Assembly (NCBI GenBank): GCA_002773985.1
Contig: PEZW01000018.1
Location: forward strand, 34,240 to 98,239
Reading direction: 5' to 3'
DNA from: Candidatus Berkelbacteria bacterium CG10_big_fil_rev_8_21_14_0_10_43_13
GTDB lineage: Bacteria; Patescibacteriota; UBA1384; XYA2-FULL-43-10; 1-14-0-10-43-13
Length of the DNA: 64,000 nt
The notes beneath the pieces were generated by a model. The model was not told where the DNA came from. It saw only the letters and a list, made by a program, of their open reading frames with translations, and searched no databases. This document shows, piece by piece, positions 1 through 64,000 of this stretch. The translations under genes were made by a program, and so were the position numbers. How positions within the stretch are numbered: the first letter of the stretch is position 1; each line of letters begins with the position of its first letter.

Positions 1-447
1 CGAGTCTATCCCGTTGGTCGTCTTGACAAAGACACGGTTGGATTAATTATCCTGACCAACGACGGTGAGCTGACCAAAGAGCTAACTCACCCCAGTTTTG
101 AGCATCAGAAAGAGTACCTAGTTGAATGTAGAATATTGAATCCTAAATCATGGAGAGAGAGGGATATTGTTAGTAGTGTGAAACAAAAACTAACTTCTGG
201 ACTTAAGATTGATGGCAAAGTAATGAAGGTAGATAGAGTTAAAACTGCCGAAATTCAAAATTCAAAATTCATTATTCTAACCTTAGTTCTCCACACCGGA
301 TACAATCGACAGGTTCGGAAAATGTGTGCTAAAATTGGACTAGAGGTAAAAAGATTAACTCGAATTGGTATCAGTAAACTTCACCTCGACGAGTTGCAGT
401 TGAAGCCAGGCGAATTCAAAAAGATTTCTAAGGAGGATGTTTTTTAA
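1..447 (+). CDS. Pseudouridine synthase, RsuA/RluB family (5' partial; continues upstream of the window)
   Basis: Frame 1 is open from nt 1 and translates to RVYPVGRLDKDTVGLIILTNDGELTKELTHP, which is the RsuA/RluB catalytic VGRLD block. The 136..447 ORF is the in-frame continuation of this gene, not a separate gene. Confidence 0.8.
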   Translation, partial: RVYPVGRLDKDTVGLIILTNDGELTKELTHPSFEHQKEYLVECRILNPKSWRERDIVSSVKQKLTSGLKIDGKVMKVDRVKTAEIQNSKFIILTLVLHTGYNRQVRKMCAKIGLEVKRLTRIGISKLHLDELQLKPGEFKKISKEDVF

Positions 448-1427
448 TGTTTAATCTGTTTCTGCTCTTTTCAATAGCTTTTAATACGCTCGGTTTATCC
501 GGCGCTGCTATAAAAGTTGATTCTGGCCTCATCTCCAGGTCCGCTGGCGACGCCTCAGTCGCAAACGCAGAAACTCTCAAGGTTGAACTACCTGATATTT
601 TGTCATATCCGACTGTAAATCAAGACGCTACAAAGCCAAAAATTTATGCTAAAAATTATATCCTTCTCGACAGTGATTCCGGCGCAATTTTAGCCTCACA
701 AAAACCATACGAGCGTGTTCCTGTCGCGTCCACTACCAAGATAATGACAGCTATAGTTGTACTTGAAAATTACAGCCTTGATGACGTGGCGACCGTCCAT
801 CAAGACGCGGTCACCGCTGTGTCAAACAGCGGTGCTATTCCCGATTTCTACACTGGAGAAAAGATGACCGTTCGCAATTTACTCTGGTGCATGCTGATGA
901 ATTCATCAAATGTTGCTGCTTACGCTCTGGCAGAACATATGAATTCAAAAAATGAAACAGGGCCTCAGAAATTTCTTACTTTGATGAATCAGCGAGCCAG
1001 AGACCTGGGTCTCAAAGATTCAGACTTTCGTGATCCTGCCGGACTTGACGGAAAGGGCTATTCTACGGCCTTTGACCTTACTGTTATAACCAAACAAGCA
1101 CTGAAAAGCTCTCTGTTTGCTCAGATTGTGAGAACGAAACAATCAACAGTTTATGATACTAGCGGGCGGTATATTCACCAGCTCAATAATTCAAATCGTC
1201 TTGTCAATGAGTGGAATTATCCGGGCGCGATCGGCGTCAAAACCGGTTATATGCCTGACACAGCTGAGCAACCCGGTGCCGGACACACCCTTGTTGCCGC
1301 AGTCGAGAGAAATGGTCATACTTTGATTTCAGTTATTCTAAACACTACCGCTGACACTCCGACAGCGTCAGCCGAAGAATCCCGCCGCCTTCAGGATTGG
1401 GGCTGGATGAGTGTTAGTTGGCAATAA
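447..1427 (+). CDS. D-alanyl-D-alanine carboxypeptidase (peptidase S11, PBP5/6-like)
   Basis: Signal peptide, SxxK motif (ASTTK) and SxN motif (SSN) in the spacing typical of DacA-like low-molecular-weight PBPs. The start overlaps the upstream stop (TAATG). Confidence 0.8.
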   Translation: MFNLFLLFSIAFNTLGLSGAAIKVDSGLISRSAGDASVANAETLKVELPDILSYPTVNQDATKPKIYAKNYILLDSDSGAILASQKPYERVPVASTTKIMTAIVVLENYSLDDVATVHQDAVTAVSNSGAIPDFYTGEKMTVRNLLWCMLMNSSNVAAYALAEHMNSKNETGPQKFLTLMNQRARDLGLKDSDFRDPAGLDGKGYSTAFDLTVITKQALKSSLFAQIVRTKQSTVYDTSGRYIHQLNNSNRLVNEWNYPGAIGVKTGYMPDTAEQPGAGHTLVAAVERNGHTLISVILNTTADTPTASAEESRRLQDWGWMSVSWQ

Positions 1428-1502
1428 TTCAATAGTATTTAGTATAAAGTTATTAGTATGGATACAAAATACCTATAACCTCATACTTTATATTTCATAC
1501 TT

Positions 1503-2198
1503 CTAAAGCGCTGTCTTGATCTCTTCCCACTTTTCGAGTGCTTTTTGTGCGGCGTCTGATTGAGCTTTTTGCTTTGATGGACCAGCGCCTATCGCCACTT
1601 CTTTACCGCCTAGATTAGCAGCAACCGTAAATGTTTTGGAGTGGTCTGGACCAACTTCGGAAACAACAGTATATGTCGGTGTCACGCCTATCTCGTCCTG
1701 AACCAGTTCCTGAAATCGACTCTTCGAATCGTATTCCAAGCCTTCGTTCAAAATTGCATCAAGTTTGTAACAGATGTTTTTCAAAATAAATTTTGTAGCT
1801 GTTTCAAAACCTTGGTCTAGATATATAGCCCCGATCAAAGCCTCAAATGCGTTAGCCAAAATAATATCTCGTGCCTTGCCAGTGTTTTTGGCTTCACCTC
1901 GAGAAGTTTTGATATAAGGATTCATCCCCAGACGCTTGGCTTCGACGGACAATGATTCTCCTTTGACCAGCGCGCTGCGCCAATTTGTCAAATCGCCCTC
2001 AGGTCGATCATATTTTTCATAAAGAAACTTTGTCGTGGCCAATTCCAAAACAGCATCACCCAAAAATTCTAACCGTTCATTGTGCTCAAGACCTGATGAT
2101 TTATGTTCATTGAGATAAGATCTGTGGATAAACACTCGCTCTAGGAGTGCTTTATCCTCAAATTTAACCTCAATAATCTTTTCAAAATCTTCTAACAT
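1503..2198 (-). CDS. rnc: Ribonuclease III
   Basis: RNase III signature ERLEFLGDAVLEL and a C-terminal dsRBD-like region. Length 231 aa. Confidence 0.9.
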   Translation of the reverse strand: MLEDFEKIIEVKFEDKALLERVFIHRSYLNEHKSSGLEHNERLEFLGDAVLELATTKFLYEKYDRPEGDLTNWRSALVKGESLSVEAKRLGMNPYIKTSRGEAKNTGKARDIILANAFEALIGAIYLDQGFETATKFILKNICYKLDAILNEGLEYDSKSRFQELVQDEIGVTPTYTVVSEVGPDHSKTFTVAANLGGKEVAIGAGPSKQKAQSDAAQKALEKWEEIKTAL

Positions 2199-2257
2199 AT
2201 ATTCCTTTCATTACCAACTGTCGTCTCGATCCAAGGGGTCGAAATGACAATTTGCAA

Positions 2258-2749
2258 TTAGCTATCTTTATCTCTTGATTTTAGTATTTGCTTTTCGCTT
2301 TGCTTATAAATCGTTCCCAAAACACCATTGACGAACTTAGATGAATTTTCACCACCAAACTCTTTGGATAATTCGACTGCCTCGTTTATAACAACTTTTG
2401 GTGGAACATCGTTGCAATTTTTCAGTTCATAAATGGCGATTTGTAAAATCACCTTGTCTATCAGAGAAATTTGGTCAACTGGCCAATCAGGCGCGACTTT
2501 ATCGATTACACCATCGAGAGCTTCTCGATCTTTTGAAACACCTTCTGTAACCATGCGAATAAAATCGCTTTCACATCGATCCGAGTACTCAGCCACGTTT
2601 CGAGCTTCAATTTCTGCCAAATCAACACCATCACGAAATTCCCATTCGTAGAGAGTTTGCATCGCAATCATACGTGAAAGGTGACGATTCAAATTTGCCT
2701 CCGCAAATAATAACCAATTACCAAGAAACAAGTTACAAACAGTATCCAA
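2258..2749 (-). CDS. nusB: Transcription antitermination factor NusB (true start probably downstream of the ORF-track start, near [17 protein letters not shown])
   Basis: The NusB fold signature ..R..AR..A.Q.LY.. is matched by [17 protein letters not shown], and the C-terminal [13 protein letters not shown] block is present. The N-terminal 20 aa of the ORF are likely non-coding. Confidence 0.75.
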
Positions 2750-2833
2750 GCTTCAATTTTTGAATATTCAAATTTGAATATTGTAATTTATTTGGTGATT
2801 GCTTACCCCTCGTAGCCCAATAGGGCGAGGTGG

Positions 2834-3013
2834 GGTATCTTGGTTATTGTTTCTTTTCGATTACTTGTTTGCCGTTATAGGTACCACAATTATAGCAAAC
2901 TTTGTGCATTTCCTTGGGCTCGTGACATTTTTCACAATAAGCCAATGCCGGTGCTATGACTTTGTCATGCATCCGTCTCATGCCCTGTTTTGAATTGTTT
3001 GTACGTTGTTTTG
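2834..3013 (-). CDS. rpmF: 50S ribosomal protein L32 (59 aa; absent from the ORF track because it is under 60 aa)
   Basis: The reverse strand translates to MAEPKQRTNNSKQGMRRMHDKVIAPALAYCEKCHEPKEMHKVCYNCGTYNGKQVIEKKQ. The KQRT..R.H and CxxC...CxxCG zinc-ribbon layout matches bacterial L32. The plus-strand ORF 2799..2993 is its antisense shadow. Confidence 0.85.
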
Positions 3014-3122
3014 GTTCGGCCATGGTAAGTTATAAGTTAATATATTGTAGACAGTAAGATATAATATTGCTGAGCAAATTACAGATTCTATTATTGCACA
3101 AAACTGTTTAAAAATCAACCTG

Positions 3123-5753
3123 CTACTTAATAACAATGTTTACTAATTTCTTCGGTACAACGATTGTTTTGACAATTTCATTCCCAGCAAGTATTTTCTT
3201 GATTTTTTCAGTTCCAAGTCCTAGCTTTTTCATTTCCTCGTCTGAAATAGCTGAATCAACCGAAATTTTATCACGAACTTTTCCATTGACCTGAATAACT
3301 ACTTCAATTTTGTCGAATATGAGATATTTTTTGTCTGGCTCAGGCCATTTTTGCATAGTTAAATCGCTGTGTATTACACTTTCATACAATTCCTCGGCAA
3401 TGTGCGGCGCAACGGGAGAGAGTAAAAGTATGAACTTTTCATAAGACTTTGTGGAAATTGAGCCTATCTTTTCAACTAAATTATTGAACTCCATCAATTT
3501 CGAGACCACCGTATTCATCTGAAAATTTTCTAGATCATTGGTCACGCCAGTAATCGTTTGGTTCAATTTGACCAGCAACTCTGTCGGATCAACTACGTTT
3601 TCTTTAACCAGTTCCTGATTTCGCCAGACACGCTTCAAAAAACGATAGACGCCCTGAACCCCAGCCATATTCCAGGCCGATTCCTGATCGTATGGACCGA
3701 TAAACATAACATAAGCGCGCAAAGTATCAGCACCAAATTCAGCGACAATCTCATCAGGATTTATCACGTTACCAAAAGACTTACTCATCTTGCGCCCATT
3801 AGGACCAAGGATGATACCGTGGGCGATTCTCTTGGCATAAGGCTCTAAAGTTGGTACGACGCCAATATCATAGAGAAATTTATGCCAAAAACGTGAATAG
3901 AGCAAGTGCAGTGTCGTGTGTTCCATCCCACCATTATAGATATCAACCCCACCTCCGCTCTTCGAGCTACGCGCGGCATCGCCGGCGTCCAGCCAATATT
4001 CCAACTCTTTGGCATGTTTGGTAAAGATATTCGAACCACTTTTAACTTTTGACTTTAAACTTTTAACTAATGTGTAAGCCAAGTAGTACCAACTCGAGCC
4101 CGCCCAGTTTGGCATGGTGTCCGTTTCTCTCTCGGCCCTGCCACCGCATTTCGGACAAGTCGTCACGACCCAATCTGTGATTTTGGCAAGAGGGGATTCA
4201 CCGGTATCTGATGGTTCATAATTGTCGACAACCGGCAATTCCAGTGGCAGTTGATCATCGGGCAGAGGAACACGACCGCATCCGCCAGTTGGCGGATCAC
4301 AATGAACGATCGGGATTGGCTCGCCCCAGTAATGCTGGCGGGAAAAAATCCAGTCGCGAAGTTTGTAGTTTGTAGTAAATTCACCGGCACCGATACTTTT
4401 TAACTTTTCAGTAATTTTGATCTTGGCTTCATCTGATGACAGTCCGTCAAATTCACCCGAATTAATTAAGATTCCATAGTCAACAATCGCTTTGTCTAAA
4501 ATTTCTGATTTATGATTCAAAATTGAAACGACTTGTTTGATCGGGATATGGTGTTTCTTGGCAAATTCATAATCGCGTTGATCGTGAGCCGGGACACCGA
4601 TGACAGCACCAGTCCCATAGCTGGTCAGGACATAATCAGCGACCCAAATCTCAATATGTTCACCATTGATCGGGTTGACGGCATAAACGCCATAGCATTT
4701 GACACCGGTTTTATCTTTTTGTAATTCAGTTCGCTCTAGTTCTGTTTTTTTCGCCGCCACTTCGACATATTCCTTGATCTCATGATAGTTTTGAATATGA
4801 TAGCCAAGTTTTTCTAAAATCGGGTGCTCTGGTGAAACAACGACAAAAGTTGTGCCAAAAAAGGTATCAATTCGAGTTGTATAAAATTCGATTTCTTCGT
4901 CGTGAACGGTATTACTAAAACCCTTGACCTCAAATCGAACATTAGTACCGGTCGAGCGACCGATCCAATTGATCTGTTGAGTTTTGATTTTATCCAAGTA
5001 ATCAACAGTTTCAAGGTCATCAACCAAGCGGTCAGCATAAGCGGTAATTCGAAGCATCCACTGTTTTTGCATTCTCTTCTCAGTTTCCGTGCCACAACGC
5101 TCGCATTTACCGTCAACAACTTCTTCATTGGCCAGATTTATCTTGCATGATGGACACCAATTGACCGGCATCTCAGCGCGAAAGGCAAGCCTAGGAGTAT
5201 GGTAATCATCATCGGCAACTTCGATTAATTTTCCATTTTTAATTCCATGTTTGTAAAATTGCAAGAAAATCCACTGAGTCCAGTGATAATATTCTGGATC
5301 AGTCGTGTTTATCTCACGCTTCCAATCAAATGAAAAACCAAGCGAGTGGATTTGCTTCTTGAAATTTGCAATATTATCAGCTGTCGCTTTTTGCGGTTTT
5401 ATTTTATTTTTTATAGCATAATTTTCTGTTGGCAGACCAAAAGCGTCCCAGCCGATCGGAAACATGACATTGTATCCCTGAAGCCGTTTCATCCTACAAT
5501 AAGCGTCAGAGGCGCCATAACCCATCAAGTGACCGACATGCAGCCCCGCCCCGGATGGATAGGGAAATTCAACCAAATGATAATGCTTGGGTTTATCGTC
5601 AAAATCAGCAGACTGACCGTATTTGTTTTTTTGCCAAATGTCTTGCCATTTTTTTTCGATGACACGAAAATCATACTCCTGCTTGTCGTCCGTAGCCTTG
5701 GCGGAGGAGGGCCACTTTTTCTCAATTTCGTGAAAATTGTATTTGTCTGTCAC
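3123..5753 (-). CDS. leuS: Leucyl-tRNA synthetase (GTG start)
   Basis: HIGH motif (HVGHLMGYGASDAY), KMSKS motif, editing CP1 domain and a zinc-binding Cys cluster. Length 876 aa. Confidence 0.95.
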   Translation of the reverse strand: MTDKYNFHEIEKKWPSSAKATDDKQEYDFRVIEKKWQDIWQKNKYGQSADFDDKPKHYHLVEFPYPSGAGLHVGHLMGYGASDAYCRMKRLQGYNVMFPIGWDAFGLPTENYAIKNKIKPQKATADNIANFKKQIHSLGFSFDWKREINTTDPEYYHWTQWIFLQFYKHGIKNGKLIEVADDDYHTPRLAFRAEMPVNWCPSCKINLANEEVVDGKCERCGTETEKRMQKQWMLRITAYADRLVDDLETVDYLDKIKTQQINWIGRSTGTNVRFEVKGFSNTVHDEEIEFYTTRIDTFFGTTFVVVSPEHPILEKLGYHIQNYHEIKEYVEVAAKKTELERTELQKDKTGVKCYGVYAVNPINGEHIEIWVADYVLTSYGTGAVIGVPAHDQRDYEFAKKHHIPIKQVVSILNHKSEILDKAIVDYGILINSGEFDGLSSDEAKIKITEKLKSIGAGEFTTNYKLRDWIFSRQHYWGEPIPIVHCDPPTGGCGRVPLPDDQLPLELPVVDNYEPSDTGESPLAKITDWVVTTCPKCGGRAERETDTMPNWAGSSWYYLAYTLVKSLKSKVKSGSNIFTKHAKELEYWLDAGDAARSSKSGGGVDIYNGGMEHTTLHLLYSRFWHKFLYDIGVVPTLEPYAKRIAHGIILGPNGRKMSKSFGNVINPDEIVAEFGADTLRAYVMFIGPYDQESAWNMAGVQGVYRFLKRVWRNQELVKENVVDPTELLVKLNQTITGVTNDLENFQMNTVVSKLMEFNNLVEKIGSISTKSYEKFILLLSPVAPHIAEELYESVIHSDLTMQKWPEPDKKYLIFDKIEVVIQVNGKVRDKISVDSAISDEEMKKLGLGTEKIKKILAGNEIVKTIVVPKKLVNIVIK

Positions 5754-5831
5754 TTTATAAACTTTCCAACTTTATGAACTTTATGAACTAATCTAGTAAT
5801 AATTTATCACTTATTCAGTGCAAATTCAATT

Positions 5832-5864
5832 AAAAAAACGGCTTACACCGTTTAATTTTGGTGG
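5832..5864. terminator. Bidirectional intrinsic terminator (AAACGG-cttaca-CCGTTT flanked by an A-run and a T-run) carrying a tRNA-CCA-end remnant (TGGTGG). Left copy of a 32-bp direct repeat.
   Basis: Hairpin 5836-5853 with a T-run after it and an A-run before it. The 32 nt at 5833-5864 are identical to 10322-10353. Confidence 0.55.
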
Positions 5865-6046
5865 TGTGTTTTAAATGAAGCTCGAACTTTTTTCGAACAA
5901 AATATTAAATAAATATTTTGGTTCCAATTTTGTAATGACCCGCTCGCGCTTCGCTCCCTAAATGTTGCAATGCGGTTCGGGCAAAAAGGAAGGGGTGTAG
6001 GGAGGGAATTTTTGCCCGATAACAGGTGGGGCGAGGGGGAGAAAAA

Positions 6047-7063
6047 TTAGTGACTTATCGGCAATTGCGGAAGTTCCTTTGCTTCGGCAATCATGCTGTT
6101 TCCAGTGATTATTTTACCTATTTCCATTCTAACAGTTTGTACATTATTGTGAATAGTGCAGTATATTTTATATCTATCCATCCAATTCTTATTATGATCT
6201 TTGATTTCCAAAAGCATCAAATTATATGCATCCTCTGCCTTACTCATTGCGTCTGACATATGAATTCTGAACTCACCTGTTTGCATATATTTTAGAATAG
6301 CTTTACCCTTTTCTTCTAACTTGTCTTTGGTCAGTTTTAATTTGTGCATTTCTAAAAGCGCGTTTCTAAGTAAAAAGGCAATATCAAGTAGGCCCATGGG
6401 GTCAATAATGATGATATCGTCTTCAATGAAAAATTTTGACTTTCCTTCTTTAATAGCATGAGTTACGATCACGGCATAATTCGCTTTTGCTTCTTCCTGA
6501 TGCCTTTTTACCTCATTGATAAATGAATTTTGATATGTCGCAGTCTTCTTGCATTCATACAAAATGCTACCAATATTCTCACCGTTATTTTTGATATATT
6601 GGATCGCATCACCTTTTTTTCCCGTTGGCCTAATCTCATCCTCAGGAAAGTTTTCCGTCAATAATTTAATAACTTCTTTTTCATAATCAAAACCAGCTGT
6701 TTGTGGAGTTCGTCCCTCTTTGAGTTGTTTCTCAAGAAGTGCGATTTTACCATTCGATACTTGTATTGCTTTCGCTTGGTTTTCGATTAATTTGCTCATC
6801 TTTTCTCTTTCGCGTTTTTCCTTTTCGACTCCTTGTTTAACACCGGATTCAAGCGCGAGTTTAGACATCTTTTTTAAATCGATTTTGTGCTTAGATTCCA
6901 AATCTAACTTTTCTTTTTTAGCTTTTTCAAGCTGTTTTTGGTTTTCCTTAATTTGTTTTTGCTGATCTTCCCACTGACCAACTATGGAAATCCATTTTTC
7001 CTTTGTCAAAATACTTTTGCACAAAGGACATAAAAAATCATTTTGCTGTTCGATGTTACTCAT
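6047..7063 (-). CDS. Zn-ribbon/coiled-coil protein with a C-terminal PD-(D/E)XK-like nuclease motif (DUF2130/RmuC-like)
   Basis: N-terminal CPLC..(C) ribbon, a long Lys/Glu-rich coiled coil, and a C-terminal GDAIQYI...ILYECKKT (D..ExK-like) block. The family assignment is by recollection of architecture, not a database hit. Confidence 0.45.
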   Translation of the reverse strand: MSNIEQQNDFLCPLCKSILTKEKWISIVGQWEDQQKQIKENQKQLEKAKKEKLDLESKHKIDLKKMSKLALESGVKQGVEKEKREREKMSKLIENQAKAIQVSNGKIALLEKQLKEGRTPQTAGFDYEKEVIKLLTENFPEDEIRPTGKKGDAIQYIKNNGENIGSILYECKKTATYQNSFINEVKRHQEEAKANYAVIVTHAIKEGKSKFFIEDDIIIIDPMGLLDIAFLLRNALLEMHKLKLTKDKLEEKGKAILKYMQTGEFRIHMSDAMSKAEDAYNLMLLEIKDHNKNWMDRYKIYCTIHNNVQTVRMEIGKIITGNSMIAEAKELPQLPISH

Positions 7064-7105
7064 AGTTTCCTCAATTCATTATTTAAGACCGTCCCTGTGC
7101 TTAAT

Positions 7106-7279
7106 CTAGTTTTTGGTTTTATCGACCAAAACATATACCTGACCTGCCTTTGGAGTGGGTGGAAGCGGCTCGCCCGTTACTACGGTGCGTTCCTTTCCGG
7201 TTTCTCCCCCTCTCGGACCAATAATTTCGTATTGGCCAGAGCGGGTGGCAGTTTGGCCGGGTTTGAAAGTCTGTTTCAT
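7106..7279 (-). CDS. YjzC-like small protein (57 aa; absent from the ORF track)
   Basis: Translation MKQTFKPGQTATRSGQYEIIGPRGGETGKERTVVTGEPLPPTPKAGQVYVLVDKTKN, with a GGAGG Shine-Dalgarno 5 nt upstream of the ATG. The FKPG...G.Y...G..G pattern recalls the Bacillus YjzC family. Confidence 0.55.
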   Translation of the reverse strand: MKQTFKPGQTATRSGQYEIIGPRGGETGKERTVVTGEPLPPTPKAGQVYVLVDKTKN

Positions 7280-7392
7280 GAGACCTCCAGTTTATTAATT
7301 AGGCAAGTTCGACATTCTTACCTGCTGATTTGCAGCCAGTCGTCATCTGCTCGCAGAGGTAAACAGGGGCGGTCTTACTAATTGTCAGGCCA

Positions 7393-7422
7393 CTTGACAC
7401 TTTCCAAACGTTTTCGATATAC
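7393..7422 (+). promoter_or_regulatory. Putative sigma70-like promoter for the LexA-MTase gene (TTGACA-18-TATACT)
   Basis: TTGACA at 7393-7398 and TATACT at 7417-7422, upstream of the AAGAGGA RBS and the ATG at 7468. A TTCGA...TCGAA inverted repeat overlaps the -10. Confidence 0.3.
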
Positions 7423-7467
7423 TTAAAATGTAATCGAAAATAAATCGAAAGTCAAGAGGACAATCAA

Positions 7468-9012
7468 ATGCTCACCAAAAGACAAAAACAAACACTTGAG
7501 TTTATCAAGTCATACATCAAAAAAAATGATTTTGCTCCCTCCCTCGAAGAAATAAAAGCCCATTTAAAACTCTCGTCGGTCTCCACCGCACATCATCATG
7601 TTAAGGCTCTTGAAGATCAAGGCTATTTAAGAAAAGAAGATAATGTAGCTCGTGCCATTGATGTAGCTGAACCAGAACAAATGATTCAGATCCCAATAAT
7701 GGGTCTTATCGCGGCTGGTTTCCCTATCGAAGCTATTGAACAGCGAGAAACCATAGCAATACCAAAAACAAAATTACCAAAATCAGGTCAATTTTATGCA
7801 CTAAAAGTAGCTGGCAATAGTATGGTGGAAGAGAACATCAACGATGGAGACATCGTTGTAATAAAACAACAGGATCAGGTTGAAAATGGACAAAAAGCAG
7901 TCGCCTTGATAGACAATTCTGAGGTTACACTTAAAAAAATATATAAAGAGAAGTCATGTATTAGACTACAACCAGCAAACCATTTGGTGAAACCAATGTA
8001 TTATAATGCTGAAAGGGTTGCCATTCAAGGAATCTTGATTGATGTTGTTAGAAATACGCAAGAAGACTTTTCTGTTAATATTGATCTTAATAACACTTTA
8101 AACAATTCAGAATATATCCAACCGAATGCTATTATATGTGGGGATGCTTTGGATATGTTAAAAAAAATAAAACCAAACTCAATTGATTTAGTGCTTTCGG
8201 ATATACCTTATGGAATTTCACTAGATGAGTGGGATGTTCTTCATTCAAATACAAACTCGGCACTCTTAGGCCAATCTCCTGCCCAGATTGGAAAAAAAGC
8301 TTTTAAGAGGCGTGGCAAACCAATCAATGGGTGGTCAAGCGCTGACAAAAATATACCTCTTGAATACCAGCAGTGGTGCTACTCTTGGGGAAAAAAATTA
8401 TTTCCACTTGTTAAGGAGGGTGGTAGTGTTTTTATTTTTGGTGCTAGACGTACAATACATCGAGCTGTTATTGCACTAGAAGATAGCGGTTTTTTGGTAA
8501 GAGACGTACTGGCGTGGGAAAAACCAAACGCTCATCACCGAGCACAAAGTTTGAGTAAAATTTTTTATAACAGAGGATTATACGATGTCGGTGAAAAATG
8601 GGAAGGATGGAAACTAGGCAATTTAGCTCCGAAATATGAACCCATAGCCTGGCTTTTCAAACCATACAAGATTACAATTGCCGACAATGTGTTGAAAAAT
8701 AAACTTGGTGCTATGAATATTGAAGCATGTTTGATAGGTGGGAAATCCCCAACTAATATTTTAAGATATGGTTTCGATAAAAATGAGTCAGGGTTTCACG
8801 AGGCTCAGAAACCAGTGAAGCTATTAGAATACTTGATTAAACTCGTTACAATTAAAGGCCAAACTGTGCTGGATCCATTTATTGGCTCCGGGTCAACCCT
8901 AGTTGCAGCAAAACGATTAGACAGAAAATATATCGGCTTCGATAAATCAGATGAGTACTGTAAAATATCCAATCAACGAATAGATGAAGACAATCATGAT
9001 CCAGAGGTTTAA
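7468..9012 (+). CDS. LexA-like repressor (wHTH plus S24 autopeptidase) fused to a beta-class N6A/N4C DNA methyltransferase. This is the M subunit of a Type II R-M system.
   Basis: Residues 1-197 are a complete LexA paralog: DNA-binding domain, an IAAGFP Ala-Gly cleavage site, catalytic Ser in GNSM and catalytic Lys in TLKK. It is roughly 45% identical by eye to the canonical lexA at 57861. Residues 200-514 carry MTase motif IV (SDIPYG) before motif I (VLDPFIGSGSTLVAAKRLDRKYIGFD), the PF01555-like beta-class order. Confidence 0.75.
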   Translation: MLTKRQKQTLEFIKSYIKKNDFAPSLEEIKAHLKLSSVSTAHHHVKALEDQGYLRKEDNVARAIDVAEPEQMIQIPIMGLIAAGFPIEAIEQRETIAIPKTKLPKSGQFYALKVAGNSMVEENINDGDIVVIKQQDQVENGQKAVALIDNSEVTLKKIYKEKSCIRLQPANHLVKPMYYNAERVAIQGILIDVVRNTQEDFSVNIDLNNTLNNSEYIQPNAIICGDALDMLKKIKPNSIDLVLSDIPYGISLDEWDVLHSNTNSALLGQSPAQIGKKAFKRRGKPINGWSSADKNIPLEYQQWCYSWGKKLFPLVKEGGSVFIFGARRTIHRAVIALEDSGFLVRDVLAWEKPNAHHRAQSLSKIFYNRGLYDVGEKWEGWKLGNLAPKYEPIAWLFKPYKITIADNVLKNKLGAMNIEACLIGGKSPTNILRYGFDKNESGFHEAQKPVKLLEYLIKLVTIKGQTVLDPFIGSGSTLVAAKRLDRKYIGFDKSDEYCKISNQRIDEDNHDPEV

Positions 9013-9022
9013 ATTGAAAATT

Positions 9023-9877
9023 TTATTTTAGTCCAGATATTTTTCTAATCTGAATTAGGCGATTATCAAGCTTCTCTGCCTTAATAAGTAACTCAATTGC
9101 TTTTTCTTTAGTTAGTGATGAAATTTCAGAAATTTTATTCTCGATATAAGCTATCTCTTCTTTCGCCATTCTTGTTAGCGCCACCTGCTCAACTTTTTTA
9201 AATCTACATAATTCTTTATTCGAAATCGAGAGAATTTTACAGATGGAGCTATCAATGGCTTTCCAATATAAGCTAGCATCTTTCTCCCCTTTGAGCTTTT
9301 CTCCTGATAGCCACAATCCCTTGTAGTCTAAGTTACCGCAATTGGGGCTAGACAATATGCAATATAAATGAATATATGAAAACAAAGTAACATTTTTTGC
9401 TGTTGCTTGTCTGTATATTTGACTACTATTTTTTGGGTACTGATACAGCGGCGATACAAGGCAAGCAAAGTCTTTATCTTTTTTCCATTTATCCAATGCT
9501 TCTACTTTAAAATCTTTTTGATTCTTTGCGGTTCTGCTTAATCTAAATAATTTAGCATCAGCGACTATTGTATAGTTTTTTGTTTCACCCTCAACATCTG
9601 CAGAGTCTGCTCTTTCTTTCAAGACTTTTGCGTTTAAACCCATAAATGAAAGCGCCCTCGCTAATAAAACATCAGAATACTTGGAGTATATTTTTTCCTC
9701 AGTCGAATCGTGTGAAAATGACTCAGGAATAATACCGCACTCAAGAAGATGAAGCATAACTTCTTCTTTGGTAAACTTCTCGACTATTGAGATTATCCTT
9801 TCACTATACTCAGTAAAAGAAAGTGGCTCATCAGAAATTTTAGAAATAAAATTTATAATTTCAATTCTTTTCATCAA
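9023..9877 (-). CDS. Type II restriction endonuclease, HindIII-like (PD-(D/E)XK)
   Basis: The block ADVEGET...YTIVADAKLFRLSRTAKNQKDFKVEALDKWKKDKDFACLVSPLYQYPKNSSQIY matches my recollection of the R.HindIII catalytic region (D..D-A-K). It overlaps the C-protein gene by 17 nt, which is characteristic of C-R operons. Confidence 0.6.
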   Translation of the reverse strand: MMKRIEIINFISKISDEPLSFTEYSERIISIVEKFTKEEVMLHLLECGIIPESFSHDSTEEKIYSKYSDVLLARALSFMGLNAKVLKERADSADVEGETKNYTIVADAKLFRLSRTAKNQKDFKVEALDKWKKDKDFACLVSPLYQYPKNSSQIYRQATAKNVTLFSYIHLYCILSSPNCGNLDYKGLWLSGEKLKGEKDASLYWKAIDSSICKILSISNKELCRFKKVEQVALTRMAKEEIAYIENKISEISSLTKEKAIELLIKAEKLDNRLIQIRKISGLK

Positions 9878-10079
9878 AAAGATCCTTTATATTTAATTTA
9901 AGAGATTTAGAAATTTTTTCAATATTCTCCAAGGTTATATTCTTCTCCGCTCTCTCAATCATCCCGATGTAAGTCCGGTGAACACCAGCAAAACCGGCAA
10001 GCTGCTCTTGCGATAGACCTTTCTTCAATCTTTCTTCGCGAACTTTGTCGCCAAATTTTTTTAGAATTTCTTTTTTCAT
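9861..10079 (-). CDS. Controller (C) protein of the R-M system (XRE-family HTH, 72 aa)
   Basis: Small HTH_3 protein (LSQEQLAGFAGVHRTYIGMIERAEKNITLENIEKIS). Its stop overlaps the REase start, and tandem palindromic boxes lie immediately upstream. Confidence 0.7.
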   Translation of the reverse strand: MKKEILKKFGDKVREERLKKGLSQEQLAGFAGVHRTYIGMIERAEKNITLENIEKISKSLKLNIKDLFDEKN

Positions 10080-10094
10080 ACAGATTAAATATAC

Positions 10095-10140
10095 AGATAT
10101 TGCTAACTTTAGTTCTACATACTATAGTTAGCATATAAAA
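10095..10140 (-). promoter_or_regulatory. Putative C-box operator pair (GCTAACT ATAGTATGTAG AACTAAAGTTAGC)
   Basis: A 7-bp outer inverted repeat GCTAACT/AGTTAGC encloses two ACT-N2-AGT cores (ACTATAGT and ACTAAAGT), 20-40 nt upstream of the C-gene ATG. Confidence 0.4.
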
Positions 10141-10321
10141 AGATAAACAAAAGGGGTTTCACTGTCTTTCGCGCGGCGGGAGGGAGGGCAAGTGAAAGTA
10201 AATAATCCGCCCCGCCCACAAAAAGCCCTACTTCGCTGAAGCTACGAAGGAGGCGCCGAGAGCGTGCGCATTCCCTCCCCATACCCCTCATTGCTCACAC
10301 CGAATAAAATTTAGAGCAAAT

Positions 10322-10353
10322 AAAAAACGGCTTACACCGTTTAATTTTGGTGG
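10322..10353. terminator. Bidirectional intrinsic terminator plus the CCA end of the adjacent tRNA-like fragment. Right copy of the 32-bp direct repeat.
   Basis: Identical to 5833-5864. Hairpin AAACGG/CCGTTT with flanking A-run and T-run. Confidence 0.55.
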
Positions 10354-10400
10354 ACCCTAGGAGACTCGAACTCCTGACCTAGCCGATAGATCGGCTCGCG
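10348..10400 (-). pseudogene. Truncated tRNA-like 3' fragment (anticodon arm with a 6-nt loop, T arm AGGAG-TTCGAGT-CTCCT, acceptor 3' strand, ACCA). There is no 5' acceptor or D arm.
   Basis: The reverse complement reads ...AGCCGATCTATCGGCTAGGTCAGGAGTTCGAGTCTCCTAGGGTCCACCA. No complementary 5' acceptor strand (AGGGTCC complement) exists upstream. Confidence 0.45.
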
Positions 10401-10414
10401 AATTTGTTTTTATT

Positions 10415-10491
10415 TGGTGGACCTGACCGGGCTTGAACCGGTGACCTCCTCGCTGCCAGCGAGGCGCTCTAGCCAACTGAGCTACAGGCCC
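10415..10491 (-). tRNA. tRNA-Ala (anticodon GGC), CCA encoded
   Basis: Hand-folded cloverleaf: acceptor GGGCCTG/CAGGTCC with the G3:U70 Ala identity pair, anticodon stem CCTCG/CGAGG, loop CUGGCAG, T arm ACCGG-TTCAAGC-CCGGT. Confidence 0.9.
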
Positions 10492-10645
10492 ATTAAAGAA
10501 AAACAAATGGCCCAACTAAGCTAAGGGCCCAATGTTGTCTGAATACAATTCTAGCACAAAAATCGTCAATCGAGAAGAGCATTGAAGTGCGTTGATTGAT
10601 TTCTGTTTTGCGATATAATAATGACATACTTATTTTGGAGGGAAT

Positions 10646-11839
10646 ATGCCGGATCAGGGGATACTAGAATATATCCGTGCCGAGAAGGCGCGTGGTGTCG
10701 ATGCTGAGACAACAAGAAACGAACTCTTGAAAGCCGGCTGGAAGGTCAGTGATATTGAGGTCGCTTTTCGTGCTATGACACCGGAGCCGACCGTAGAGAG
10801 TCACCCGACTGCCGTGACGGCTACTGATTTTTCGAAACTTACCGAACACAAACCATCACCAACAACGATCGCCTTGCAATCAGTTCCGAAATTCAAGTCG
10901 AAGAGATTGATCTTCGAGCTGTTTGCCGTGATCCTGATAGTTCTAGCCGGCGGGGGAATCACTTATGGATATTATTATCACCTCTCACCTTATCTGGTAC
11001 TGAACAAAAGTATGGGCAAGTTATCTGAAGTCAAGACCTTTGAATATTCTCTCACAATCTCAAACACTGACACATCAAACAAATATGACAACTTCACTCT
11101 ACAGTCCAGAGGCGTCGAAGATATCACTGATTTGAATAACACCAAAAGCTCGATCACTCTGAGTGGCACTTCGGCCGATGATAGCACCTTTACCAATCCG
11201 ATCGGATTTCAAATTGATTACCGCAACATTAGCCACAATATTTACGCCAAAGTAGACAAACTTGATGGACTCGAAGACCTGGCTGCGCCCATCTTCGATA
11301 AATGGATTAAGTTTGATTTAACTCCGATCAAGGAGCAATATGATCTCGACAAAGTTGACGAGCCAGTAGCTGGCAGTAAGGATGCATCCAAGATTTCGTC
11401 TGATCAGAAAGATAAATTGTATAAAGCGCTGAAGGCCGATAAAGTCTTTGACTTTTCAGAAAGATTGCTCAATGAAAAAGTAAATGGTGTCGATGCAACT
11501 CACTATCAAATCACTCTGAACAAAGAAGGTTTTCTAGAATTTTACACCGACGCCGCAAAAATTCTGTTTGACAGAGAGTTTACAAACAATGATATCAAAT
11601 CTATGAGGCAAGATTTACGAGTAATTAATTCCGCCGACATAGAGATTTGGATCGGCAAGAATGACTCACTGCCATATAAAATAGTCGGATCATCGCAAAT
11701 CGTCGATCCCAAGACATCTAAAATCACCGGCAGCTCGACCCTGACGCTGAATTTCAAGAATTTCAACAAATCGGTCACTGTCGCAACTCCTACCGATACA
11801 ATTTCGTTCGAAGAAGCCTTCGGCCTTCTCTTCAAGTAA
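10646..11839 (+). CDS. Hypothetical membrane-anchored protein (one TM helix near residue 95)
   Basis: Long ORF preceded by a TTGATT-16-TATAAT promoter-like sequence and a GGAGGG RBS. No recognisable catalytic motif. Confidence 0.5.
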   Translation: MPDQGILEYIRAEKARGVDAETTRNELLKAGWKVSDIEVAFRAMTPEPTVESHPTAVTATDFSKLTEHKPSPTTIALQSVPKFKSKRLIFELFAVILIVLAGGGITYGYYYHLSPYLVLNKSMGKLSEVKTFEYSLTISNTDTSNKYDNFTLQSRGVEDITDLNNTKSSITLSGTSADDSTFTNPIGFQIDYRNISHNIYAKVDKLDGLEDLAAPIFDKWIKFDLTPIKEQYDLDKVDEPVAGSKDASKISSDQKDKLYKALKADKVFDFSERLLNEKVNGVDATHYQITLNKEGFLEFYTDAAKILFDREFTNNDIKSMRQDLRVINSADIEIWIGKNDSLPYKIVGSSQIVDPKTSKITGSSTLTLNFKNFNKSVTVATPTDTISFEEAFGLLFK

Positions 11840-11884
11840 GATCTATTGTTGCCACAAAACGTCTTGTTGTGATAACATTAATCT

Positions 11885-13183
11885 ATGATTACCGAACATA
11901 AACCGAACTCTCATCAACCATTGGCTGAGAAATTGCGACCACAAACGCTGGATGATTTTGTTGGTCAGGAACACATCCTCGGTGAGGGGAAGATATTGCG
12001 GCGAATCATCGAGTCGGATCGAATTATCCCGATGATTTTTTGGGGACCACCCGGCTGTGGCAAGACTACATTAGCGAAAATTATTTCCAACAAAACTGAT
12101 TCTAGTTTTGTCTTCTTCTCCGCTGTCACCAGCGGCGTTGCTGATGCCAGAAAATTGATCGCCACCGCGCACGAGGAATTGGAAAATAAAAATCACCGCA
12201 CTATTTTATTTGTCGATGAAATTCATCGTTTTAGCAAATCACAGCAAGACCTGTTTTTGCCTTATGTCGAATCAGGCACTATTATTCTGATCGGGGCAAC
12301 AACAGAAAATCCCTCTTTTCAGGTCAACGCACCACTGCTATCCCGTGCTCGGGTTTTTCATTTTCGCGAAGTGACGATCGACGAAATTATTAAATTAGTA
12401 AAGTCGGTGATTAAAAGGATCAACGCTAAGCCGTCAGAATATTTCCCGACTTTATTTGGTGATTATAAAATAAAAATATCGATTACTGAAGATGCACTTC
12501 AAACTATCGCCAAACTTTGTGACGGTGATGTCAGAGACGCATATAACACTCTCGAGCTAGCAATTATTTCCGCTCCTTATTCTTCGAGTGAATCGAGAAG
12601 TAACAGAAGTAGTTCTCGACTAAGCTCGAACGATAAAATAAATATTGATCAAAAACTGGCCGAGGAATCGATCCAGCAGAAATTTATCCGTTACGACAAG
12701 GGAGCCGATCAACACTTCGATGCGATTTCTGCACTTCATAAATCAATCCGTGCCTCACAACCCGATGCCGCTCTACACTACTTGGCCCGTATGCTTGAAG
12801 CCGGTGAAGATCCACTTTATATTGTCAGACGACTTGTCCGACTCTCAGCCGAAGATATTGGTCTAGCTGACCCACAAGCACTAATTTTAGCTACTTCGAC
12901 GCAACAAGCAGTCCATTTTCTCGGCATGCCGGAATGCAATGATGTCATCGCTGAATTAGTCATTTATCTAGCAAAAGCCAAAAAATCCCGCGCAGTCGAT
13001 GACGCCTATAGTGCGGCAAAAAATGATGTTATAAATGCTCGACTTGACCCGATCCCACTCAAAATTCGCAATGCGCCGACAAAAATGATGAAGGATTTTG
13101 GCTTCGGCAAAGACTATAAAATGTACGACCAAGGGTCGCATCTGCCGGAGAATTTGAAAGATAAGAAATATTGGAAAGAATAG
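11885..13183 (+). CDS. rarA: Replication-associated recombination protein A (AAA+ ATPase RarA/MgsA)
   Basis: Walker A (FWGPPGCGKTTLA), Walker B (FVDEIHRF), and a C-terminal MgsA helical domain. It has a Ser-rich low-complexity insertion (SSSESRSNRSSSRLSS). Confidence 0.9.
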   Translation: MITEHKPNSHQPLAEKLRPQTLDDFVGQEHILGEGKILRRIIESDRIIPMIFWGPPGCGKTTLAKIISNKTDSSFVFFSAVTSGVADARKLIATAHEELENKNHRTILFVDEIHRFSKSQQDLFLPYVESGTIILIGATTENPSFQVNAPLLSRARVFHFREVTIDEIIKLVKSVIKRINAKPSEYFPTLFGDYKIKISITEDALQTIAKLCDGDVRDAYNTLELAIISAPYSSSESRSNRSSSRLSSNDKINIDQKLAEESIQQKFIRYDKGADQHFDAISALHKSIRASQPDAALHYLARMLEAGEDPLYIVRRLVRLSAEDIGLADPQALILATSTQQAVHFLGMPECNDVIAELVIYLAKAKKSRAVDDAYSAAKNDVINARLDPIPLKIRNAPTKMMKDFGFGKDYKMYDQGSHLPENLKDKKYWKE

Positions 13184-13233
13184 CTGGAAGTTCAAAGCTC
13201 AAGACTAGAAATCCAATGGTGAGGGTAAAAAAG

Positions 13234-14469
13234 TTATTCGTATCGCAGAGCGTCAAGAGGATTGATTTTAGCGGCGCGATGAGACGGGTAGATTCCGGTC
13301 AGATAGCCAATGAAAACTGAGAGGACAATAATCGTCAGCAAAAACCAGTTGGGGATATAAAACATGTTTATTGCCTCGCCGCCGAAAGATTGGGCGACTT
13401 GGGCAAAAACAACATTGACACTGAACATTGCAATATAACCAAGTATTACACCCGAAGCACCACCAACAAAACCGACTGCGACCGCTTCAAACATAAACAT
13501 CTGCTTAATCGCGCGATCAGTCGCACCGATAGCTTTCATCACGCCAATCTCCCGAGTGCGCTCGAGCAGCGCAATGGTCATCGTGTTGAACATACCGATT
13601 GAAGCGATGAAGAGCGCTATCAATCCAATGACGGCAAAAACTATCTGTGAGATGTGAAAAATTTTGTTCATCTGATCAAGCGTATCGATCAGGGCCGTCA
13701 CCGCAAAACCAAGTGCCGATATTTTATCCTTGAGTACTTGGACCGATTCAGCGTTCATGGCCTTAACTTTGAGCTCGAAATATTGAGAAAAATCAATCAA
13801 GTCAAAATTTTTCAGTGGGACGAACACATAGTTGCTCTCATCTTCGATGACACCGACCACCGTAAACTTGTCCGGAAGTTGGAAAACATCAGTTGTTTCC
13901 GCTGCTGTATTTGGCACAAATAAGTCAATGCCGATTTCCTGATTTAGTGCGACTTTAGAAGTATTGAAATTTAGTAATTTTGCGGTGGAACTGCTAATAA
14001 TTATTTTTTTCGCATCTTCTGGCTCATCGGAGAAAGTTGTGCCGTAGGTCATCGTTTTACCGGCCAAACGAAAGTATGAATTTTTCACACCAAAAAGTGC
14101 GCCCTGAGTTTTGATATCAGTCCCAGATAATTGAGCTGAGAGTGATTTGACTGGGCTGACCTCAGCCACTTCTGGCATAGATTTGATCTTGGAAATGGCG
14201 TCATCATTGATGGGGATAATGTTTGAAATATCGCCATTTGCCAAAACATCCAAGGTAACCAAAGACTCAGCATTTGCCACTTTATCAACAACGATTTTTT
14301 GCAATCCAAAAGTAAGACCAACGAGAAAAAGTACGGCGGCAATACCGATACCGATTCCGAAAACGGTTAGCACTGTCCGCATTTTCTTATTGCGGATTCT
14401 CTGGTAATTGATATTTAAAATGTCGCGAAAGCGAATGTCTGTTTTGAAGATATGCTTTTTCAATTTCAT
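13234..14469 (-). CDS. ABC transporter permease, FtsX/MacB-like
   Basis: N-terminal TM helix, a large periplasmic domain, and a C-terminal FtsX 3-TM bundle. Overlaps the upstream ATPase gene by 4 nt. Confidence 0.8.
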   Translation of the reverse strand: MKLKKHIFKTDIRFRDILNINYQRIRNKKMRTVLTVFGIGIGIAAVLFLVGLTFGLQKIVVDKVANAESLVTLDVLANGDISNIIPINDDAISKIKSMPEVAEVSPVKSLSAQLSGTDIKTQGALFGVKNSYFRLAGKTMTYGTTFSDEPEDAKKIIISSSTAKLLNFNTSKVALNQEIGIDLFVPNTAAETTDVFQLPDKFTVVGVIEDESNYVFVPLKNFDLIDFSQYFELKVKAMNAESVQVLKDKISALGFAVTALIDTLDQMNKIFHISQIVFAVIGLIALFIASIGMFNTMTIALLERTREIGVMKAIGATDRAIKQMFMFEAVAVGFVGGASGVILGYIAMFSVNVVFAQVAQSFGGEAINMFYIPNWFLLTIIVLSVFIGYLTGIYPSHRAAKINPLDALRYE

Positions 14470-15503
14470 AGAACCTCCAATAAAGCCTCAATGTTGTCAG
14501 CAATATGGTGAGCAGTATTTGAATAAAGCCCAGCACCACCATCTTTAGTTGGTAAATCGAGATTTTTTCGCAACGCACTAATAGTGATTTTTTTGTCGAT
14601 AGCCGCCTCAATAAGTATGGCAGTTCGCTCAATCTCAGTCTCAGCAAAACCATCAAGCTGGGTTTTCGACAAAATAATTTTCATTAACTTTATTATTTTT
14701 TCTTCTCTCTTGCTATGCTTTTGCTCGACATAAGTAGTCCAGGAGTTTTTCTTTGCTGGTCGCGATGCCTCGCGATGGTGATGAACGGTTTGTTTAATCA
14801 CTTTACCATCCAAAACGTGAATGACCCTATCCGCGTAGTGGAGCTGTTCTGGGTTATGGGTAACTACTATCATCGTCGTGCCGATGTCGTCGTTTAACCT
14901 TGCAAAAAGATCCATAACCTCTGTGGCTGAGGCCGAATCAAGATTGCCCGTTGGCTCATCAGCAATGATAATTGGAGGCTGACAGATCAGAGCTCGCATA
15001 ACTCCGACACGCTGTTGTTGGCCACCAGAAACTTCTGCTGGCAGTCGATCAGCCAGGGCCGACAAATTGAAATCGTTCAACATCTTCGAGACAATCTCAC
15101 GACGTTTTGCTGGTAGTATTTTAGAAAAAACCAGTGGCAAAGAAATATTATCAAAAATATTTAAAGATGGAATGAGGTCATAAGCCTGAAAAACCATTCC
15201 TACTTTTTCACGATGAAAAATTGCCTTCTCTTCCTTGTTCATCTTGTTTATATCGACACCGTCGATTACAACCTTGCCGCCATCAGGAACCTCTAGGCCG
15301 GCTAATATGTTTAACAAAGTAGATTTTCCAGACCCAGACGGTCCGAAAAGGAAAACAATCTCTCCAGGAAAAACCTCAAAACTGACTCCGGCGAGCGCCT
15401 TGACTCGGGATTGTTCCGATCCAAAAAACTTCTCAAGTTTTTCGACGATGATCACCGGCTTTTTTTTCTCTATTGTTTCTCTTATCATAAGTTTTTTGTC
15501 CAA
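14466..15503 (-). CDS. ABC transporter ATP-binding protein (MacB/LolD-like) with a C-terminal extension
   Basis: Walker A (GPSGSGKST), ABC signature (VSGGQQQRV), Walker B ([11 protein letters not shown]). Confidence 0.9.
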   Translation of the reverse strand: MDKKLMIRETIEKKKPVIIVEKLEKFFGSEQSRVKALAGVSFEVFPGEIVFLFGPSGSGKSTLLNILAGLEVPDGGKVVIDGVDINKMNKEEKAIFHREKVGMVFQAYDLIPSLNIFDNISLPLVFSKILPAKRREIVSKMLNDFNLSALADRLPAEVSGGQQQRVGVMRALICQPPIIIADEPTGNLDSASATEVMDLFARLNDDIGTTMIVVTHNPEQLHYADRVIHVLDGKVIKQTVHHHREASRPAKKNSWTTYVEQKHSKREEKIIKLMKIILSKTQLDGFAETEIERTAILIEAAIDKKITISALRKNLDLPTKDGGAGLYSNTAHHIADNIEALLEVL

Positions 15504-18500
15504 CTAAAGGCCTGTTTCAGACCACCAAGAATCAAATCAAATATCGAAGCATTTCTTGTCGGAGTCAACAACATATACTTGTCTGATTTTGCAACATTAC
15601 CGGCCTTGTCGTTGGAGAGAAGATAATACTGGTAAACGGTCGATGGCTTCAGATCGACCAAGACAACGGTGTGGTTTTTGACCAGATCAGATGAAAGGGG
15701 TGTAGAAATTACAGTTTTGCTACTCAGACTATTCTCAGCATAAACAACCTGACTATCGGCAGGTTTGTTTGTTTGCCATGTTATCACCGTCTGGACCTTG
15801 TCCTGAGATCCGGAAACAAGTGCGGAGCGGTTTTCAACTTTGGAAATTACCGGCGTATTACCATCGGCAGAAGTTGAAAAATTGTAAGAGCCGCTGCGGA
15901 CGGTATCACCCTTCTCTGTTCTCATGACAATATTGAAGGAATAACGTGAATCGTCCGAAAGATTAGATAAAGCTACCGTGTGAGTTCGCCCCAGATTGTT
16001 ATCCGCGACAGATAACGGCTTGGTGCTCAAATCACTATTGTACTCAACTATGCCGGTCGAGAGAGAAGCAGTGTTCCAACTAATACTGACCTTTGTCGTC
16101 TCTATATTATTGACCGAAACCGAGGAGATTGTGCCGGTCAACATCGTCACATCATAAAGACTCGAACTTGTCATATTGCCGGCAACGTCGGCGGACTGAA
16201 TTTTGTACTCATAGTTTTGGTTTGGCTCTAAGTTTTCAACTGTCACCGTATGTGCTCGTGAGTAGTTTGTGTCACCGGCAGTAGCAAAATCATCATTCGA
16301 ACCAATCAGCCGATACAAAACTGCTCCCGTCGAGCGAGTATCAGTGGTCCAGCTGACTGTAAAACTCTTCTCTGAAAGCGCTATCACTGTCGGACCACTA
16401 CTGGAGATCTTTGGCCCCAGACCGGAAACTGTCAAGGTCGGATCGGCGACAGAATTGATGACAGATTGTGCCGATTCAAAGGTTGTGTCACTGCTTCTTA
16501 CCGTCAAAGTAGTAAATGTCGCATCGGTATTGCTGTTTAAATTACCGGATTCATCGCTGGCGCTGACTAAATAATGATAGGTTGTGTCTGCAGTTAAGCC
16601 GCGAATAACCACTGTCTTGGTCTTGGTATAAGTATTGTTGCCTTCATTGGCACCATAAGTGTAATCAGTGGTGACTCCATACAAAACTCGACCAAGCGAA
16701 TCCTCATTTGATACAAACGTAATTGTCGCACCAGATGAGGTAATATCGGAAACTGTAACACTCGATATCGTCGGTGCCGTCACATCAGCAGTATCGGTAC
16801 CGGCCGAGGCAGTTGTGAAAGTGGAGGTATCGCTTGTTGTCGTGTTGCTACTTGCGTCTGTGCTGGAAACATTAAAGTAATAGGTTGTATTACTTGTCAG
16901 CCCAGACAAGGTCACTGCGTGACCGGTAACCGAAGTGGCCGAAGTTTCAGCCGATCCCAGCGAACCGGTGGCGCCATAGTTGACAACTGAATTGCTCGAC
17001 TCTGTAGTTGACCAAGTTACTCCGGCTGTCGTCAGCCCCACCACCGTGTTTATATTGGAGATGGTCGGTCCGGTTGTATCAGCCGCAGTCGAAAATGTCT
17101 GCGTTTCCGCATCGGTATTGGTCGTCTTGTTATTACTTGCATCATAAGATATTACTCGGAAATAATAAGTCGTATTAGAGGTTAGATTGGCCAAAGTGAC
17201 GGAATGACTAGTTGCCATTGTGGGCACGCCGGTTTCCGTTGCATAATTTGTGTCTGTGGAGTAGCCGACAGTTGAGTTCGACAATTCGTCGGTTGTCCAA
17301 GTGATAACGACCGAGTTCGTCGTTGGCGTGCCGGCAGCGACACTGGAGATTGCCGGGCCGGTGTAGTCACCACCACCGGATCCGTTTGGCATCAAGCCGG
17401 TACCTGATTGTGCGGCCGCAGCCGCGGCACTGCTTGGAGTACTGTAATTTGACTCATTTACATGATTGTCAACGACTGTGAGCTTGTAATAGTATGTTGT
17501 CGCATTATCAAGACTAGTATCTACATAATAATTTGTCAGCCGATTACTCACCTGCGCCAGAGTTGAAAAATTGTTGTTGTCTGTCGAGCGATAAAGCTGG
17601 TAATAATTGAATCCTTCCGTTGGGGTAGTAACAACATCCCAAGAAATAAATAGACGCCAATCAGAGGTTGAGGAATTCGATGTATCTTGTATCAGGACAT
17701 TTGTAGGGTTTTGGGCAGTTGTCGTTGAGACGGTAGCCGCAGTATTACCATACTGATCTTTGTAAGAAACATAAATTGATTCAGTCCGATCCACGGCCGC
17801 GCTTGCAGACCACGATTTTGAGGAAGCGTAAGAAATCCAGTTACCAGAGTCAGTATTATTTACGTCGGCAGACAAATCAGCACTATTAGAAATTTTCATT
17901 GAAACAGAGTTGCCATCAGTCGCAGCAAGAGTTAAAGTGTCGGTACGAGAATTTAAAATCACAGAGGTGCTCGTCGGCGCTTTTGAATCCATTGTCAATG
18001 CGCTAGTTTCGTCACTACTAAATTGATTGGCAGAATTACCATCATTTGCTACAAGTTTGATAGTAGCCGAGCTACTTTCAATCCCAGAAATATCGCTCGA
18101 CAGTGTCCAGGAAATACTTTTGCCAGTTCCAGTAGCGACTGTACCGACATCACCACTGACACCAGCGCTGACGCGGAGATAAATTGCATCAGAAGTCGAG
18201 TGAGACGCTGCTGTTGTACTTAGCTGTGCACGAGACAATCCCGACAATGCTGTACCGGACCGAGAGGTATAGGTGATCATCTCACTGCCAACTAAAATTG
18301 TCCCGCCACCAGTTGGCAAGAAGGTGTAAGCACTGGCATCGTCGGCTGTCAAAGTTGCACTCGTACCGGAAGATGTAATATCACCGCCAAGTATTGCACC
18401 AAATCCAGCAGTTAGATAAATACTGGCAGTGCTCTCCTCAGGATCAGACAAATTGTAATTGATTGTATACACGCCCGCTGATGATTCAGTGGGGGAGTTT

Positions 18501-20497
18501 GAAATCGAGACCGTTGGTGCGGTATTTAAAACATATTGTAGACTTAGATCACTCAGAGTCGGAGTGACACTTGTGTCTGTCGTCGAAAGAAATACTTTGT
18601 ATTTTAGCCATTCATCGTTTGTCCCGTCCGTCTGTGCAGAATTGATCGTTTCACCGCCAGCTGAGTTTGTATAAAAGTCGCCTGTACTAGTCGGTCCGAC
18701 AAAATCACTCCAGACACCTGGTGACCCAGTATCATCAACTGCAGTGCTGATCTGAAACTTAACATCAGTTCCAGCGGGCAAGCTTTCAGTCCAGCTGAGC
18801 TGGTTGAGGACGTCACCAGGATCAGATGAATCGTACGACGAAGAAATTAAAGTGCCGGAGGCCGCATACTGACTATAATTAATAGTAATGTCTGAAAGCA
18901 CAGATGTAGCAGATGGATTTGTTGTAGATAAAAATGCCTTGTATTGAAAATATTGGTTGCCGTTTAGACTAGAATCGATTACTGTACCGCTCGAAGTAAA
19001 ATATGTACCTGAGGTACCATCAGGACCAATAAAGCTCCAGGTTGCGTTATCATTATTGCCGGCAATTTGGAATTTAATCTCAGTATTACTGGGAGCTGTG
19101 GTATTAAAATCCAGATTACCAACAATCACTTTCCCGCTCAAATCGATGCTCTGAGAAATAAAATTACCGGAACTTTCATAGCCCTCAACTTTGTATGCGT
19201 ATAAAACAGGACTATCGGGAACACCAGTCATCCAATAGATATTTCCATTTGTATACACAAAATTACCAGACCAGGCTCGAGTCAACGCTGTCAAATCGGT
19301 TTTAGCTGACCAAGAGTCTCCAGCTACATCATATTGCCAGAAAGTACTTGTTCCATTACCTTTGTTAAAATATAAATAATCACCAGCGTTGACTAAAAAG
19401 GAACCGAGTCTATCGTTTGTCTCTGGAATCACTGCGAGATTTGTAGTCCAAGTCTCAAGAGTCAGATCGTAATATCCGAAGGTTGTATTATCCGAGCTAA
19501 CCTTGGTCGCATAAAGCTTGCCGTTATAGGGTGCAATATTGAAACCTACCCCTGCAGCATTTGAAGGTAGTGATACGCTGACCCAACTATCGGTCGCAAT
19601 TGTATAAACATAAAGAGAAGTTGCTGTACCTTCATATAAATAAATTTTTCCTTGGTAATAAATGCTTTGTAAATTCTGCGCGTAATTAGAGTTGTTACAA
19701 CTCGAACAAGCGGTTAAATCACCCCAAGAATCAGAGCTAATGTCATATTTATAAAAAGTATTGTTGACCAGATTGTACCAATAAATATCTGTACCATCAG
19801 AAGAAAGAGTCCCTTCGTTGGTTGCTGCCGGGGTAGTAGTTTGTGTTGACCATGTCCCCGCATCACTATCATAAGCATAGATATTGCTTGTATTATTATT
19901 TTGGTGTGTATAGATGACATTACCAATATTGGTCAATGTTCCTACACCAGCAGTATCTGCCGGGCCATTTGTCGTTGTCATAGCAGACCATGCGTTTGCC
20001 CCACTAAGGGCGGCTAGTTGGACAACGGCACTATCGCCACTGCCTGAGCTAGCAGTGCCACTATCAGTACCGGCACCAAAATCTGTATCATTTGTTTCCG
20101 TCGCAGAGCCAGCACTACTGGTCAAGGTTAGTTCTGTACCGGCAGTGACATCAGTGGCCGAATAATATTTTGTCCAGCCACTTTGGTTCGAAGTGTGATT
20201 CGCAGTTGAAACAGTATCGGCACCACCAGACCAGTTAGTTTGTAAAAAAATATATGATGTCGCCCTTGCAAAACCAGCTGGAAATAATAATGAGAATGTG
20301 CCTACGATTATAGCTATAAAAGCAGCAGTCAATCCCGTAAGATGAACTTTTTTGTGGTAGGGATGACGATGCCATTTATGATACATTTTGCTTTTACGCA
20401 GTAAAAAATTATGAAGTTTTTGAAAACACAAAAACCGCGCCCGTGAAGGCTCTTTCGTATAATCAAAACCTCTCCTGAGTCGACTGACTCCCCTCAT
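15485..20497 (-). CDS. Giant cell-surface protein (1670 aa; the probable start is an internal Met at 20386). It has an N-terminal membrane anchor, beta-propeller-like repeats and multiple fibronectin-III-like domains.
   Basis: Hydrophobic anchor (LTGLTAAFIAIIVGTFSLLF), Thr/Ser-rich sequence, and repeated YYF(R/N)V.S.DASSN and YHYLVSASDESGN Fn3-like strands. It is co-directional with, and overlaps, the ABC ATPase gene. Confidence 0.7.
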   Translation of the reverse strand: MRGVSRLRRGFDYTKEPSRARFLCFQKLHNFLLRKSKMYHKWHRHPYHKKVHLTGLTAAFIAIIVGTFSLLFPAGFARATSYIFLQTNWSGGADTVSTANHTSNQSGWTKYYSATDVTAGTELTLTSSAGSATETNDTDFGAGTDSGTASSGSGDSAVVQLAALSGANAWSAMTTTNGPADTAGVGTLTNIGNVIYTHQNNNTSNIYAYDSDAGTWSTQTTTPAATNEGTLSSDGTDIYWYNLVNNTFYKYDISSDSWGDLTACSSCNNSNYAQNLQSIYYQGKIYLYEGTATSLYVYTIATDSWVSVSLPSNAAGVGFNIAPYNGKLYATKVSSDNTTFGYYDLTLETWTTNLAVIPETNDRLGSFLVNAGDYLYFNKGNGTSTFWQYDVAGDSWSAKTDLTALTRAWSGNFVYTNGNIYWMTGVPDSPVLYAYKVEGYESSGNFISQSIDLSGKVIVGNLDFNTTAPSNTEIKFQIAGNNDNATWSFIGPDGTSGTYFTSSGTVIDSSLNGNQYFQYKAFLSTTNPSATSVLSDITINYSQYAASGTLISSSYDSSDPGDVLNQLSWTESLPAGTDVKFQISTAVDDTGSPGVWSDFVGPTSTGDFYTNSAGGETINSAQTDGTNDEWLKYKVFLSTTDTSVTPTLSDLSLQYVLNTAPTVSISNSPTESSAGVYTINYNLSDPEESTASIYLTAGFGAILGGDITSSGTSATLTADDASAYTFLPTGGGTILVGSEMITYTSRSGTALSGLSRAQLSTTAASHSTSDAIYLRVSAGVSGDVGTVATGTGKSISWTLSSDISGIESSSATIKLVANDGNSANQFSSDETSALTMDSKAPTSTSVILNSRTDTLTLAATDGNSVSMKISNSADLSADVNNTDSGNWISYASSKSWSASAAVDRTESIYVSYKDQYGNTAATVSTTTAQNPTNVLIQDTSNSSTSDWRLFISWDVVTTPTEGFNYYQLYRSTDNNNFSTLAQVSNRLTNYYVDTSLDNATTYYYKLTVVDNHVNESNYSTPSSAAAAAAQSGTGLMPNGSGGGDYTGPAISSVAAGTPTTNSVVITWTTDELSNSTVGYSTDTNYATETGVPTMATSHSVTLANLTSNTTYYFRVISYDASNNKTTNTDAETQTFSTAADTTGPTISNINTVVGLTTAGVTWSTTESSNSVVNYGATGSLGSAETSATSVTGHAVTLSGLTSNTTYYFNVSSTDASSNTTTSDTSTFTTASAGTDTADVTAPTISSVTVSDITSSGATITFVSNEDSLGRVLYGVTTDYTYGANEGNNTYTKTKTVVIRGLTADTTYHYLVSASDESGNLNSNTDATFTTLTVRSSDTTFESAQSVINSVADPTLTVSGLGPKISSSGPTVIALSEKSFTVSWTTDTRSTGAVLYRLIGSNDDFATAGDTNYSRAHTVTVENLEPNQNYEYKIQSADVAGNMTSSSLYDVTMLTGTISSVSVNNIETTKVSISWNTASLSTGIVEYNSDLSTKPLSVADNNLGRTHTVALSNLSDDSRYSFNIVMRTEKGDTVRSGSYNFSTSADGNTPVISKVENRSALVSGSQDKVQTVITWQTNKPADSQVVYAENSLSSKTVISTPLSSDLVKNHTVVLVDLKPSTVYQYYLLSNDKAGNVAKSDKYMLLTPTRNASIFDLILGGLKQAFSWTKNL

Positions 20498-20622
20498 TGA
20501 GTTCTGCCCGATTTAGCTATCTCTTTTCACTAACTAAATTATACTCTTTCCAGTCATTGCTTTCAATTAAATTTCTACGTCAAAAATACAGTCCTGCTGT
20601 TTATAAATCACAGAGTTCAAAC

Positions 20623-21450
20623 CTATTTCAATTTTTTGTTTTTTTCGACGGCAATCGCGCCATCCGGACAAAAACGAAAACAGTTGCCACAAGCAATGCA
20701 TTTTTCGAGATCAATTTCAGGCACCGGCGTGGCAAAAACACCGAGAGTGTCAGAAAATTTAAGAGCACCGACCGGGCATTTGACGATGCAAATACCACAA
20801 CCTTTGCATCGTTCCGGCAAGATCTGCGCGGTTTTTTCGGCATTTTTTATGATAATTTTACCAGTCGCAGGCTGAAAAGTCGGTCTGGAAAAATCCTTCA
20901 GTTCAAAAATATATTTTCGACCAGAAAGGTATGCCTGGCGACTTTTTTCTTTTATCTCTGGCGTTTTGAATTTTTTGCCGAGCAACTTCTCAATTTTTTG
21001 CCACACTTGATCCTCATCAAGATTAAGGACCCGACTTAGTTTTCCGGCAACAATCAGATTGAAGGCTTTTGGCGTAAATTTTTCTGTTGCAATCTGTGTC
21101 GCCGGAATACCAAAACTGTGAATCGCTTCATCAGGCAAGTCTCTAACTGAGACGGTAGAGGAATCGAAAACAACCTTTGTTTTTTTATTTATATATGCCA
21201 AAACACTCGCAACAGCCCGTTTCTGTAAAATAATGGCGTAATCAGCTGAATCAAAGCGAGGATAATAAATTTTTTCGTGCGACAAAATAATAAATGCGAC
21301 CGAGGGCGTACCGCGTTGTTCGACTCCAAAAACAGGAATGTATGATACATCTAACCCCTGTTCGGCTGCAACTTCCGTAATAACCTTGGCAATTGTCTGA
21401 ATCCCTTGTCCACCTTCACCGGCGAGAATAATTTTAGTCGTATCAATCAT
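20623..21450 (-). CDS. 2-oxoacid:ferredoxin oxidoreductase gamma subunit fused to a delta (2x[4Fe-4S] ferredoxin) domain
   Basis: N-terminal POR gamma-like domain (GEGGQGIQT...) and a C-terminal CKGCGICIVKCP...CIACGNCFRFCP double cluster. Confidence 0.8.
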   Translation of the reverse strand: MIDTTKIILAGEGGQGIQTIAKVITEVAAEQGLDVSYIPVFGVEQRGTPSVAFIILSHEKIYYPRFDSADYAIILQKRAVASVLAYINKKTKVVFDSSTVSVRDLPDEAIHSFGIPATQIATEKFTPKAFNLIVAGKLSRVLNLDEDQVWQKIEKLLGKKFKTPEIKEKSRQAYLSGRKYIFELKDFSRPTFQPATGKIIIKNAEKTAQILPERCKGCGICIVKCPVGALKFSDTLGVFATPVPEIDLEKCIACGNCFRFCPDGAIAVEKNKKLK

Positions 21451-22163
21451 TTTACCTCCCCGATTGGGTATGTTTTTTCCATCTCAAACGCCATATCCAG
21501 ACTGGCTTTGGCGCCCGTCTTCCAGTTGGTCGGACAGATCGATAATACCTCGACCAAGGCAAAATTATTATTTTCTTTTTGAGCCAAAATTGCTTTCTTT
21601 AGAGTTGATAATAAATGGATTGGATTTGTGACCGTCGTTCGGGCGATATATGCATCTTTGTGGGCCACATTGCGAATCAATTCAGGTCCCTTGAAACCAG
21701 CCCCCAACTCGGGTGATTTACCGACAGGCGAAGTCGGAGTGATCGTCCCGGGCAAAGTCGTGTAGGAGGATTGACCTCCCGTCATGGCAAAATTTTCATT
21801 GTTTATCACTATCACAGTGACAGGATTATTTCGATAGGCGGCGTGGATAATATTTTGCAAACCGATACCCCATGCGGCACCATCTCCCATATATGAGATG
21901 ACAATTCGCTTTGGCTTGACTAGTTTGTAGCCGACAAGGAGAGGCGTTGTCCGGCCGTGATGAGTCTGAATCGTCGGAACATCAAGAAAATTCCAAGCCA
22001 GGAGCGAGCAACCGATATCGACACCCATGGTGATCTCTTTTTGTATTCCGAGCCCATCAATGGCAAAACCAAGTTGTTTGAAAGTAATGCCGTGACCACA
22101 ACCCGGGCAAAAAAGATGCGGTTTCAGCTTGACGTTCCAACTTTTGGGTATTGTGCTAAGCAT
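21447..22163 (-). CDS. 2-oxoacid:ferredoxin oxidoreductase beta subunit (TPP-binding)
   Basis: TPP-binding GDG..WGIG motif (MGDGAAWGIGLQ) and the Cys ligands of the proximal cluster (CPGCGHG). Confidence 0.85.
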   Translation of the reverse strand: MLSTIPKSWNVKLKPHLFCPGCGHGITFKQLGFAIDGLGIQKEITMGVDIGCSLLAWNFLDVPTIQTHHGRTTPLLVGYKLVKPKRIVISYMGDGAAWGIGLQNIIHAAYRNNPVTVIVINNENFAMTGGQSSYTTLPGTITPTSPVGKSPELGAGFKGPELIRNVAHKDAYIARTTVTNPIHLLSTLKKAILAQKENNNFALVEVLSICPTNWKTGAKASLDMAFEMEKTYPIGEVK

Positions 22164-23202
22164 TGTGTTTTTTGATCTCCTTTAATATTTCTTCCGGAGT
22201 GAAACCCTCTGCCGGTTTGCTGATCTGACTAATCTTGGCCTTGATGTTATGACCGGCCAATTCCGCCTTGGCAATAGTCCCAAGTTGGCCATATGCTGAT
22301 TCTACGATAAATATGTGTTTGGCACCTCTAGCCACAGTTCGGAGTGCCTCACCGTCAAACGGATTCAGAGTAATCGGACGGAATAATCCAATCCTAATTC
22401 GCTCATGGCGCATTTTCAAAACAGTTTCTTTGGTCGCACTGGCAACAAGTCCGTGAGCGATTACCAGATAGCGAGCATCATTTGTGTGAAATGACTCTGA
22501 TTCAACAATTTTGTTTTTATTTTTCTCCCAGTCTGTGATGTGATTGTTGAGTAAAGTATTGAGCTCCTCCTCTGAACTGAAGCAGTTGCGAAGCCAGGTC
22601 GGCGCGCCTGATTCTGACAAAATTGGTTTGGACTCAACCGGTTTTAGAAGTTTTTTTAGCTCGACTGTCGCCTTCATCTTACCGAGATAACCGTCGCCGA
22701 GTACAAATGTGGGAAAGCGATATTTCCAAGCCGCCGAGAAGGCCTTGATCACCAAACTATACATTTCCTCAACATTCGAAGCCGAATAGACAATTCGAAA
22801 TGAATCACCGTTGCCACCATGGATCGCTAGATTGACTTCTTGTTGAGAAAAATTGACTGTCCCTGTTGATGGACCGCCTCTCTGCATCATAATACCGACG
22901 AAGGGGAGACGCATATTTTCCGCCATCGCGACAGGGTCTTGGAGCAAAACATGACCGATACCGGCAGAGGCCGTAAAGGCTTTTGCCCCTCCTAGTACCG
23001 CACCGAGGACACCAAATCCCGCCGCAATCTCATCCTCAGTTTGTAAATATTGCAAACTTTTATCAGTGACAGTTTGAGCAATCCAGCCTTCAAGAATTTC
23101 AGTTGCCGGAGTGATCGGATAGCCAAACATAATCTTGGCCCCCGCATCGACAGCACCACGCACCGCCGCCTCATTTCCAGTTATAAATATTTTTTCTGCC
23201 AT
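22156..23202 (-). CDS. 2-oxoacid:ferredoxin oxidoreductase alpha subunit
   Basis: POR/KOR alpha N-terminal domain (ITGNEAAVRGAVDAGAKIMFGYPITPATEI). Confidence 0.85.
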   Translation of the reverse strand: MAEKIFITGNEAAVRGAVDAGAKIMFGYPITPATEILEGWIAQTVTDKSLQYLQTEDEIAAGFGVLGAVLGGAKAFTASAGIGHVLLQDPVAMAENMRLPFVGIMMQRGGPSTGTVNFSQQEVNLAIHGGNGDSFRIVYSASNVEEMYSLVIKAFSAAWKYRFPTFVLGDGYLGKMKATVELKKLLKPVESKPILSESGAPTWLRNCFSSEEELNTLLNNHITDWEKNKNKIVESESFHTNDARYLVIAHGLVASATKETVLKMRHERIRIGLFRPITLNPFDGEALRTVARGAKHIFIVESAYGQLGTIAKAELAGHNIKAKISQISKPAEGFTPEEILKEIKKHNA

Positions 23203-23237
23203 ATCTAATGTCCTGTTGAAAAATAAAATTGAAAATC

Positions 23238-25241
23238 TTAACTAGTTATAATCCGAACATCCACCATCTCATAGCTGTCGTCAGTCACTATGATCGGATT
23301 GAAATCAACTTCCTTAATGTTTGAATAATTGTCGGCAAATGTCACCGCCTGACAAACAAGTTTCGACAACTTTTCTAAATTATACACCTTCTGTCCACGA
23401 GCACCAGCCAAGATTTTACCTATTTTTGTCGAAAGAATCAGATCAGTCGCCATTTTTTCAGTCAGGGGAGCTATAGCATAGCCGAAATCACCATAAATCT
23501 CAGAATAGATCCCGCCAGTACCAAAGAGGACTGTTGTTCCAACATTGCCATCTTTCTTAATTCCAAGAAGTAGCTCAAATTTACCCTTAATCATCTTGCC
23601 TGCCACCACCGGATAGCCAATTTTTTCTGCGGCCTTGATCAGGTCAGCCTCGCTTTGAATGTTTGTTGCCACTCCGCCTTCGTCCGTCTTGTGAGCAGTT
23701 TTATCAGCAACTTTGACCACGACCGGATAACCAATTTTGAGAGCCGCTTCCACTAATTCAGTTTTGTTCTGAGCCTTGTAGTAAGAAACTACAGGTAGAT
23801 CAAACTTTTTCAAGATAGGTTTCTCATCACCTGAATTGAAAACGTCGATCGCCGCAGTGGTAATTTTGACAGACTCTGACTCCGTCGAAAAATCGACCAG
23901 TGCGCGAATTGCGGTGACAGCTTCTTCTGGATACGAAAAACATGGTTTTGCTGCCTTTTCAATCAATTCCTTGGCAGTAGTAAGAATCTCACCACCGACA
24001 AAAGAAGCTAGTAAGGGCTTTTTACCATTAAAATTAACAACTACCTCAGCAGTGGCGACAATATCAGTCGAAGTCTGTGGTGTCAGAAGTAAGATAATTG
24101 CATCAACATTTTTGTCGGCAGAAATTATGTCTAGGGCCTTTTTGTAATCAATCGCTGTGGCATCGCCGAGCAAATCAACAGGATTTTTGAAACTAGCTTC
24201 AGATCGCATATTAGCTGACAACTTTCTGTTGGTCTCGTCACTAAATTCAGCCAACTCGAGGTGGGAGGCAGAGACGGCGTCAGAAGTTGCAATCGCCGGT
24301 CCGCCGGCATTAGTAATAATTGCTACTTTCTTTCCATTTACCTGTTTGCAACAACTAAATATTCGCGCTTTCAGCAATAAATCTTCTAAGTTGTCAGCCA
24401 AAATGACACCGGTCTGCTCGAGGTAGGTTTTGATCGCGACATAGGAAGTCACGACTGCACCTGTATGTGAGGCAGCCGCTTTGGCGCCCAGAGCACTTTT
24501 GCCACCAAAGAGAATGACCGTTGGCTTCTTTTTGGTATTTTCGTTCAGCAATTCTGTCAGCTCCGGTGTCACTTTTAAGCTCTCAATATAGCCAATAATA
24601 ACTTTAGTTTCTGGATCATCATATAGATATTTGAGAAGATCAACCTCACCAACCAAAGCCTTATTACCCAGTGAAAATATTTTAGAAAAACCGACCTGAG
24701 CTGAGTCAGACAAACTAATCATCGAGGAGATAATTGCTCCGGACTGAGACATGAAGGAAACAGCCCCTTTCTCAGGCATCCCCTTGGCAAAAGTAGCATT
24801 TAGCTTAATCTCAGTATTTATCAAGCCAAGACAGTTTGGCCCGATCAAAGTTACATCGTTTTGACGGCAGAATTTAACAACCTTGTCTTCAAGCTCCTTG
24901 CCCTCGCCGTTGATCTCAGAAAAACCGGCACTGATCACTACCACATTCCTGATATCAGCCGCGACACATTCGGCAAGAGCTGTCATCACAAAATCGCGGG
25001 GGATGACAATAATTGCTAGATTAACTGTCTTCTTTATCTCGGCGACAGACTTGAGAACTTTAAGACCAAGTATTTCGCCCCCCTTGGGATTGATGGGATA
25101 AACCTCACCAGTAAAACCAGCCGACTGGATATTTTGCAGTATCTGAAATCCGACCTTCTGGCTATGAGATGATGCTCCAATAATTGCAATCGATTTTGGC
25201 GAGATAGTTGATTTAATATTACTCATAAACATGATGCTCAA
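23238..25241 (-). CDS. Acetyl-CoA synthetase (ADP-forming), fused alpha and beta domains
   Basis: CoA-binding Rossmann domain (SIAIIGASSHSQKVGFQILQN), ligase-CoA domains and a C-terminal ATP-grasp domain. Length 667 aa. Confidence 0.85.
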   Translation of the reverse strand: MSIMFMSNIKSTISPKSIAIIGASSHSQKVGFQILQNIQSAGFTGEVYPINPKGGEILGLKVLKSVAEIKKTVNLAIIVIPRDFVMTALAECVAADIRNVVVISAGFSEINGEGKELEDKVVKFCRQNDVTLIGPNCLGLINTEIKLNATFAKGMPEKGAVSFMSQSGAIISSMISLSDSAQVGFSKIFSLGNKALVGEVDLLKYLYDDPETKVIIGYIESLKVTPELTELLNENTKKKPTVILFGGKSALGAKAAASHTGAVVTSYVAIKTYLEQTGVILADNLEDLLLKARIFSCCKQVNGKKVAIITNAGGPAIATSDAVSASHLELAEFSDETNRKLSANMRSEASFKNPVDLLGDATAIDYKKALDIISADKNVDAIILLLTPQTSTDIVATAEVVVNFNGKKPLLASFVGGEILTTAKELIEKAAKPCFSYPEEAVTAIRALVDFSTESESVKITTAAIDVFNSGDEKPILKKFDLPVVSYYKAQNKTELVEAALKIGYPVVVKVADKTAHKTDEGGVATNIQSEADLIKAAEKIGYPVVAGKMIKGKFELLLGIKKDGNVGTTVLFGTGGIYSEIYGDFGYAIAPLTEKMATDLILSTKIGKILAGARGQKVYNLEKLSKLVCQAVTFADNYSNIKEVDFNPIIVTDDSYEMVDVRIITS

Positions 25242-25258
25242 TTAATTTTTTAACGCTC

Positions 25259-26713
25259 TTAGTCTCCCGAAAGTAAAATTTTAAGCGCATCAAATACATT
25301 TGTCAAATCTGCCTTCGAATGGACGATTTCTTGCAGAAGTGTCTCACCTGATTTATGTTTTGTTTCAGCCGAGATAATAATAAATGGAAGATGAGACTGT
25401 CTCTGCTTCTCGTTCACCTGCTCAATCTTAGTATCTGCACCACCTTCCGCCCCACCGAAAGCCGAGCAAAAGACCACATAGCCAGAAGCGGCCAAGGCAT
25501 CCTTGACGATGCGACCAAGTGATTTATCCAGTAGTTTGACTTCGGTGACACACTCAGCAAACAAGCCCGCCTGACTAAATCGGTAAAGCGAGGGGAAATT
25601 AACGGTGATAAAGTCACACTGCTTCTGAGCAATCACCTGCAACGCCAGGTCAGTAATTTCCTCAGTAGTGCTGGTTTGCTTTTTTAGATGCGATTCCGAT
25701 CTAACTAGAGGGACTTTAATTTTTACGTGCCCAAGACCATCAAGATAATAGGTGTCTAGATTGTGCAAATTGTCCTGATCTGTCACTAGAGCCTGGTGAA
25801 GTCCTTGTTCATATAAAATGTTGGAAAGATATGACTGCAGATCCTTTTGAAAAAAATAATTAACTTTGGTGCGTAAATCGAATGGAAATTCTGAAATTGC
25901 CCAAAAATCCAAAAATGAAACGGCGCGCGAGGTTTTCTCGTTTGCAGACATAATGATTTCACGCAAAACATCAGTAAGTTGTGGAGAGGGTACAGACAAA
26001 AGAAACGGTAAATCAAAGCTGCTTATTTTGGGATTATGACGCAATTTGATAATAGTCGGGCTCATTTCAGCTGGTGTTTCTGACTTTTGCAATGCCAGCG
26101 CTTGCTTTGCAGACAACGCTGTCTGAGCTTTGCCAGACAAAAGCATTTTTACAATCAAAGCAGTGTTGTGTTTTTTCTTGTTTCCGCAGCCACTCAGACT
26201 AGCGATTTGACCATATTCAATTATTTTTAGACAATCTTCAATGGCAGATAAGCAGACAGCCGCATCTGCTTTTGTCGACACAGAGGAATCAAAGAACAGG
26301 TGAACGAAAAGACCAATAATAGAATTTCTTTTGGCGAACCTAGCTATTTCAGATAAGTTTTCAACTATTTCATCTAGATTATAGTTTGAAACCTGGGCGA
26401 GTATCTGGATTGAAGCGTTGTTTCGCTTTGCCGCATCTAAACTCGAGAGAAACCGCTGATTGTGTGACAGCGATTCCTGTGTCAAACGCACCCTGCTTTT
26501 GTTTGGTTGGCCGGTCGCTATCTCGGTATATCCAGTGTAGCAATCATCGTAAACACCTCTTTTTGATTGCAAAACAAGATGGCGATAGTCCTGCCAATAT
26601 TCTGAAAAAATAGCTGTTTGAGCTGCTGTAATTGCATTTCCCTGCCAGCTTGTGCTCAAGCCAAAACCGTCAGCAATTATTAATACAATAGGTTTTTTTT
26701 CTTTTTGTGTCAT
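25259..26713 (-). CDS. Degenerate paralog of cofactor-independent phosphoglycerate mutase, with catalytic residues lost
   Basis: N-terminal ILIIADGFG resembles iPGM LIILDGWG, but the GNSE(V)GH phosphoserine motif, the ADHGNAE block and the HT..PVP block are all absent. Start set at the internal Met (MTQKEKKP), which gives TAATATG stop-start spacing with gpmI. Confidence 0.55.
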   Translation of the reverse strand: MTQKEKKPIVLIIADGFGLSTSWQGNAITAAQTAIFSEYWQDYRHLVLQSKRGVYDDCYTGYTEIATGQPNKSRVRLTQESLSHNQRFLSSLDAAKRNNASIQILAQVSNYNLDEIVENLSEIARFAKRNSIIGLFVHLFFDSSVSTKADAAVCLSAIEDCLKIIEYGQIASLSGCGNKKKHNTALIVKMLLSGKAQTALSAKQALALQKSETPAEMSPTIIKLRHNPKISSFDLPFLLSVPSPQLTDVLREIIMSANEKTSRAVSFLDFWAISEFPFDLRTKVNYFFQKDLQSYLSNILYEQGLHQALVTDQDNLHNLDTYYLDGLGHVKIKVPLVRSESHLKKQTSTTEEITDLALQVIAQKQCDFITVNFPSLYRFSQAGLFAECVTEVKLLDKSLGRIVKDALAASGYVVFCSAFGGAEGGADTKIEQVNEKQRQSHLPFIIISAETKHKSGETLLQEIVHSKADLTNVFDALKILLSGD

Positions 26714-26714
26714 A

Positions 26715-28322
26715 TTAGTGCAGAACCAATGATTCAGCTTTTGTTTCACTTTTAAAGGGTATCTTCATCAGGTCCAATACTGTCGGGACAATGTTTGACA
26801 GGGAACCTCCACTTTTGAGCTTTGTTTTTGCGATTTGTTGATCGGCACTGACAATGATAAAAGGGACGGGATTTGTTGTGTGCTCTGTATCAGGCTCACC
26901 AGTGCGAGGATTGACCATCTGCTCAGCATTTCCATGATCAGCAAAGACAAAAACTGTGCCATTTTTCTGGAGCACAGTATTTAATATTTCTCCTAGACAC
27001 TTGTCAACAAATTCCACCGCTTTGACGGCGGCTTTCATATTACCAGTGTGCCCGACCATATCAGCGTTGGCAAAATTTACGATAAAAGTATCGTAGATAT
27101 TTTTATTGATTGCCTGTAGCAGTGTGTCTGTGACACCCTGTGCTGACATTTCCGGTTTCAAATCATATGTTGGCACATCGCGAGGGGAAGGAACCATTTT
27201 CCAATCTTCGCCAGGAAATGGCTTTTCACGGCCACCGTTCAGAAAATAAGTAACGTGGGCGTATTTTTCCGTTTCTGCTGTATGATATTGACGAAGATTA
27301 TTGAGCGATAATTGCTCAGCTAAAGGACTCATCACCTGTTGTGGTTCAAAGACATGATTTCCAAGCGTCGTGTCCCCATGCATGACAAAGGAAGCAAAAT
27401 AAAGATTTTTGAGCATCTTTCGGCCTGGCAACTTATCTCTCATGTCTGGTTCCAAAAAAGCATTTGTCAGCTCCCTTGCTCGATCAGCGCGATAATTGAA
27501 AAATACAACGCTGTCGTTGTCAGAGATAAGCTCGGCATGATTGTCTTTATTGATAATCACGCTTGGTTCGATAAATTCGTCGGTCATACCACGAGCATAT
27601 GATTTAGTGAAAATTTCACCGGCAGAACTAAATTTTGTGCCTTTACCTAGAGTCAATAAGTCATACGCCTCAGCGATTCGCTCCCAGCGATTATCGCGAT
27701 CCATCGCATAAAATCGGCCAATTATTGTCGAGATCTGGCCAACTCCGATCTCTCGCATCTGATTTTCAAGCTCCGCCAGTGTCTCAATACCAGTCATCGG
27801 CTCTGAATCACGACCATCAGTAAAAATATGCAAATAGACATTGCTAAAATTCATTTTTTTGCACAATCTCAAAATAGCATAAATATGGGAAATTTGACTG
27901 TGAGTACCAGTCTTTGAGAGAAGTCCCATCAAGTGCAGACGAGCATGGTTCTGCTGAGCTGAGTGGATAGCTCGATTCAAAACCTCATTTTTCTCGAAAC
28001 TGCCGTCTTCAATAAATTTATCAATAATTGATTGATCCTGATAAACCACGTGGCCAGCACCAATGTTTAGGTGTCCAGCCTCAGAATTTCCAGGGGATTC
28101 AGCCGGCAAACCAACCGCAGTTCCAGAAGCCTGGAGTGTTGTGTGCGGACACTTTTTTGTAATAGTGTTGTAGTTCTTTACCTCAGCAATACTGAGAGCA
28201 TTGCCACCCCAAACCGGAGCCACGCCCCAACCGTCTAATATAATCAAACCAAAAATATTCTTCTTTGTATTCGTGCCTAAAACCAAAATCCCTCCAAAAT
28301 CGTTTGCGATTTTGTCCTCCAT
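26715..28322 (-). CDS. gpmI: 2,3-bisphosphoglycerate-independent phosphoglycerate mutase
   Basis: LIILDGWG, GNSEAGHLNIGAGHVVYQD (catalytic Ser), ADHGNAEQM and HTTNPVPFIIV motifs. Length 535 aa. Confidence 0.9.
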   Translation of the reverse strand: MEDKIANDFGGILVLGTNTKKNIFGLIILDGWGVAPVWGGNALSIAEVKNYNTITKKCPHTTLQASGTAVGLPAESPGNSEAGHLNIGAGHVVYQDQSIIDKFIEDGSFEKNEVLNRAIHSAQQNHARLHLMGLLSKTGTHSQISHIYAILRLCKKMNFSNVYLHIFTDGRDSEPMTGIETLAELENQMREIGVGQISTIIGRFYAMDRDNRWERIAEAYDLLTLGKGTKFSSAGEIFTKSYARGMTDEFIEPSVIINKDNHAELISDNDSVVFFNYRADRARELTNAFLEPDMRDKLPGRKMLKNLYFASFVMHGDTTLGNHVFEPQQVMSPLAEQLSLNNLRQYHTAETEKYAHVTYFLNGGREKPFPGEDWKMVPSPRDVPTYDLKPEMSAQGVTDTLLQAINKNIYDTFIVNFANADMVGHTGNMKAAVKAVEFVDKCLGEILNTVLQKNGTVFVFADHGNAEQMVNPRTGEPDTEHTTNPVPFIIVSADQQIAKTKLKSGGSLSNIVPTVLDLMKIPFKSETKAESLVLH

Positions 28323-28625
28323 CTTGTCCCTCGTAGCCCGCAGTGGGCGAAGTGGGAAGCTTTATGCGAAGGAGGACTAGTCATTATTTATGCAATTTCT
28401 TATCCTATTATATTATGCTAGACTGTTTTTAGCAATTGCACACAACAAGCTTAATTCTTAATACTTTATTCTACGCGTTATGTGTAATTATTGTTCGAAG
28501 CTGAAAACTATCAGCTGATAACTTAAAAAGTTTATTAAACTTCTCGCTTCACGCTCGAAGAATAAAAAAACAGTTAAATGTTAATTTAATTGCACATAAC
28601 GCGTTTTATTTTTAATTCTGGTAAT

Positions 28626-29219
28626 ATGAACATCAAAAAACTAACACCTCAAAATTTTGAACAGGTTGTGACTGAAGCCGTAAATATTATCAAATCTGGC
28701 GGTCTTGTCATCGCACCTTTTGATACTGTCTATGGCATCATTTGCGATCCGAAAAATGACGAGGCTGTCAAAAAGATTTTTGATCTGAAGAAAAGACCAC
28801 TCGACAAAACTATTGGCCTGGCCGTCACTTCAATTCCAGCACTAGAATTGATTGCGGAAAACACTCATCCAGATTTTATAAAATCTCATATTTTCGGTCC
28901 GTATACATTTATATTGAAATCAAAGAAAAATAATGGCATTTCCAAATATTGCCAAAAAGAGGGGACTGTCGCAGTTAGAATTCCAAATTCGGAGCTAATT
29001 CTGACAATTGCTAAAAAGTCAGATTATATCCTCGCTCAAACCTCAGCCAATCTCACCGGCAAGCCAACATCTGCCTCGGTCGAAGAAATAACTGCCCAAT
29101 TTGAACCAAAAGTGTTGGACGCAATCGGATTAATTATCGACGGCGGCAATATCAAAAACCCCTCTCCATCACAAATTTTCGATCTAACAGGCGACAAGCC
29201 GATTGAGATTGCGAGATAA
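28626..29219 (+). CDS. tsaC: L-threonylcarbamoyladenylate synthase (TsaC/YrdC family). Start taken at MNIKK.
   Basis: YrdC fold signature (GGLVIAPFDTVYGIICD...LKKRPLDKTIGLAV). The ORF-track start at 28590 lies inside an 18-bp inverted repeat, so the internal Met is preferred. Confidence 0.8.
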   Translation: MNIKKLTPQNFEQVVTEAVNIIKSGGLVIAPFDTVYGIICDPKNDEAVKKIFDLKKRPLDKTIGLAVTSIPALELIAENTHPDFIKSHIFGPYTFILKSKKNNGISKYCQKEGTVAVRIPNSELILTIAKKSDYILAQTSANLTGKPTSASVEEITAQFEPKVLDAIGLIIDGGNIKNPSPSQIFDLTGDKPIEIAR

Positions 29220-29245
29220 GTTATTTTCTGCTATTATTTGGTCAT

Positions 29246-29288
29246 GCCGAAGTGCCTGCCTGCCGGCAGGCAGGGCGGAATTGGTATA
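29246..29288 (+). pseudogene. 5' part of a second tRNA-Leu(CAA)-like gene (acceptor plus D arm), interrupted by a 20-bp perfect palindrome (29255-29274)
   Basis: With the palindrome removed, the sequence is GCCGAAGTGGCGGAATTGGTATA, against GCCGCGGTGGCGGAATTGGTATA in the intact tRNA-Leu (21/23 identical). Confidence 0.5.
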
Positions 29289-29299
29289 ACCTATTATAT

Positions 29300-29539
29300 A
29301 TGTATTTTGTCTATGTATTAAAAAGTACAAAAAGGAATTATCATTATATTGGTATTAGCAATAATTTATCTCGAAGAATAAATCAACACAACAAGGGTTA
29401 CAACAAAACAACTAAGCCTTACACACCTTTTAAATTAATTTACAGTGAAAAGTACCCTGACCGTGTCTCAGCCAGAACTAGAGAAAAACAATTAAAAAGT
29501 GGTTGCGGTCGTGAATTTATTCGAAAAATAGATATTTAA
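29300..29539 (+). CDS. GIY-YIG nuclease-domain protein (about 80 aa, UPF0213/Slx1-like)
   Basis: MYFVYVLKSTKRNYHYIGISNNLSRRINQHN matches the GIY-(10-11)-YIG motif plus the conserved Arg and Asn. The ORF-track upstream extension (from 29252) runs through the palindrome and is unlikely to be coding. Confidence 0.7.
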   Translation: MYFVYVLKSTKRNYHYIGISNNLSRRINQHNKGYNKTTKPYTPFKLIYSEKYPDRVSARTREKQLKSGCGREFIRKIDI

Positions 29540-29569
29540 ATAATTTGATTAGCGTCTTGTTCATTTTGG

Positions 29570-29655
29570 GCCGCGGTGGCGGAATTGGTATACGCGTACG
29601 ACTCAAAATCGTATTCCCTCAAGGAATGTGGGTTCGATTCCCACCCGCGGCACCA
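29570..29655 (+). tRNA. tRNA-Leu (anticodon CAA), long variable arm, CCA encoded
   Basis: Hand fold: acceptor GCCGCGG/CCGCGGC, anticodon stem TACGA/TCGTA with loop CUCAAAA, variable hairpin TTCC-CTCA-AGGAA, T arm GTGGG-TTCGATT-CCCAC. Confidence 0.9.
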
Positions 29656-29670
29656 AATGAATAAGAATCG

Positions 29671-29769
29671 CACGACCTGTCTGCCGACAGGCAGGCTCAA
29701 AATCGTGTGGCCTCGTGCCTTATGGGTCTGCCTGTCGGTAGACAGGTTCAAATCCCACCTTCGGTACCA
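29671..29769 (+). pseudogene. 3' part of the split tRNA-Leu(CAA)-like gene (anticodon arm, variable arm, T arm, acceptor 3', CCA), carrying two 20-bp palindrome insertions (29676-29695 and 29727-29746)
   Basis: With the palindromes removed, the sequence is CACGA-CTCAAAA-TCGTG ... TGGG-TTCAAAT-CCCA-CCTTCGGT-A-CCA. The acceptor 3' strand CTTCGGT is complementary to the 5' fragment GCCGAAG, including compensatory changes relative to the intact gene. Confidence 0.5.
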
Positions 29770-29770
29770 A

Positions 29771-29800
29771 AAAAAACAGCTTAATTGCTGTTTTTTATTT
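29771..29800 (+). terminator. Intrinsic terminator (AACAGC-ttaatt-GCTGTT followed by a T-run)
   Basis: Hairpin 29775-29792 followed by TTTTTTATTT. Confidence 0.6.
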
Positions 29801-29864
29801 ATCCAATTTTGTTGATGGGCGGAAGGTTTCTGGCACACGGCCCGAAACCTTCCGCCCCGACACT

Positions 29865-30230
29865 TCAGGGCGACTCCTTGTCGCCCTGCAACTTCTTTGT
29901 CTCCTTCGAGGCCTGTTGTTCCGCGACGATCTTCATTCGCGGGCTATCCTTCACAGCCTCAGCCTCCGCAGCCTGTTGCTCAGCAACGATCCGCATCCGC
30001 AGACTATCGCTGAGATCAGCCGCATTACTCTCCTCACCGGCACGTTGTTCGGCGACGACCTCCGCCGCCGACATGTTCGGCTCCGGATCGGGCCGAACCG
30101 ACTCGCTTGGCTGCACCGCCACAGACTGTGCAGGTTTGTAGCCGTAGTCGTCGACTTTGTGGCAACCGACGAGAATTGAAAACCCGAGGGATGCCACCAC
30201 AATTGCCAACACATCGGAAAACTCTTCCAC
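29865..30230 (-). CDS. Putative lipoprotein with internal repeats, GC-rich
   Basis: Signal peptide with lipobox (SILVGC) and a tandem R/K-M-R/K-IVAEQQA motif. The GC content is clearly above the local background. Confidence 0.5.
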   Translation of the reverse strand: MEEFSDVLAIVVASLGFSILVGCHKVDDYGYKPAQSVAVQPSESVRPDPEPNMSAAEVVAEQRAGEESNAADLSDSLRMRIVAEQQAAEAEAVKDSPRMKIVAEQQASKETKKLQGDKESP

Positions 30231-30296
30231 TGTATGACTCCCTTTCCCTTGACATGTTTATAACATTTTTGACTGTGTGTGTCAACATTTTTGGGA

Positions 30297-30490
30297 GTAA
30301 CTGCTCACCCATCTTTTCATTTCGACCCCGTGAGCTCTGTCGAACGGTCGGAGAAATCTGACACGAAGTGTCATTCCCTCGGCTAGCTCGGGACAGGCTC
30401 TGAGCTTGTCGAAGGATCTTTTCAAGAAACAAGATCTCTCCACCCTCGACGAACCGAGGAGTCGAGATGACAATATGAAGTGAGTTAGTA
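30297..30490. repeat. MITE-like palindromic element (GTAACTGCTCA terminal repeats, GTCATTCC subterminal)
   Basis: Begins GTAACTGCTCACCC and ends GTGAGTTAGTAATTAC. It shares its termini and the GTCATTCCCTCGGC core with the copies at 42539, 48641 and 50041. Confidence 0.4.
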
Positions 30491-30633
30491 ATTACTTTTC
30501 TCTGAGAACACAAAAAAAACCGGCATCCGAATGGACAACCGATTACATTATTTTCTTTTTAATTTTGCTGTGTCGGCGAGGGTCCCCCGAAGGGTACCCC
30601 CGCCGACGAGCTTTCATCACGACGCCACTCCTG

Positions 30634-31089
30634 TTATTTCTCCGCCGCCACGGGGCGGAGAGAGGCGGCCATCTCCTTGGCCGCTTCCTCCGCTGTCGGG
30701 ACCCTCTGCACCAGAGGTGACGAAGGGTCGACCGCCGAATCAACCGGCAACAGCAAGCTGTCACCGGAGGACAGCTGGCCGTTGCTCGACGACCGCCTGT
30801 TAATGCGGTCGAGCTCAGCCTCCCAGTGCCGCTTGTCAGCGCCTTTCGGCGCAAACAAAGTGGCGATCGAGTGATACGTGTCGCCGTCCTGGACGGCGTA
30901 GTACCATCGCGTCGGCTCAGCAACAGCGGCACGGACCGCTACCGCACGCCGATTGCCATCATCGACGGCGCGGGTGATGAACGCCGCCGCGATGGCAACG
31001 ATCACGATCACTAGTACCAGCCACGCCGCAACCTCTTTCAAGGTCATCGGCTCGGCCGGTCGATCAAACGCTTTCACGTTTTTGCCCAT
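30634..31089 (-). CDS. LysM-domain membrane protein (start probably MGKNVK; the ORF track extends to 31164), GC-rich
   Basis: TM helix (WLVLVIVIVAIAAAFI) followed by a LysM-like block YYAVQDGDTYHSIATLF...GQLSSGDSLLLP. Confidence 0.55.
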   Translation of the reverse strand: MGKNVKAFDRPAEPMTLKEVAAWLVLVIVIVAIAAAFITRAVDDGNRRAVAVRAAVAEPTRWYYAVQDGDTYHSIATLFAPKGADKRHWEAELDRINRRSSSNGQLSSGDSLLLPVDSAVDPSSPLVQRVPTAEEAAKEMAASLRPVAAEK

Positions 31090-31386
31090 CTTCAGGGCTC
31101 CTTTTTCGGGCAGGATTGGCAGAATTGCCAAAATTATACTAACAGATTTGATAGTATTTGTCAATATATAAGCACAAAATTATGTTCAATTTAGTATTTT
31201 GTCAGACCCAAACTGTATAAACACCGGAATTCGCGCCATTTTCTAGTCGAAAGCTTTAGTCTTTTAGCCATCTTTTCAGCTTTATCTCAGCCAATATGGT
31301 ATAATATCAACGTAGATCCAAGTTCACAGTACCGAGTACCGAGCGCCCCCTAATACGTTATACGAGATACCTAATACGAAATTTGT

Positions 31387-31464
31387 ATGAGATTGCTTGT
31401 TATTGAAGACGATCACCAGCCTACGCCAAGGCTACGGCCGGCAGGACGAGGTTTGAGATATTAA
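31387..31464 (+). pseudogene. Duplicated 5' end of the response-regulator gene (MRLLVIEDDH then frameshifted junk and a stop)
   Basis: atgagattgcttgttattgaagacgatcacc at 31387-31417 against atgagattattggttatagaagatgatcaca at 31488-31518. The encoded peptide is identical. Confidence 0.35.
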
Positions 31465-31487
31465 ACTAGAATGCGAGATTTTAACAT

Positions 31488-32171
31488 ATGAGATTATTGG
31501 TTATAGAAGATGATCACAAAATTGCCAATGCAATTAAAAAAGGCTTAAATCAGGAGTCCTATGCTGTCGATGTTTCTTTTGACGGCAAGGACGGCTTGGC
31601 GACCGCTCTGACGATTGATTATGATTTAATTATTATCGACCGAATGTTACCCGGAGTTGACGGCATCAAGGTCTGCCAGGCTTTGCGTGACAAGAAATAT
31701 AACACGCCAATTCTCTTTCTGACCGCCAAAGATAAAATTTCTGACCGTGTCGAAGGTCTCAATGCTGGCGCTGATGATTATCTGATCAAGCCCTTTGCCT
31801 TCGAGGAATTATTGGCCCGCGTCCGCGCTCTTCTGCGACGGCCGAGCAAAACAGACGATACAGTGCTTCAAATTGCTGATCTGACGCTTGATCCGGCTCG
31901 TTTCGTCGTCAAGCGCAAAAACAAAGACATCAAACTCTCGAGCAAAGAGTTTGCACTACTGGAATACATAATGCGCAATCCTGATCGGATCTTGACCAAG
32001 GACAACATCATCGCCCATGTCTGGGATTACGACGCCGACATTTTGCCCAACACTGTCGAAGTTTACATTGGATATTTGCGTAATAAAATCGATCGACCAT
32101 TTCCCAAAGAACCCAACCTTATCCAGACAAGCAGGGGATTTGGCTACAAAATCACCGAGGCACCAGAATAA
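31488..32171 (+). CDS. OmpR-family response regulator
   Basis: Receiver domain (DD...D phospho-acceptor context, K) and a winged-helix trans_reg_C domain. Confidence 0.9.
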   Translation: MRLLVIEDDHKIANAIKKGLNQESYAVDVSFDGKDGLATALTIDYDLIIIDRMLPGVDGIKVCQALRDKKYNTPILFLTAKDKISDRVEGLNAGADDYLIKPFAFEELLARVRALLRRPSKTDDTVLQIADLTLDPARFVVKRKNKDIKLSSKEFALLEYIMRNPDRILTKDNIIAHVWDYDADILPNTVEVYIGYLRNKIDRPFPKEPNLIQTSRGFGYKITEAPE

Positions 32172-32295
32172 TCACAATGATTACAAAACTACAAATCAAT
32201 GCAAATCTTACAAATGGTTCCTCCCCTAAGCTAGGGGAGGCTAGGTGGGGTATGTATTTGTAGAATTTGTAATCAATTCGTAATTTTGTAATCCC

Positions 32296-33342
32296 TTGGC
32301 AACTATCATGAAGCTCCATAAGTCTCCCTATCTTCGTCTGACCCTATTTTACGTCCTGATCGTCATGACGATCAGCATGCTTTTTAGTTTTGTTATCTTC
32401 AATTTATCATCAAAAGAGCTCGACTCTGGACTTGGTCGACAATCACGTGTTATCTGGAATATAGGGCAAAACAACGGAATGATGACACCGTTTTCCGACA
32501 TTGACCAGATCCGCCAAAACCAGCTCAGTGAATCCGAGGATAATTTGCGCGACAATCTGATTTATTGGAATTTAATTATCCTGATATTGTCATCATTCTT
32601 GAGTTATTTTCTCGCCAAAAGCTCGATGCGACCGATCGAAGACGCACTTTACTCTCAAAACTGTTTTACCGCCGATGCTTCTCACGAGCTTCGTACTCCC
32701 TTGACTGCGATGAAGACCGAAGTTGAAGTAGCCTTGCGTGATAAAGATATCCATTTAGATGACGCCAAAAAGTTATTACAAAGTAACCTCGAAGAGATTG
32801 GCAAACTCGAATCTCTCTCAAATGCACTTCTCAAAGTTGCCCGAAGCCGAGAAGCAGCAAAAGCAAGTTTTACAAAAATTGCAATATCAAATATTGTCCT
32901 CGAAGCTTACGAAAAGATAGAAAGTCTGGCAAAGAAAAAATCGATTCACTTCACCTTCAAGGGTCAAGCAAAAGATCTTTTTGTCCACGGTGACACCCCA
33001 AGTCTCAACGAACTTTTTGTTATTCTTTTTGATAACGCGATCAAGTACTCAGATGAAAAATCAAAAGTTGATATTTATCTCTCCGCTGACAAGAAGCACG
33101 CAGTCGTGTCGGTAAAAGATCATGGTGTCGGCATCAAAGCAGGTGATGTACCGTATATTTTTAACCGTTTTTATCGTGCGGACAACTCACGTGTCAGAAA
33201 TGTCCCCGGTGGCTACGGTCTTGGGTTATCAATCGCCAGAAACATCGCTGAGATGCATGACGGGATCATCACGATCGAAAGTCAGCCCGGTCACGGCAGT
33301 GAGTTCAGAGTGACTTTTCCACTTTTACACTTGCCAAAATAG
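32296..33342 (+). CDS. Sensor histidine kinase (2 TM, HisKA plus HATPase_c)
   Basis: H-box ASHELRTPLTAM, N-box, G1 box DHGVGI, G2 box GGYGLGLSIA. Confidence 0.9.
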   Translation: MATIMKLHKSPYLRLTLFYVLIVMTISMLFSFVIFNLSSKELDSGLGRQSRVIWNIGQNNGMMTPFSDIDQIRQNQLSESEDNLRDNLIYWNLIILILSSFLSYFLAKSSMRPIEDALYSQNCFTADASHELRTPLTAMKTEVEVALRDKDIHLDDAKKLLQSNLEEIGKLESLSNALLKVARSREAAKASFTKIAISNIVLEAYEKIESLAKKKSIHFTFKGQAKDLFVHGDTPSLNELFVILFDNAIKYSDEKSKVDIYLSADKKHAVVSVKDHGVGIKAGDVPYIFNRFYRADNSRVRNVPGGYGLGLSIARNIAEMHDGIITIESQPGHGSEFRVTFPLLHLPK

Positions 33343-33420
33343 TAAAAAATCTATATAATAGATAGGTTGAGTATCCACAATCTAGTGGATTTTTGTTTGT
33401 AATAAAACAAGGAGGACAAG

Positions 33421-33888
33421 ATGACCAAAAAGAAAAAAATCAAAAAAATCACTCTAGATACTATTTCTGACGCAACTGTTGTCTGGGTTGGTACGACCCA
33501 ATCAATAATTGTTCACACTATTTTGTTTGCTCTCTTTTTCGCAGCTCACTGGATTTTCGGATTAACATACGACCTGATCTTGCTGATTTTAACCACGGTG
33601 GTCTCGCTTGAAGCAATTTATCTGGCTATCTTTATCCAACGCTCCGTCAATCAGCAGGCCGACAGACTTGACGACTTCGAGGAAAGCCTTGATGATGTCG
33701 AAGAGAGCTTGGATGATGTGGAGGAAAATCTTGACGACGTTGAGGAGTCAATCGATGCCGTCGAGGGTCACTTGGCCTCTGATCACGAAAAAACAGAGAT
33801 TGATCGCCACAAAAAACTGGACAAGACACTCGATCAAATTATTGACGAACTCAAAAATCTCAAGGCCAAGATCGACGATCTGGATTAA
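33421..33888 (+). CDS. Hypothetical 2-TM membrane protein with an acidic tandem repeat (LDDxEESLDDVEE, four copies) and a C-terminal coiled coil
   Basis: ORF with two hydrophobic helices. The repeats are visible directly in the sequence. Confidence 0.5.
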   Translation: MTKKKKIKKITLDTISDATVVWVGTTQSIIVHTILFALFFAAHWIFGLTYDLILLILTTVVSLEAIYLAIFIQRSVNQQADRLDDFEESLDDVEESLDDVEENLDDVEESIDAVEGHLASDHEKTEIDRHKKLDKTLDQIIDELKNLKAKIDDLD

Positions 33889-33951
33889 GCATTTCTTCAG
33901 CTTCCTGTTATAAGATCATATTAAGTTGATCATTAAACATAGGAGGCGCCA

Positions 33952-33990
33952 ATGGGAGAAACAAAAATGTGTACTTGCCAAGGCATGTGA
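33952..33990 (+). CDS. Mini-ORF MGETKMCTCQGM (12 codons) with a strong RBS and its own terminator
   Basis: AGGAGG lies 7 nt upstream of the ATG. A terminator hairpin (GACACG...CGTGTC then TTTTT) sits at 34046-34076. Confidence 0.25.
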   Translation: MGETKMCTCQGM

Positions 33991-34149
33991 TCATGCCGGA
34001 TCAGGGACCAACAATTTATTAAAAAAATAATTTAACCCATAAAAAAGACACGTCGATCGCTGGCGTGTCTTTTTGTCGCGAATACAATATTCAAATACAT
34101 AGCGCGTTATTAAGCCTGTTCTCAGGTTGTTGTTTTAAACTAATATTAG

Positions 34150-34300
34150 TTCTAGTCGCCCCGCTCACATCATCCTCCCCCGGTATGGGCGGGGCACTGA
34201 ACTGCTCACCACCTTCTTTGTCATCCTCGGGTTCAGCGGTGTGACTTGCTCCGCCTTGAGACTTAGGCGGGGCGAGAGAGTGAAGCCCGGGGATCTATAG
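34150..34300. repeat. MITE-like GC-rich palindromic element (same family as 42539-42779, opposite orientation)
   Basis: 34203-34265 is the near-exact reverse complement of 42700-42760. Confidence 0.5.
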
Positions 34301-34315
34301 GAGGTTTGGTCGCGA

Positions 34316-34891
34316 TTGTACTGTTTGAGTTTAAATAAAGTGATATTAAAGAAAGAGGTTATGGTGGACGAGGAAATGAAAGAGAAAAAAACAAACGAAT
34401 CTGAATATAATAAGATGAATCAGGAAAAAATGCACTACTATCGTCATCAGTATGGTCCGTTTGGAATGATTTTTGGTGTGCTAATTTTCTTGCTAATTCT
34501 CGGTGGTGTTTTTGCACTCGGCAGAGGATCAAGCCGACATTACGCTTATGGGAGTTTTGGTAAAATAGCGGGCACTGAAGCTAGCTATGGCGGCGGCGGA
34601 ATGATGAGGGGATATGGACGACATCGCGTGATTGATGGCGATGAGAACACCATCTCTGGTTATCGAAATAGAATTGCGGGACAGATTAGTACGGTCAATT
34701 CCGACAACATCGTCATAAAAGACACTGACGGCACCGCCTACACCGTCAAAATTGCCTCAGATACCTCAGTGGTTATTAACGGCAAGATCGACAAAGCCAG
34801 TAACCTTAAAGCCAGCAGTGAAGTCATCGTTGTCGGCGACTCAAACAGTGACGGCAGTATCAACGCAACAATCATCCGTAGTTTGCAATGA
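34316..34891 (+). CDS. Hypothetical membrane protein (N-terminal TM, Gly-rich linker, C-terminal beta-rich domain)
   Basis: ORF with a TM segment ([17 protein letters not shown]). No catalytic motifs. Confidence 0.45.
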
Positions 34892-34918
34892 AGCTCCCCA
34901 CGGCCAAGCCGTCGGGCA

Positions 34919-35230
34919 CATGCTGCCAAACTACTCAAACAGGCTGGCATAACCGATGACAAATTTTTACGCAAACCGACCAGACTATCTGGCGGTGAGC
35001 AGCAACGTGTTGCAATTGCCAGGGCGCTGGCAAACAATCCAAAATTAATTTTAGCTGACGAACCGACAGGTAATCTCGATTCGGCTACCGGGCAAATTGT
35101 TATTAATTTGCTCAAAAGCTTGGCGAAAACCGAGAACACAACTATACTCGCTGTTACTCACGATAACGGTGTTGCCGATCAAGCCGAAAGAACTTTCCGC
35201 CTCAAAGACGGCAGGCTTGTTTCGTCGTAA
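34919..35230 (+). pseudogene. 3' fragment of an ABC-transporter ATPase gene (signature, Walker B, H-loop), lacking Walker A
   Basis: Translates to [51 protein letters not shown]...[26 protein letters not shown]. It is in the same frame as the upstream ORF and begins directly after that ORF's TGA stop. Confidence 0.6.
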
Positions 35231-35344
35231 CTGTTGTCATTTCGACCGATGTGGTTTCAAAAGCGGAGAAACATCACAAAAAAACACTATGACCTGAGTT
35301 ATTTTTTTGCTAAAATATTAACATCAACCATAGTTACTTCCTGC

Positions 35345-35397
35345 GGTATCATTGCGAGCCAAGCCGATGTTCATCGGCTGGCGCGGCAATCTATCAC
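35345..35397. repeat. Short palindromic element GTCATTGCGAGCCAAGCCGATG-N-CATCGGCTGGCRCGGCAATC
   Basis: A near-identical copy occurs at 38810-38861, and a related start GTCATTGCGAGG at 36204. Confidence 0.45.
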
Positions 35398-35416
35398 AAT
35401 GTTAATAAAGTAGGCA

Positions 35417-36193
35417 ATGAAACAACAAATCACCGAAGAAGATCTCGTCAGGCTTTTTTCCTACCGGGACCGTGCTGAAAAACGACAAAGTGTACTTTTT
35501 AGTATATTTTACTATTTCATGTATTTCGCAATTTTTTCTGCGATAGTTTATTCTGTTATCAATTTCAATGCCGTCTCTTCGACAATCACTTATTGGTACA
35601 AAAGCAACTTTACGACGCAAACGACCGATGAAACACCTGTCGTTCAGATAAATGTGCCGAAAGTGCCAACTCTAGAGGAAGAAAAATACTCAACGCCGAA
35701 TGTCGCAGATAATCACATTGCGATTCCCGTATTGGATGTCAACGCACCAGTTACCTTTGGTGTCAACAATGTTTACAAAGAGGTTGAATCAAATTTAATC
35801 AATGGTGTTATTCAGATCAACGGCACCTCACTACCGGGACAAACCGGGAATATTTATATTACCGGTCATAGTTCCAATTACGTTTGGGTCAAAAGTGATT
35901 ATAACTCTATTTTTGCTCTACTTGATAAGCTCGTCATTGGCGACCAGATCTATATCAATTATAACGATGTTGTCTATGTTTATCAGGTTTTTGACACAAA
36001 AATTGTCGTGCCAAGTGACATTTCACTTTTAAAAGCTACAAATGATTCACGCCTGACCCTTGTAACTTGCTGGCCGGTCGGCACATCTCTAAAGCGCGTC
36101 GTCGTCCTGGCAAATCAAATTCATCCGGATCCCAAAAATAATACCAAGCCAGACACTCCGATCAATTTCCAGTCTTTGACTAGTGGACGATAA
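35417..36193 (+). CDS. Sortase family transpeptidase
   Basis: N-terminal TM helix, catalytic His (ITGHSSN), TLxTC motif (LTLVTCWP) and a conserved Arg downstream. Confidence 0.8.
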   Translation: MKQQITEEDLVRLFSYRDRAEKRQSVLFSIFYYFMYFAIFSAIVYSVINFNAVSSTITYWYKSNFTTQTTDETPVVQINVPKVPTLEEEKYSTPNVADNHIAIPVLDVNAPVTFGVNNVYKEVESNLINGVIQINGTSLPGQTGNIYITGHSSNYVWVKSDYNSIFALLDKLVIGDQIYINYNDVVYVYQVFDTKIVVPSDISLLKATNDSRLTLVTCWPVGTSLKRVVVLANQIHPDPKNNTKPDTPINFQSLTSGR

Positions 36194-36238
36194 AATTTTA
36201 CTTGTCATTGCGAGGATTAAGCCTGTAATTCGACTGTC

Positions 36239-37186
36239 ATGAGCACTCACTGTCAAATGATGGGCATCGATCTGTCGTGTTTTAGTCAGAATATTAAAGA
36301 GAAAAGTAGTTTGTTTATCCAAATTTTCATCAATGGTTTAGTCGCTGGCGCAATCTACGCTCTGATCGCGTCTGGTTTTTCGTTGATTTATTCGACCAAT
36401 AAATTTGTTCATTTTGCCCACGGCACCGTCGCGGTTTGGGGTGGTTATCTTCTGTACTGGTTTTATTCACTTTTAGGACTGGACTTTTGGCTCGCCGCTG
36501 TCCTGACAATCATTTCGACCGCTATCATTGGATTTTTACTCAATTTACTTTTTTACAAACCACTTAGAAAAAGGAAATCGAGTTCGTCGATTTTATTGAT
36601 CGCCAGCGTCGGACTTTTAATTTTGCTGGAATCACTTATTCAAATTTTCTTCGGAAATAATGTCAAAACAATTGGGTTTGTCCAGTCAAGAACGGGCATC
36701 TCGATTGCCGGTGGCTTAATCACGCCACTTCAAATCATAACAATCATCAGCGCGGTCATCCTTTTTATCTTTCTGACATGGTTTATGAATAAAACCAAGA
36801 CCGGCAAGGCGATGAGAGCTGTCGCCGACAACAAGGACGTGGCCGAGATCGTCGGGATTTCAGCAGAAAAAATTTATACTTGGTCTTTTGTAGTCGGCTC
36901 GGCTATCGCCGGCTTGGCCGGTATTTTGATCACACTTGAATACAATCTAACACCGACAATGGGAACAAACTTGATGATCAAAGGCTTCGCCGGCGCCATC
37001 ATCGGCGGCATCGGCAGCGTTCCTGGCGCTATCGCCGGCTCATTTTTTCTCGGTCTGGTCGAAAAATTCGGCATCTGGTTTTTACCTTCTGGTTTCCAAG
37101 ATGCTATTGCCTTCATTATTTTGTTTATTTTTCTATTATTTAAGTCAACTGGATTATTTACGGTCAAGAAAGAGGCAACAAAATGA
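36239..37186 (+). CDS. Branched-chain amino acid ABC transporter permease (LivH-like). True start possibly the TTG at about 36311.
   Basis: LivH-like N-terminus (IQIFINGLVAGAIYALIASGFSLIY) and 8-10 TM helices. Confidence 0.75.
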   Translation: MSTHCQMMGIDLSCFSQNIKEKSSLFIQIFINGLVAGAIYALIASGFSLIYSTNKFVHFAHGTVAVWGGYLLYWFYSLLGLDFWLAAVLTIISTAIIGFLLNLLFYKPLRKRKSSSSILLIASVGLLILLESLIQIFFGNNVKTIGFVQSRTGISIAGGLITPLQIITIISAVILFIFLTWFMNKTKTGKAMRAVADNKDVAEIVGISAEKIYTWSFVVGSAIAGLAGILITLEYNLTPTMGTNLMIKGFAGAIIGGIGSVPGAIAGSFFLGLVEKFGIWFLPSGFQDAIAFIILFIFLLFKSTGLFTVKKEATK

Positions 37187-38055
37187 TCTCGAGCTATTTT
37201 GGCGGATTACTGATAATGATTTCGATTTACTTGATTTTGGCACTGTCACTTCAACTCGCACTTGGCTTTTGTGGTTTGTTTAATCTCGGGTTTGTCGGCT
37301 TCTACGCTATCGGGGCTTATGCTTCCGCTCTTTTGGCTTTGTCCGGCCAACCGTTTTGGTTTTGCTTGCTCACCGCTGCTCTGGTACCAACAATCTTTGC
37401 TTATATACTTTCGACCGCAACCAATAAATTAAAAGGGGATTATCTCGCACTGGCAACGATGGGGTTTTCATTTGTGATCTACGCTGTCACTCTCAACTGG
37501 ATTGGACTGACCAAGGGTCCACTTGGACTACCCGGGATTCCGCGACCACAATTTTGGGGTATAGATTTCAACAACGACACAAACTTTTTAATTCTCTCTG
37601 CTCTGATCGCAATTTTAACTTATTTAATTCTACACAAAATTGCTTCATCGCCGTTTGGTAAAACACTCGAAGCCATCAGAGATGACGAATTGGCAGCCAA
37701 GAGCTTAGGTAAAAAGACAGCCACTGCCAAAAGCCTGGCCTTGATGATTTCAGCTTTTTTTGCTGGCATCGCCGGCTGCTTACTGGCATCTTATCTTTCA
37801 TACATCGATCCAACCTCTTTTATGTTTGTCAACTTGATTCCTATCCTAACCATTGTCGTTATCGGCGGACTTGCCTCTCTGCCCGGTACTGTCTTTGCAA
37901 CTATAATAATTGTCTTACTTCCTGAGCCGCTCCGCTTCATCGGCTTGCCATCATCACTGATCGGTCCGGGACGCCAATTGCTCTATGCCCTGTTTTTACT
38001 TTTAATACTTCTTTACAAACCAAAGGGGTTTTATGGAAAGGTTGAACTTGAGTAA
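37183..38055 (+). CDS. Branched-chain amino acid ABC transporter permease (LivM-like)
   Basis: Polytopic membrane protein with a LivM-like signature (LGFCGLFNLGFVGFYAIGAY). Start overlaps the upstream stop. Confidence 0.8.
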   Translation: MISSYFGGLLIMISIYLILALSLQLALGFCGLFNLGFVGFYAIGAYASALLALSGQPFWFCLLTAALVPTIFAYILSTATNKLKGDYLALATMGFSFVIYAVTLNWIGLTKGPLGLPGIPRPQFWGIDFNNDTNFLILSALIAILTYLILHKIASSPFGKTLEAIRDDELAAKSLGKKTATAKSLALMISAFFAGIAGCLLASYLSYIDPTSFMFVNLIPILTIVVIGGLASLPGTVFATIIIVLLPEPLRFIGLPSSLIGPGRQLLYALFLLLILLYKPKGFYGKVELE

Positions 38056-38782
38056 TATTTTGGAAATAAAAAATCTTAAGCGGTCATTTGGCGGCGTCAA
38101 AGCGGTTGACGGCTGTAGTTTTGAAATTGAGTCCGGCAAAATTATTGCCATGATAGGTCCAAATGGTTCAGGCAAGACAACCGTCTTTAATTTGATTTCC
38201 GGAATTTTATCTGTAGACTCAGGCAAAATAATCCTTGACGGATCCAATATCACTGATAATTCAGTTGAAGAAAGAGCCCGGTTGGGTATCTCGAGAATGT
38301 ATCAGCAATCGCGGCTGTTCAAAAATCTAACCGTCAAGGAAAATCTGTTGTTGGTGCTCGATCAGAGAAATTTTAATTTCTTTGCCAGGTCTAAGCCATC
38401 GACAGAACAGACAGAACAAATAAATGAAATTTTGGATTTATTTGAACTCAACAAAAAAATAAATATGCCGGTCAAAACTCTCAGCTTCGGTCAACGCCGA
38501 CTGATTGAAATTGCCCGAACATATCTCTTGCCACACAAAATTATGCTTCTCGATGAGCCGGTCGCCGGTGTTACGCCACATTTGCGAAACGAAATTTCAA
38601 AATTCTTAACCAAGCTTAAGGATGAGGGAGAGACTATTCTAATTATTGAACATGATATGAACTTTGTGTACAATTTAGTTGATGAGGTGGTGGTCATGGA
38701 TGCAGGTAAAATAATCGCACATGGCAATCCGGTTGAGATCGAGAAAAATCAAAAAGTCAAAGAAGCTTATCTCGGTGCATAA
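38033..38782 (+). CDS. ABC transporter ATP-binding protein (LivG-like)
   Basis: Walker A (GPNGSGKTT), signature (LSFGQRRLIEIAR), Walker B (LLDEPVAG). Confidence 0.85.
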   Translation: MERLNLSNILEIKNLKRSFGGVKAVDGCSFEIESGKIIAMIGPNGSGKTTVFNLISGILSVDSGKIILDGSNITDNSVEERARLGISRMYQQSRLFKNLTVKENLLLVLDQRNFNFFARSKPSTEQTEQINEILDLFELNKKINMPVKTLSFGQRRLIEIARTYLLPHKIMLLDEPVAGVTPHLRNEISKFLTKLKDEGETILIIEHDMNFVYNLVDEVVVMDAGKIIAHGNPVEIEKNQKVKEAYLGA

Positions 38783-38809
38783 ATGAATCTAGGCACCTAT
38801 CCGTCATTG

Positions 38810-38861
38810 CGAGCCAAGCCGATGAACATCGGCTGGCACGGCAATCTATGACTTTCGAAAT
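38810..38861. repeat. Second copy of the GTCATTGCGAGCCAAGCCGATG palindromic element
   Basis: Matches 35345-35397 with 2-3 mismatches. Confidence 0.45.
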
Positions 38862-38958
38862 GCAGAACTCAATTTATTAACATATTTTCCGATATATCAG
38901 ACAAGATGGAAATAAAATTTCTAAAATTTATGCAGAATTAATTTAAGAAGGTGGAGGA

Positions 38959-40143
38959 ATGGACAAAAAAGAAGAAGTGGAAGAACAGAAAAAAACCAAC
39001 TGGTGGCTACCAATCGGTTTAGTTATTTTATTGGTTGTATTTATCGGCGGGTTGTCGTGGTGGCAACAAAATAAAACGCCAAAGACCAATATTAAAATTG
39101 GAGTTATAGCACCACTGACAGGCGTAGCGGCACTTTATGGTCAGGGTTCGCTCGACATGATCAATATGGCTGTTGAAGAAATTAACAAAGCAGGTGGCAT
39201 CGACGGGCGAAATTTGAGTGTAGTTGCTGAAGATGGTAAATGTCAAGCTGATCAGGCCGTGATTGCTGCAAATAAGTTGATTCAGACTGACAAGGTTAAA
39301 TTTATTCTCGGTGGTCATTGTAGTAGTGAAACTGCCATAATCGCACCAATCTTGGACAAAAATAAAGTTTTTGGATTGGCCGGTGTTTCGACAGCCCCAG
39401 GAATTTTGGATAAATATTCTTATGTTTTTCGAACAAGTCCATCGAGTTCTGACCAATCAGCACAAATTGCACAGCTGGCTTATAATACTTACAATCTTAA
39501 AACAATCGCTACAATCACAGAACAGACAGCGTACGCAAAAGGTATTACTGATGATTTTATAAAAGATTTTGTCGCTTTGGGTGGAACAATTATCGACTCC
39601 GAGGAATATGCTTCAGGTCAAGCCGGTTTTCAAACCGAGTTAACAAAGATAAAGGCCGCCAAACCTGACGCGCTGTTCGTCTCTCCACAGGGGCAACCAA
39701 CTGCAATAGAAATTGCCAAAGAAATAAAAACTCTCAACATTACTGGAACACTTCTGGGTAATTCAGTTTTTGTTGGAAAGACGGTATACGCACAATCCGG
39801 TAATGCTCTCCCTGACGGAACATTTACTGTTGCTCCGTATGCTAATTTAACATCCAAAAATACAGCTGCATTAATTTCAAAATACAACGCTAAATATGGC
39901 AAGGATATTCCTTACAACAACTTTTTTGTTGGTGCGGCTTATGACGGTGTTTATATGCTAAAAAATGCATTGGTAAAATGCGGCGAAGATTCAACGTGTG
40001 TGAAGGATTACTTTTCTTCAATTAAAGATTACAACGGATCCGTTGCCACCTTTTCATTCAAGTCAAATGGTGACGCCGACATCAATAATTGGTACGAGCT
40101 GAAGTTGGTTGGTGGTAAGGAAGTATACTCAAAAGTTCAGTAA
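38959..40143 (+). CDS. Periplasmic substrate-binding protein (LivJ/K-like, type I PBP) with an N-terminal membrane anchor
   Basis: TM anchor, then IGVIAPLTGVAALYGQG and KFILGGHCSSETAII, typical of Leu/Ile/Val-binding proteins. Confidence 0.8.
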   Translation: MDKKEEVEEQKKTNWWLPIGLVILLVVFIGGLSWWQQNKTPKTNIKIGVIAPLTGVAALYGQGSLDMINMAVEEINKAGGIDGRNLSVVAEDGKCQADQAVIAANKLIQTDKVKFILGGHCSSETAIIAPILDKNKVFGLAGVSTAPGILDKYSYVFRTSPSSSDQSAQIAQLAYNTYNLKTIATITEQTAYAKGITDDFIKDFVALGGTIIDSEEYASGQAGFQTELTKIKAAKPDALFVSPQGQPTAIEIAKEIKTLNITGTLLGNSVFVGKTVYAQSGNALPDGTFTVAPYANLTSKNTAALISKYNAKYGKDIPYNNFFVGAAYDGVYMLKNALVKCGEDSTCVKDYFSSIKDYNGSVATFSFKSNGDADINNWYELKLVGGKEVYSKVQ

Positions 40144-40219
40144 TACAAAAATGATTTAATCTGCTCAAAAAGCTCATCTCTGGGCTTTTTTGAGTAGTTT
40201 GAGATATAATAAACTCATC

Positions 40220-41053
40220 ATGAAAAAGTCAAATTCCATAATCCTATTTGATCAAAAGAAAGTTCGCCGCACTTGGAATAAGGAGAGAGAGCTGTGGTAT
40301 TTTTCAGTCGTTGATGTTATTGAAATTTTAACCAATTCGACTATCCCAAAACGATACTGGAGTGATTTAAAAAATAAACTAAAAGACGAAGGAAGTGAGG
40401 TGTACGAAAAAATCGTACAACTGAAGTTTGTTGCCTCTGACGGTAAAAAATACGCGACAGACTGCTTTTCTACGGAAAATTTACTTCGTCTTGTTCAATC
40501 GATTCCCTCACCAAAGGCTGAGCCGTTTAAACTATGGCTGGCAAAAGTCGGATACGAGAGAATAGAAGAAACTGAGGATCCAGAGCTTGCTTTTGATCGG
40601 GCGATGAAAATTTATTTGCGAAAAGGTTATTCAAAGGAATGGATAAACCAGCGCTTGAAAAGTATTGAAGTACGCAAAGAGCTGACCGATGAATGGCACG
40701 AACGAGAAATGAAAGAGGGGCTGGAATACGCGATTTTAACGGATGAAATCACAAAAGCTTGGGCGGACAGGAGTGTCAGAGATTACAAAAAGCTGAAAAA
40801 ACTCAAAAAAGAAAATCTGAGAGATAATATGACCAATCTAGAGCTGATCTTGAATATGTTGGCCGAAGCCTCTACGATGGAAATTTCCAAAAAACAGAAG
40901 CCGACCGGATTACAAAAAAACAGGGAAGTGGCTCGAAAAGGTGGTTTAGCCGCAAAAAAAGCGCGATTAGAAGTGGAAAAGCAAACAGGTGAAAGTGTTG
41001 TGACTTCAAAGAATGCCAAAGTGTTGCGTCACGAGAACAAGAGACTAAAATAA
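40220..41053 (+). CDS. DNA-damage-inducible protein D-like (Bro-N domain) protein. Start taken at MKKSNS.
   Basis: Bro-N-like N-terminus (ELWYFSVVDVIEIL...SPKAEPFKLWLAKVGYERIEE) with a DinD-like size and layout. Located inside the liv operon. Confidence 0.55.
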   Translation: MKKSNSIILFDQKKVRRTWNKERELWYFSVVDVIEILTNSTIPKRYWSDLKNKLKDEGSEVYEKIVQLKFVASDGKKYATDCFSTENLLRLVQSIPSPKAEPFKLWLAKVGYERIEETEDPELAFDRAMKIYLRKGYSKEWINQRLKSIEVRKELTDEWHEREMKEGLEYAILTDEITKAWADRSVRDYKKLKKLKKENLRDNMTNLELILNMLAEASTMEISKKQKPTGLQKNREVARKGGLAAKKARLEVEKQTGESVVTSKNAKVLRHENKRLK

Positions 41054-41054
41054 T

Positions 41055-41759
41055 ATGCTAAAAATATCCTCTCTAAAATCCGGTTATGATGGTATGGAAA
41101 TTCTTCGCGGGGTTGATATTTATGTCGATCCGGGCGAGATTGTGGCATTGATCGGTACCAATGGAGCAGGCAAGTCGACATTACTCAAAAGCATTTTTAA
41201 CTTGGCAGATATCTATGATGGCCAAATTATTTTTAAAGACAAAGACATTACAAATCTACCAACACACGACTTGATTAGGGAGGGTATTAGCTTTGCTCCA
41301 CAGGGCAGACTGGTTTTTTCCGACATGACGGTGTTCGAAAATCTAGAGATGGGAGCTTTTATCTTTACCGACAAGGAGCTGGTCAAAAGAAATATTAAAG
41401 ATATATTTGAAAAATTCCCAACCCTTAAAGCAAAGCAGAAACATAACGCATCTACCCTTTCAGGGGGACAACAGCAATTGCTCTCAATCGCTCGTGCACT
41501 TGTTCAAAATCCTGAGTTACTACTCCTTGATGAACCATCACTTGGTCTTTCTCCAATCGCGATGAAAGAAGTGTTTAGTAAAATTGTTGAAATTAATCAT
41601 AGAAGTGTGTCAGTTTTAATTGTCGAACAAAACGTTAAACAGGCTGTCTCGATTGCAAACCGTACATACATACTTGAAAATGGGCGTGTCGCGCTTGAAG
41701 GAAATAAAGATATTTTAAAAAATCCCGAGACCAGCCAAATTTATTTTGGTCTAAAATAA
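41055..41759 (+). CDS. ABC transporter ATP-binding protein (LivF-like)
   Basis: Walker A (GTNGAGKST), signature (LSGGQQQLLSIAR), Walker B (LLLDEPSLG). Confidence 0.85.
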   Translation: MLKISSLKSGYDGMEILRGVDIYVDPGEIVALIGTNGAGKSTLLKSIFNLADIYDGQIIFKDKDITNLPTHDLIREGISFAPQGRLVFSDMTVFENLEMGAFIFTDKELVKRNIKDIFEKFPTLKAKQKHNASTLSGGQQQLLSIARALVQNPELLLLDEPSLGLSPIAMKEVFSKIVEINHRSVSVLIVEQNVKQAVSIANRTYILENGRVALEGNKDILKNPETSQIYFGLK

Positions 41760-41800
41760 GCAATAGTCCTACTTATTATTAAAGAGATTTATATTCAGAT

Positions 41801-42523
41801 TTACCGAATCTTTGCCATTTTGTACTTACCGTCATCCTGAAAATAGAGTTCTGAACCACGACTCCCGATAGCAAAGATGGTCGGCGTATCACTGGATAAT
41901 TTCACAAGGGCAGTGTCGTTTTGACCATTTGACTCGATAAGACGAATTTCTTTGCCCTGTTGATATACTATATGAGCAAGATCCGGATACCAGACTGCGC
42001 CCTGGACAGGTGATGCAAATCGAGTTACGAGTTGATTACCGACCCAAATCTCGTATTCATTGTACAACAATTGATCAGGGGCATTTGACGCCAGAACTTC
42101 GGTTGGTTCCGTCAAAATACCGATTTTATCCGGATCAGTCAGATCAGAAACAGGTATTTTCGAACGAAAAAGTATGATGTCACTAAATTCATTGACAGAC
42201 TGAGATCTCACCTGCAGACCAAGCTTCCATGACACATATCCAGATTTATCGACTGAAACATGATATAAACCGGGCGTCAGGTTTTCAACAAAACTTGAGG
42301 ATTCTTCCTGACGCAGATCATTTACGCTGATCGTCACATTTCGTGGCTGAAATTTGAGATAGAGTACGCCGGTTTTTACGACTCTGAAGGTTGAAAAATC
42401 GAAACGATAACCTTCAGCATAAAAGATAACACCAAGGGACATTAAAATAACAATGAATGCAACTATGGATTGTCCAAACAAAATTTTTGGCAGCAAACGT
42501 GTACGTCGATCATTTCTAACCAT
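41801..42523 (-). CDS. PEGA-domain membrane-anchored protein
   Basis: N-terminal TM helix, and a PEGA-like beta domain (NVTISVNDLRQ...TPGLYHVSVDKSGYVSWKLGLQV). Confidence 0.55.
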   Translation of the reverse strand: MVRNDRRTRLLPKILFGQSIVAFIVILMSLGVIFYAEGYRFDFSTFRVVKTGVLYLKFQPRNVTISVNDLRQEESSSFVENLTPGLYHVSVDKSGYVSWKLGLQVRSQSVNEFSDIILFRSKIPVSDLTDPDKIGILTEPTEVLASNAPDQLLYNEYEIWVGNQLVTRFASPVQGAVWYPDLAHIVYQQGKEIRLIESNGQNDTALVKLSSDTPTIFAIGSRGSELYFQDDGKYKMAKIR

Positions 42524-42538
42524 TTTGTGCTTTCATAA

Positions 42539-42779
42539 TATTGCAAACTGTAACTGCTCACTCGGCTGTCATTCCCGCCCCGTATCAGAGTACGGGATAA
42601 ACTCCGGCGGGTCATCGATTCTGAGGGATGAGCCCTCAGGCTCAGACTCGAATGAGAATCCAGGTGGCACAATCGCAACCGAACTTCCTGGATCCCCGGG
42701 CTTCACTCCCTCGCCCCGCCTAAGTCTCAAGGCGGGGCAAGTCACACCGCTGAAACCGAGGATGACAGAAAGGATGGAT
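42539..42779. repeat. MITE-like element (about 240 bp) with 11-bp perfect terminal inverted repeats GTAACTGCTCA/TGAGCAGTTAC and internal hairpins
   Basis: The terminal repeats are read directly. The interior shares GTCATTCCCGCC...GGATGACAG with the copies at 34150, 48641 and 50041. Confidence 0.55.
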
Positions 42780-42865
42780 GAGCAGTTACTGCAAATTGTC
42801 TTGTAACTTTACATTTATTACAATACAATAATAGCAAATAGTATAGAAAAAATAAATGAGGTTTT

Positions 42866-44128
42866 ATGGCAAAGTTCAAAATAACAGGACAAACAAAATT
42901 AAACGGTACCATCAAAATAGGTGGAGCAAAGAACGCAGCTTTAAAAATTTTACAAGCGGCAATTTTAGCAGATTCACCGTCAACCATTTCAAATGTGCCG
43001 AACATCTTGGATATAAATAAAAGCCTGGCAATCCTTGAAAGCATTGGTGCTAAAATTAAGCTTACAAACAACGTTGTAACGATCGACCCGACAGAGATAA
43101 AATCGTCACATCCAGATGAAAAATTAATGAAAAAATTGCGCGGATCAATCGTTCTGATCGGGGCACTTCTATCGAAATTCGGTCACGCCGTCTTTTCCCA
43201 GCCGGGTGGCTGTTTGATCGGTTCCAGACCGATCGACGACCATCTCGATTTATTCAAACAGCTCGGCGTCAAAATTACCTCCGACGACCATACTTTTTAT
43301 CTCGGCGGTAAACCACAAGCCGGAAAAATTGTCCTCAATAAAATGAGTGTTACCGCGACTGAAAACGCTATTTTGGCGACAGTTTTTTCCCCTGGAAAAA
43401 CCGAGATACATATAGCTGCAGCCGAGCCGGAAATCGCTGACTTGGCCAACTATTTGAATAAAATGGGGGCAAAAATCTCCGGCGCCGGCACTCATGTCAT
43501 CACTGTTGAGGGTGTGAGCAGTCTATCCGGAACAGATTATGAAGTCATGCCTGATCGGATAGAAGCGGGAACATATCTGGCCGCTGCGATTGCGACAAAT
43601 TCCGGGCTCGAGATTGGCCCAGTTATCAGTGACCATCTGTCCATCTATCTTAAAAAGATGAAAGACGCCGGAGCTAGTTTTTCAATAGTGAATCACAATG
43701 GCGCTGAATATATTAAAACTTCACGACACTCCGGTCTCACTGCTCAATCTATCGACACGCGTCCGTACCCGGGTTTTTCGACCGATCTCCAATCGCCTTA
43801 TGCAGTCCTGATGACTCAAGCAAAAGGATTGACAAATATTTTTGAAACCATGTTTGAAGGCCGATTTGCTTATCTCGAACAAGTAAGGAAAATGGGGGCG
43901 AGTACAGAGATCGTCAATACGCACGAATTTACCATTTCAGGTCCGTGCGAACTAACAGGGGCAGAGGTTTCTGGCGCTGACATCCGTGGAGGTGCCGCTC
44001 TAGTTATCGCTGCGTTGATTGCCAAAGGAGAAACAATTATCACCGATATCGAATTTGTTGATCGCGGCTATGAAAATATGGATAAAAAATTACGTGCCGT
44101 CGGCGCCGATATTGAACGAATTAGCTAG
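42866..44128 (+). CDS. murA: UDP-N-acetylglucosamine 1-carboxyvinyltransferase
   Basis: EPSP-synthase fold signature KITGQTKLNGTIKIGGAKNAALKIL and a catalytic Cys-containing loop. Length 420 aa. Confidence 0.9.
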   Translation: MAKFKITGQTKLNGTIKIGGAKNAALKILQAAILADSPSTISNVPNILDINKSLAILESIGAKIKLTNNVVTIDPTEIKSSHPDEKLMKKLRGSIVLIGALLSKFGHAVFSQPGGCLIGSRPIDDHLDLFKQLGVKITSDDHTFYLGGKPQAGKIVLNKMSVTATENAILATVFSPGKTEIHIAAAEPEIADLANYLNKMGAKISGAGTHVITVEGVSSLSGTDYEVMPDRIEAGTYLAAAIATNSGLEIGPVISDHLSIYLKKMKDAGASFSIVNHNGAEYIKTSRHSGLTAQSIDTRPYPGFSTDLQSPYAVLMTQAKGLTNIFETMFEGRFAYLEQVRKMGASTEIVNTHEFTISGPCELTGAEVSGADIRGGAALVIAALIAKGETIITDIEFVDRGYENMDKKLRAVGADIERIS

Positions 44129-44170
44129 CGACTAATTTTTAACTCTTAATTTTAAATCAATTTATATTTA

Positions 44171-44258
44171 TTACCACTGTTGTGTAGTTGTCATGCTGAA
44201 CTCGTTTCAGCATCTCGGAATCAAGCCGCGGGATCCCGAAACGAGTTCGGGATGACAT
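44171..44258. repeat. MITE-like element (TTACCACTGTTGTGTA terminus, GTCATGCTG...GGGATGAC hairpin)
   Basis: Shares its 16-nt terminus with the copies at 59738 and 63705. Confidence 0.45.
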
Positions 44259-44377
44259 AAAAGATTTAATTGTACAACATTAGTATTTATTCTAATTTTC
44301 TAACAATAGAACATTGGGATTTTATTAGAAATTAAGTCAAAGACTCCCCTTTGGGGGAAATTAGAAATTTTATTAGC

Positions 44378-45385
44378 ATGATCCGCAAAATAGCCATCGA
44401 TCTTGGAACCAACAATGTTCGAGTTTATATTCCCAAGAAGGGGATAGTTATTAGCGATCCTAGCGTTGTTGCTCTCCAGGCCGCTGACAACAAGGTTATG
44501 GCAATTGGCGAAGAAGCCAAGAAAATGATCGGACGAACCCCGGAGAGCATCATCGCTGCCAGTCCGCTCAGAGATGGTGCGATTGCCAGTTTCCATATCG
44601 CGGAAGCCATGCTCAAGCACTACATCGACAAAGTTTCTGGTAGTATCCGTCTTTTCAAACCAGACATTATGGTTTCGATTCCTGCCGGTGTCACTTCGAC
44701 AGAGAGACGTGCCGTTATCGATGCCTGTAACTCTGCTGGCGCCAAACAAACTTATTTGATCAAGCAACCAGTCGCCGCGGCACTAGGAGCAGGAATCCCG
44801 ATTGCCATTCCTGCCGGCAACATGATTATTGATATTGGTGGCGGTACTAGCGAAGTTGCCGTCATCTCACTCGGCGATGTCGTCGCTTCGACTTCCGTAC
44901 GCGTTGGTGGCAATAAATTTGATTCTGCTATTGCCAATTATGTTCGAAAAAAACACAATCTTATTATCGGCGATCAAACTGCTGAAGAGATCAAGATTAA
45001 GATCGGTTCAGCTCAACCGTTGAAAAAAGAGTTGAAAATGGAAGCCTCTGGGTCAAATTCTATTACTGGCCTACCTGAAAGCATCATTCTCTCATCAGAG
45101 GAAATCGTCGCAGCCATCAAAACACCACTTCTGGAGATTATCAACGCAGTCAAAGATGTTTTACAAAAAACCCCTCCAGAACTCGCTTCCGATATTATGG
45201 ATAAAGGGGTCATCTTGACCGGTGGCGGCTCGCTCCTTCGCAACATCGATGCGCTCTTGACAAAGGTCACAGGAGTTCCCTGTGAAGTAGCAAACAACCC
45301 GATGGAGTGTGTCGTTAAGGGGTCTGGAATTGCTCTCGAAAATCTCGACGCATTTAAGAAGTCAGTTCTTTGGTCCAAAAGCTAG
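44378..45385 (+). CDS. mreB: Rod shape-determining protein MreB (start taken at MIRKIAIDLGT)
   Basis: Actin-fold phosphate-1 motif IAIDLGTNNVRV and the MreB-specific blocks. Confidence 0.9.
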   Translation: MIRKIAIDLGTNNVRVYIPKKGIVISDPSVVALQAADNKVMAIGEEAKKMIGRTPESIIAASPLRDGAIASFHIAEAMLKHYIDKVSGSIRLFKPDIMVSIPAGVTSTERRAVIDACNSAGAKQTYLIKQPVAAALGAGIPIAIPAGNMIIDIGGGTSEVAVISLGDVVASTSVRVGGNKFDSAIANYVRKKHNLIIGDQTAEEIKIKIGSAQPLKKELKMEASGSNSITGLPESIILSSEEIVAAIKTPLLEIINAVKDVLQKTPPELASDIMDKGVILTGGGSLLRNIDALLTKVTGVPCEVANNPMECVVKGSGIALENLDAFKKSVLWSKS

Positions 45386-45487
45386 ATCATTCTACAAATT
45401 ACAAATTTAATACAAAAATACAAATATCGATAAACTGATTTGTATATTTGTAATCAGATTTGTAATATGTAGAGATTTGGAGCTATT

Positions 45488-46585
45488 ATGATCATCGGCA
45501 TCGACGCTTCAAAAGCAGCAGTCAAAAATAGAACTGGCATAGAAAATCTTGTCTATGAGCTTATTTTGAATTTGATAAAAATCGATCACAATAATATCTA
45601 TTATCTATACACCAACGCCCCTCTGCCAAAAGAACTCAAACACCAGCTAAATTTTATCGAAAAGTTAGATCGACGAAAACGTTTCTGGAATAGCTGGTTC
45701 TTACCCCAAATTGTTCGCACAAATAAGTGTGATGTCTATCTCCAGCCAACCGATAAAATTCCAGCAAGCGCCCCGAAAAAATCAATTGCAATTGTTCATG
45801 ACCTGGCTTGGAAGTATTTTCCCGCAGCATATTCTGTTCTCGGAAATATACGCCAAAGGCAGGCGATTGATAATTACTTACGCCGAGCCAAAAAACTAAT
45901 CTGCGTCAGTGAATCAACAAAAAATGACCTGACCAAATATTTTCCCGAAGCGAAATCAAAAGCCTCCGTCGTCCCGCTCGGATACGACAAAAATGTTTTT
46001 CATCCATTTTCGTCACCACGTGATTTGCTTAAAATTGATAGCCCTTATATTCTCTCTGTCGGACGTCTCGAGGAGCGAAAAAATACCGCTCGCCTGATAA
46101 ATGCATTTGTTAGCTTGAAAAAGGAGAAGGGGATCGAGCACAAACTTGTTCTCATCGGCTCGCCTGGATATAATTTTGATGTTATTTACAGATTGATCAA
46201 CGATGCGGGACAATATGCCAAAGATATCGTCTTGCCTGGCTTTATCAAACGCGATAAACTGGCCGAGGTAATCGCTCGCGCTGATGTCTTTGCGTTTCCG
46301 ACACTCTACGAAGGTTTTGGCTTGTCAGTTCTCGAAGCGTTGGCCTGTGGTGTCCCGGTAGTCACGTCCAATGTCTCGTCATTGCCGGAAATTGTTGGCA
46401 ACGCCGCTCTGCTCTGTAATCCCGAGGATGAAAATGACATTGGCGAAAAAATATTTCAATTTATCTCCGACGAAAAACTAAGAGATAAATATTCCCGTCG
46501 AGCCGTCGATCAAGCTACCAAGTTTTCTTGGGAAAAAACAGCAAGAGAGACTCTGAACATTATTGAGAAATGGAAAAATGAATAA
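45488..46585 (+). CDS. Glycosyltransferase family 4 (GT-B)
   Basis: EX7E motif (EGFGLSVLEALACGVPVV). Confidence 0.8.
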   Translation: MIIGIDASKAAVKNRTGIENLVYELILNLIKIDHNNIYYLYTNAPLPKELKHQLNFIEKLDRRKRFWNSWFLPQIVRTNKCDVYLQPTDKIPASAPKKSIAIVHDLAWKYFPAAYSVLGNIRQRQAIDNYLRRAKKLICVSESTKNDLTKYFPEAKSKASVVPLGYDKNVFHPFSSPRDLLKIDSPYILSVGRLEERKNTARLINAFVSLKKEKGIEHKLVLIGSPGYNFDVIYRLINDAGQYAKDIVLPGFIKRDKLAEVIARADVFAFPTLYEGFGLSVLEALACGVPVVTSNVSSLPEIVGNAALLCNPEDENDIGEKIFQFISDEKLRDKYSRRAVDQATKFSWEKTARETLNIIEKWKNE

Positions 46586-47735
46586 AACAGAAAATGAAAA
46601 AAATGGGCTAAAGGTCGCACTTGTTTGTGATTTTTTGACCAAGATGGGCGGCGCCCAAAAAACCCTTGCCGCCATCTGTGAACTTTATCCTGATGCGCCC
46701 ATTTATTGCATGATTTACGATGAAGAGGGGACGCACGGTATTTTTAAAAATCACAAAATAATTACTACTAGTCTGCAAAAATACCAGATATTTTTCCGAC
46801 AAAAACCAAAATATTTAATCGGTAAATATTCTCGAGCCGTCGAAGAACACGACCTTTCAAAATACGACGTTGTCATTTCCTCAAATGATTCCTATGCACA
46901 CGGCGTCATCACCAAACCGGAGACTTTCCACCTCTGCTACTGCCACACACCAACTCGCTATCTCTGGGACTGGACAAACGAATATCTGCATGAAAATAAT
47001 ATCGGTTGGGGTTTGAAAGGGTTGTATATCCGCAACATTCTCCACAAATATCGTCTCTGGGATCGAGCTTCAGCTGATCGCGTTGACCATTTTCTGGCTA
47101 ATTCGGAAAATGTTCGAAAAAGAATATCCAAATACTATCGACAAGATAGCCGTGTTTTATATCCACCAGTTGAAGTATCTGAAATTGAAATGGCAAAAGA
47201 TGGTCCAAGCGATTATTTTCTGATCGTCTCGCGACTCGAACCATACAAGCGCATCGACCTAGTTATCGATGTTTGCAATAAATTGCAGAAAAAATTGATT
47301 ATCGTCGGCGAGGGATCATCACAGGCAGATCTCGAAGCAATTTCCGGACCGACAATTAAATTCGTCGGTTGGCAAAGCGATGTGAAGACCTATCAATTTT
47401 ATCGTGATTGTCGCGCCTTTATCTTCGCCGGCGAGGATGATTTTGGCATCACACCTCTCGAGGCGATGGCGGCTGGGCGACCGGTTATCGCCTATAGTCG
47501 CGGCGGAGCACTGGAAACAGTTGTTCAAAACGTGACAGGAGTTTTTTTTGATAATCCGACGACCGAATCGCTCGAAAAAGCAATTGTCGAGCTGGAAGAA
47601 AAGTATGATACCTTCATACCACAAAATTGTCGCTCCCAAGCTGAGAAATTTTCTAAAGAAAAGTTTTTAGAACATCTAAGCCATCATGTCGATGATGGTT
47701 ACCGGAAATATTTGGAGAAAATGAAAAATGCCTAG
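46578..47735 (+). CDS. Glycosyltransferase family 4 (GT-B). Start taken at MNKTENEK.
   Basis: EX7E motif (DFGITPLEAMAAGRPVIA). Confidence 0.8.
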   Translation: MNKTENEKNGLKVALVCDFLTKMGGAQKTLAAICELYPDAPIYCMIYDEEGTHGIFKNHKIITTSLQKYQIFFRQKPKYLIGKYSRAVEEHDLSKYDVVISSNDSYAHGVITKPETFHLCYCHTPTRYLWDWTNEYLHENNIGWGLKGLYIRNILHKYRLWDRASADRVDHFLANSENVRKRISKYYRQDSRVLYPPVEVSEIEMAKDGPSDYFLIVSRLEPYKRIDLVIDVCNKLQKKLIIVGEGSSQADLEAISGPTIKFVGWQSDVKTYQFYRDCRAFIFAGEDDFGITPLEAMAAGRPVIAYSRGGALETVVQNVTGVFFDNPTTESLEKAIVELEEKYDTFIPQNCRSQAEKFSKEKFLEHLSHHVDDGYRKYLEKMKNA

Positions 47736-48567
47736 AAACATTATCAATGTCCTCGGTGTGACTTTTGACAATCTCTCTTTTGCTGAAGCAGAACAAAAAA
47801 TTGTTGACTTCGTCGAATCGAGCCAAAAATCAATTATCACTACTCCGAACACAGAGTTTGTCATTCGCGCCCAAACTGATGAAGAGTTCAAGGATATATT
47901 AAATAAAAAATCAAAACTAAATCTGCCAGACAGCTATGGCATCCTTTGGGCCGCCCATTTTCTCGATTTCAAAGCTCCAAAAAATAAATATTTACGTGCA
48001 ATTACTATTACTATTTACTGGTTTTTGTCACTTTTATTTCTGCCACTTGCTACTAGGCGTTATCACACACCACTTCAAGAAAAAATCTCCGGGTCTGATT
48101 TTATCTGGTCTATTGCCAAGGTCGCCGCTCAAAACAAGTACCGTCTTTTTCTTTTTGGCGGCACCGCCACAGTTGCCGAACGAGTCGCCCTGAAACTCCA
48201 AACCGATGTCCCAGGCCTTCGTGTTGCTGGCGTCTTCGATGGAAAAATAGGTGCCAAGGGCTCAGAAATAATTGAGGTGATCAATCATTCCAAAGCCGAC
48301 ATCTTGCTTGCCTGCCTTGGCGCGCCCAAGCAAGAACGTTGGCTTGTCGAAAACTTAGCCAAAACTTGTTGCAAAGTCGGCGTCGGTCTCGGCGGTACTT
48401 TTGATTTCATCGCCAAGATAACACCGCGCGCTCCGCACTGGATGCAAAAAAGTGGGCTAGAGTGGCTTTATCGCTTAATTCACGAACCAAATCGAGCCAA
48501 ACGTCAACTCGCCCTACCCAAACTCGCTTGGCTGGTCTTGAGGGAAAAGATGAAACAACCCTCTTGA
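47728..48567 (+). CDS. WecB/TagA/CpsF-family glycosyltransferase (GT26) with a hydrophobic insertion
   Basis: LGAPKQERWL and C-terminal WLYRLIHEPNR blocks typical of TagA/WecG. Confidence 0.75.
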   Translation: MPRNIINVLGVTFDNLSFAEAEQKIVDFVESSQKSIITTPNTEFVIRAQTDEEFKDILNKKSKLNLPDSYGILWAAHFLDFKAPKNKYLRAITITIYWFLSLLFLPLATRRYHTPLQEKISGSDFIWSIAKVAAQNKYRLFLFGGTATVAERVALKLQTDVPGLRVAGVFDGKIGAKGSEIIEVINHSKADILLACLGAPKQERWLVENLAKTCCKVGVGLGGTFDFIAKITPRAPHWMQKSGLEWLYRLIHEPNRAKRQLALPKLAWLVLREKMKQPS

Positions 48568-48640
48568 TTTTTAGGCTACTTTGAGTTAAAGTATAATCAA
48601 TGTTAGTGGTCCTTCGGACCACTTCTTTTTTTCAGAAATG

Positions 48641-48776
48641 TAACTGCTCATTTGCAGTGTCATTCCCGCGCAGGCGGGAATCCAGGCAGCACAAACTTTT
48701 TATGGATCCCCGGGCACCACTCTCGAGAACACCGCTGGTCCCGAGGATGACAATGATAGGGTGAGTGAGTAGTTAC
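48641..48776. repeat. MITE-like element (TGTAACTGCTCA ... GAGTAGTTACA, with GTCATTCCCGCGCAGGCGGGAATCC hairpin)
   Basis: Same termini and core hairpin as the copy at 50041. Confidence 0.5.
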
Positions 48777-48848
48777 AAAAAAATACACAGTTCAAATATT
48801 GAACTCTGTGCTATAATTAAATTTAAGATTTAGATAAGAGGAGTTGTT

Positions 48849-50030
48849 ATGAAACAAGTTAGCCCGTTCATGTTGGCGATAGACGACATTTGCGAAGAAA
48901 AAGGTTTGGACAAGGCAATTATTTTGGAAACTGTCGAGGCAGCACTTGCTGCTGCTTATCGTAAGGACTATGGTAAAGCACGACAGATAATTCGCACCAA
49001 GCTAAACCCGGAAACCGGTCAAGCTGAAATGTTTCGCATCTATGACGTCATCGAGGACCCCGAAGAGATCAAGGAACACGAACACGAGCTGACACTAGAT
49101 GAAGCAAAGGAAATTGACGCCAAAGCCGAATACGGCAAAGAAGTTATCGTCCCGCTACCACACCACGATGATTTTGGTCGTATCGCCGCCCAGACCGCCA
49201 AGCAGGTTATCATCCAGCGCATTCGTGAAGCTGAGCGCGACTTACTCTTTGCTGAGTTCAAAGACAAGGAAAACAAAATCATCACTGCAACAGTTTCCCA
49301 GCTTGAAGGCAGAAATATTGTTGTCAGCCTTGGTAAGGTAAATGGTATTTTGTATCCCTCCGAGCAAATTCCCAACGAGCGCTATCATCTAGGCCAAAGA
49401 CTAAAGGTTGTCGTCAAGGAGGTTTCACAGTCGGTCAAGGGTCCACAGATTATCGTTTCTAGAAGCAACGAAGAGCTTATTCGAGGACTATTTGAAATCG
49501 AGGTGCCAGAGATTCTGGCTGGCACTGTCGAGATAAAAAGTATCGCCCGAGAAGCTGGCTTCAGGACAAAAATTGCCGTCATCGCCACAGAAGACAAGGT
49601 TGATCCGGTCGGTTCGTGCGTCGGTCAACGTGGCACCAGGGTCCAGGCCGTACTTGATGAGATTGGCATGGAGAAAATTGATATAGTTCTCTGGGATGAA
49701 GATGTCGAACAATTTATCATGAACGCTTTGTCGCCAGCCAAGACTCGCCAGATTCAAATTTCATCCAAAGACAGCAAGGCTACCGTTTACGTCGACACCG
49801 ACAACCTATCACTTGCAATCGGCAAAAATGGTCAAAACGTTCGTCTTGCCTCAAAACTTACTGGATGGGGGATCGACATCAAATCACTTGAAGACCTCGG
49901 CGAAGAAGCAGCTGCTGAAGCAGTTGAGAAGAAAGAGATGACTATCAGTACTGCCAAAAAAGCTCCAGCCAAGAAGAAGGTATCAAAAAAGTCAAAGGCC
50001 AAAAAAGACAAAATTATTGACGAAGAATAA
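48849..50030 (+). CDS. nusA: Transcription termination/antitermination factor NusA
   Basis: NusA N-terminal domain, S1 domain (LGQRLKVVVKEV) and two KH domains. Length 393 aa, with a Lys-rich tail. Confidence 0.9.
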   Translation: MKQVSPFMLAIDDICEEKGLDKAIILETVEAALAAAYRKDYGKARQIIRTKLNPETGQAEMFRIYDVIEDPEEIKEHEHELTLDEAKEIDAKAEYGKEVIVPLPHHDDFGRIAAQTAKQVIIQRIREAERDLLFAEFKDKENKIITATVSQLEGRNIVVSLGKVNGILYPSEQIPNERYHLGQRLKVVVKEVSQSVKGPQIIVSRSNEELIRGLFEIEVPEILAGTVEIKSIAREAGFRTKIAVIATEDKVDPVGSCVGQRGTRVQAVLDEIGMEKIDIVLWDEDVEQFIMNALSPAKTRQIQISSKDSKATVYVDTDNLSLAIGKNGQNVRLASKLTGWGIDIKSLEDLGEEAAAEAVEKKEMTISTAKKAPAKKKVSKKSKAKKDKIIDEE

Positions 50031-50040
50031 CTCACTTTTA

Positions 50041-50165
50041 ATGTCTACTCGTATTATTCTGTCATTCCCGCGCAGGCGGGAATCCAGGCGAGTTGAATAA
50101 TTTCGAAAGCAAAGTATTGCAACCAAACTTCCTGGATCCCGGATCAGTGTCCGGGATGACAAAAA
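50041..50165. repeat. MITE-like element (GTCATTCCCGCGCAGGCGGGAATCC ... GTCCGGGATGAC)
   Basis: Its core hairpin is identical to the one at 48641. Confidence 0.5.
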
Positions 50166-50192
50166 CGCAATATTATTTTTTGAGGAACAAAA

Positions 50193-52709
50193 ATGAACAA
50201 TGATATATTCAATAAATTCACCCCTAGTCTGAAGAAAACTTTGATAGACGCAGAGCAAATCGCTCGCGAACGCAATCTCACTCTCGACACGGAGCACCAG
50301 CTTTTGGCCATTTTGCAAAATAGGGATACTTTGGCCGCTGAGATACTGACAAGCTTTGATGTTACCTCCGATAGAGCCGAGCTGATCTCGTCGCTGATCT
50401 CGCACAAAAAAACCAAAACGACAAAACCTACAGTGATTACTGAATCAGCCAAAAAATCCCTCCAACTTGCCGTTCAAACGGCTCTAAAATACCGCCATTC
50501 CAATGTTGGCTCAGAACACCTTCTCCTGGCTCTGATTTCCAATAAAATGTTTAACTCATATCTCGTTATCGAGCGTATCGGTGTTGACCCGAAAAAAATC
50601 AAGAAACAGGTCGAGTCAATCTTCAATGGTATCAATCAATCGTTTAATCAGCTGGACAGTCAACCACAAATCAATCCAATGATAAACCCGAGCAATCTCC
50701 TAGAAGACGAAGGAATAGCTGATGAACAGTTTTTCGGTCCAATGCCACCGATGCCAGGTTTAAATAATCCTGCCCAAACAAAAGAATCTACTCTCGACAC
50801 CCATTCGACAAATCTAACTGCACTGACAAAAACAAAGAAACTAGATCCGGTGATCGGCCGAGAAAAGGAGATTCATCGTTTGATCCAGACACTATCGCGC
50901 CGAACGAAAAACAATCCGGTGCTTGTCGGCGAGCCGGGTGTCGGAAAAACAGCGATTGTCGAAGGTCTAGCCCAGAAAATTATCAAGGGCGAAGTTCCTG
51001 AAAAAATTGCTAATACCGAAATTTTGTCTCTCGATTTAGGCTCGATTCTAGCTGGAACGATGTACCGTGGCCAATTTGAAAGCCGAGTCAAAAAGATTTT
51101 GGCCGAAATAGAGAAACGCAAAAACATCATTCTTTTCGTCGACGAAGTTCATATGATCATCGGCGCTGGTTCGACCGAAGGTTCGGTCGACGCCGCAAAC
51201 CTGCTCAAACCAATGTTGGCCAAAGGCAAGCTCCGTCTGATCGGCGCGACAACATTTAACGAGTACAAGAAATATATCGAAAAAGACTCCGCCTTCGAGC
51301 GACGCTTCCAACCGATCAAGGTTGAGGAACCGACTCGTGACGAAGCATATAAAATTTTGACTGGGATTAAGAGTTATTACGAAGAATTTCATCATGTAAA
51401 ATATAGTCCCGAATCTCTCGATGCTGCCGTCGATTTTTCCATCCGCTATATTCATGACCGATCCCTGCCAGACAAGGCGATTGACCTGATCGACGAAGCC
51501 GGCGCCGCCCATAACTCCGAGGTCAAGAAGGCTGATCCGCTGTCAAAATTACAAAAAGAATTAGCTCAAATTTCACGTGAAAAAGAAAAATTAATTGACG
51601 CTGAGAAATACGAACAAGCAACGCTTTTGCGCGAAAAAAGCTTAAAACTCCAAAACAAAATCAAGCAACTAAAGTCAGACCGAAAAGCCGCTTCTGTTCC
51701 CGAAATAAATGCCCGAGATATCGCTGATTTAGTTTCCGAGTGGACTGGAGTACCCGTGACCACGATGTCGCTCAAGGAGAGAAGCAGCTACATAAATCTT
51801 GATAAGAAATTGAAAAAATACATCGTCGGACAGGACGAAGCGATCGTCGAGCTGGCCCGGGCGATCAAACGAGCTCGAACTGGTATCGCCAATCCGGCCA
51901 GACCGATTGGCTCCTTCATCTTCCTCGGCCCGACCGGGGTAGGCAAGACCGAACTGGCCAAGGTTTTAGCGCGCGAAATCTTTGGTAGTGAAAAAACACT
52001 GGTCAAAATAGATATGTCTGAGTTTGCCGAGAAGCACAATGTTGCTCGCTTGATTGGCGCGCCTGCGGGCTACATCGGCTACGAAGAAGGTGGCAAGCTG
52101 ACGGAGAAAATTCGCCAAAATCCTTACTCTGTCATTCTCTTCGACGAGATCGAGAAGGCTCATCCTGAAGTCTTTAATATTTTACTACAAATCATGGATG
52201 AGGGGGCACTGACCGACGCAAAGGGTCGCACAGTTGATTTCAAAAATACTATTATCATCATGACTTCAAATCTCGGCACTGATATCATTCGTCGCCAAGC
52301 AGCGATCGGTTTTGGTCACTCGAAATCAGACCAAGGCAGATATGAGATGATGAAAGAAAACGTCATCGAGACTGTCGAGAAAACTTTTCGACCGGAATTT
52401 ATCAACCGACTCGACAAAGTCATCGTCTTTTCACCACTGAGCAAAATCGTCATTCGCAAAATTGTCGATCTACAAATTGGCGAATTAGTCACACGATTGG
52501 CAAATAAAAATATTAAGCTGGTCGTTCCGATCGATGTCCGCAAATTCATCGCTGACAAGAGTTATTCCGACGACTACGGTGCCAGACCCATCCGCAAATT
52601 CATCGCCGACAAGATCGAAAGCATTCTCTCTGACAAACTGCTCGAACATGACACAGCCGAAAACCTAACTCTAAAATTGAAGCTGGAAAAAGATAAAATA
52701 ATTTTATAA
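50193..52709 (+). CDS. clpC: ATP-dependent Clp protease ATP-binding subunit ClpC
   Basis: Two Clp_N repeats, two AAA+ modules (GEPGVGKT and GPTGVGKT) and a UvrB/C-like motif between them. Confidence 0.9.
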   Translation: MNNDIFNKFTPSLKKTLIDAEQIARERNLTLDTEHQLLAILQNRDTLAAEILTSFDVTSDRAELISSLISHKKTKTTKPTVITESAKKSLQLAVQTALKYRHSNVGSEHLLLALISNKMFNSYLVIERIGVDPKKIKKQVESIFNGINQSFNQLDSQPQINPMINPSNLLEDEGIADEQFFGPMPPMPGLNNPAQTKESTLDTHSTNLTALTKTKKLDPVIGREKEIHRLIQTLSRRTKNNPVLVGEPGVGKTAIVEGLAQKIIKGEVPEKIANTEILSLDLGSILAGTMYRGQFESRVKKILAEIEKRKNIILFVDEVHMIIGAGSTEGSVDAANLLKPMLAKGKLRLIGATTFNEYKKYIEKDSAFERRFQPIKVEEPTRDEAYKILTGIKSYYEEFHHVKYSPESLDAAVDFSIRYIHDRSLPDKAIDLIDEAGAAHNSEVKKADPLSKLQKELAQISREKEKLIDAEKYEQATLLREKSLKLQNKIKQLKSDRKAASVPEINARDIADLVSEWTGVPVTTMSLKERSSYINLDKKLKKYIVGQDEAIVELARAIKRARTGIANPARPIGSFIFLGPTGVGKTELAKVLAREIFGSEKTLVKIDMSEFAEKHNVARLIGAPAGYIGYEEGGKLTEKIRQNPYSVILFDEIEKAHPEVFNILLQIMDEGALTDAKGRTVDFKNTIIIMTSNLGTDIIRRQAAIGFGHSKSDQGRYEMMKENVIETVEKTFRPEFINRLDKVIVFSPLSKIVIRKIVDLQIGELVTRLANKNIKLVVPIDVRKFIADKSYSDDYGARPIRKFIADKIESILSDKLLEHDTAENLTLKLKLEKDKIIL

Positions 52710-52853
52710 ATTTCTCTATTTATATAAATAATGTCACTCTGAATGCACATGAAGAGTCTGTTTTCTGATTCTGAATGCAAATTCAATCACGGGACGCTCG
52801 GCGACCAAATCAATGGTCTGCCAAACGTCCCGCACGGCTTGTAGGTGGACAGA

Positions 52854-53288
52854 CTAGCCGTCACCATCAAGACTCTGAAGCAGTTCCCCGAGACCGCTGA
52901 TGAGGGTATTGTCCATCAGCCGAGCGGAGCTTGCCATGTAACTAATGTCAACCAGCCCCCCTGACAGCTTGGCCAATGTGGTCGCGGAAACTCTCATGAC
53001 CTCGGGGTCGTCTGTCGTCTTGATCTTGGCCGACAGTACCTCAACGACCGATTCCAGGGCGTACTTCAACACCCTGAGATCATCCTGCGTCTGCACCCTT
53101 GTGAAGAAGGCGCCGAGGTTGGCGCCATCATGAAGCTCGAGTAGCCTCAAGATCTCATTCGCCAGACTGGTGATCGTCATGGCGGCTGGCGATGCCTCAG
53201 GAATGAGATCCCCGAAGTACACAGCGAGCTTGCCCTCGTCCAGCGGATCGCTCTCGTCACCAAATCGGTCCGAACCTGTGTCACTCAT
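52854..53288 (-). CDS. Hypothetical acidic protein encoded in a GC-rich segment (start taken at MSDTGS)
   Basis: ORF with visibly higher GC than its neighbours. A palindromic GAGTACTCAGTAC...GTACTGAGTACT site lies upstream (53365-53410), and a CGGGACG/CGTCCCG hairpin lies downstream. Confidence 0.4.
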   Translation of the reverse strand: MSDTGSDRFGDESDPLDEGKLAVYFGDLIPEASPAAMTITSLANEILRLLELHDGANLGAFFTRVQTQDDLRVLKYALESVVEVLSAKIKTTDDPEVMRVSATTLAKLSGGLVDISYMASSARLMDNTLISGLGELLQSLDGDG

Positions 53289-53496
53289 CTCGACTCCCTT
53301 TGTCAGTGCGATGGCAAAAGAGTACAATATTAAGACAAATTTTGCAATATTTCTCCTGAGTACTCAGTACTATGCACTGCATACTGCGTACTGAGTACTA
53401 TCTAGATTTGACTTTCACGCTTGAGTCCTGCTAAAATTGGCTCAGTTGAGATCGAATTCTGAATAATATCATTCTTAATTCTGAAAGAGGAACTCT

Positions 53497-54792
53497 ATGG
53501 GCAAACAAGTCTATCAAACAGCGCGGGGAACCAAGGATATCCTACCAGCCGAACAGCCGTACTGGGCACAGATCAAACAAGTTGCCGAAAAAACCTTACT
53601 TGGACTCGGTTTTGGCCGCATCACACTGCCGCATTTTGAAGACGCTGATATCTACACCAAGGGGATCGGCGCTGATACTGACATCGTGTCCAAGGAAATG
53701 TTTTATCTCAAATCTCACACTGATAGCGACTCGGTCAAACTTGCCCTCCGACCCGAAGGTACTGCCGGCGCTGTCCGCTCTTATATCCAAAACGGTATGT
53801 CAAGTTTGTCACAGCCCGTCCGCCTATATTACACCGGCGCTATGTTTCGTCACGAGCGACCACAAAAGGGCCGCTTTCGTGAATTTTATCAGGTCGGCGT
53901 CGAGATTTTTGGCGATGATTCAGCCAAAGCTGATTATCTCGTCATAATGTCTGCTTGGGAGATCCTGAATCGTCTTGGTTTAAAAAACTTAATCGTCTAT
54001 GCCAATTCGATCGGCTGCCCGAAATGTCGGCCGAAATATATTGCGAAATTAAAAAAATATTACAAAAGTCATCTCGACAATCTCTGCACTGATTGCCAAA
54101 ATCGTTATGAAGTCAATCCACTTCGCCTGCTCGATTGTAAGGAAGACAGTTGTCAGAAGGTCGCCAAGGGCGCCCCGACCATGCTCGACAATCTCTGCAC
54201 TGATTGCAAGACACATTTCCAGCAAACTCTCGAGTATCTTGATTATTTCAACATCCGCTACGATCTGGATCCGACACTGGTCCGCGGCCTCGATTATTAC
54301 ACGCGGACTGTTTTCGAAATCGTTGATAAGAGTGACAAGGGGCGCAAAAACACCATTGTCGGCGGGGGTCGCTACGACGGCTTGGTCGAATTACTTGGTG
54401 GTCATTCGACTCCAGCTGTCGGCTATTCGATCGGGCTAGAGAGACTGGTTGGGGCGATGAAAGAGCAGGGGATTAAGCCGCCAAAAACTCGCGGCGTTGA
54501 AGTCTGTATTCTCCAGCTCGGTGACAAAGCGCGAGAAATTTCCAAAAAAATTTACGACACCTTGGCAAAATCTGATATAAATGTTTATTTTGTCCCTAGT
54601 AATGATGGTATCCGACCACAGATCAAGTCAGCTGCCAAGATTGGGGCAACATACGCCGTCATCATCGGCCAGAAGGAAGCGCTCAACGATGAGATTATTC
54701 TGCGCGACCTGACCTCGTCCTCACAGGAAGTTTTCTCCTCCAAGGATATCGCCGAAGAGATCAAGAACCGCTTGATCAAATGTGAATGCTAA
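53497..54792 (+). CDS. hisS: Histidyl-tRNA synthetase
   Basis: Class II motifs (LRPEGTAGAVRSY and FRHERPQKGRFREFYQVG), a Cys-rich insertion domain and a C-terminal anticodon-binding domain. Confidence 0.9.
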   Translation: MGKQVYQTARGTKDILPAEQPYWAQIKQVAEKTLLGLGFGRITLPHFEDADIYTKGIGADTDIVSKEMFYLKSHTDSDSVKLALRPEGTAGAVRSYIQNGMSSLSQPVRLYYTGAMFRHERPQKGRFREFYQVGVEIFGDDSAKADYLVIMSAWEILNRLGLKNLIVYANSIGCPKCRPKYIAKLKKYYKSHLDNLCTDCQNRYEVNPLRLLDCKEDSCQKVAKGAPTMLDNLCTDCKTHFQQTLEYLDYFNIRYDLDPTLVRGLDYYTRTVFEIVDKSDKGRKNTIVGGGRYDGLVELLGGHSTPAVGYSIGLERLVGAMKEQGIKPPKTRGVEVCILQLGDKAREISKKIYDTLAKSDINVYFVPSNDGIRPQIKSAAKIGATYAVIIGQKEALNDEIILRDLTSSSQEVFSSKDIAEEIKNRLIKCEC

Positions 54793-54840
54793 CAACTTTG
54801 AACTTTACATACTTTTTTACTTTATAAACTTTCTCACTTT

Positions 54841-55293
54841 ATGAACTTATCCCTTGTTCTCGACAATATCCGCTCGATGCAAAACGTCGGTTCGATTTTT
54901 CGAACCGCCGACGCTGCTGGAGTTAGTAAGATTTATCTCTGTGGCTTCACGCCCAAACCACCGCGCAAGGAGATCGACAAAGCGGCTCTCGGCGCCGTTG
55001 ATTTTGTCGAGTGGGAATACCAAGACAATTTAAAAAATTTAATTTTCAATTTAAAAACAAAAGGGATTAAAATCATTGCCCTCGAACAGCATGAAAACTC
55101 AACCCCTTATACGTCATACGTTATACCTAATACGAATACTCTCGCTCTCATCGTCGGTAACGAAGTCGACGGCATCTCCAAAGAAATTTTGGAACTATGC
55201 GACGACATTATCGAAATCCCGATGCACGGCCAGAAGAATTCTCTAAATGTTGCCGTCGCCACAGGCATCGTGTTATTCGAATTAATAAAATAA
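54841..55293 (+). CDS. SpoU/TrmH-family RNA 2'-O-methyltransferase (SPOUT)
   Basis: SPOUT motifs NVGSIFRTADAAGV, LIVGNEVDGIS, and the knot region NSLNVAVATGIVLFE. Confidence 0.8.
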   Translation: MNLSLVLDNIRSMQNVGSIFRTADAAGVSKIYLCGFTPKPPRKEIDKAALGAVDFVEWEYQDNLKNLIFNLKTKGIKIIALEQHENSTPYTSYVIPNTNTLALIVGNEVDGISKEILELCDDIIEIPMHGQKNSLNVAVATGIVLFELIK

Positions 55294-55383
55294 TTTTATT
55301 ACAAACAAACACACCACTCTAATAGATCTTTAAGTCTTTAAATCATTAAACACACTATTCTTTTCTATACTTCCGCTATTACT

Positions 55384-55426
55384 TTTTATCCTTTTGACTA
55401 ACGATCGTTGTATAAAAGGATAAAAA
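55384..55426. promoter_or_regulatory. 42-bp palindrome TTTTATCCTTTT-gactaaCGATCGttgtat-AAAAGGATAAAA (left copy)
   Basis: Outer 12-bp arms are perfect with an AACGATCGTT core. It lies 17 nt upstream of the 55443 ATG. Confidence 0.5.
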
Positions 55427-55442
55427 GTTTTAGAATTACATT

Positions 55443-56042
55443 ATGATCCAAAAAGAGACAAAAGAAATTATTAAATTAACTAGCAAGGAAATTTTACTTC
55501 TTTTTGCGGACGGGGTGGCATCTCTCGGATTTGCATTTACAAAATCCAAAAAAGACAAAAATGCTTTAGGAAAATATTTAGATGAACGATCCATCGATCG
55601 ATCAGATTTTTCACGAAAAATATATCGTCTCAAGCAACGCGGTTATATCCGAAAAATCGTTGAAAACAAGAGTGATTATATTGAGCTTACCGACTTAGGT
55701 AAAAATCGTGTAGAGATAAATTATTTAAATGAGCTGAAACCGAGAATTTCAGATCACTGGGACAAAAAATGGCGAATTATAATTTTTGACATTCCGGAAA
55801 AGTACCGCACAATCCGTGATGTCATCCGTTCAAAACTTTATGAACTTGGTTTTATCCAGGTTCAAAAAAGCGTGTTTGTATATCCGTTTGATTGCCATCA
55901 TGATATACAATTAATTTGTAAACATTATGGTGGATCAACCTATATTAAATATATGATCGCAGAAATTATTGAGGGGGAAGAAGAGTTCATAGAAATATTT
56001 ATTAATAATAACATACTAACTAAAGATATTTTATCCTTTTAA
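55443..56042 (+). CDS. wHTH plus Cas2-fold (PaaX-C-like) putative transcriptional regulator
   Basis: The C-terminal WRIIIFDIPEKYRTIRDVIRSKLYELGFIQVQKSVFVYPFD resembles the Cas2/PaaX_C fold, and the N-terminal region looks like a wHTH. No CRISPR array is present. Confidence 0.5.
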   Translation: MIQKETKEIIKLTSKEILLLFADGVASLGFAFTKSKKDKNALGKYLDERSIDRSDFSRKIYRLKQRGYIRKIVENKSDYIELTDLGKNRVEINYLNELKPRISDHWDKKWRIIIFDIPEKYRTIRDVIRSKLYELGFIQVQKSVFVYPFDCHHDIQLICKHYGGSTYIKYMIAEIIEGEEEFIEIFINNNILTKDILSF

Positions 56043-56070
56043 CTAACGATCGTTAGTTAAAAGGATAAAA
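56029..56070. promoter_or_regulatory. Perfect 42-bp palindrome TTTTATCCTTTTAACTAACGA/TCGTTAGTTAAAAGGATAAAA (right copy), overlapping the stop of the 55443 gene
   Basis: The left arm's reverse complement equals the right arm exactly. Confidence 0.55.
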
Positions 56071-56115
56071 ATAAAGTTGAATAGTAAAAATAGCCACAAT
56101 TTTTGCAGAATAATT

Positions 56116-57438
56116 ATGAGAATAAAAATTGAGAAGTTAATATATGAAGGCTGGGGCATCGGGCACGACGAAAATGGTCGCGCTGTTTTTGTCAAAAAAT
56201 CTGTTCCTGGCGACGTCTTGGATGTCAAAATAACCAAAGAAAAAAAGTCCTATACTGAAGCTGTGATTGAAAAAATAATCGAGCCATCAGAAAAAAGAAT
56301 TGATCCACCATGTCAATATTTTGATCTCTGTGGTGGCTGTGAACACCAAAATATTGCTTATCCTGATCAATTGAAATTTAAAGAAGAAATTTTTAGAGAA
56401 ACGCTGTCGCGGACAAAAATTGAGACAGAGATATTGCCAATCGTGCAAGCCTCTGAGCCATTCTTTTATCGCAACTCCATCCGTTTCTTTTTGGTCGAGC
56501 AAAAAAGCGGAAAGAAAATTTTCACTCGCCACAATTATCTCTACACTGATGGCTTAGTCGAAGCAGAAAGCTGTTTGCTCCAATCAGTAAAATCAAACCT
56601 GATTTTGTCTCTGATTTTAGAAGTCGTCAATTCTGATCGCAACAAATCTCTATCCGGTTTTTATCAGGTCAAGATCCGTGAAGGTAAATTTACTGATGAA
56701 TTTATGGTCGAGCTGATGACTGATGACAATAAGTTGCCATTTGAGCTGGAACTAAAAACCGCCCTCAATCAAATTCCGGAGATTAAGTCCCTCTATCACA
56801 CAGTCACTCCACAGAGGCAACTGAGGAATATTCGACGACGCTTACTTCATGGCTCACCAATAATAAGCGAAAAGATTGATAAATATAAATTTCAGATTTC
56901 GCCAGATTCTTTTTTTCAGACCAATTCACTCGGAGTTAAGGCTTTATATGACAAGATCAAGGAATTCGCACAGATCGAAATGGGGGACACTGCTCTTGAT
57001 CTTTTCTGCGGTACTGGCACGATCGGTATTTATCTCTCGACACTGGCCAAGGAAGTTGTCGGCGTCGAAGTCGTCCAAAGTGCCGTCAATGACGCCAAAG
57101 TCAATGCTAGAATAAATAATATTTATAATTGTGAATTTATCCACGCCGATGTAAATATGTGGCTTAGAAATGAAAAAATTGAAAAATATGAAAATATAAA
57201 AATTATCCTCGATCCGCCTCGCGCTGGGCTAAACAAAGAATTGATCAAAAAACTTTCTAACTTTTTGTCCTTGAAAAACTTTACAAACTTAATTTATGTT
57301 TCCTGCAACCCTGCGACTTTTGCCCGCGACATCAATGAATTTGAATTACATGGACTAAAATTAAAAAAAGTCCAGCCACTGGACATGTTTCCGCAAACCC
57401 ATCACCTCGAATGTGTCGGATTATTGCAAAAGATCTAA
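56116..57438 (+). CDS. rlmD: 23S rRNA (uracil-C5)-methyltransferase RlmD/RumA family (TRAM, [4Fe-4S] Cys cluster, SAM MTase). Start taken at MRIKIEK.
   Basis: TRAM domain, CQYFDLCGGCEHQ cluster, SAM motif LDLFCGTGTIG and the catalytic Cys near the C-terminus (YVSCNPAT). Confidence 0.8.
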   Translation: MRIKIEKLIYEGWGIGHDENGRAVFVKKSVPGDVLDVKITKEKKSYTEAVIEKIIEPSEKRIDPPCQYFDLCGGCEHQNIAYPDQLKFKEEIFRETLSRTKIETEILPIVQASEPFFYRNSIRFFLVEQKSGKKIFTRHNYLYTDGLVEAESCLLQSVKSNLILSLILEVVNSDRNKSLSGFYQVKIREGKFTDEFMVELMTDDNKLPFELELKTALNQIPEIKSLYHTVTPQRQLRNIRRRLLHGSPIISEKIDKYKFQISPDSFFQTNSLGVKALYDKIKEFAQIEMGDTALDLFCGTGTIGIYLSTLAKEVVGVEVVQSAVNDAKVNARINNIYNCEFIHADVNMWLRNEKIEKYENIKIILDPPRAGLNKELIKKLSNFLSLKNFTNLIYVSCNPATFARDINEFELHGLKLKKVQPLDMFPQTHHLECVGLLQKI

Positions 57439-57448
57439 TCAGTGCAAA

Positions 57449-57633
57449 CGAGCCGCTCGAGATTTTGGTAAACCAGGAGCGGCTCCGAAAAGGGGAGGTG
57501 AGGTGGCCTGTCTCTAGGAGCGCCAATGCGATGCCTGTGTGACATTCTAGACTACTGCTCGTCACAGCAGCCGAGAATGTGGCCAACCACACAGGCACTA
57601 TCCGTGTCGGGATTGTCGCACCACCTCACCTGT
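57449..57633 (+). other. GC-rich, highly structured element (local hairpin GAGCCGCTC/GAGCGGCTC, long-range helices GGAGGTGAGGTGG/CCACCTCACCTG and CCTGTGTG/CACACAGG, inner ACATTCT/AGAATGT and CTGCT/AGCAG). Candidate ncRNA or palindromic repeat.
   Basis: The nested complementary segments were read directly. It is followed by T-runs, and sits between rlmD and lexA. Confidence 0.3.
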
Positions 57634-57860
57634 GATTATATTAGCGTTTTTCAATTTTTTGTCAATCTTATTAAAAGTTTTCCACAGGCCTTTGTTTGAC
57701 TTTTGTTTGGGTTATGTTCGATAATGTATAAGTAAACAGACCGAACACAATCGGATTTCAATTCTACCGACACTAAATATTAATCCGCATTTGTATGTTT
57801 GTATTAGATTTGTCCCCCAAAGGGGGATCTCCCCTTGGGATGATAATTTGTAGATATCTT

Positions 57861-58466
57861 ATGGAAACACTGACAAAAAAACAAAAAGAAATCCTAGAAT
57901 ATATCCGTCAATTCATTGACGAAAACGGCTACGCGCCGAGCTATCGCGAGATTGCTGCTTATTTTGAATTATCATCGACCGGAACCATCGCTGAATACGT
58001 TTCTATATTAGAAGATAAGGGCTATCTGACAAAGGAAGCGACCGAAGCTCGTGCGATCCAGTTGACACCGGCTTATGATGACGGCGTCGAGTTGCACTCG
58101 ATACAACTCCTTGGAATTATCGACGCCGGCCGGCCGATCGAAGCCATCAGGACAAACGAAACAATAGACATACCTCGTGATATGCTGGGGCGACATACTT
58201 TTGCCCTCAAGGTTCGTGGCGAATCAATGATTGATGACGGCATTTTGGAGGGGGACTATGTCATCATTGAACAGACATCTTTGCCAAAAAACGGCGAGAT
58301 CGTCGTCGCCTTGATCGATAATTCGAACGCCACACTAAAACGCTACTATAGTGAAAAAAATAGTGTTCGTCTCCAGCCGGCCAACAAGACGATGAAGCCA
58401 ATGCTATTCAAAAAAAATCGTGTCACCATCCAGGGTCGTGTTAAAGGCGTCATCCGCAAGTTCTAA
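57861..58466 (+). CDS. lexA: LexA repressor (start taken at METLTKK)
   Basis: wHTH domain, DAG cleavage site, Ser (GESM) and Lys (TLKR) dyad of the S24 peptidase. Confidence 0.85.
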   Translation: METLTKKQKEILEYIRQFIDENGYAPSYREIAAYFELSSTGTIAEYVSILEDKGYLTKEATEARAIQLTPAYDDGVELHSIQLLGIIDAGRPIEAIRTNETIDIPRDMLGRHTFALKVRGESMIDDGILEGDYVIIEQTSLPKNGEIVVALIDNSNATLKRYYSEKNSVRLQPANKTMKPMLFKKNRVTIQGRVKGVIRKF

Positions 58467-58572
58467 ATATTTTTTTCAATTCAAAATCATTTACACAAAA
58501 GTTCTTTTGGTAAAAATAGACAACAAATTTCGTTGTGCTATAATTTAGATGTATATTTTCCGAAGGAGGGAA

Positions 58573-59316
58573 ATGGGGATATCAGACGACATTTCGCCAC
58601 GACGAAATCATCACTCGACACACGCTATACCGAAGCCTGAAATAAAACTTCCGGTTGCTTCTGATGATGATTTAAAACCAGAAAAAACCCACAAGACTGT
58701 AGAGCCGAAGAAGAAGACGGAAACAGATGGAGATTTGTTTACACCAAACAATGAAAGTGACTTTTTTCCGCCAAGCAAGAAGGCCAAAGAGCCAATAAAA
58801 ATTTCAGCCGCAAAAACACCCACCAAAGAGAAAAACTCAGAGACTGATCAGCGAAAGACTGTTTTTTCTTGGCGGCAGGCATTTCGCAATATTATAGCTA
58901 TTGTCATCATTGTGTTGCTGACGATATTGATTTATAGCAATATCGACTCAATTAAGAATTTTGTTTCCGACGGTGACACAACAAAGAAATCTGGCGATGC
59001 AAACGCAGTAACTGTTGTGGAAACACCGGCGGCTCCTGACAAGACAACCACTACTATTCAAGTCTTGAACGGTAGTGGAGTCAACAATATCGCAGCCACT
59101 TATAAGACAATTCTCAGCCAGGCAGGGTACAATGTTGCAGCGATTGGAAACGCCTCGCGCTATGATTACTGGAGCACTTATGTTTATTACAAAACCGGAT
59201 ATGATACCATCGCTTCAGATATTAAAACCGTCCTGAAGCGAAAATCGACACTGTTAAAAAATGACGACACGATGACAAAAAATTATGACATTGTCATAAT
59301 CATGGGAAGCCACTAA
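58573..59316 (+). CDS. LytR_C (LCP C-terminal) domain protein with a TM helix (start taken at MGISDD)
   Basis: C-terminal TIQVLNGSGVNNIAATYKTILSQAGYNVAAIGNA block typical of LytR_C, and one TM helix. Confidence 0.55.
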   Translation: MGISDDISPRRNHHSTHAIPKPEIKLPVASDDDLKPEKTHKTVEPKKKTETDGDLFTPNNESDFFPPSKKAKEPIKISAAKTPTKEKNSETDQRKTVFSWRQAFRNIIAIVIIVLLTILIYSNIDSIKNFVSDGDTTKKSGDANAVTVVETPAAPDKTTTTIQVLNGSGVNNIAATYKTILSQAGYNVAAIGNASRYDYWSTYVYYKTGYDTIASDIKTVLKRKSTLLKNDDTMTKNYDIVIIMGSH

Positions 59317-59475
59317 ATCTTTCGCGACACCTGACTACCACAAATACATTTCTGGTTTGTTTGTGTTTAGATACTGAAAGTGGTGACGAATTTCTAATTT
59401 CTAATTTCCCCCAAAGGGGAGTCTTTGACTTAATTTCTAAACAAATTTTAAGGTTAAATTCCTAAATTTCACATT

Positions 59476-59736
59476 ATGGATCTGCTAATTTCAATATTTA
59501 GTTTCTACGACAAAACCCTCTCCGGACTGCCAGCAAATGCCCAGTTTTTTATCGCTTTATTGCTAATCGCCTTGATTTGCTGGTCTTTTTATTCTATTTT
59601 TGCTCATGGGCACTGGATTTTTATCATTATTTTTGTCATTCTATTCCCAGGTGCCTGGCCAGCCCTAAAATCAATCGGCGTTATTACTTGGGCAGCTCTT
59701 AAGTTTCTAATCGTCAGAATCCGCATCAATATATAA
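59476..59736 (+). CDS. Small hypothetical membrane protein (2-3 TM)
   Basis: Hydrophobic ORF downstream of a TCCCCCAAAGGGGAG palindrome. Confidence 0.35.
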   Translation: MDLLISIFSFYDKTLSGLPANAQFFIALLLIALICWSFYSIFAHGHWIFIIIFVILFPGAWPALKSIGVITWAALKFLIVRIRINI

Positions 59737-59737
59737 A

Positions 59738-59845
59738 TATTACCACTGTTGTGTAATTCGGATCGAAGTGTCATTCTGAGGTAACGAAGAACCTCTCTAG
59801 ATCCTTCGCTTCCAAACTACATCGGCTCAGGATGACAATTAGACA
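59738..59845. repeat. MITE-like element (ATTACCACTGTTGTGTAATTCGGATCGAAGTGTCATTCTGAGG ... CTCAGGATGACAATT)
   Basis: An inverted, near-identical copy lies at 63618-63720. Confidence 0.5.
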
Positions 59846-59969
59846 GCTCATGTAAATTTTATAAATTTTCTGGTTGCAAAAAAACAATGTCTTTGTCCTA
59901 CAGTGTGCCACCCAACATAAATAAGTGATCAATTTGTGTCAACTTTAATAACCAACCGAAAGGGTATAT

Positions 59970-61220
59970 ATGAGCGAGACAAATGCATTTGACAATGCGA
60001 TTGCCCAGATCGAAAATGCTTCGGGTTGTTGCAGTAATAGTGACAAAAAATTAATTGAGATATTGAAATTTCCCCAGAAAATTATTGAGGTTTCGATTCC
60101 TCTCCGGATGGACAATGGCAGTATCCGTGTTTTTACTGGATTTAGAGTTCAACACAATAACGCTAGGGGACCATACAAGGGTGGGGTGCGCTTTCATCCC
60201 GGAGTTACTCTTGATGAAGTCAAGGCACTTTCACTCTGGATGTCGATGAAATGTGCCGTTGTCAATATTCCTTACGGTGGTGCAAAAGGCGGAATCATCG
60301 TCGACCCCAAAAAATTAACCGGGCATGAGCTAGAGCACCTGACACGAGGTTATGTCGATAAAGTTTTTGACTTCATCGGTCCGATAAAAGATGTGCCGGC
60401 ACCTGACGTTAATACAAATGCCCAAACGATGGCTTGGATTATGGACGAGTATTCACTTCTCAGCCGAGAACACTCACCAGCTGTAGTCACTGGTAAACCT
60501 GTCGCAAATGAGGGCTCGCTTGGTCGTGACACGGCAACAGCAATGGGAGGAAAACACGTTTTACTTGAATATTTGAAAGCAAAAGGCGTTAACCCAAAAA
60601 CCATGACCGTCGCAGTCCAAGGTTTTGGTAACGCGGGTTACAATATCGCCAAATTGCTTCATGACGAAGGTATGTCTATCGTCGCAATCGCCGATTCCAA
60701 GGGGACTGTGTATAACGAAAGCGGCATCGACCCGATGCGGGCACTTAAGTACAAAGAAAAGCATGGCAGTATCAAAAATTTACCTGACAGTGTCGAAATA
60801 AAATCAGAAGAAATATTTGGGCTAGATTGTGATGTTCTCATCCCAGCTGCACTTGAAAACGCTATCGATCACAAAATCGCCAAAACAGTCAAAGCTAAAA
60901 TAATTTTAGAACTAGCAAACGGCCCGATCACTCCTGAGGCTGATATTATTTTGAAGGAAAAAAATATTACGGTAATTCCTGATATCTTGGCAAACTCTGG
61001 TGGTGTCACCGTCAGTTATTTTGAATGGGTTCAGAACCTTTCTCGAGATTATTGGACACTTGAAACAGTAGAAAACAAGCTTCGCGAGATTATGGTAAAT
61101 GCATTTACTGATATATATAATTTTGCCAATCGCAAGAAGGCCACGATGCGCTCTGCAGCATTTGCTTTAGCGATGAATAGGATTATTGAAGCAACTAAAA
61201 ACAGAGGAATATTGTCATGA
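59970..61220 (+). CDS. gdhA: Glutamate dehydrogenase
   Basis: Glu/Leu/Phe/Val dehydrogenase active-site block ([11 protein letters not shown]) and an NAD(P) Rossmann GxGxxG motif (QGFGNAG). Confidence 0.9.
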
Positions 61221-62155
61221 CAGAAACCAAAAAGTATGATGTTGTCATAATCGGTGGTGGACCGGCTGGATTAACTGCTGGAATTTATGCTGGACGTCGG
61301 GCGCTGAAGACGTTGGTTGCAACAAAAGATATTGGTGGTCAAATCGCTCAAACAAGCGAAGTTGAAAATTACCCTGGTTTCGAATTGATTTCAGGTTTTG
61401 ATCTAGCCAAGAAATTTTTCAATCAAGCTAAAAAGTTTGGTGCCGAGATTAAATTTGATGAAGCCAAAAAGATTACAAAATCAAAAGATGGTTTCAAGAT
61501 CAAATTTACTCGCGAAACAGTCGAAGCCAAAACCATTATTCTGGCTTTCGGTAAGAAACCGCGAGAACTTGGTGTCCCCGGAGAAGAAAGGCTTAGAGGC
61601 GCCGGAGTTTCGTATTGTGCCACCTGCGACGCACCATTTTTCAAAGGAAAAATACTGACAATAGTTGGTGGTGGTAACACCGCCTTGGAGTCATCGATAT
61701 TTTCCGCCGCTATCGCCAAAAAAGTTTATCTTATATATCGTGGCTCTGAATTTCGTGGCGAAAAGATTCTGCAAGAAAAAGTAAAGAAAATTCCAAATGT
61801 TGAGATAATGTTTAGCGAAGAAGTGACAGAAGTTTTTGGCAAAGACACTGTCGACTCGATCTCTCTTAAATCGGGCAAAAAGCTCAAAACTGATGGCATA
61901 ATTGTCGAAATCGGCTTTGTAGTTGATCGGACACTGGCCGAGGGATTTGTTGAGATGGACGAAAAAAATCAGATTGTTATCAATCCACTTCAAGAAACCT
62001 CAGTTCCTGGAATTTTTGCTGCTGGCGATCTGACGCAGACAGCAGCCAAACAAGTTGTCATCGCTGCTGGAGAAGGTGCAAAAGCAGCCCTGTCCTGCTT
62101 CGACTATCTTCAGCGAATTGACGGCAAACGTGGCATTTTAGCCGACTGGCATTAA
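61217..62155 (+). CDS. trxB: Thioredoxin-disulfide reductase
   Basis: FAD motif ([14 protein letters not shown]), redox-active [17 protein letters not shown] motif. Confidence 0.9.
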
Positions 62156-62278
62156 TGTTTCAAAGTAAGACTGGGCCATTTTGCAGTCGCAAAACGGAGT
62201 TGCTTTATTATTCTTTTCGAATTCGTTATAATATTCTTATACGAATTGTTTTTACGATATTTCAAATAAGGAGGGTAA

Positions 62279-63595
62279 GTGGCTGCAATTAAAGAAATCC
62301 GCGCTAGTGAAATTTTAGATTCTAGAGGAAATCCCACAGTTTCTTGCGAAATTTTACTTGATGACGCGACATACGCTGTCGGATATGTCCCTTCAGGCGC
62401 TTCCGCTGGCAAATATGAGGCTATTGAGCTAAGAGATGGGGACAAGAAACGTTTCAACGGCAAAGGCGTTCTCAAGGCCGTCAACAACGTAAACACCTCT
62501 ATCAGAAGTGCTCTTATCGGTATGGATGTGGCCAATATCTCTCAAGTTGATCAGAAAATGATTGCTCTCGACGGTACCACAAATAAAGCCACCTTGGGCG
62601 CAAACGCGATATTGTCTGTATCCTTTTCTGTCGCTAAAGCCGCCGCCAAAAGTAGTAGGATGCAGTTGCACCAATATCTTGCCGCATTGATGGGTAAACG
62701 GACAGACAAGTTAATTCTTCCAATCCCATTTTTTAATATTTTAAACGGTGGTAAACACGCTGTTGGTTCGACAGATTTTCAGGAGTATATGATTGTTCCG
62801 ATCAAATTTCCCTCATTTCGCGAGGCTTATCGGGCGGCTACTGAGATTAATCACGCCTTGGGCAAAATACTCGAAGAAAGAAATTATCAGCCACTTGTTG
62901 GAGACGAGGGAGGCTATGCTCCATCACTTTTTTCAAACGAACAAGCCATGGAGCTTTTGATGATGGCGATTGCCGAAGCTGATTATCGGGCTGGAGAAAA
63001 TATCTTTATCGCCCTTGACCCTGCGGCTAGTCGGATTTATTCTGAAGAAAACTTTTATGAACTTCACCGAGAAAATAAATCACTCACCAGTGACGAACTG
63101 ATTAATTTTTACGAGGCTTGGATAGAAAAATATCCGATTATTTCCATCGAGGATCCACTGGCTGAAGGTGATTGGGATGCTTGGCGTGATATGACCCAGC
63201 GCGTCGGAGATAAAATCGAGATAATAGGTGACGACATTTATGTTACAAATACCGAATTGTTGAAGAAGGGGATTGAGCAAAAAGCCTCGACTGGCATCCT
63301 TGTTAAGCCGAATCAGATCGGAACTGTGACTGAAACTCTCCAGACTGTGAAAATGGCTGAAGACTCAGGCTTCAAAGTGATGATTTCTCACCGCTCCGGT
63401 GAAACAGAGGATACCTTTATCTCTGACCTGGCCGTCGCGACTGGATGTGGTACGATCAAATCTGGTGCTCCTTGTCGCTCGGAGAGAACATCAAAGTACA
63501 ATCGTCTCTGTGAGATAGAGGACAAAAATCAGGGGAACGCTTCTCTCGCGACATGGTCTATGTCAGACGATGTGGTTGTCACACCTCAACTGTAA
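62279..63595 (+). CDS. eno: Enolase (GTG start, AAGGAGGG RBS)
   Basis: N-terminal SEILDSRGNPTV, catalytic Lys/Glu blocks, SHRSGETED. Confidence 0.95.
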   Translation: MAAIKEIRASEILDSRGNPTVSCEILLDDATYAVGYVPSGASAGKYEAIELRDGDKKRFNGKGVLKAVNNVNTSIRSALIGMDVANISQVDQKMIALDGTTNKATLGANAILSVSFSVAKAAAKSSRMQLHQYLAALMGKRTDKLILPIPFFNILNGGKHAVGSTDFQEYMIVPIKFPSFREAYRAATEINHALGKILEERNYQPLVGDEGGYAPSLFSNEQAMELLMMAIAEADYRAGENIFIALDPAASRIYSEENFYELHRENKSLTSDELINFYEAWIEKYPIISIEDPLAEGDWDAWRDMTQRVGDKIEIIGDDIYVTNTELLKKGIEQKASTGILVKPNQIGTVTETLQTVKMAEDSGFKVMISHRSGETEDTFISDLAVATGCGTIKSGAPCRSERTSKYNRLCEIEDKNQGNASLATWSMSDDVVVTPQL

Positions 63596-63617
63596 ATAAA
63601 ATAATACTGGTGTTGCA

Positions 63618-63720
63618 CAATTGTCATCCTGAGCCGATGTAGTTTGGAGGCGAAGGATCTCAGAGATTCTTCGTTACCTCAGAATGACACTTCGATCAGA
63701 ATTACACAACAATGGTAAAT
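63618..63720. repeat. MITE-like element, inverted copy of 59738-59845
   Basis: Its reverse complement matches 59741-59840 with few mismatches. Confidence 0.5.
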
Positions 63721-63728
63721 AATATAAA

Positions 63729-63768
63729 AAATCCCGCCATTTCTCAGGCGGGATTTTTTATATTTCTA
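63729..63768. terminator. Bidirectional intrinsic terminator (A-run, ATCCCGCC-atttctca-GGCGGGAT, T-run) shared by eno and the convergent transglycosylase gene
   Basis: Perfect 8-bp stem flanked by AAAAAA and TTTTTT. Confidence 0.7.
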
Positions 63769-64000
63769 GACCGTAACTTCGTGCTAAATTCTTAATTTTA
63801 TTTAGATAAGAAATTGAACGATTATACTTCAAAATGGCGTTATCTTTATCAGCCTGATAATTGCAATCACTCAAAAGTTTTGCAGCTGAATATATTGCAT
63901 CAGAAACATTGTGGACATTTTTCACCCCGTCACCATCACCATCAACAGCGTGCCCACGAAACGTTGAGGGCATAAACTGCATCGGGCCGGTCGCACCGGA
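63758..64000 (-). CDS. Lytic transglycosylase (SLT domain), 3' part only. The gene continues past the window end.
   Basis: The reverse strand near the window end reads SGATGPMQFMPSTF, the SLT catalytic motif. The ORF is open to nt 64000. Confidence 0.75.
   Translation of the reverse strand, partial: SGATGPMQFMPSTFRGHAVDGDGDGVKNVHNVSDAIYSAAKLLSDCNYQADKDNAILKYNRSISYLNKIKNLARSYGLEI

Follow-up and report, generated by a model that had tools for sequence, protein, structure and literature searches.

The window, by which is meant the whole 64-kb stretch of DNA that was analysed, contains three families of repeats (A, B and C) with different ends and one common hairpin module. Family A, which includes the focal repeat, very probably consists of non-coding MITEs that carry the ends and the 8-bp footprint of the ISBst12 group of the IS66 family. 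The elements of this family are about 99-280 bp long and are bounded by the terminal repeats GTAACTGCTCA...TGAGCAGTTAC and, in many complete elements from metagenomes, by perfect direct repeats of 8 bp of target DNA. Each of the three components, MITEs, the IS66/ISBst12 group and CGTC-REP/SRM hairpins, had been described before; their combination appears to be new. No report of IS66-type ends combined with CGTC-REP/SRM hairpins was found in the literature searched, which in itself does not prove that none exists.

Repeat families in the window

The 11-mer GTAACTGCTCA occurs four times in the 64 kb (30297 and 42550 and 48640 on the plus strand, 42779 on the minus strand), compared with approximately 0.03 occurrences expected, and all four lie at element ends. 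A comparison of the window with itself by BLAST recovers four pairs of copies, in agreement with the multi-copy nature assigned to the repeats in the preliminary description: 42669-42787 with 34200-34319 (inverted, 88% identity over 121 nt), 59740-59862 with 63596-63718 (inverted, 88% over 124 nt), 35349-35430 with 38804-38885 (77% over 82 nt), and 48658-48687 with 50060-50089 (30 of 30 positions identical). The repeats had been described as one abundant family with at least 11 copies in 64 kb. This is not what is found, as they fall into three families which have different ends and share a hairpin module. Both halves of the label "MITE/REP-like" are borne out, the first by the terminal inverted repeats, the 8-bp target duplications, the lack of coding sequence and the empty sites of family A, and the second by the sub-terminal GTCAT...ATGAC sequences, which are canonical CGTC-tagged REP hairpins.

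The elements are listed in Table 1. Every copy is located between long ORFs, as had been noted, and family A is indeed without coding capacity. The strong self-complementarity reported for all copies is seen for the focal element, with a folding z-score relative to dinucleotide shuffles of -4.7 for 42550-42789, and for most of the others (-2.2 to -5.7), but the truncated copy reaches only -1.3 (34199-34295). Similarly, a GC content far above that of the genome is a property of some copies (0.54-0.59), but not of those at 44172, 59741 and 63605, which have 0.41-0.44 compared with 0.42 for the window.

The focal copy has the perfect 11-bp terminal repeats ascribed to it, but its span is 42550-42789 instead of 42539-42779. 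Its left hairpin unit starts with TGTC at 42567 and has a loop enlarged by nested hairpins, and its right, inverted unit ends with GACA at 42767. In the copy at 48640 the left unit (48658-48685) reads TGTC-ATTCCCGC-GCAG-GCGGGAAT-CCAG, and an identical unit is present at 50060. Since the 8-mers that flank the 48640 copy match at only 5/8 positions, this copy is regarded as an old insertion. The copy at 30297-30495 lies within a GC-rich island adjoining tRNA-Leu. The inverted element placed earlier at 34150-34300 is present, but only as a truncated half at 34199-34319, which, read in inverted orientation, is 88% identical to the right half of the copy at 42550; the remainder does not belong to it, and 34156-34196 is a hairpin of its own, unrelated to the element and conserved in a related genome from which the 34199 element is absent. 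For the copy assigned to 50041-50165 the pair of hairpins is confirmed, with units at 50060-50087 (plus strand) and 50132-50161 (minus strand) that have their tags outward and their CCAGG/CCTGG tails inward, but a usable terminal repeat is absent. The variant copy reported at 36204 amounts to a short fragment.

A second MITE is represented by family B, in which the ends differ and the hairpin doublet is of the same kind. Its 18-bp terminal repeat, TACCAnTGTTGTGTAATT (ends also given as TACCANTGTTGTRYAATT), is unlike that of family A. The copy at 44172 contains two perfect hairpin units, 44189-44217 on the plus strand and 44229-44257 on the minus strand. Identical 5-bp flanks are found for two of the three window copies, and for two of four examined when a further copy (L113) is included, in AT-rich DNA; a 5-bp target duplication is probable for this family. 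Family C and the doublet at 50059 are the same hairpins without transposon ends.

Table 1. Location, ends and flanking sequences of the window repeats, and ends of the autonomous ISBst12-group elements compared with them.
Feature	Coordinates	Strand	Ends	Flanks or duplication	Remarks
Family A MITE, focal, full length, 240 bp	42550-42789	+	42550-42560 GTAACTGCTCA; 42779-42789 TGAGCAGTTAC		
Target duplication of focal copy	42542-42549 (left); 42790-42797 (right)	.		TGCAAACT; TGCAAATT	7/8 identical
Family A MITE, full length, 137 bp	48640-48776	+	GTAACTGCTCA; TGAGTAGTTAC		
Family A MITE, full length, 199 bp	30297-30495	+	right decayed, TTAGTAATTAC	8-mers match 4/8	
Family A MITE, truncated	34199-34319	-	one, GAACTGCTCA (10/11)		one hairpin unit
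Hairpin doublet, family A-like interior	50059-50162	+	no usable terminal repeat		fold z = -5.3
Family B MITE	44172-44285	+	18 bp, TACCACTGTTGTGTAGTT; TACTAATGTTGTACAATT	TTTAT on both sides	z = -5.7
Family B MITE	59741-59854	+	left TACCACTGTTGTGTAATT; right diverged	AATAT / AATTT	
Family B MITE	63605-63717	-		AATAA on both sides	inverted relative to 59741, 88% over 124 nt
Family C single hairpin, long stem	35349-35392	+			(TA)TC-ATTGC...GCAAT-CTA; z = -4.0
Family C single hairpin, CGTC tag	38802-38847	+			z = -3.8; two central loop bases swapped relative to 35349 copy (TT vs AA)
Family C-type unit remnant	36204-36214	+			11 nt, GTCATTGCGAG; no hairpin
ISGka4 (Geobacillus kaustophilus)			GTAWCTATTCAGCCC	GACGAGTT	
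ISDge4			GTGACTACTCAGCA / GTAACTGCTCAGCA	GAAGAAAA	ends from PMC12898284
Bacillus thuringiensis element			GTAACTACTCAGCTT	5/8 match	
Chlorohelix element			GTAACARTTCAG	AATTATTT	
Acaryochloris element			GTTACTGCCCAGGCT	CTTCATTC	
Leptolyngbya element			GTAACTACTCAGG	ATCAGCGG	

Family A insertions in other genomes and metagenomes

In the genome collection a strict pattern for the left end gives two matches. One of these (L007) lies inside a coding region and is due to chance; the other is the same composite in a gammaproteobacterial MAG of 62% GC (L008, 1020-1154), with flanks AAGGAGTG and TAGGAGTG. A scan of viral contigs likewise yields two matches, both by chance in coding DNA. With a looser left-end pattern 108 loci are obtained from metagenomes, ranging from 36 to 66% GC and constituting a sample ascertained by the left end. 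They reduce to 86 unique left junctions. The right terminal repeat, which was no part of the search pattern, is found in 63 of these, at a distance of 60-420 nt and with at most two mismatches, and an inverted GTCAT tag is located just inside it in 50 of the 63.

The sequences flanking these insertions show the footprint expected of the family. Among 61 scorable unique insertions the flanking 8-mers are identical at all eight positions in 34 and match at six or more positions in 50, whereas control flanks taken 8 nt further out match at six or more positions in only 1 of 60. Near-identical variants are present at 11, 7 and 6 distinct sites, pointing to recent bursts. In metagenomic contig L082 the left flank of one insertion is joined to the right flank of another. 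It is plausible from this contig that family A elements serve as recombination substrates, as had been proposed; an assembly chimera would explain L082 equally well.

Empty sites

The sites before insertion were examined on contig L139 of a related organism, which is syntenic with the window at 80-89% nucleotide identity. This contig lacks 42550-42789 together with one copy of the target duplication and contains the target stretch a single time; after removal of the element and one duplication copy from the window, the flanks and intergenic regions are collinear. The half-element at 34199 is absent as well, and homology breaks exactly at its terminal repeat, at 34199/34200. The copies at 48640 and 50059 are also missing from L139, where the spacers are otherwise unalignable. 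A second empty site is provided by L144, which lacks the copy present in L032, at TAACAAGC. The window copies of family A were inserted after the split from the related L139 species. The possibility that the 8-bp flanks represent a preferred, pre-existing target motif instead of duplications was considered, and the empty sites argue against it. Six contigs that contain the MurA of the window (L001-L006) belong to the same strain, being at least 99.96% identical without indels, and are uninformative on insertion polymorphism.

The family A copies of the window look old, because their target duplications (7/8, 5/8 and 4/8) and termini have decayed and a transposase is absent nearby. They are probably immobile now.

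These presence/absence differences between close relatives, accompanied by duplications, also bear on the function first attributed to the repeats, namely that they are likely terminators or RNA-stability elements. None of the elements is followed by a T-run, and a terminator scan lists none of them. The best intrinsic-terminator-like site in the 42-52 kb region is a separate hairpin with a T-run at 48605-48623, just upstream of the copy at 48640. The genes on either side of the focal copy are divergently oriented, and the copy is positioned immediately upstream of promoter-like hexamers for murA. A broader version of this explanation, in which the elements are maintained by host selection for an RNA role, as terminators, mRNA stabilisers or small RNAs, and have the look of a transposon and nothing more, can draw on the strong predicted folding, on the location of several copies downstream of genes and on the weak similarity, below threshold (E = 0.057), between 50041-50178 and WsnRNA46, an sRNA of Wolbachia. 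At the gathering score, however, Rfam assigns no family to the elements and finds only two tRNAs. With the missing T-runs, the genuine terminator beside one copy, the divergent genes around another and the insertional differences all against it, we regard an RNA function as the origin of these repeats as highly unlikely; individual copies may have been exapted secondarily.

Termini and the candidate transposase

A terminal repeat starting with GTAA and an 8-bp duplication are the hallmark of the IS66 family (PMC11946415). In the ISBst12 group of this family, ISDge4 from Deinococcus geothermalis has a single transposase of 449 residues, has been observed to transpose and generates 8-bp direct repeats (PMC12898284; PMC8369957). 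Its right end is identical to the family A terminal repeat, GTAACTGCTCA(GC), and the length of the target duplication is common to both. The ends of ISDge4 and five relatives were verified on plasmid copies, and are all GTAACTRCTCAG-like (GTTACTGCCCAG in Acaryochloris). ISDge4 itself was located by tblastn, no copy being present in the 250-300 kb region of pDGEO01. The 8-bp duplication is perfect in five of the six autonomous elements inspected, the exception being the B. thuringiensis copy (Table 1).

Compared with ISBst12-group insertion sequences, the window elements are small, at 115-280 bp, lack a transposase and have an interior unrelated to that of the IS. Hairpins were looked for in the six autonomous elements, and none has GTCAT hairpins inside its ends. 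It follows that the hairpin doublet is a core specific to the MITE and not a relic of a parent IS, and that the hairpins are not required by the transposase.

Neither the 64-kb window nor any of the 108 loci yielded an IS66-family transposase, and we therefore infer the partner of family A from the ends alone. The ISGka4 transposase, used as a phmmer query, has no match in the window or the loci translated in all six frames. Among the 25 commonest Pfam families listed for 91 large ORFs of the loci the IS66 domain does not occur, which is a weak negative result. Long pairs of terminal repeats with duplications, as would mark an autonomous partner, are found in none of the loci. ORFs with AAA_14/DUF4143 domains beside two of the copies were considered as a partner and proved to be ordinary paralogues.

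In the proposed mechanism, an ISBst12-group DDE transposase, encoded elsewhere in the genome or formerly present, would move family A in trans. The enzyme would recognise the 11-14-bp termini, GTAACTGCTCA(G/C), and cut the two target strands with an 8-bp stagger, from which the 8-bp duplication would result. The body of the element would not come from the parent IS but would be a head-out doublet of CGTC-tagged REP hairpins, retained by being recognised by an Ssn-type nuclease or by being otherwise of benefit to the element. To judge from the agreement of the ends, it is a transposase of this group that would actually have moved family A, and we hold the mechanism, with a transposase acting in trans on a CGTC-REP doublet core, to be very probable.

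The hairpin module

The module consists of an unpaired YGTC tag, an 8-bp stem (AT followed by six bases), a short or expanded loop and a CCA tail. In families A and B it occurs as an inverted pair whose tags point outward. Five perfect units are present in the window, and 62 in 57 unique family A elements. The latter have ten different, fully complementary stems, all of which start with AT; the changes in stem sequence with full complementarity retained indicate that pairing is conserved through compensatory changes. Of the 62 units, 60 have a YGTC tag and 50 a CCA tail. Loops of 4-5 nt occur in 31 of them, and the others have loops of 6-9 nt or much larger ones with nested hairpins (e.g. 42567-42664).

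Hairpins of this description have been reported twice under different names. CGTC-tagged REPs have a CGTC or TGTC tag, stems of 8-9 bp starting from AT, loops of 4-5 nt and a CCA tail, and include dRS3 of Neisseria; a dedicated transposase apparently is lacking, and no association with RAYT was seen (Di Nocera et al. 2013, PMC3733652). The NTS/Ssn-related motifs are a renaming of the same hairpin class in 2025, with the mode of multiplication left open (Chenal et al. 2025, PMC11893778). By its sequence, the module is the CGTC-tagged REP of the 2013 survey and the Ssn-related motif (NTS/dRS3 type) of the 2025 study. The published SRM pattern has three matches in the window, compared with a mean of 0.21 in 100 dinucleotide shuffles, and the other units miss the strict pattern. 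Tag, stem, tail and the arrangement in inverted dimers are as in the CGTC-tagged REPs (CGTC-1 to -4, including Neisseria dRS3 and Rickettsia RPE-4/-6), and the Neisseria NTS consensus differs from the unit at 48658-48685 in essentially the first base alone. There are also differences from the CGTC-tagged REPs. Many units of the window type have expanded loops with nested hairpins, and the dimers are boxed here by IS66-type ends, whereas the 2013 survey reported no transposase, terminal repeats or duplications.

Relation to Ssn nucleases

SsnA is a GIY-YIG single-stranded DNA nuclease of 94 residues, which binds NTS hairpins in single-stranded DNA, cuts a few bases 5' of the tag and affects transformation; its gene is flanked by such hairpins (PMC11893778). 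Genes for single-domain GIY-YIG proteins of approximately 95 residues, flanked on both sides by GTCAT hairpins, are present in related loci (L032, L144, L149-156 and L158), and at E <= 1e-10 the relatives of this protein family number more than 6,700. In L032 approximately 200 nt separate the gene from a family A copy. No support is found for ssn genes being carried inside family A terminal repeats, since L144, L149-156 and L158 have no such repeats and in L032 an orphan right end is all that is present.

The window contains a single GIY-YIG gene (29300-29539, Pfam E = 2e-17), with tRNA-Leu pieces and a CCTGCC...GGCAGG palindrome on its flanks. A role as the cognate Ssn is not supported for it, as it belongs to a different clade, whose members invariably lie within tRNA-Leu genes and have the CCTGCC...GGCAGG palindrome at their sides instead of GTCAT hairpins. 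No canonical ssn gene is found in the window. The Ssn system (Chenal et al. 2025) and the window have the hairpin class in common and differ in that the hairpin-flanked Ssn-like genes are in the related loci and not in the window. In single-stranded DNA, the hairpins would be bound or cleaved by an Ssn-type GIY-YIG nuclease encoded somewhere in this genome.

Alternative modes of spread

One alternative turns these observations into the driving force. The hairpins would then be decisive and the terminal repeats incidental, with spread depending on Ssn (GIY-YIG) as suspected for NTS-ssnA-NTS cassettes and with a host use in uptake or recombination of single-stranded DNA. In addition to the properties of SsnA and the Ssn-like genes between hairpins of the same kind, it would account for the conservation of GTC-AT...AT-CCA, against a background of variable spacers and loops, in hosts whose GC content ranges from 36 to 66%, and for doublets that lack terminal repeats (50059; a tandem duplication seen in L149 compared with L150). 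Left unexplained are the exact 8-bp duplications and the identity of the termini with those of the ISBst12 group; moreover, the window lacks a canonical ssn gene and the activity described for SsnA is cleavage, not transposition (PMC11893778). We consider this route improbable.

A further alternative is that the elements are REPINs, i.e. REP doublets moved as single-stranded hairpins by a RAYT, an HUH tyrosine transposase similar to those of IS200/IS605. Inverted tagged hairpins with a spacer that fold into one long hairpin are indeed what REPINs and BIMEs have in common with the repeats studied here, as are the intergenic location and the multi-copy nature, and the 50059 doublet and the family C units are without transposon ends. 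REPINs and BIMEs have a GTAG tag and an HUH transposase, unlike family A with its YGTC tag. Family A has 8-bp target duplications and 11-bp terminal inverted repeats, which to our knowledge are not features associated with IS200/IS605-type transposition, and we know of no terminal inverted repeats or target duplication in REPINs or BIMEs. Neither a RAYT nor another transposase domain was detected among approximately 17 window ORFs scanned with Pfam, and the survey that defined the CGTC REPs found no RAYT association (PMC3733652). Mobilisation by a RAYT therefore appears very improbable.

Transposition in trans by an ISBst12-group enzyme remains our preferred explanation, and it places family A beside the Correia elements of Neisseria and other bacterial MITEs, with which it shares size, terminal inverted repeats, target duplication, intergenic location and, on this view, mobilisation in trans. 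Correia elements duplicate TA and have 26-bp repeats. We know of no MITE that joins IS66-type ends to a REP doublet core.

Biological implications

The presence of the same hairpin core in two unrelated MITE families, A and B, suggests that the hairpins bring something to the mobile element. Just inside each terminal repeat, before the GTC tag, a variable spacer of 4-14 nt is found on both strands. The position cut by SsnA, a few nucleotides 5' of the GTC tag, falls in this spacer, so that Ssn cleavage could control excision, copy number or the fate of MITE DNA in transformation. It is possible, although we put it forward tentatively and with considerable doubt, that the hairpin doublet is more than passive cargo, that ISBst12-type MITEs are the vehicle, missing until now, by which CGTC-REP/Ssn hairpins spread within and between phyla, and that Ssn nucleases also act on the element.

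In practical terms, the elements probably break assemblies, and they probably mark recent insertions in groundwater and candidate-phyla genomes. Few bacterial repeats are as widespread as the CGTC-tagged REPs, to which dRS3/NTS of Neisseria and repeats of Wolbachia, Rickettsia and many alpha-proteobacteria belong. For at least one broad lineage, the doublets are packaged in IS66/ISBst12-type ends, on contigs of 36-66% GC, and this offers a concrete and testable route of dispersal.

Conserved hairpin and other intergenic sequences

The hairpin at window positions 34156-34196 (GCCCCGC...GCGGGGC) had been counted in the preliminary description as part of a repeat copy. This assignment is contradicted by L139, a syntenic contig of a related organism, in which the hairpin is retained with a compensatory change (GCCCCAC...GTGGGGC). 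Because of this conservation the element is regarded as a separate stem-loop, distinct from the repeat copy and possibly functional.

Several other structured or repeated sequences are present between the genes of the window. The long, GC-rich intergenic segment 57450-57635 is predicted to fold into a structured RNA (-78.5 kcal/mol, z = -3.2), and no Rfam match to it was obtained, even at E ≤ 1. A 65-nt inverted repeat pair (44305-44369 and 59396-59460, 88%) surrounds the palindrome CTCCCCTTTGGGGGA; both repeats lie in intergenic spacers, one shortly before mreB (44378) and the other shortly before an ORF at 59476, and the mreB site of L139 lacks approximately 22 nt that include this palindrome. 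The 32-nt sequence AAAAAACGGCTTACACCGTTTAATTTTGGTGG occurs as an exact duplicate at 5833-5864 and 10322-10353, the second copy being located ∼60 nt from tRNA-Ala (10415-10491). The AT-rich palindromic intergenic repeats at 45391-45473, 55376-55433 and 56029-56071 constitute a repeat family apart, and relatives of the first are present in four other loci (L033, L055, L111 and L113).

Directly after the tRNA-Leu locus lies a GC-rich island (29800-31165; 56-60% versus 42%), which is possibly an integrated foreign segment. It contains a single MITE of family A (the family with IS66-type ends) as well as minus-strand ORFs for which Pfam gave no match. On the plus strand, a 514-aa ORF (7468-9012) combines LexA DNA-binding, S24 peptidase and N6/N4 DNA methylase domains (Pfam), an unusual fusion.

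Rearrangement and expansion of repeats in other loci

Compared with L015 and L024, contig L082 combines flanks of two different family A insertions, the left flank coming from one and the right flank from the other; either two copies have recombined, or the assembly is chimeric across the repeat. Contig L032 (3140-3285) contains an orphan family A right end, consisting of ATGACA, a spacer and GTGAGCAGTTAC, flanked by AAGTTTGG and AAGTTTGA and located immediately downstream of an ssn-like gene (of the single-domain GIY-YIG type) that carries a frameshift. This right end is absent from L144. The loci encoding the identical Ssn-like protein P0219 differ in a tandem duplication of ∼140 nt, which is present in L149, L153 and L156, but not in L150, L151 and L152. 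The duplicated unit is a hairpin doublet downstream of the Ssn-like gene, and the duplication is a doublet expansion without transposon ends.

Palindromes and the tRNA-Leu locus

The ∼20-bp palindrome CCTGCCTRCCGGYAGGCAGG is found in L139 (1294), L023 (∼10372), L048 (∼1936) and the window (29255, 29676 and 29727). Two family A MITE copies contain it and otherwise match copies without it, and in L139 it has CTAATT repeats on both sides. The palindrome behaves like a tiny insertion in its own right.

A rearranged tRNA-Leu locus (29230-29770) houses a small GIY-YIG gene.

Organization of the rearranged tRNA-Leu locus, in locus order
Feature	Window position
5' tRNA-Leu fragment, split by palindrome CCTGCCTGCCGGCAGGCAGG	29243-29290
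GIY-YIG gene, 79 aa	29300-29539
tRNA-Leu(CAA), intact	29570-29655
Degenerate tRNA-like copy and two further palindromes	29675-29765

Among the homologue loci inspected (L095 4300-6100, L125-L138), the majority have an intact tRNA-Leu adjoining the GIY-YIG gene, and tRNA-Leu half-copies bearing the same palindrome as in the window are usually present. In L095 (4300-6100), the two copies of the gene abut tRNA-Cys and tRNA-Ser rather than tRNA-Leu. The gene looks like a mobile GIY-YIG cassette that targets tRNA-Leu.

Follow-up and report, generated by a model that had tools for sequence, protein, structure and literature searches.

In Candidatus Berkelbacteria, a gene for a short PaaX-like protein is bracketed by two 42-bp palindromes, and an arrangement of the same kind recurs at homologous loci of Patescibacteria. 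From the comparative data, we consider, with a probability of about 0.7, that these palindromes are the cognate sites at which the enclosed gene's product would bind double-stranded DNA. All positions refer to the window, that is, the whole stretch of 64,000 nucleotides that was analyzed, and are collected in Table 1.

The downstream copy, TTTTATCCTTTTAACTAACGATCGTTAGTTAAAAGGATAAAA, is a perfect palindrome made of two 21-nt arms without a spacer. The upstream copy, TTTTATCCTTTTGACTAACGATCGTTGTATAAAAGGATAAAA, is identical to it at 38 of 42 positions (a repeat scan gave 91% identity over 43 nt). It has the same outer 12-bp arms and the same central AACGATCGTT, and its four mismatches fall between arms and centre, making it an imperfect palindrome (16 of 20 pairs) with a weak extension to 55376–55433. 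These results confirm the sequence-only reading on the perfect palindrome, on the near-identical copy ending 17 nt before the regulator ATG, on the stop codon (56040–56042) contained in the downstream copy, and on the 45 nt that separate this copy from the rlmD ATG at 56116 (an alternative in-frame TTG start lies at 56077). The upstream site is centred at −39 from the ATG, and the distance between the two centres is 645 bp, the same as the family median. Five independent assemblies carry the same two sites.

Table 1. Positions of the palindromes, the gene between them and its putative promoter in the 64,000-nt window.
Feature	Position	Strand	Basis or proposed role
Upstream tripartite palindrome, imperfect	55384–55425		Proposed operator over the gene's own promoter
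Upstream conserved core ACGATCGT	55401–55408		Family consensus R-C-K-R/Y-M-G-Y
Putative sigma-70-type promoter	55408–55436	+	By eye; −35-like TTGTAT 55408–55413, 17-nt spacer, −10-like TAGAAT 55431–55436
Gene, 199-aa short PaaX-like protein (hypothetical protein COT78_02865, Candidatus Berkelbacteria)	55443–56042	+	ORF, domain searches
Winged helix-turn-helix coding region, ~aa 30–92	55530–55718	+	Profile matches and structure model
Cas2-like PaaX_M coding region, aa 104–180	55752–55982	+	PF20803; invariant WD...FDIP...QKSVF including Cas2-type Asp116
Downstream palindrome, perfect	56029–56070		Proposed second operator, roadblock or 3' hairpin
Downstream conserved core ACGATCGT	56046–56053		Sequence and family consensus

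A search of the window for other copies of the 42-mer, which had been suggested along with the original observation, returned only the two copies that bracket the gene; no further one was found in the 64 kb even when 3 mismatches were allowed, and 100 shuffles gave zero matches. Exact occurrences of the 12-mer arm in the window are limited to the four arm positions of these two copies. The core motif of the family (see below) matches 54 times in the window, and symmetric arms accompany it only in these two sites (shuffle mean 0.04), both of which lie at the ends of the family gene. Chance or a one-off duplication is ruled out by the shuffles, the uniqueness of the arm, the family-wide pairing and the location of the sites. 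A metagenome scan for this palindrome gave 5 contigs representing 3 distinct sites, which is not a genome-wide count since the collection missed the JGI contigs of the locus itself.

The encoded protein has the arrangement of PaaX, a winged helix followed by a Cas2-like domain. Its N-terminal part matches the DUF6293_C winged helix in Pfam (5e-5) and the AspA, TubR, MarR and PadR winged helices (E values from 7e-4 to 0.1). In the structure model (pLDDT 81.9), helices 36–48 and 53–65 precede a wing at 69–82. The top PDB match of this model in Foldseek is E. coli PaaX (8a39, E 9e-5, 182 aligned columns), followed by Rv0674 (3kfw) and then by Cas2 structures. The winged-helix N-terminus proposed earlier is therefore upheld by profiles, model and Foldseek alike. 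The proposal of a Cas2/PaaX_C-like C-terminus holds for the Cas2 fold but not for PaaX_C: the domain is PaaX_M (77.3 bits against a cut-off of 24, E 9.7e-22), and the Pfam search gave no match to the PaaX_C effector domain, the protein ending at aa 199. Thus, unlike PaaX (~316 aa), the protein lacks the phenylacetyl-CoA effector domain. The hhalign alignment to PaaX spans only PaaX residues 58–165, and the score of the TIGR02277 equivalog is not reached (31.7 bits versus a cut-off of 264.55). The likeness to Cas2 lies in the ferredoxin-like C-terminal domain, with a β1 strand (...FDI) bearing a conserved Asp and a QxSVF strand, and the differences lie in the winged-helix fusion and in scores just under the curated Cas2 cut-offs (20.6 versus 23.8 for Pfam, 22.7 versus 24.5 for TIGR01573), with an alignment to Cas2 models limited to β1-α1. 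Asp116 and the Cas2-like FDIP and QKSVF motifs are invariant in 40/40 family sequences, whereas E. coli PaaX has SEGL and APSLM in place of FDIP and QKSVF. The PaaX_M/Cas2-like domain probably mediates dimerisation. Defence-system models matched the protein only weakly (Cas2 and CARF winged helix), and the window contains no CRISPR or other repeat array. Some database records label these proteins as Cas2.

The family comprises 6384 cluster representatives at 50% identity (E ≤ 1e-3), and several paralogues per genome are common. In 72 of 82 homologous Patescibacteria loci, the two flanks of the gene have a locus-specific block of ~40 bp in common. A locus was counted when its best ungapped block scored above the maximum of controls in which flanks of separate loci were paired; these controls had a median of 9.5 and a maximum of 14, against an observed median of 21.75. 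Across 447 kb of homologous loci, 71 of the 73 sites with core and symmetric arms are at the ends of family genes, and 62 of 87 strong palindromes fall in two ~160-nt windows at the gene ends. The palindrome is thus not a ubiquitous terminator without link to this gene family. The median position of the site centre is −46 relative to the ATG for upstream sites and +28 past the stop for downstream sites. We found no published account of this gene-between-palindromes layout in the literature on PaaX with Cas2, CPR or Patescibacteria.

Each site is built around a core RCKR/YMGY, mostly ACGATCGT (the commonest 8-mer, in 27 of 130 sites), which is followed in both directions by a loose spacer of 4 bp and then by an arm of ~11 bp, the two arms being symmetric. 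Within the core, C at −3 and G at +3 are found in 98–99% of the 130 sites. The arms covary: at ±10 to 17, 78–92% of sites have complementary bases (26–41% when shuffled), with each of the four pair types represented. Complementarity is 80% at the central positions ±1 and ±2, as expected of a symmetric protein bound to duplex DNA and not of a hairpin loop. The arms vary between loci, and even between paralogues of one genome, yet match within a locus. On the protein side, mean pairwise identity in the family is 26.5% in the fast-evolving winged-helix half and 50.7% in the Cas2-like half. A variable winged helix joined to a conserved Cas2-like half thus mirrors variable arms around a conserved core, suggesting that protein and site evolve in parallel.

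These features recall the best structural match of the protein. The E. coli PaaX operator, TGATTC-N27-GAATCA, covers ~39 bp, and PaaX represses its own (Px) promoter by hindering RNA polymerase (PMC9493321). The predicted operator of the family has a similar geometry, ~40 bp with widely spaced inverted half-sites (arms ±9 to 19). It differs from that of PaaX by its conserved central core and by a systematic second copy past the stop of the gene, and the family itself differs by hypervariable arms, several paralogues per genome and the retention of Cas2-type motifs. We infer that a symmetric dimer or higher oligomer would occupy one 40–42-bp tripartite site, with the winged helices reading the locus-specific arms ~9–19 bp on either side of the centre. 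The RCGATCGY core would owe its conservation either to the protein's conserved part or to a constraint on DNA shape.

The putative promoter listed in Table 1 shares sequence with the right half of the upstream palindrome. Transcription from it would begin at ~55443 and yield an mRNA with little or no leader. This promoter was assigned by eye and is omitted by a consensus promoter scan, its −35 matching at 3/6 positions only. In relatives, an extended −10 (TGnTAnnnT) lies at +15, inside the right arm, in 8/65 upstream copies versus 0/65 downstream copies, and many others have TATAAT directly downstream of the upstream site. Since the upstream site overlaps the promoter region, binding to it would repress transcription of the gene itself, as PaaX does at Px. 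Of the earlier proposals, which hold up in part when taken together, that of putative dimeric operators with autoregulation is thus the one best supported by the comparative data (72/82 loci, promoter overlap, PaaX-like geometry).

By its position, the downstream site is best assigned to the 3' end of its own gene and not to the neighbouring gene. Most plausibly, it would serve as an additional operator, forming a loop of ~645 bp together with the upstream site, or as a roadblock; once transcribed, it could also form a 3' hairpin. The operators of lambda CI (OL/OR), DeoR, GalR and LacI lie around or beside genes, and these repressors cooperate through DNA loops; in phage lambda the repressor gene sits between two operator regions. 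As in these systems, two copies of the same operator are several hundred bp apart here, one of them at the promoter. Unlike in them, the second site is conserved family-wide just past the stop, further members of a regulon are not apparent, and looping is what we infer from the layout.

The ability to form a hairpin raises the alternative that the palindromes are protein-independent nucleic-acid elements (terminators, insulators or mRNA-stabilising stem-loops), the upstream copy being the 3' element of the preceding gene. Both copies do fold as RNA (−22.5 kcal/mol, z about −7), a consensus scan marks the downstream one as terminator-like on the minus strand, and the gene upstream is co-directional in 39/61 loci. 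A stable hairpin at a gene 3' end is indeed what intrinsic (rho-independent) terminators look like, and a TTTT or AAAA run adjoins ~26–32% of the family sites; for TTTT the share is ~30%, upstream and downstream copies being alike. Solo sites moreover occur at the 3' ends of unrelated genes, right after stop codons or between convergent genes. However, the stem is AT-rich and 19–21 bp long, with 4 GC pairs out of 19 in the downstream copy, and the plus strand after this hairpin reads AAUAAAGUUG; it therefore has neither the G+C-rich stem nor the sense-strand U tract of an intrinsic terminator, while canonical GC-rich terminators with a T run exist in the same window. Rfam searches gave only sub-threshold hairpin matches and no family. 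Above all, a generic terminator would be everywhere and not tied to one gene family as 71 of the 73 sites are, hairpin function does not need locus-specific arms matched between the two copies, and the would-be loop is 80% self-complementary with a sequence conserved family-wide. The mismatches divide the two copies: G:T and A:C are balanced in upstream copies (75 versus 72), which thus bear no RNA signature, and G:T exceeds A:C in downstream copies (82 versus 45, p = 0.0013), which suggests some RNA-level selection. Altogether, we regard hairpins acting without the protein as an unlikely explanation of the pair.

The genes around the locus encode hisS, a SpoU/TrmH methylase, rlmD and lexA. 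No paa genes are nearby. Family-wide, 140 neighbours match 160 Pfam families with at most 3 occurrences each; these are housekeeping families without a recurring function, and neither paa nor cas-related families are among the 25 most frequent. The position upstream of rlmD is kept in three Berkelbacteria lineages, where the regulator has diverged to 52–59% identity, close to the 54–57% of rlmD. This conserved synteny, which includes two relatives (L085 and L096), and the short distance to the rlmD ATG could indicate that the downstream palindrome is chiefly an operator of rlmD and the protein a dedicated rlmD regulator. Yet two reverse-strand genes lie between the downstream site and rlmD in L085, and the site is ~170 nt upstream of rlmD in L096. 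In the family, the downstream neighbour is convergent in 22/59 loci, neighbour functions never recur, and the downstream site follows the stop of the family gene itself. The control of rlmD that the sequence-only reading had put forward is thus not retained as a general function, and a dedicated rlmD regulator appears quite improbable.

The same reading had offered the termini of a small cassette as the other possibility. The locus resembles Hin/hix invertible segments, REP-RAYT pairs, IS200/IS605 elements and pdif modules in having a ~0.6-kb gene between imperfect palindromes that its product would recognise. By analogy, the unit could be a selfish or DNA-rearranging module whose Cas2-like domain nicks or recombines at the CGATCG core, with the palindromes as termini of a cassette that can be excised or inverted (compare hix-hin-hix). 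Several features are compatible with this: the gene is exactly bracketed and lacks a conserved partner gene, nearly every site is self-flanking, Asp116, FDIP and QKSVF are invariant in the family and degenerate in E. coli PaaX, both relative orientations of the two copies exist (20 direct, 10 inverted, 35 ambiguous), and solo palindromes are what deletion between repeats would leave. On the other hand, recombinase, HUH and transposase (including tyrosine-transposase) domains or motifs were not found in the protein, and target-site duplications were not seen. The place upstream of rlmD is stable in three lineages with rlmD-like divergence, the two palindromes form a single unit in 64 kb without near-identical extra copies, and paralogues within a genome have different arms and are therefore not recent copies. 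All five assemblies (assembled contigs) of the locus show one orientation, so that no inversion polymorphism was seen, and the sole alternative left junction is due to an insertion sequence: contigs L093 and L095 part from the window exactly at 55376 while still entering rlmD on the downstream side, and their new flank encodes an IS256-family transposase (NCBIfam NF048019, 7e-77; the Pfam search was blank). A moved cassette in these contigs was accordingly rejected in favour of an IS that inserted 8 nt away from the palindrome. Contigs that end at palindromes were likewise not read as evidence of inversion, a break of the assembly at a perfect palindrome being the simpler cause. A phage origin was also rejected, with 1 match among 2.9 million viral contigs and no palindromes beside it. 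Cassette termini are thus not supported, and a mobile or rearranging unit seems very unlikely.

Several observations do not fit easily with the operator model. Other sites are nearly absent near family genes and in the window, which would leave a regulator without obvious purpose, and the protein has no recognisable effector domain. Arm similarity does not track winged-helix similarity over 2080 locus pairs (Spearman 0.01), with a small rise among close relatives only, although this comparison is uninformative, in part because winged-helix alignments below 30% identity are unreliable. Spacer positions lack symmetry, yet both copies of a locus tend to agree there (60–72%), which points to gene conversion or to a constraint other than a symmetric dimer. 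The G:T excess of downstream copies and the solo sites next to unrelated genes also count against the model. We mention a more speculative and rather unlikely possibility, namely that the unit is an autonomous module and not an ordinary transcription factor, in which the Cas2-like domain would be catalytically or structurally active on the CGATCG core. The protein could act as a nickase or recombination factor with site specificity, as part of a terminator or insulator system that depends on it and replaces canonical termination in the streamlined genomes of Patescibacteria, or as a tightly self-silenced toxic nuclease. If true, this would explain the self-flanking sites, the missing effector, the fast-diversifying specificities and the solo sites at gene 3' ends.

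Patescibacteria (CPR) are tiny-celled bacteria in which, to our knowledge, very few regulators are recognisable and the binding site is known for almost none of them. Under the operator model, a large uncharacterised protein family gains for each member a predicted cognate DNA site that can be read straight from the genome. The family would thereby constitute a natural collection of proteins paired with their sites, in which the core stays constant and the specificity arms change fast, useful for studies on the evolution of DNA recognition and as a source of orthogonal repressor/operator parts. Finally, the second site regularly placed past the stop, the absent effector and the scarcity of other targets suggest a function that may connect the Cas2 fold with DNA transactions that are sequence-specific but unrelated to CRISPR.

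Two 42-bp palindromes flank the gene of a short PaaX-like protein (55443-56042, forward strand), as the sequence-only reading had described. Both copies share the outer 12-bp arms and the central AACGATCGTT; all four differences fall between these parts, and owing to them the upstream copy is imperfectly palindromic (16/20 pairs). Its end lies 17 nt upstream of the ATG (55443), and the stop codon (56040-56042) lies inside the downstream copy, which ends 45 nt before the ATG of rlmD (56116). Both sites are present in five independent assemblies. No further copy was found in the whole 64-kb window with 3 mismatches allowed. The 12-mer arm has only four exact matches in the window, all of them arms of these two copies, and of the 54 places where the family core motif matches, just the same two sites have symmetric arms (mean of 0.04 in shuffles).

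Palindromes of the window and anatomy of the family sites (anatomy statistics: 65 loci aligned on their site centres).
Feature	Position	Sequence	Description
Downstream copy	56029-56070	TTTTATCCTTTTAACTAACGATCGTTAGTTAAAAGGATAAAA	42 bp, perfect palindrome
Upstream copy	55384-55425		38/42 positions same as downstream copy
Core	±1 to 4 from centre	R-C-K-R / Y-M-G-Y	98-99% of sites have C at -3 and G at +3
Most frequent core 8-mers		ACGATCGT, GCGATCGC, GCTATCGC, GCTATAGC	27, 14, 13 and 12, respectively
Spacer	±5 to 8 from centre		complementarity just 57-68%
Arms	±9 to 19 from centre		complementarity 68-92% (±10 to 17: 78-92%); shuffled 26-41%
Outside	past about ±21 from centre		symmetry at background

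The layout was compared in 80 loci from species-representative genomes, nearly all Patescibacteria MAGs, several of which gave 2-3 paralogues; three closer relatives were added. The 265 nt upstream of each homologous gene were compared with the 295 nt downstream as ungapped blocks, with flanks paired across different loci as control. A shared block scored above the control maximum in 72/82 loci (median 21.75, against a control median of 9.5 and maximum of 14). Of the strong palindromes in 447 kb of loci, 62/87 lay within two ~160-nt windows at the gene ends, as did 71/73 sites retrieved by a scan for the site anatomy (a core with 9/11 or more symmetric arm positions). These data demonstrate that the palindrome-gene-palindrome layout is a family trait, and they contradict the possibility, raised at the outset, of a ubiquitous terminator unconnected with this gene family.

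Every arm position uses all four base-pair types, and arm sequences differ wholly from locus to locus, including same-genome paralogues and syntenic orthologues (window, TTTTATCCTTTTAACTA; the Berkelbacteria relatives L096, TTATATACATTTGTTC, and L085, TTATCCCAATAAGTTT). Inside any one locus the arms of both copies match, and the spacer, though asymmetric, is conserved from one copy to the other. The median spacing between site centres, 645 bp, is also the window's own value.

The gene product (199 aa) has the same sequence as hypothetical protein COT78_02865 from a Candidatus Berkelbacteria MAG. In Pfam searches, residues 104-180 matched PaaX_M, the Cas2-like middle domain of PaaX (9.7e-22), and residues 30-92 gave a weak winged-helix match; a Cas2 match stayed below threshold. 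The AlphaFold2 model (pLDDT 81.9) consists of a winged helix, a linker helix and a ferredoxin-like domain; its top PDB match is E. coli PaaX (8a39, E 9e-5, 182 columns), followed by M. tuberculosis Rv0674 (3kfw) and then Cas2 proteins. The winged helix and Cas2-like fold proposed from sequence are thus confirmed, while the domain first called PaaX_C is PaaX_M; the PaaX_C effector domain is absent from the protein, which scores 31.7 against TIGR02277 (PaaX), below the cut-off of 264.55. The family comprises 6384 cluster representatives (50% identity) at E <= 1e-3 and 1028 at E <= 1e-30, nearly all of 180-210 aa. Asp116 is invariant (40/40 sequences). Mean identity is 26.5% in the far more variable winged-helix half and 50.7% in the Cas2-like half, which parallels the variable arms and constant core of the sites.

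The closest known system is PaaX, which shares both N-terminal domains with the family. The PaaX operator is long, 27 bp separating its inverted half-sites (TGATTC-N27-GAATCA), and PaaX autorepresses by hindering RNA polymerase at its own promoter (PMC9493321). Unlike PaaX, the family lacks the effector domain and the paa context, its sites carry a conserved central core with the second one systematically past the stop codon, and its specificity diversifies fast, with several paralogues per genome. It also retains the Cas2-type motifs FDIPEK and QKSVF, where a profile alignment places SEGLDK and APSLM in E. coli PaaX. The window protein is not a Cas2 in the CRISPR sense, since the window contains no CRISPR repeat array, no cas-related family is among the 25 most frequent Pfam families of the 140 neighbours, and its Cas2 scores are under the Cas2 cut-offs. 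Hin/hix, REP-RAYT and IS200 elements have in common with the family the look of a gene between two palindromes, but the window unit lacks their defining features. Our literature search returned no paper tying PaaX-like proteins to Cas2, CPR or such palindromes.

The upstream site is centred at a median of -46 relative to the ATG. An extended -10 (TGnTAnnnT) occurs at +15 in the right arm of 8/65 upstream and 0/65 downstream copies, and TATAAT lies ~5-25 nt past the upstream site in many other loci. At the window locus, TTGTAT (55408-55413) arises through the substitutions by which the upstream copy differs; this putative promoter element lies 17 nt upstream of TAGAAT (55431-55436), itself 6 nt upstream of the ATG; a consensus scan for promoters did not list this pair. 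These positions indicate that the upstream site overlaps a likely promoter, as autorepression would predict, and they support the proposal that the palindromes are autoregulatory operators, here predicted from sequence. Control of rlmD, also proposed, does not generalize. The downstream site keeps to the stop codon of the family gene itself (median +28), 37 loci have a co-directional next gene and 22 a convergent one, and the 140 neighbour proteins match 160 different Pfam families, each at most 3 times and all housekeeping; the site is therefore generally not the next gene's operator.

The palindromes could alternatively act as RNA hairpins, and either window copy could fold into one (-22.5 kcal/mol). 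In downstream copies G:T exceeds A:C mismatches (82 vs 45, p = 0.0013), making an added 3'-hairpin role plausible there, whereas upstream copies are balanced (75 vs 72). A hairpin would have its loop at the site centre, a part that is conserved in sequence and 80% self-complementary, and the arms are common to both copies of a locus, which a hairpin would not need. No U tract follows on the sense strand at the window site, canonical GC-rich terminators are found elsewhere in the window, and an Rfam search gave no matching family. The evidence favours duplex DNA that would be read by a symmetric protein.

Other repeats occur in the window. An exact 30-nt GC-rich hairpin repeat, TGTCATTCCCGCGCAGGCGGGAATCCAGGC (48658-48687 and 50060-50089), flanks nusA (48849-50030), another gene of this genome bracketed by matching hairpins; a 95-nt stretch is 85% similar in an unrelated metagenome contig (L086, 8159-8247), and the repeat may be a REP-like or terminator element. 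An ACTTT(A) pentamer repeated every ~9 nt at 54802-54848 (TRF period 17, 2.8 copies) reaches into the SpoU/TrmH methylase start codon (ATG 54841); a similar array lies at 5752-5790, and both may be arrays of regulatory binding sites. An exact 32-nt repeat with a small hairpin and T run (AAAAAACGGCTTACACCGTTTAATTTTGGTGG, 5833-5864 and 10322-10353) and an 82-nt, 77% identical repeat with a hairpin (TCATTGCGAGCCAAGCCGATG...CATCGGCTGGC, 35349-35430 and 38804-38885) look like repeated terminator-like elements. Inside hisS, the exact 24-nt direct repeat CTCGACAATCTCTGCACTGATTGC (54073-54096 and 54184-54207) encodes a duplicated LDNLCTDC motif.

A metagenome scan with the window's arms and core returned three distinct sites. 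The first belongs to a homologue of 42% identity (L087), where it is the downstream site and the upstream site has almost the same arms; the other two palindromes are solo and have no family gene within reach, one between a GNAT-like gene and thrS (L086/L090) and one between convergent genes (L088/L089). Contig L089 has a second solo site with different arms, and L075 has one. Solo sites may be targets of paralogues encoded elsewhere, or relics of gene deletion via recombination between flanking repeats. On L089, a 1292-aa ORF (4661-8539) with a Cas12a (Cpf1)-like N-terminus (YSLSKTLRFELKPIGET), identified by eye, is separated by 1.6 kb from a solo palindrome of the family type (~3069-3110).

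In our model, a dimer joined through the Cas2-like domain would sit on the core and place its two winged helices on arms ~30 bp apart. Occupation of the upstream site would block the gene's own promoter; the downstream site would be a second anchor, closing a ~645-bp loop around the gene, or a roadblock, and once transcribed would form a stable 3' hairpin. Four features fit an ordinary regulator poorly: no effector domain, almost no other sites, a spacer asymmetric yet conserved between copies, and solo sites at gene 3' ends. Because of them we retain, as an unlikely reading, a self-contained module whose Cas2-like domain is active, or an insulator/terminator system that depends on the protein.

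The suggestion that the palindromes are termini of a small cassette fares worse than the operator reading. The gene lies upstream of rlmD in the window, L085 and L096, with identities of 52-59% for the PaaX-like protein, 54-57% for rlmD and 75% for LexA; these values fit vertical inheritance at a fixed location, with the arms exchanged in situ. The orientation is the same in all five assemblies of the locus, and only one relative was found among 2.9 million viral contigs. Comparing the asymmetric parts of both copies gives a direct relative orientation in 20 loci, an inverted one in 10 and an ambiguous one in 35, a mixture not predicted by a polar recombination mechanism. In two other samples (L093, L095), the locus breaks from the window exactly at 55376 (L093 1032/1033 = window 55375/55376; L095 54/55), and the new flank, ending 8 nt left of the upstream palindrome, replaces the hisS-trmH flank. 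A moved cassette was considered and rejected here, since this flank encodes an IS256-family transposase (L093 24-698; variant Zn-binding type, NCBIfam 7e-77) and the junction is therefore an IS insertion adjoining the palindrome, whose edge is a strain-level breakpoint or IS target. Short contigs with family genes (L087, L090, L093, L094, L096) often end at or inside palindromes, probably through de Bruijn-graph breakage at perfect palindromes; if so, palindrome-flanked loci would be systematically fragmented in metagenome assemblies.
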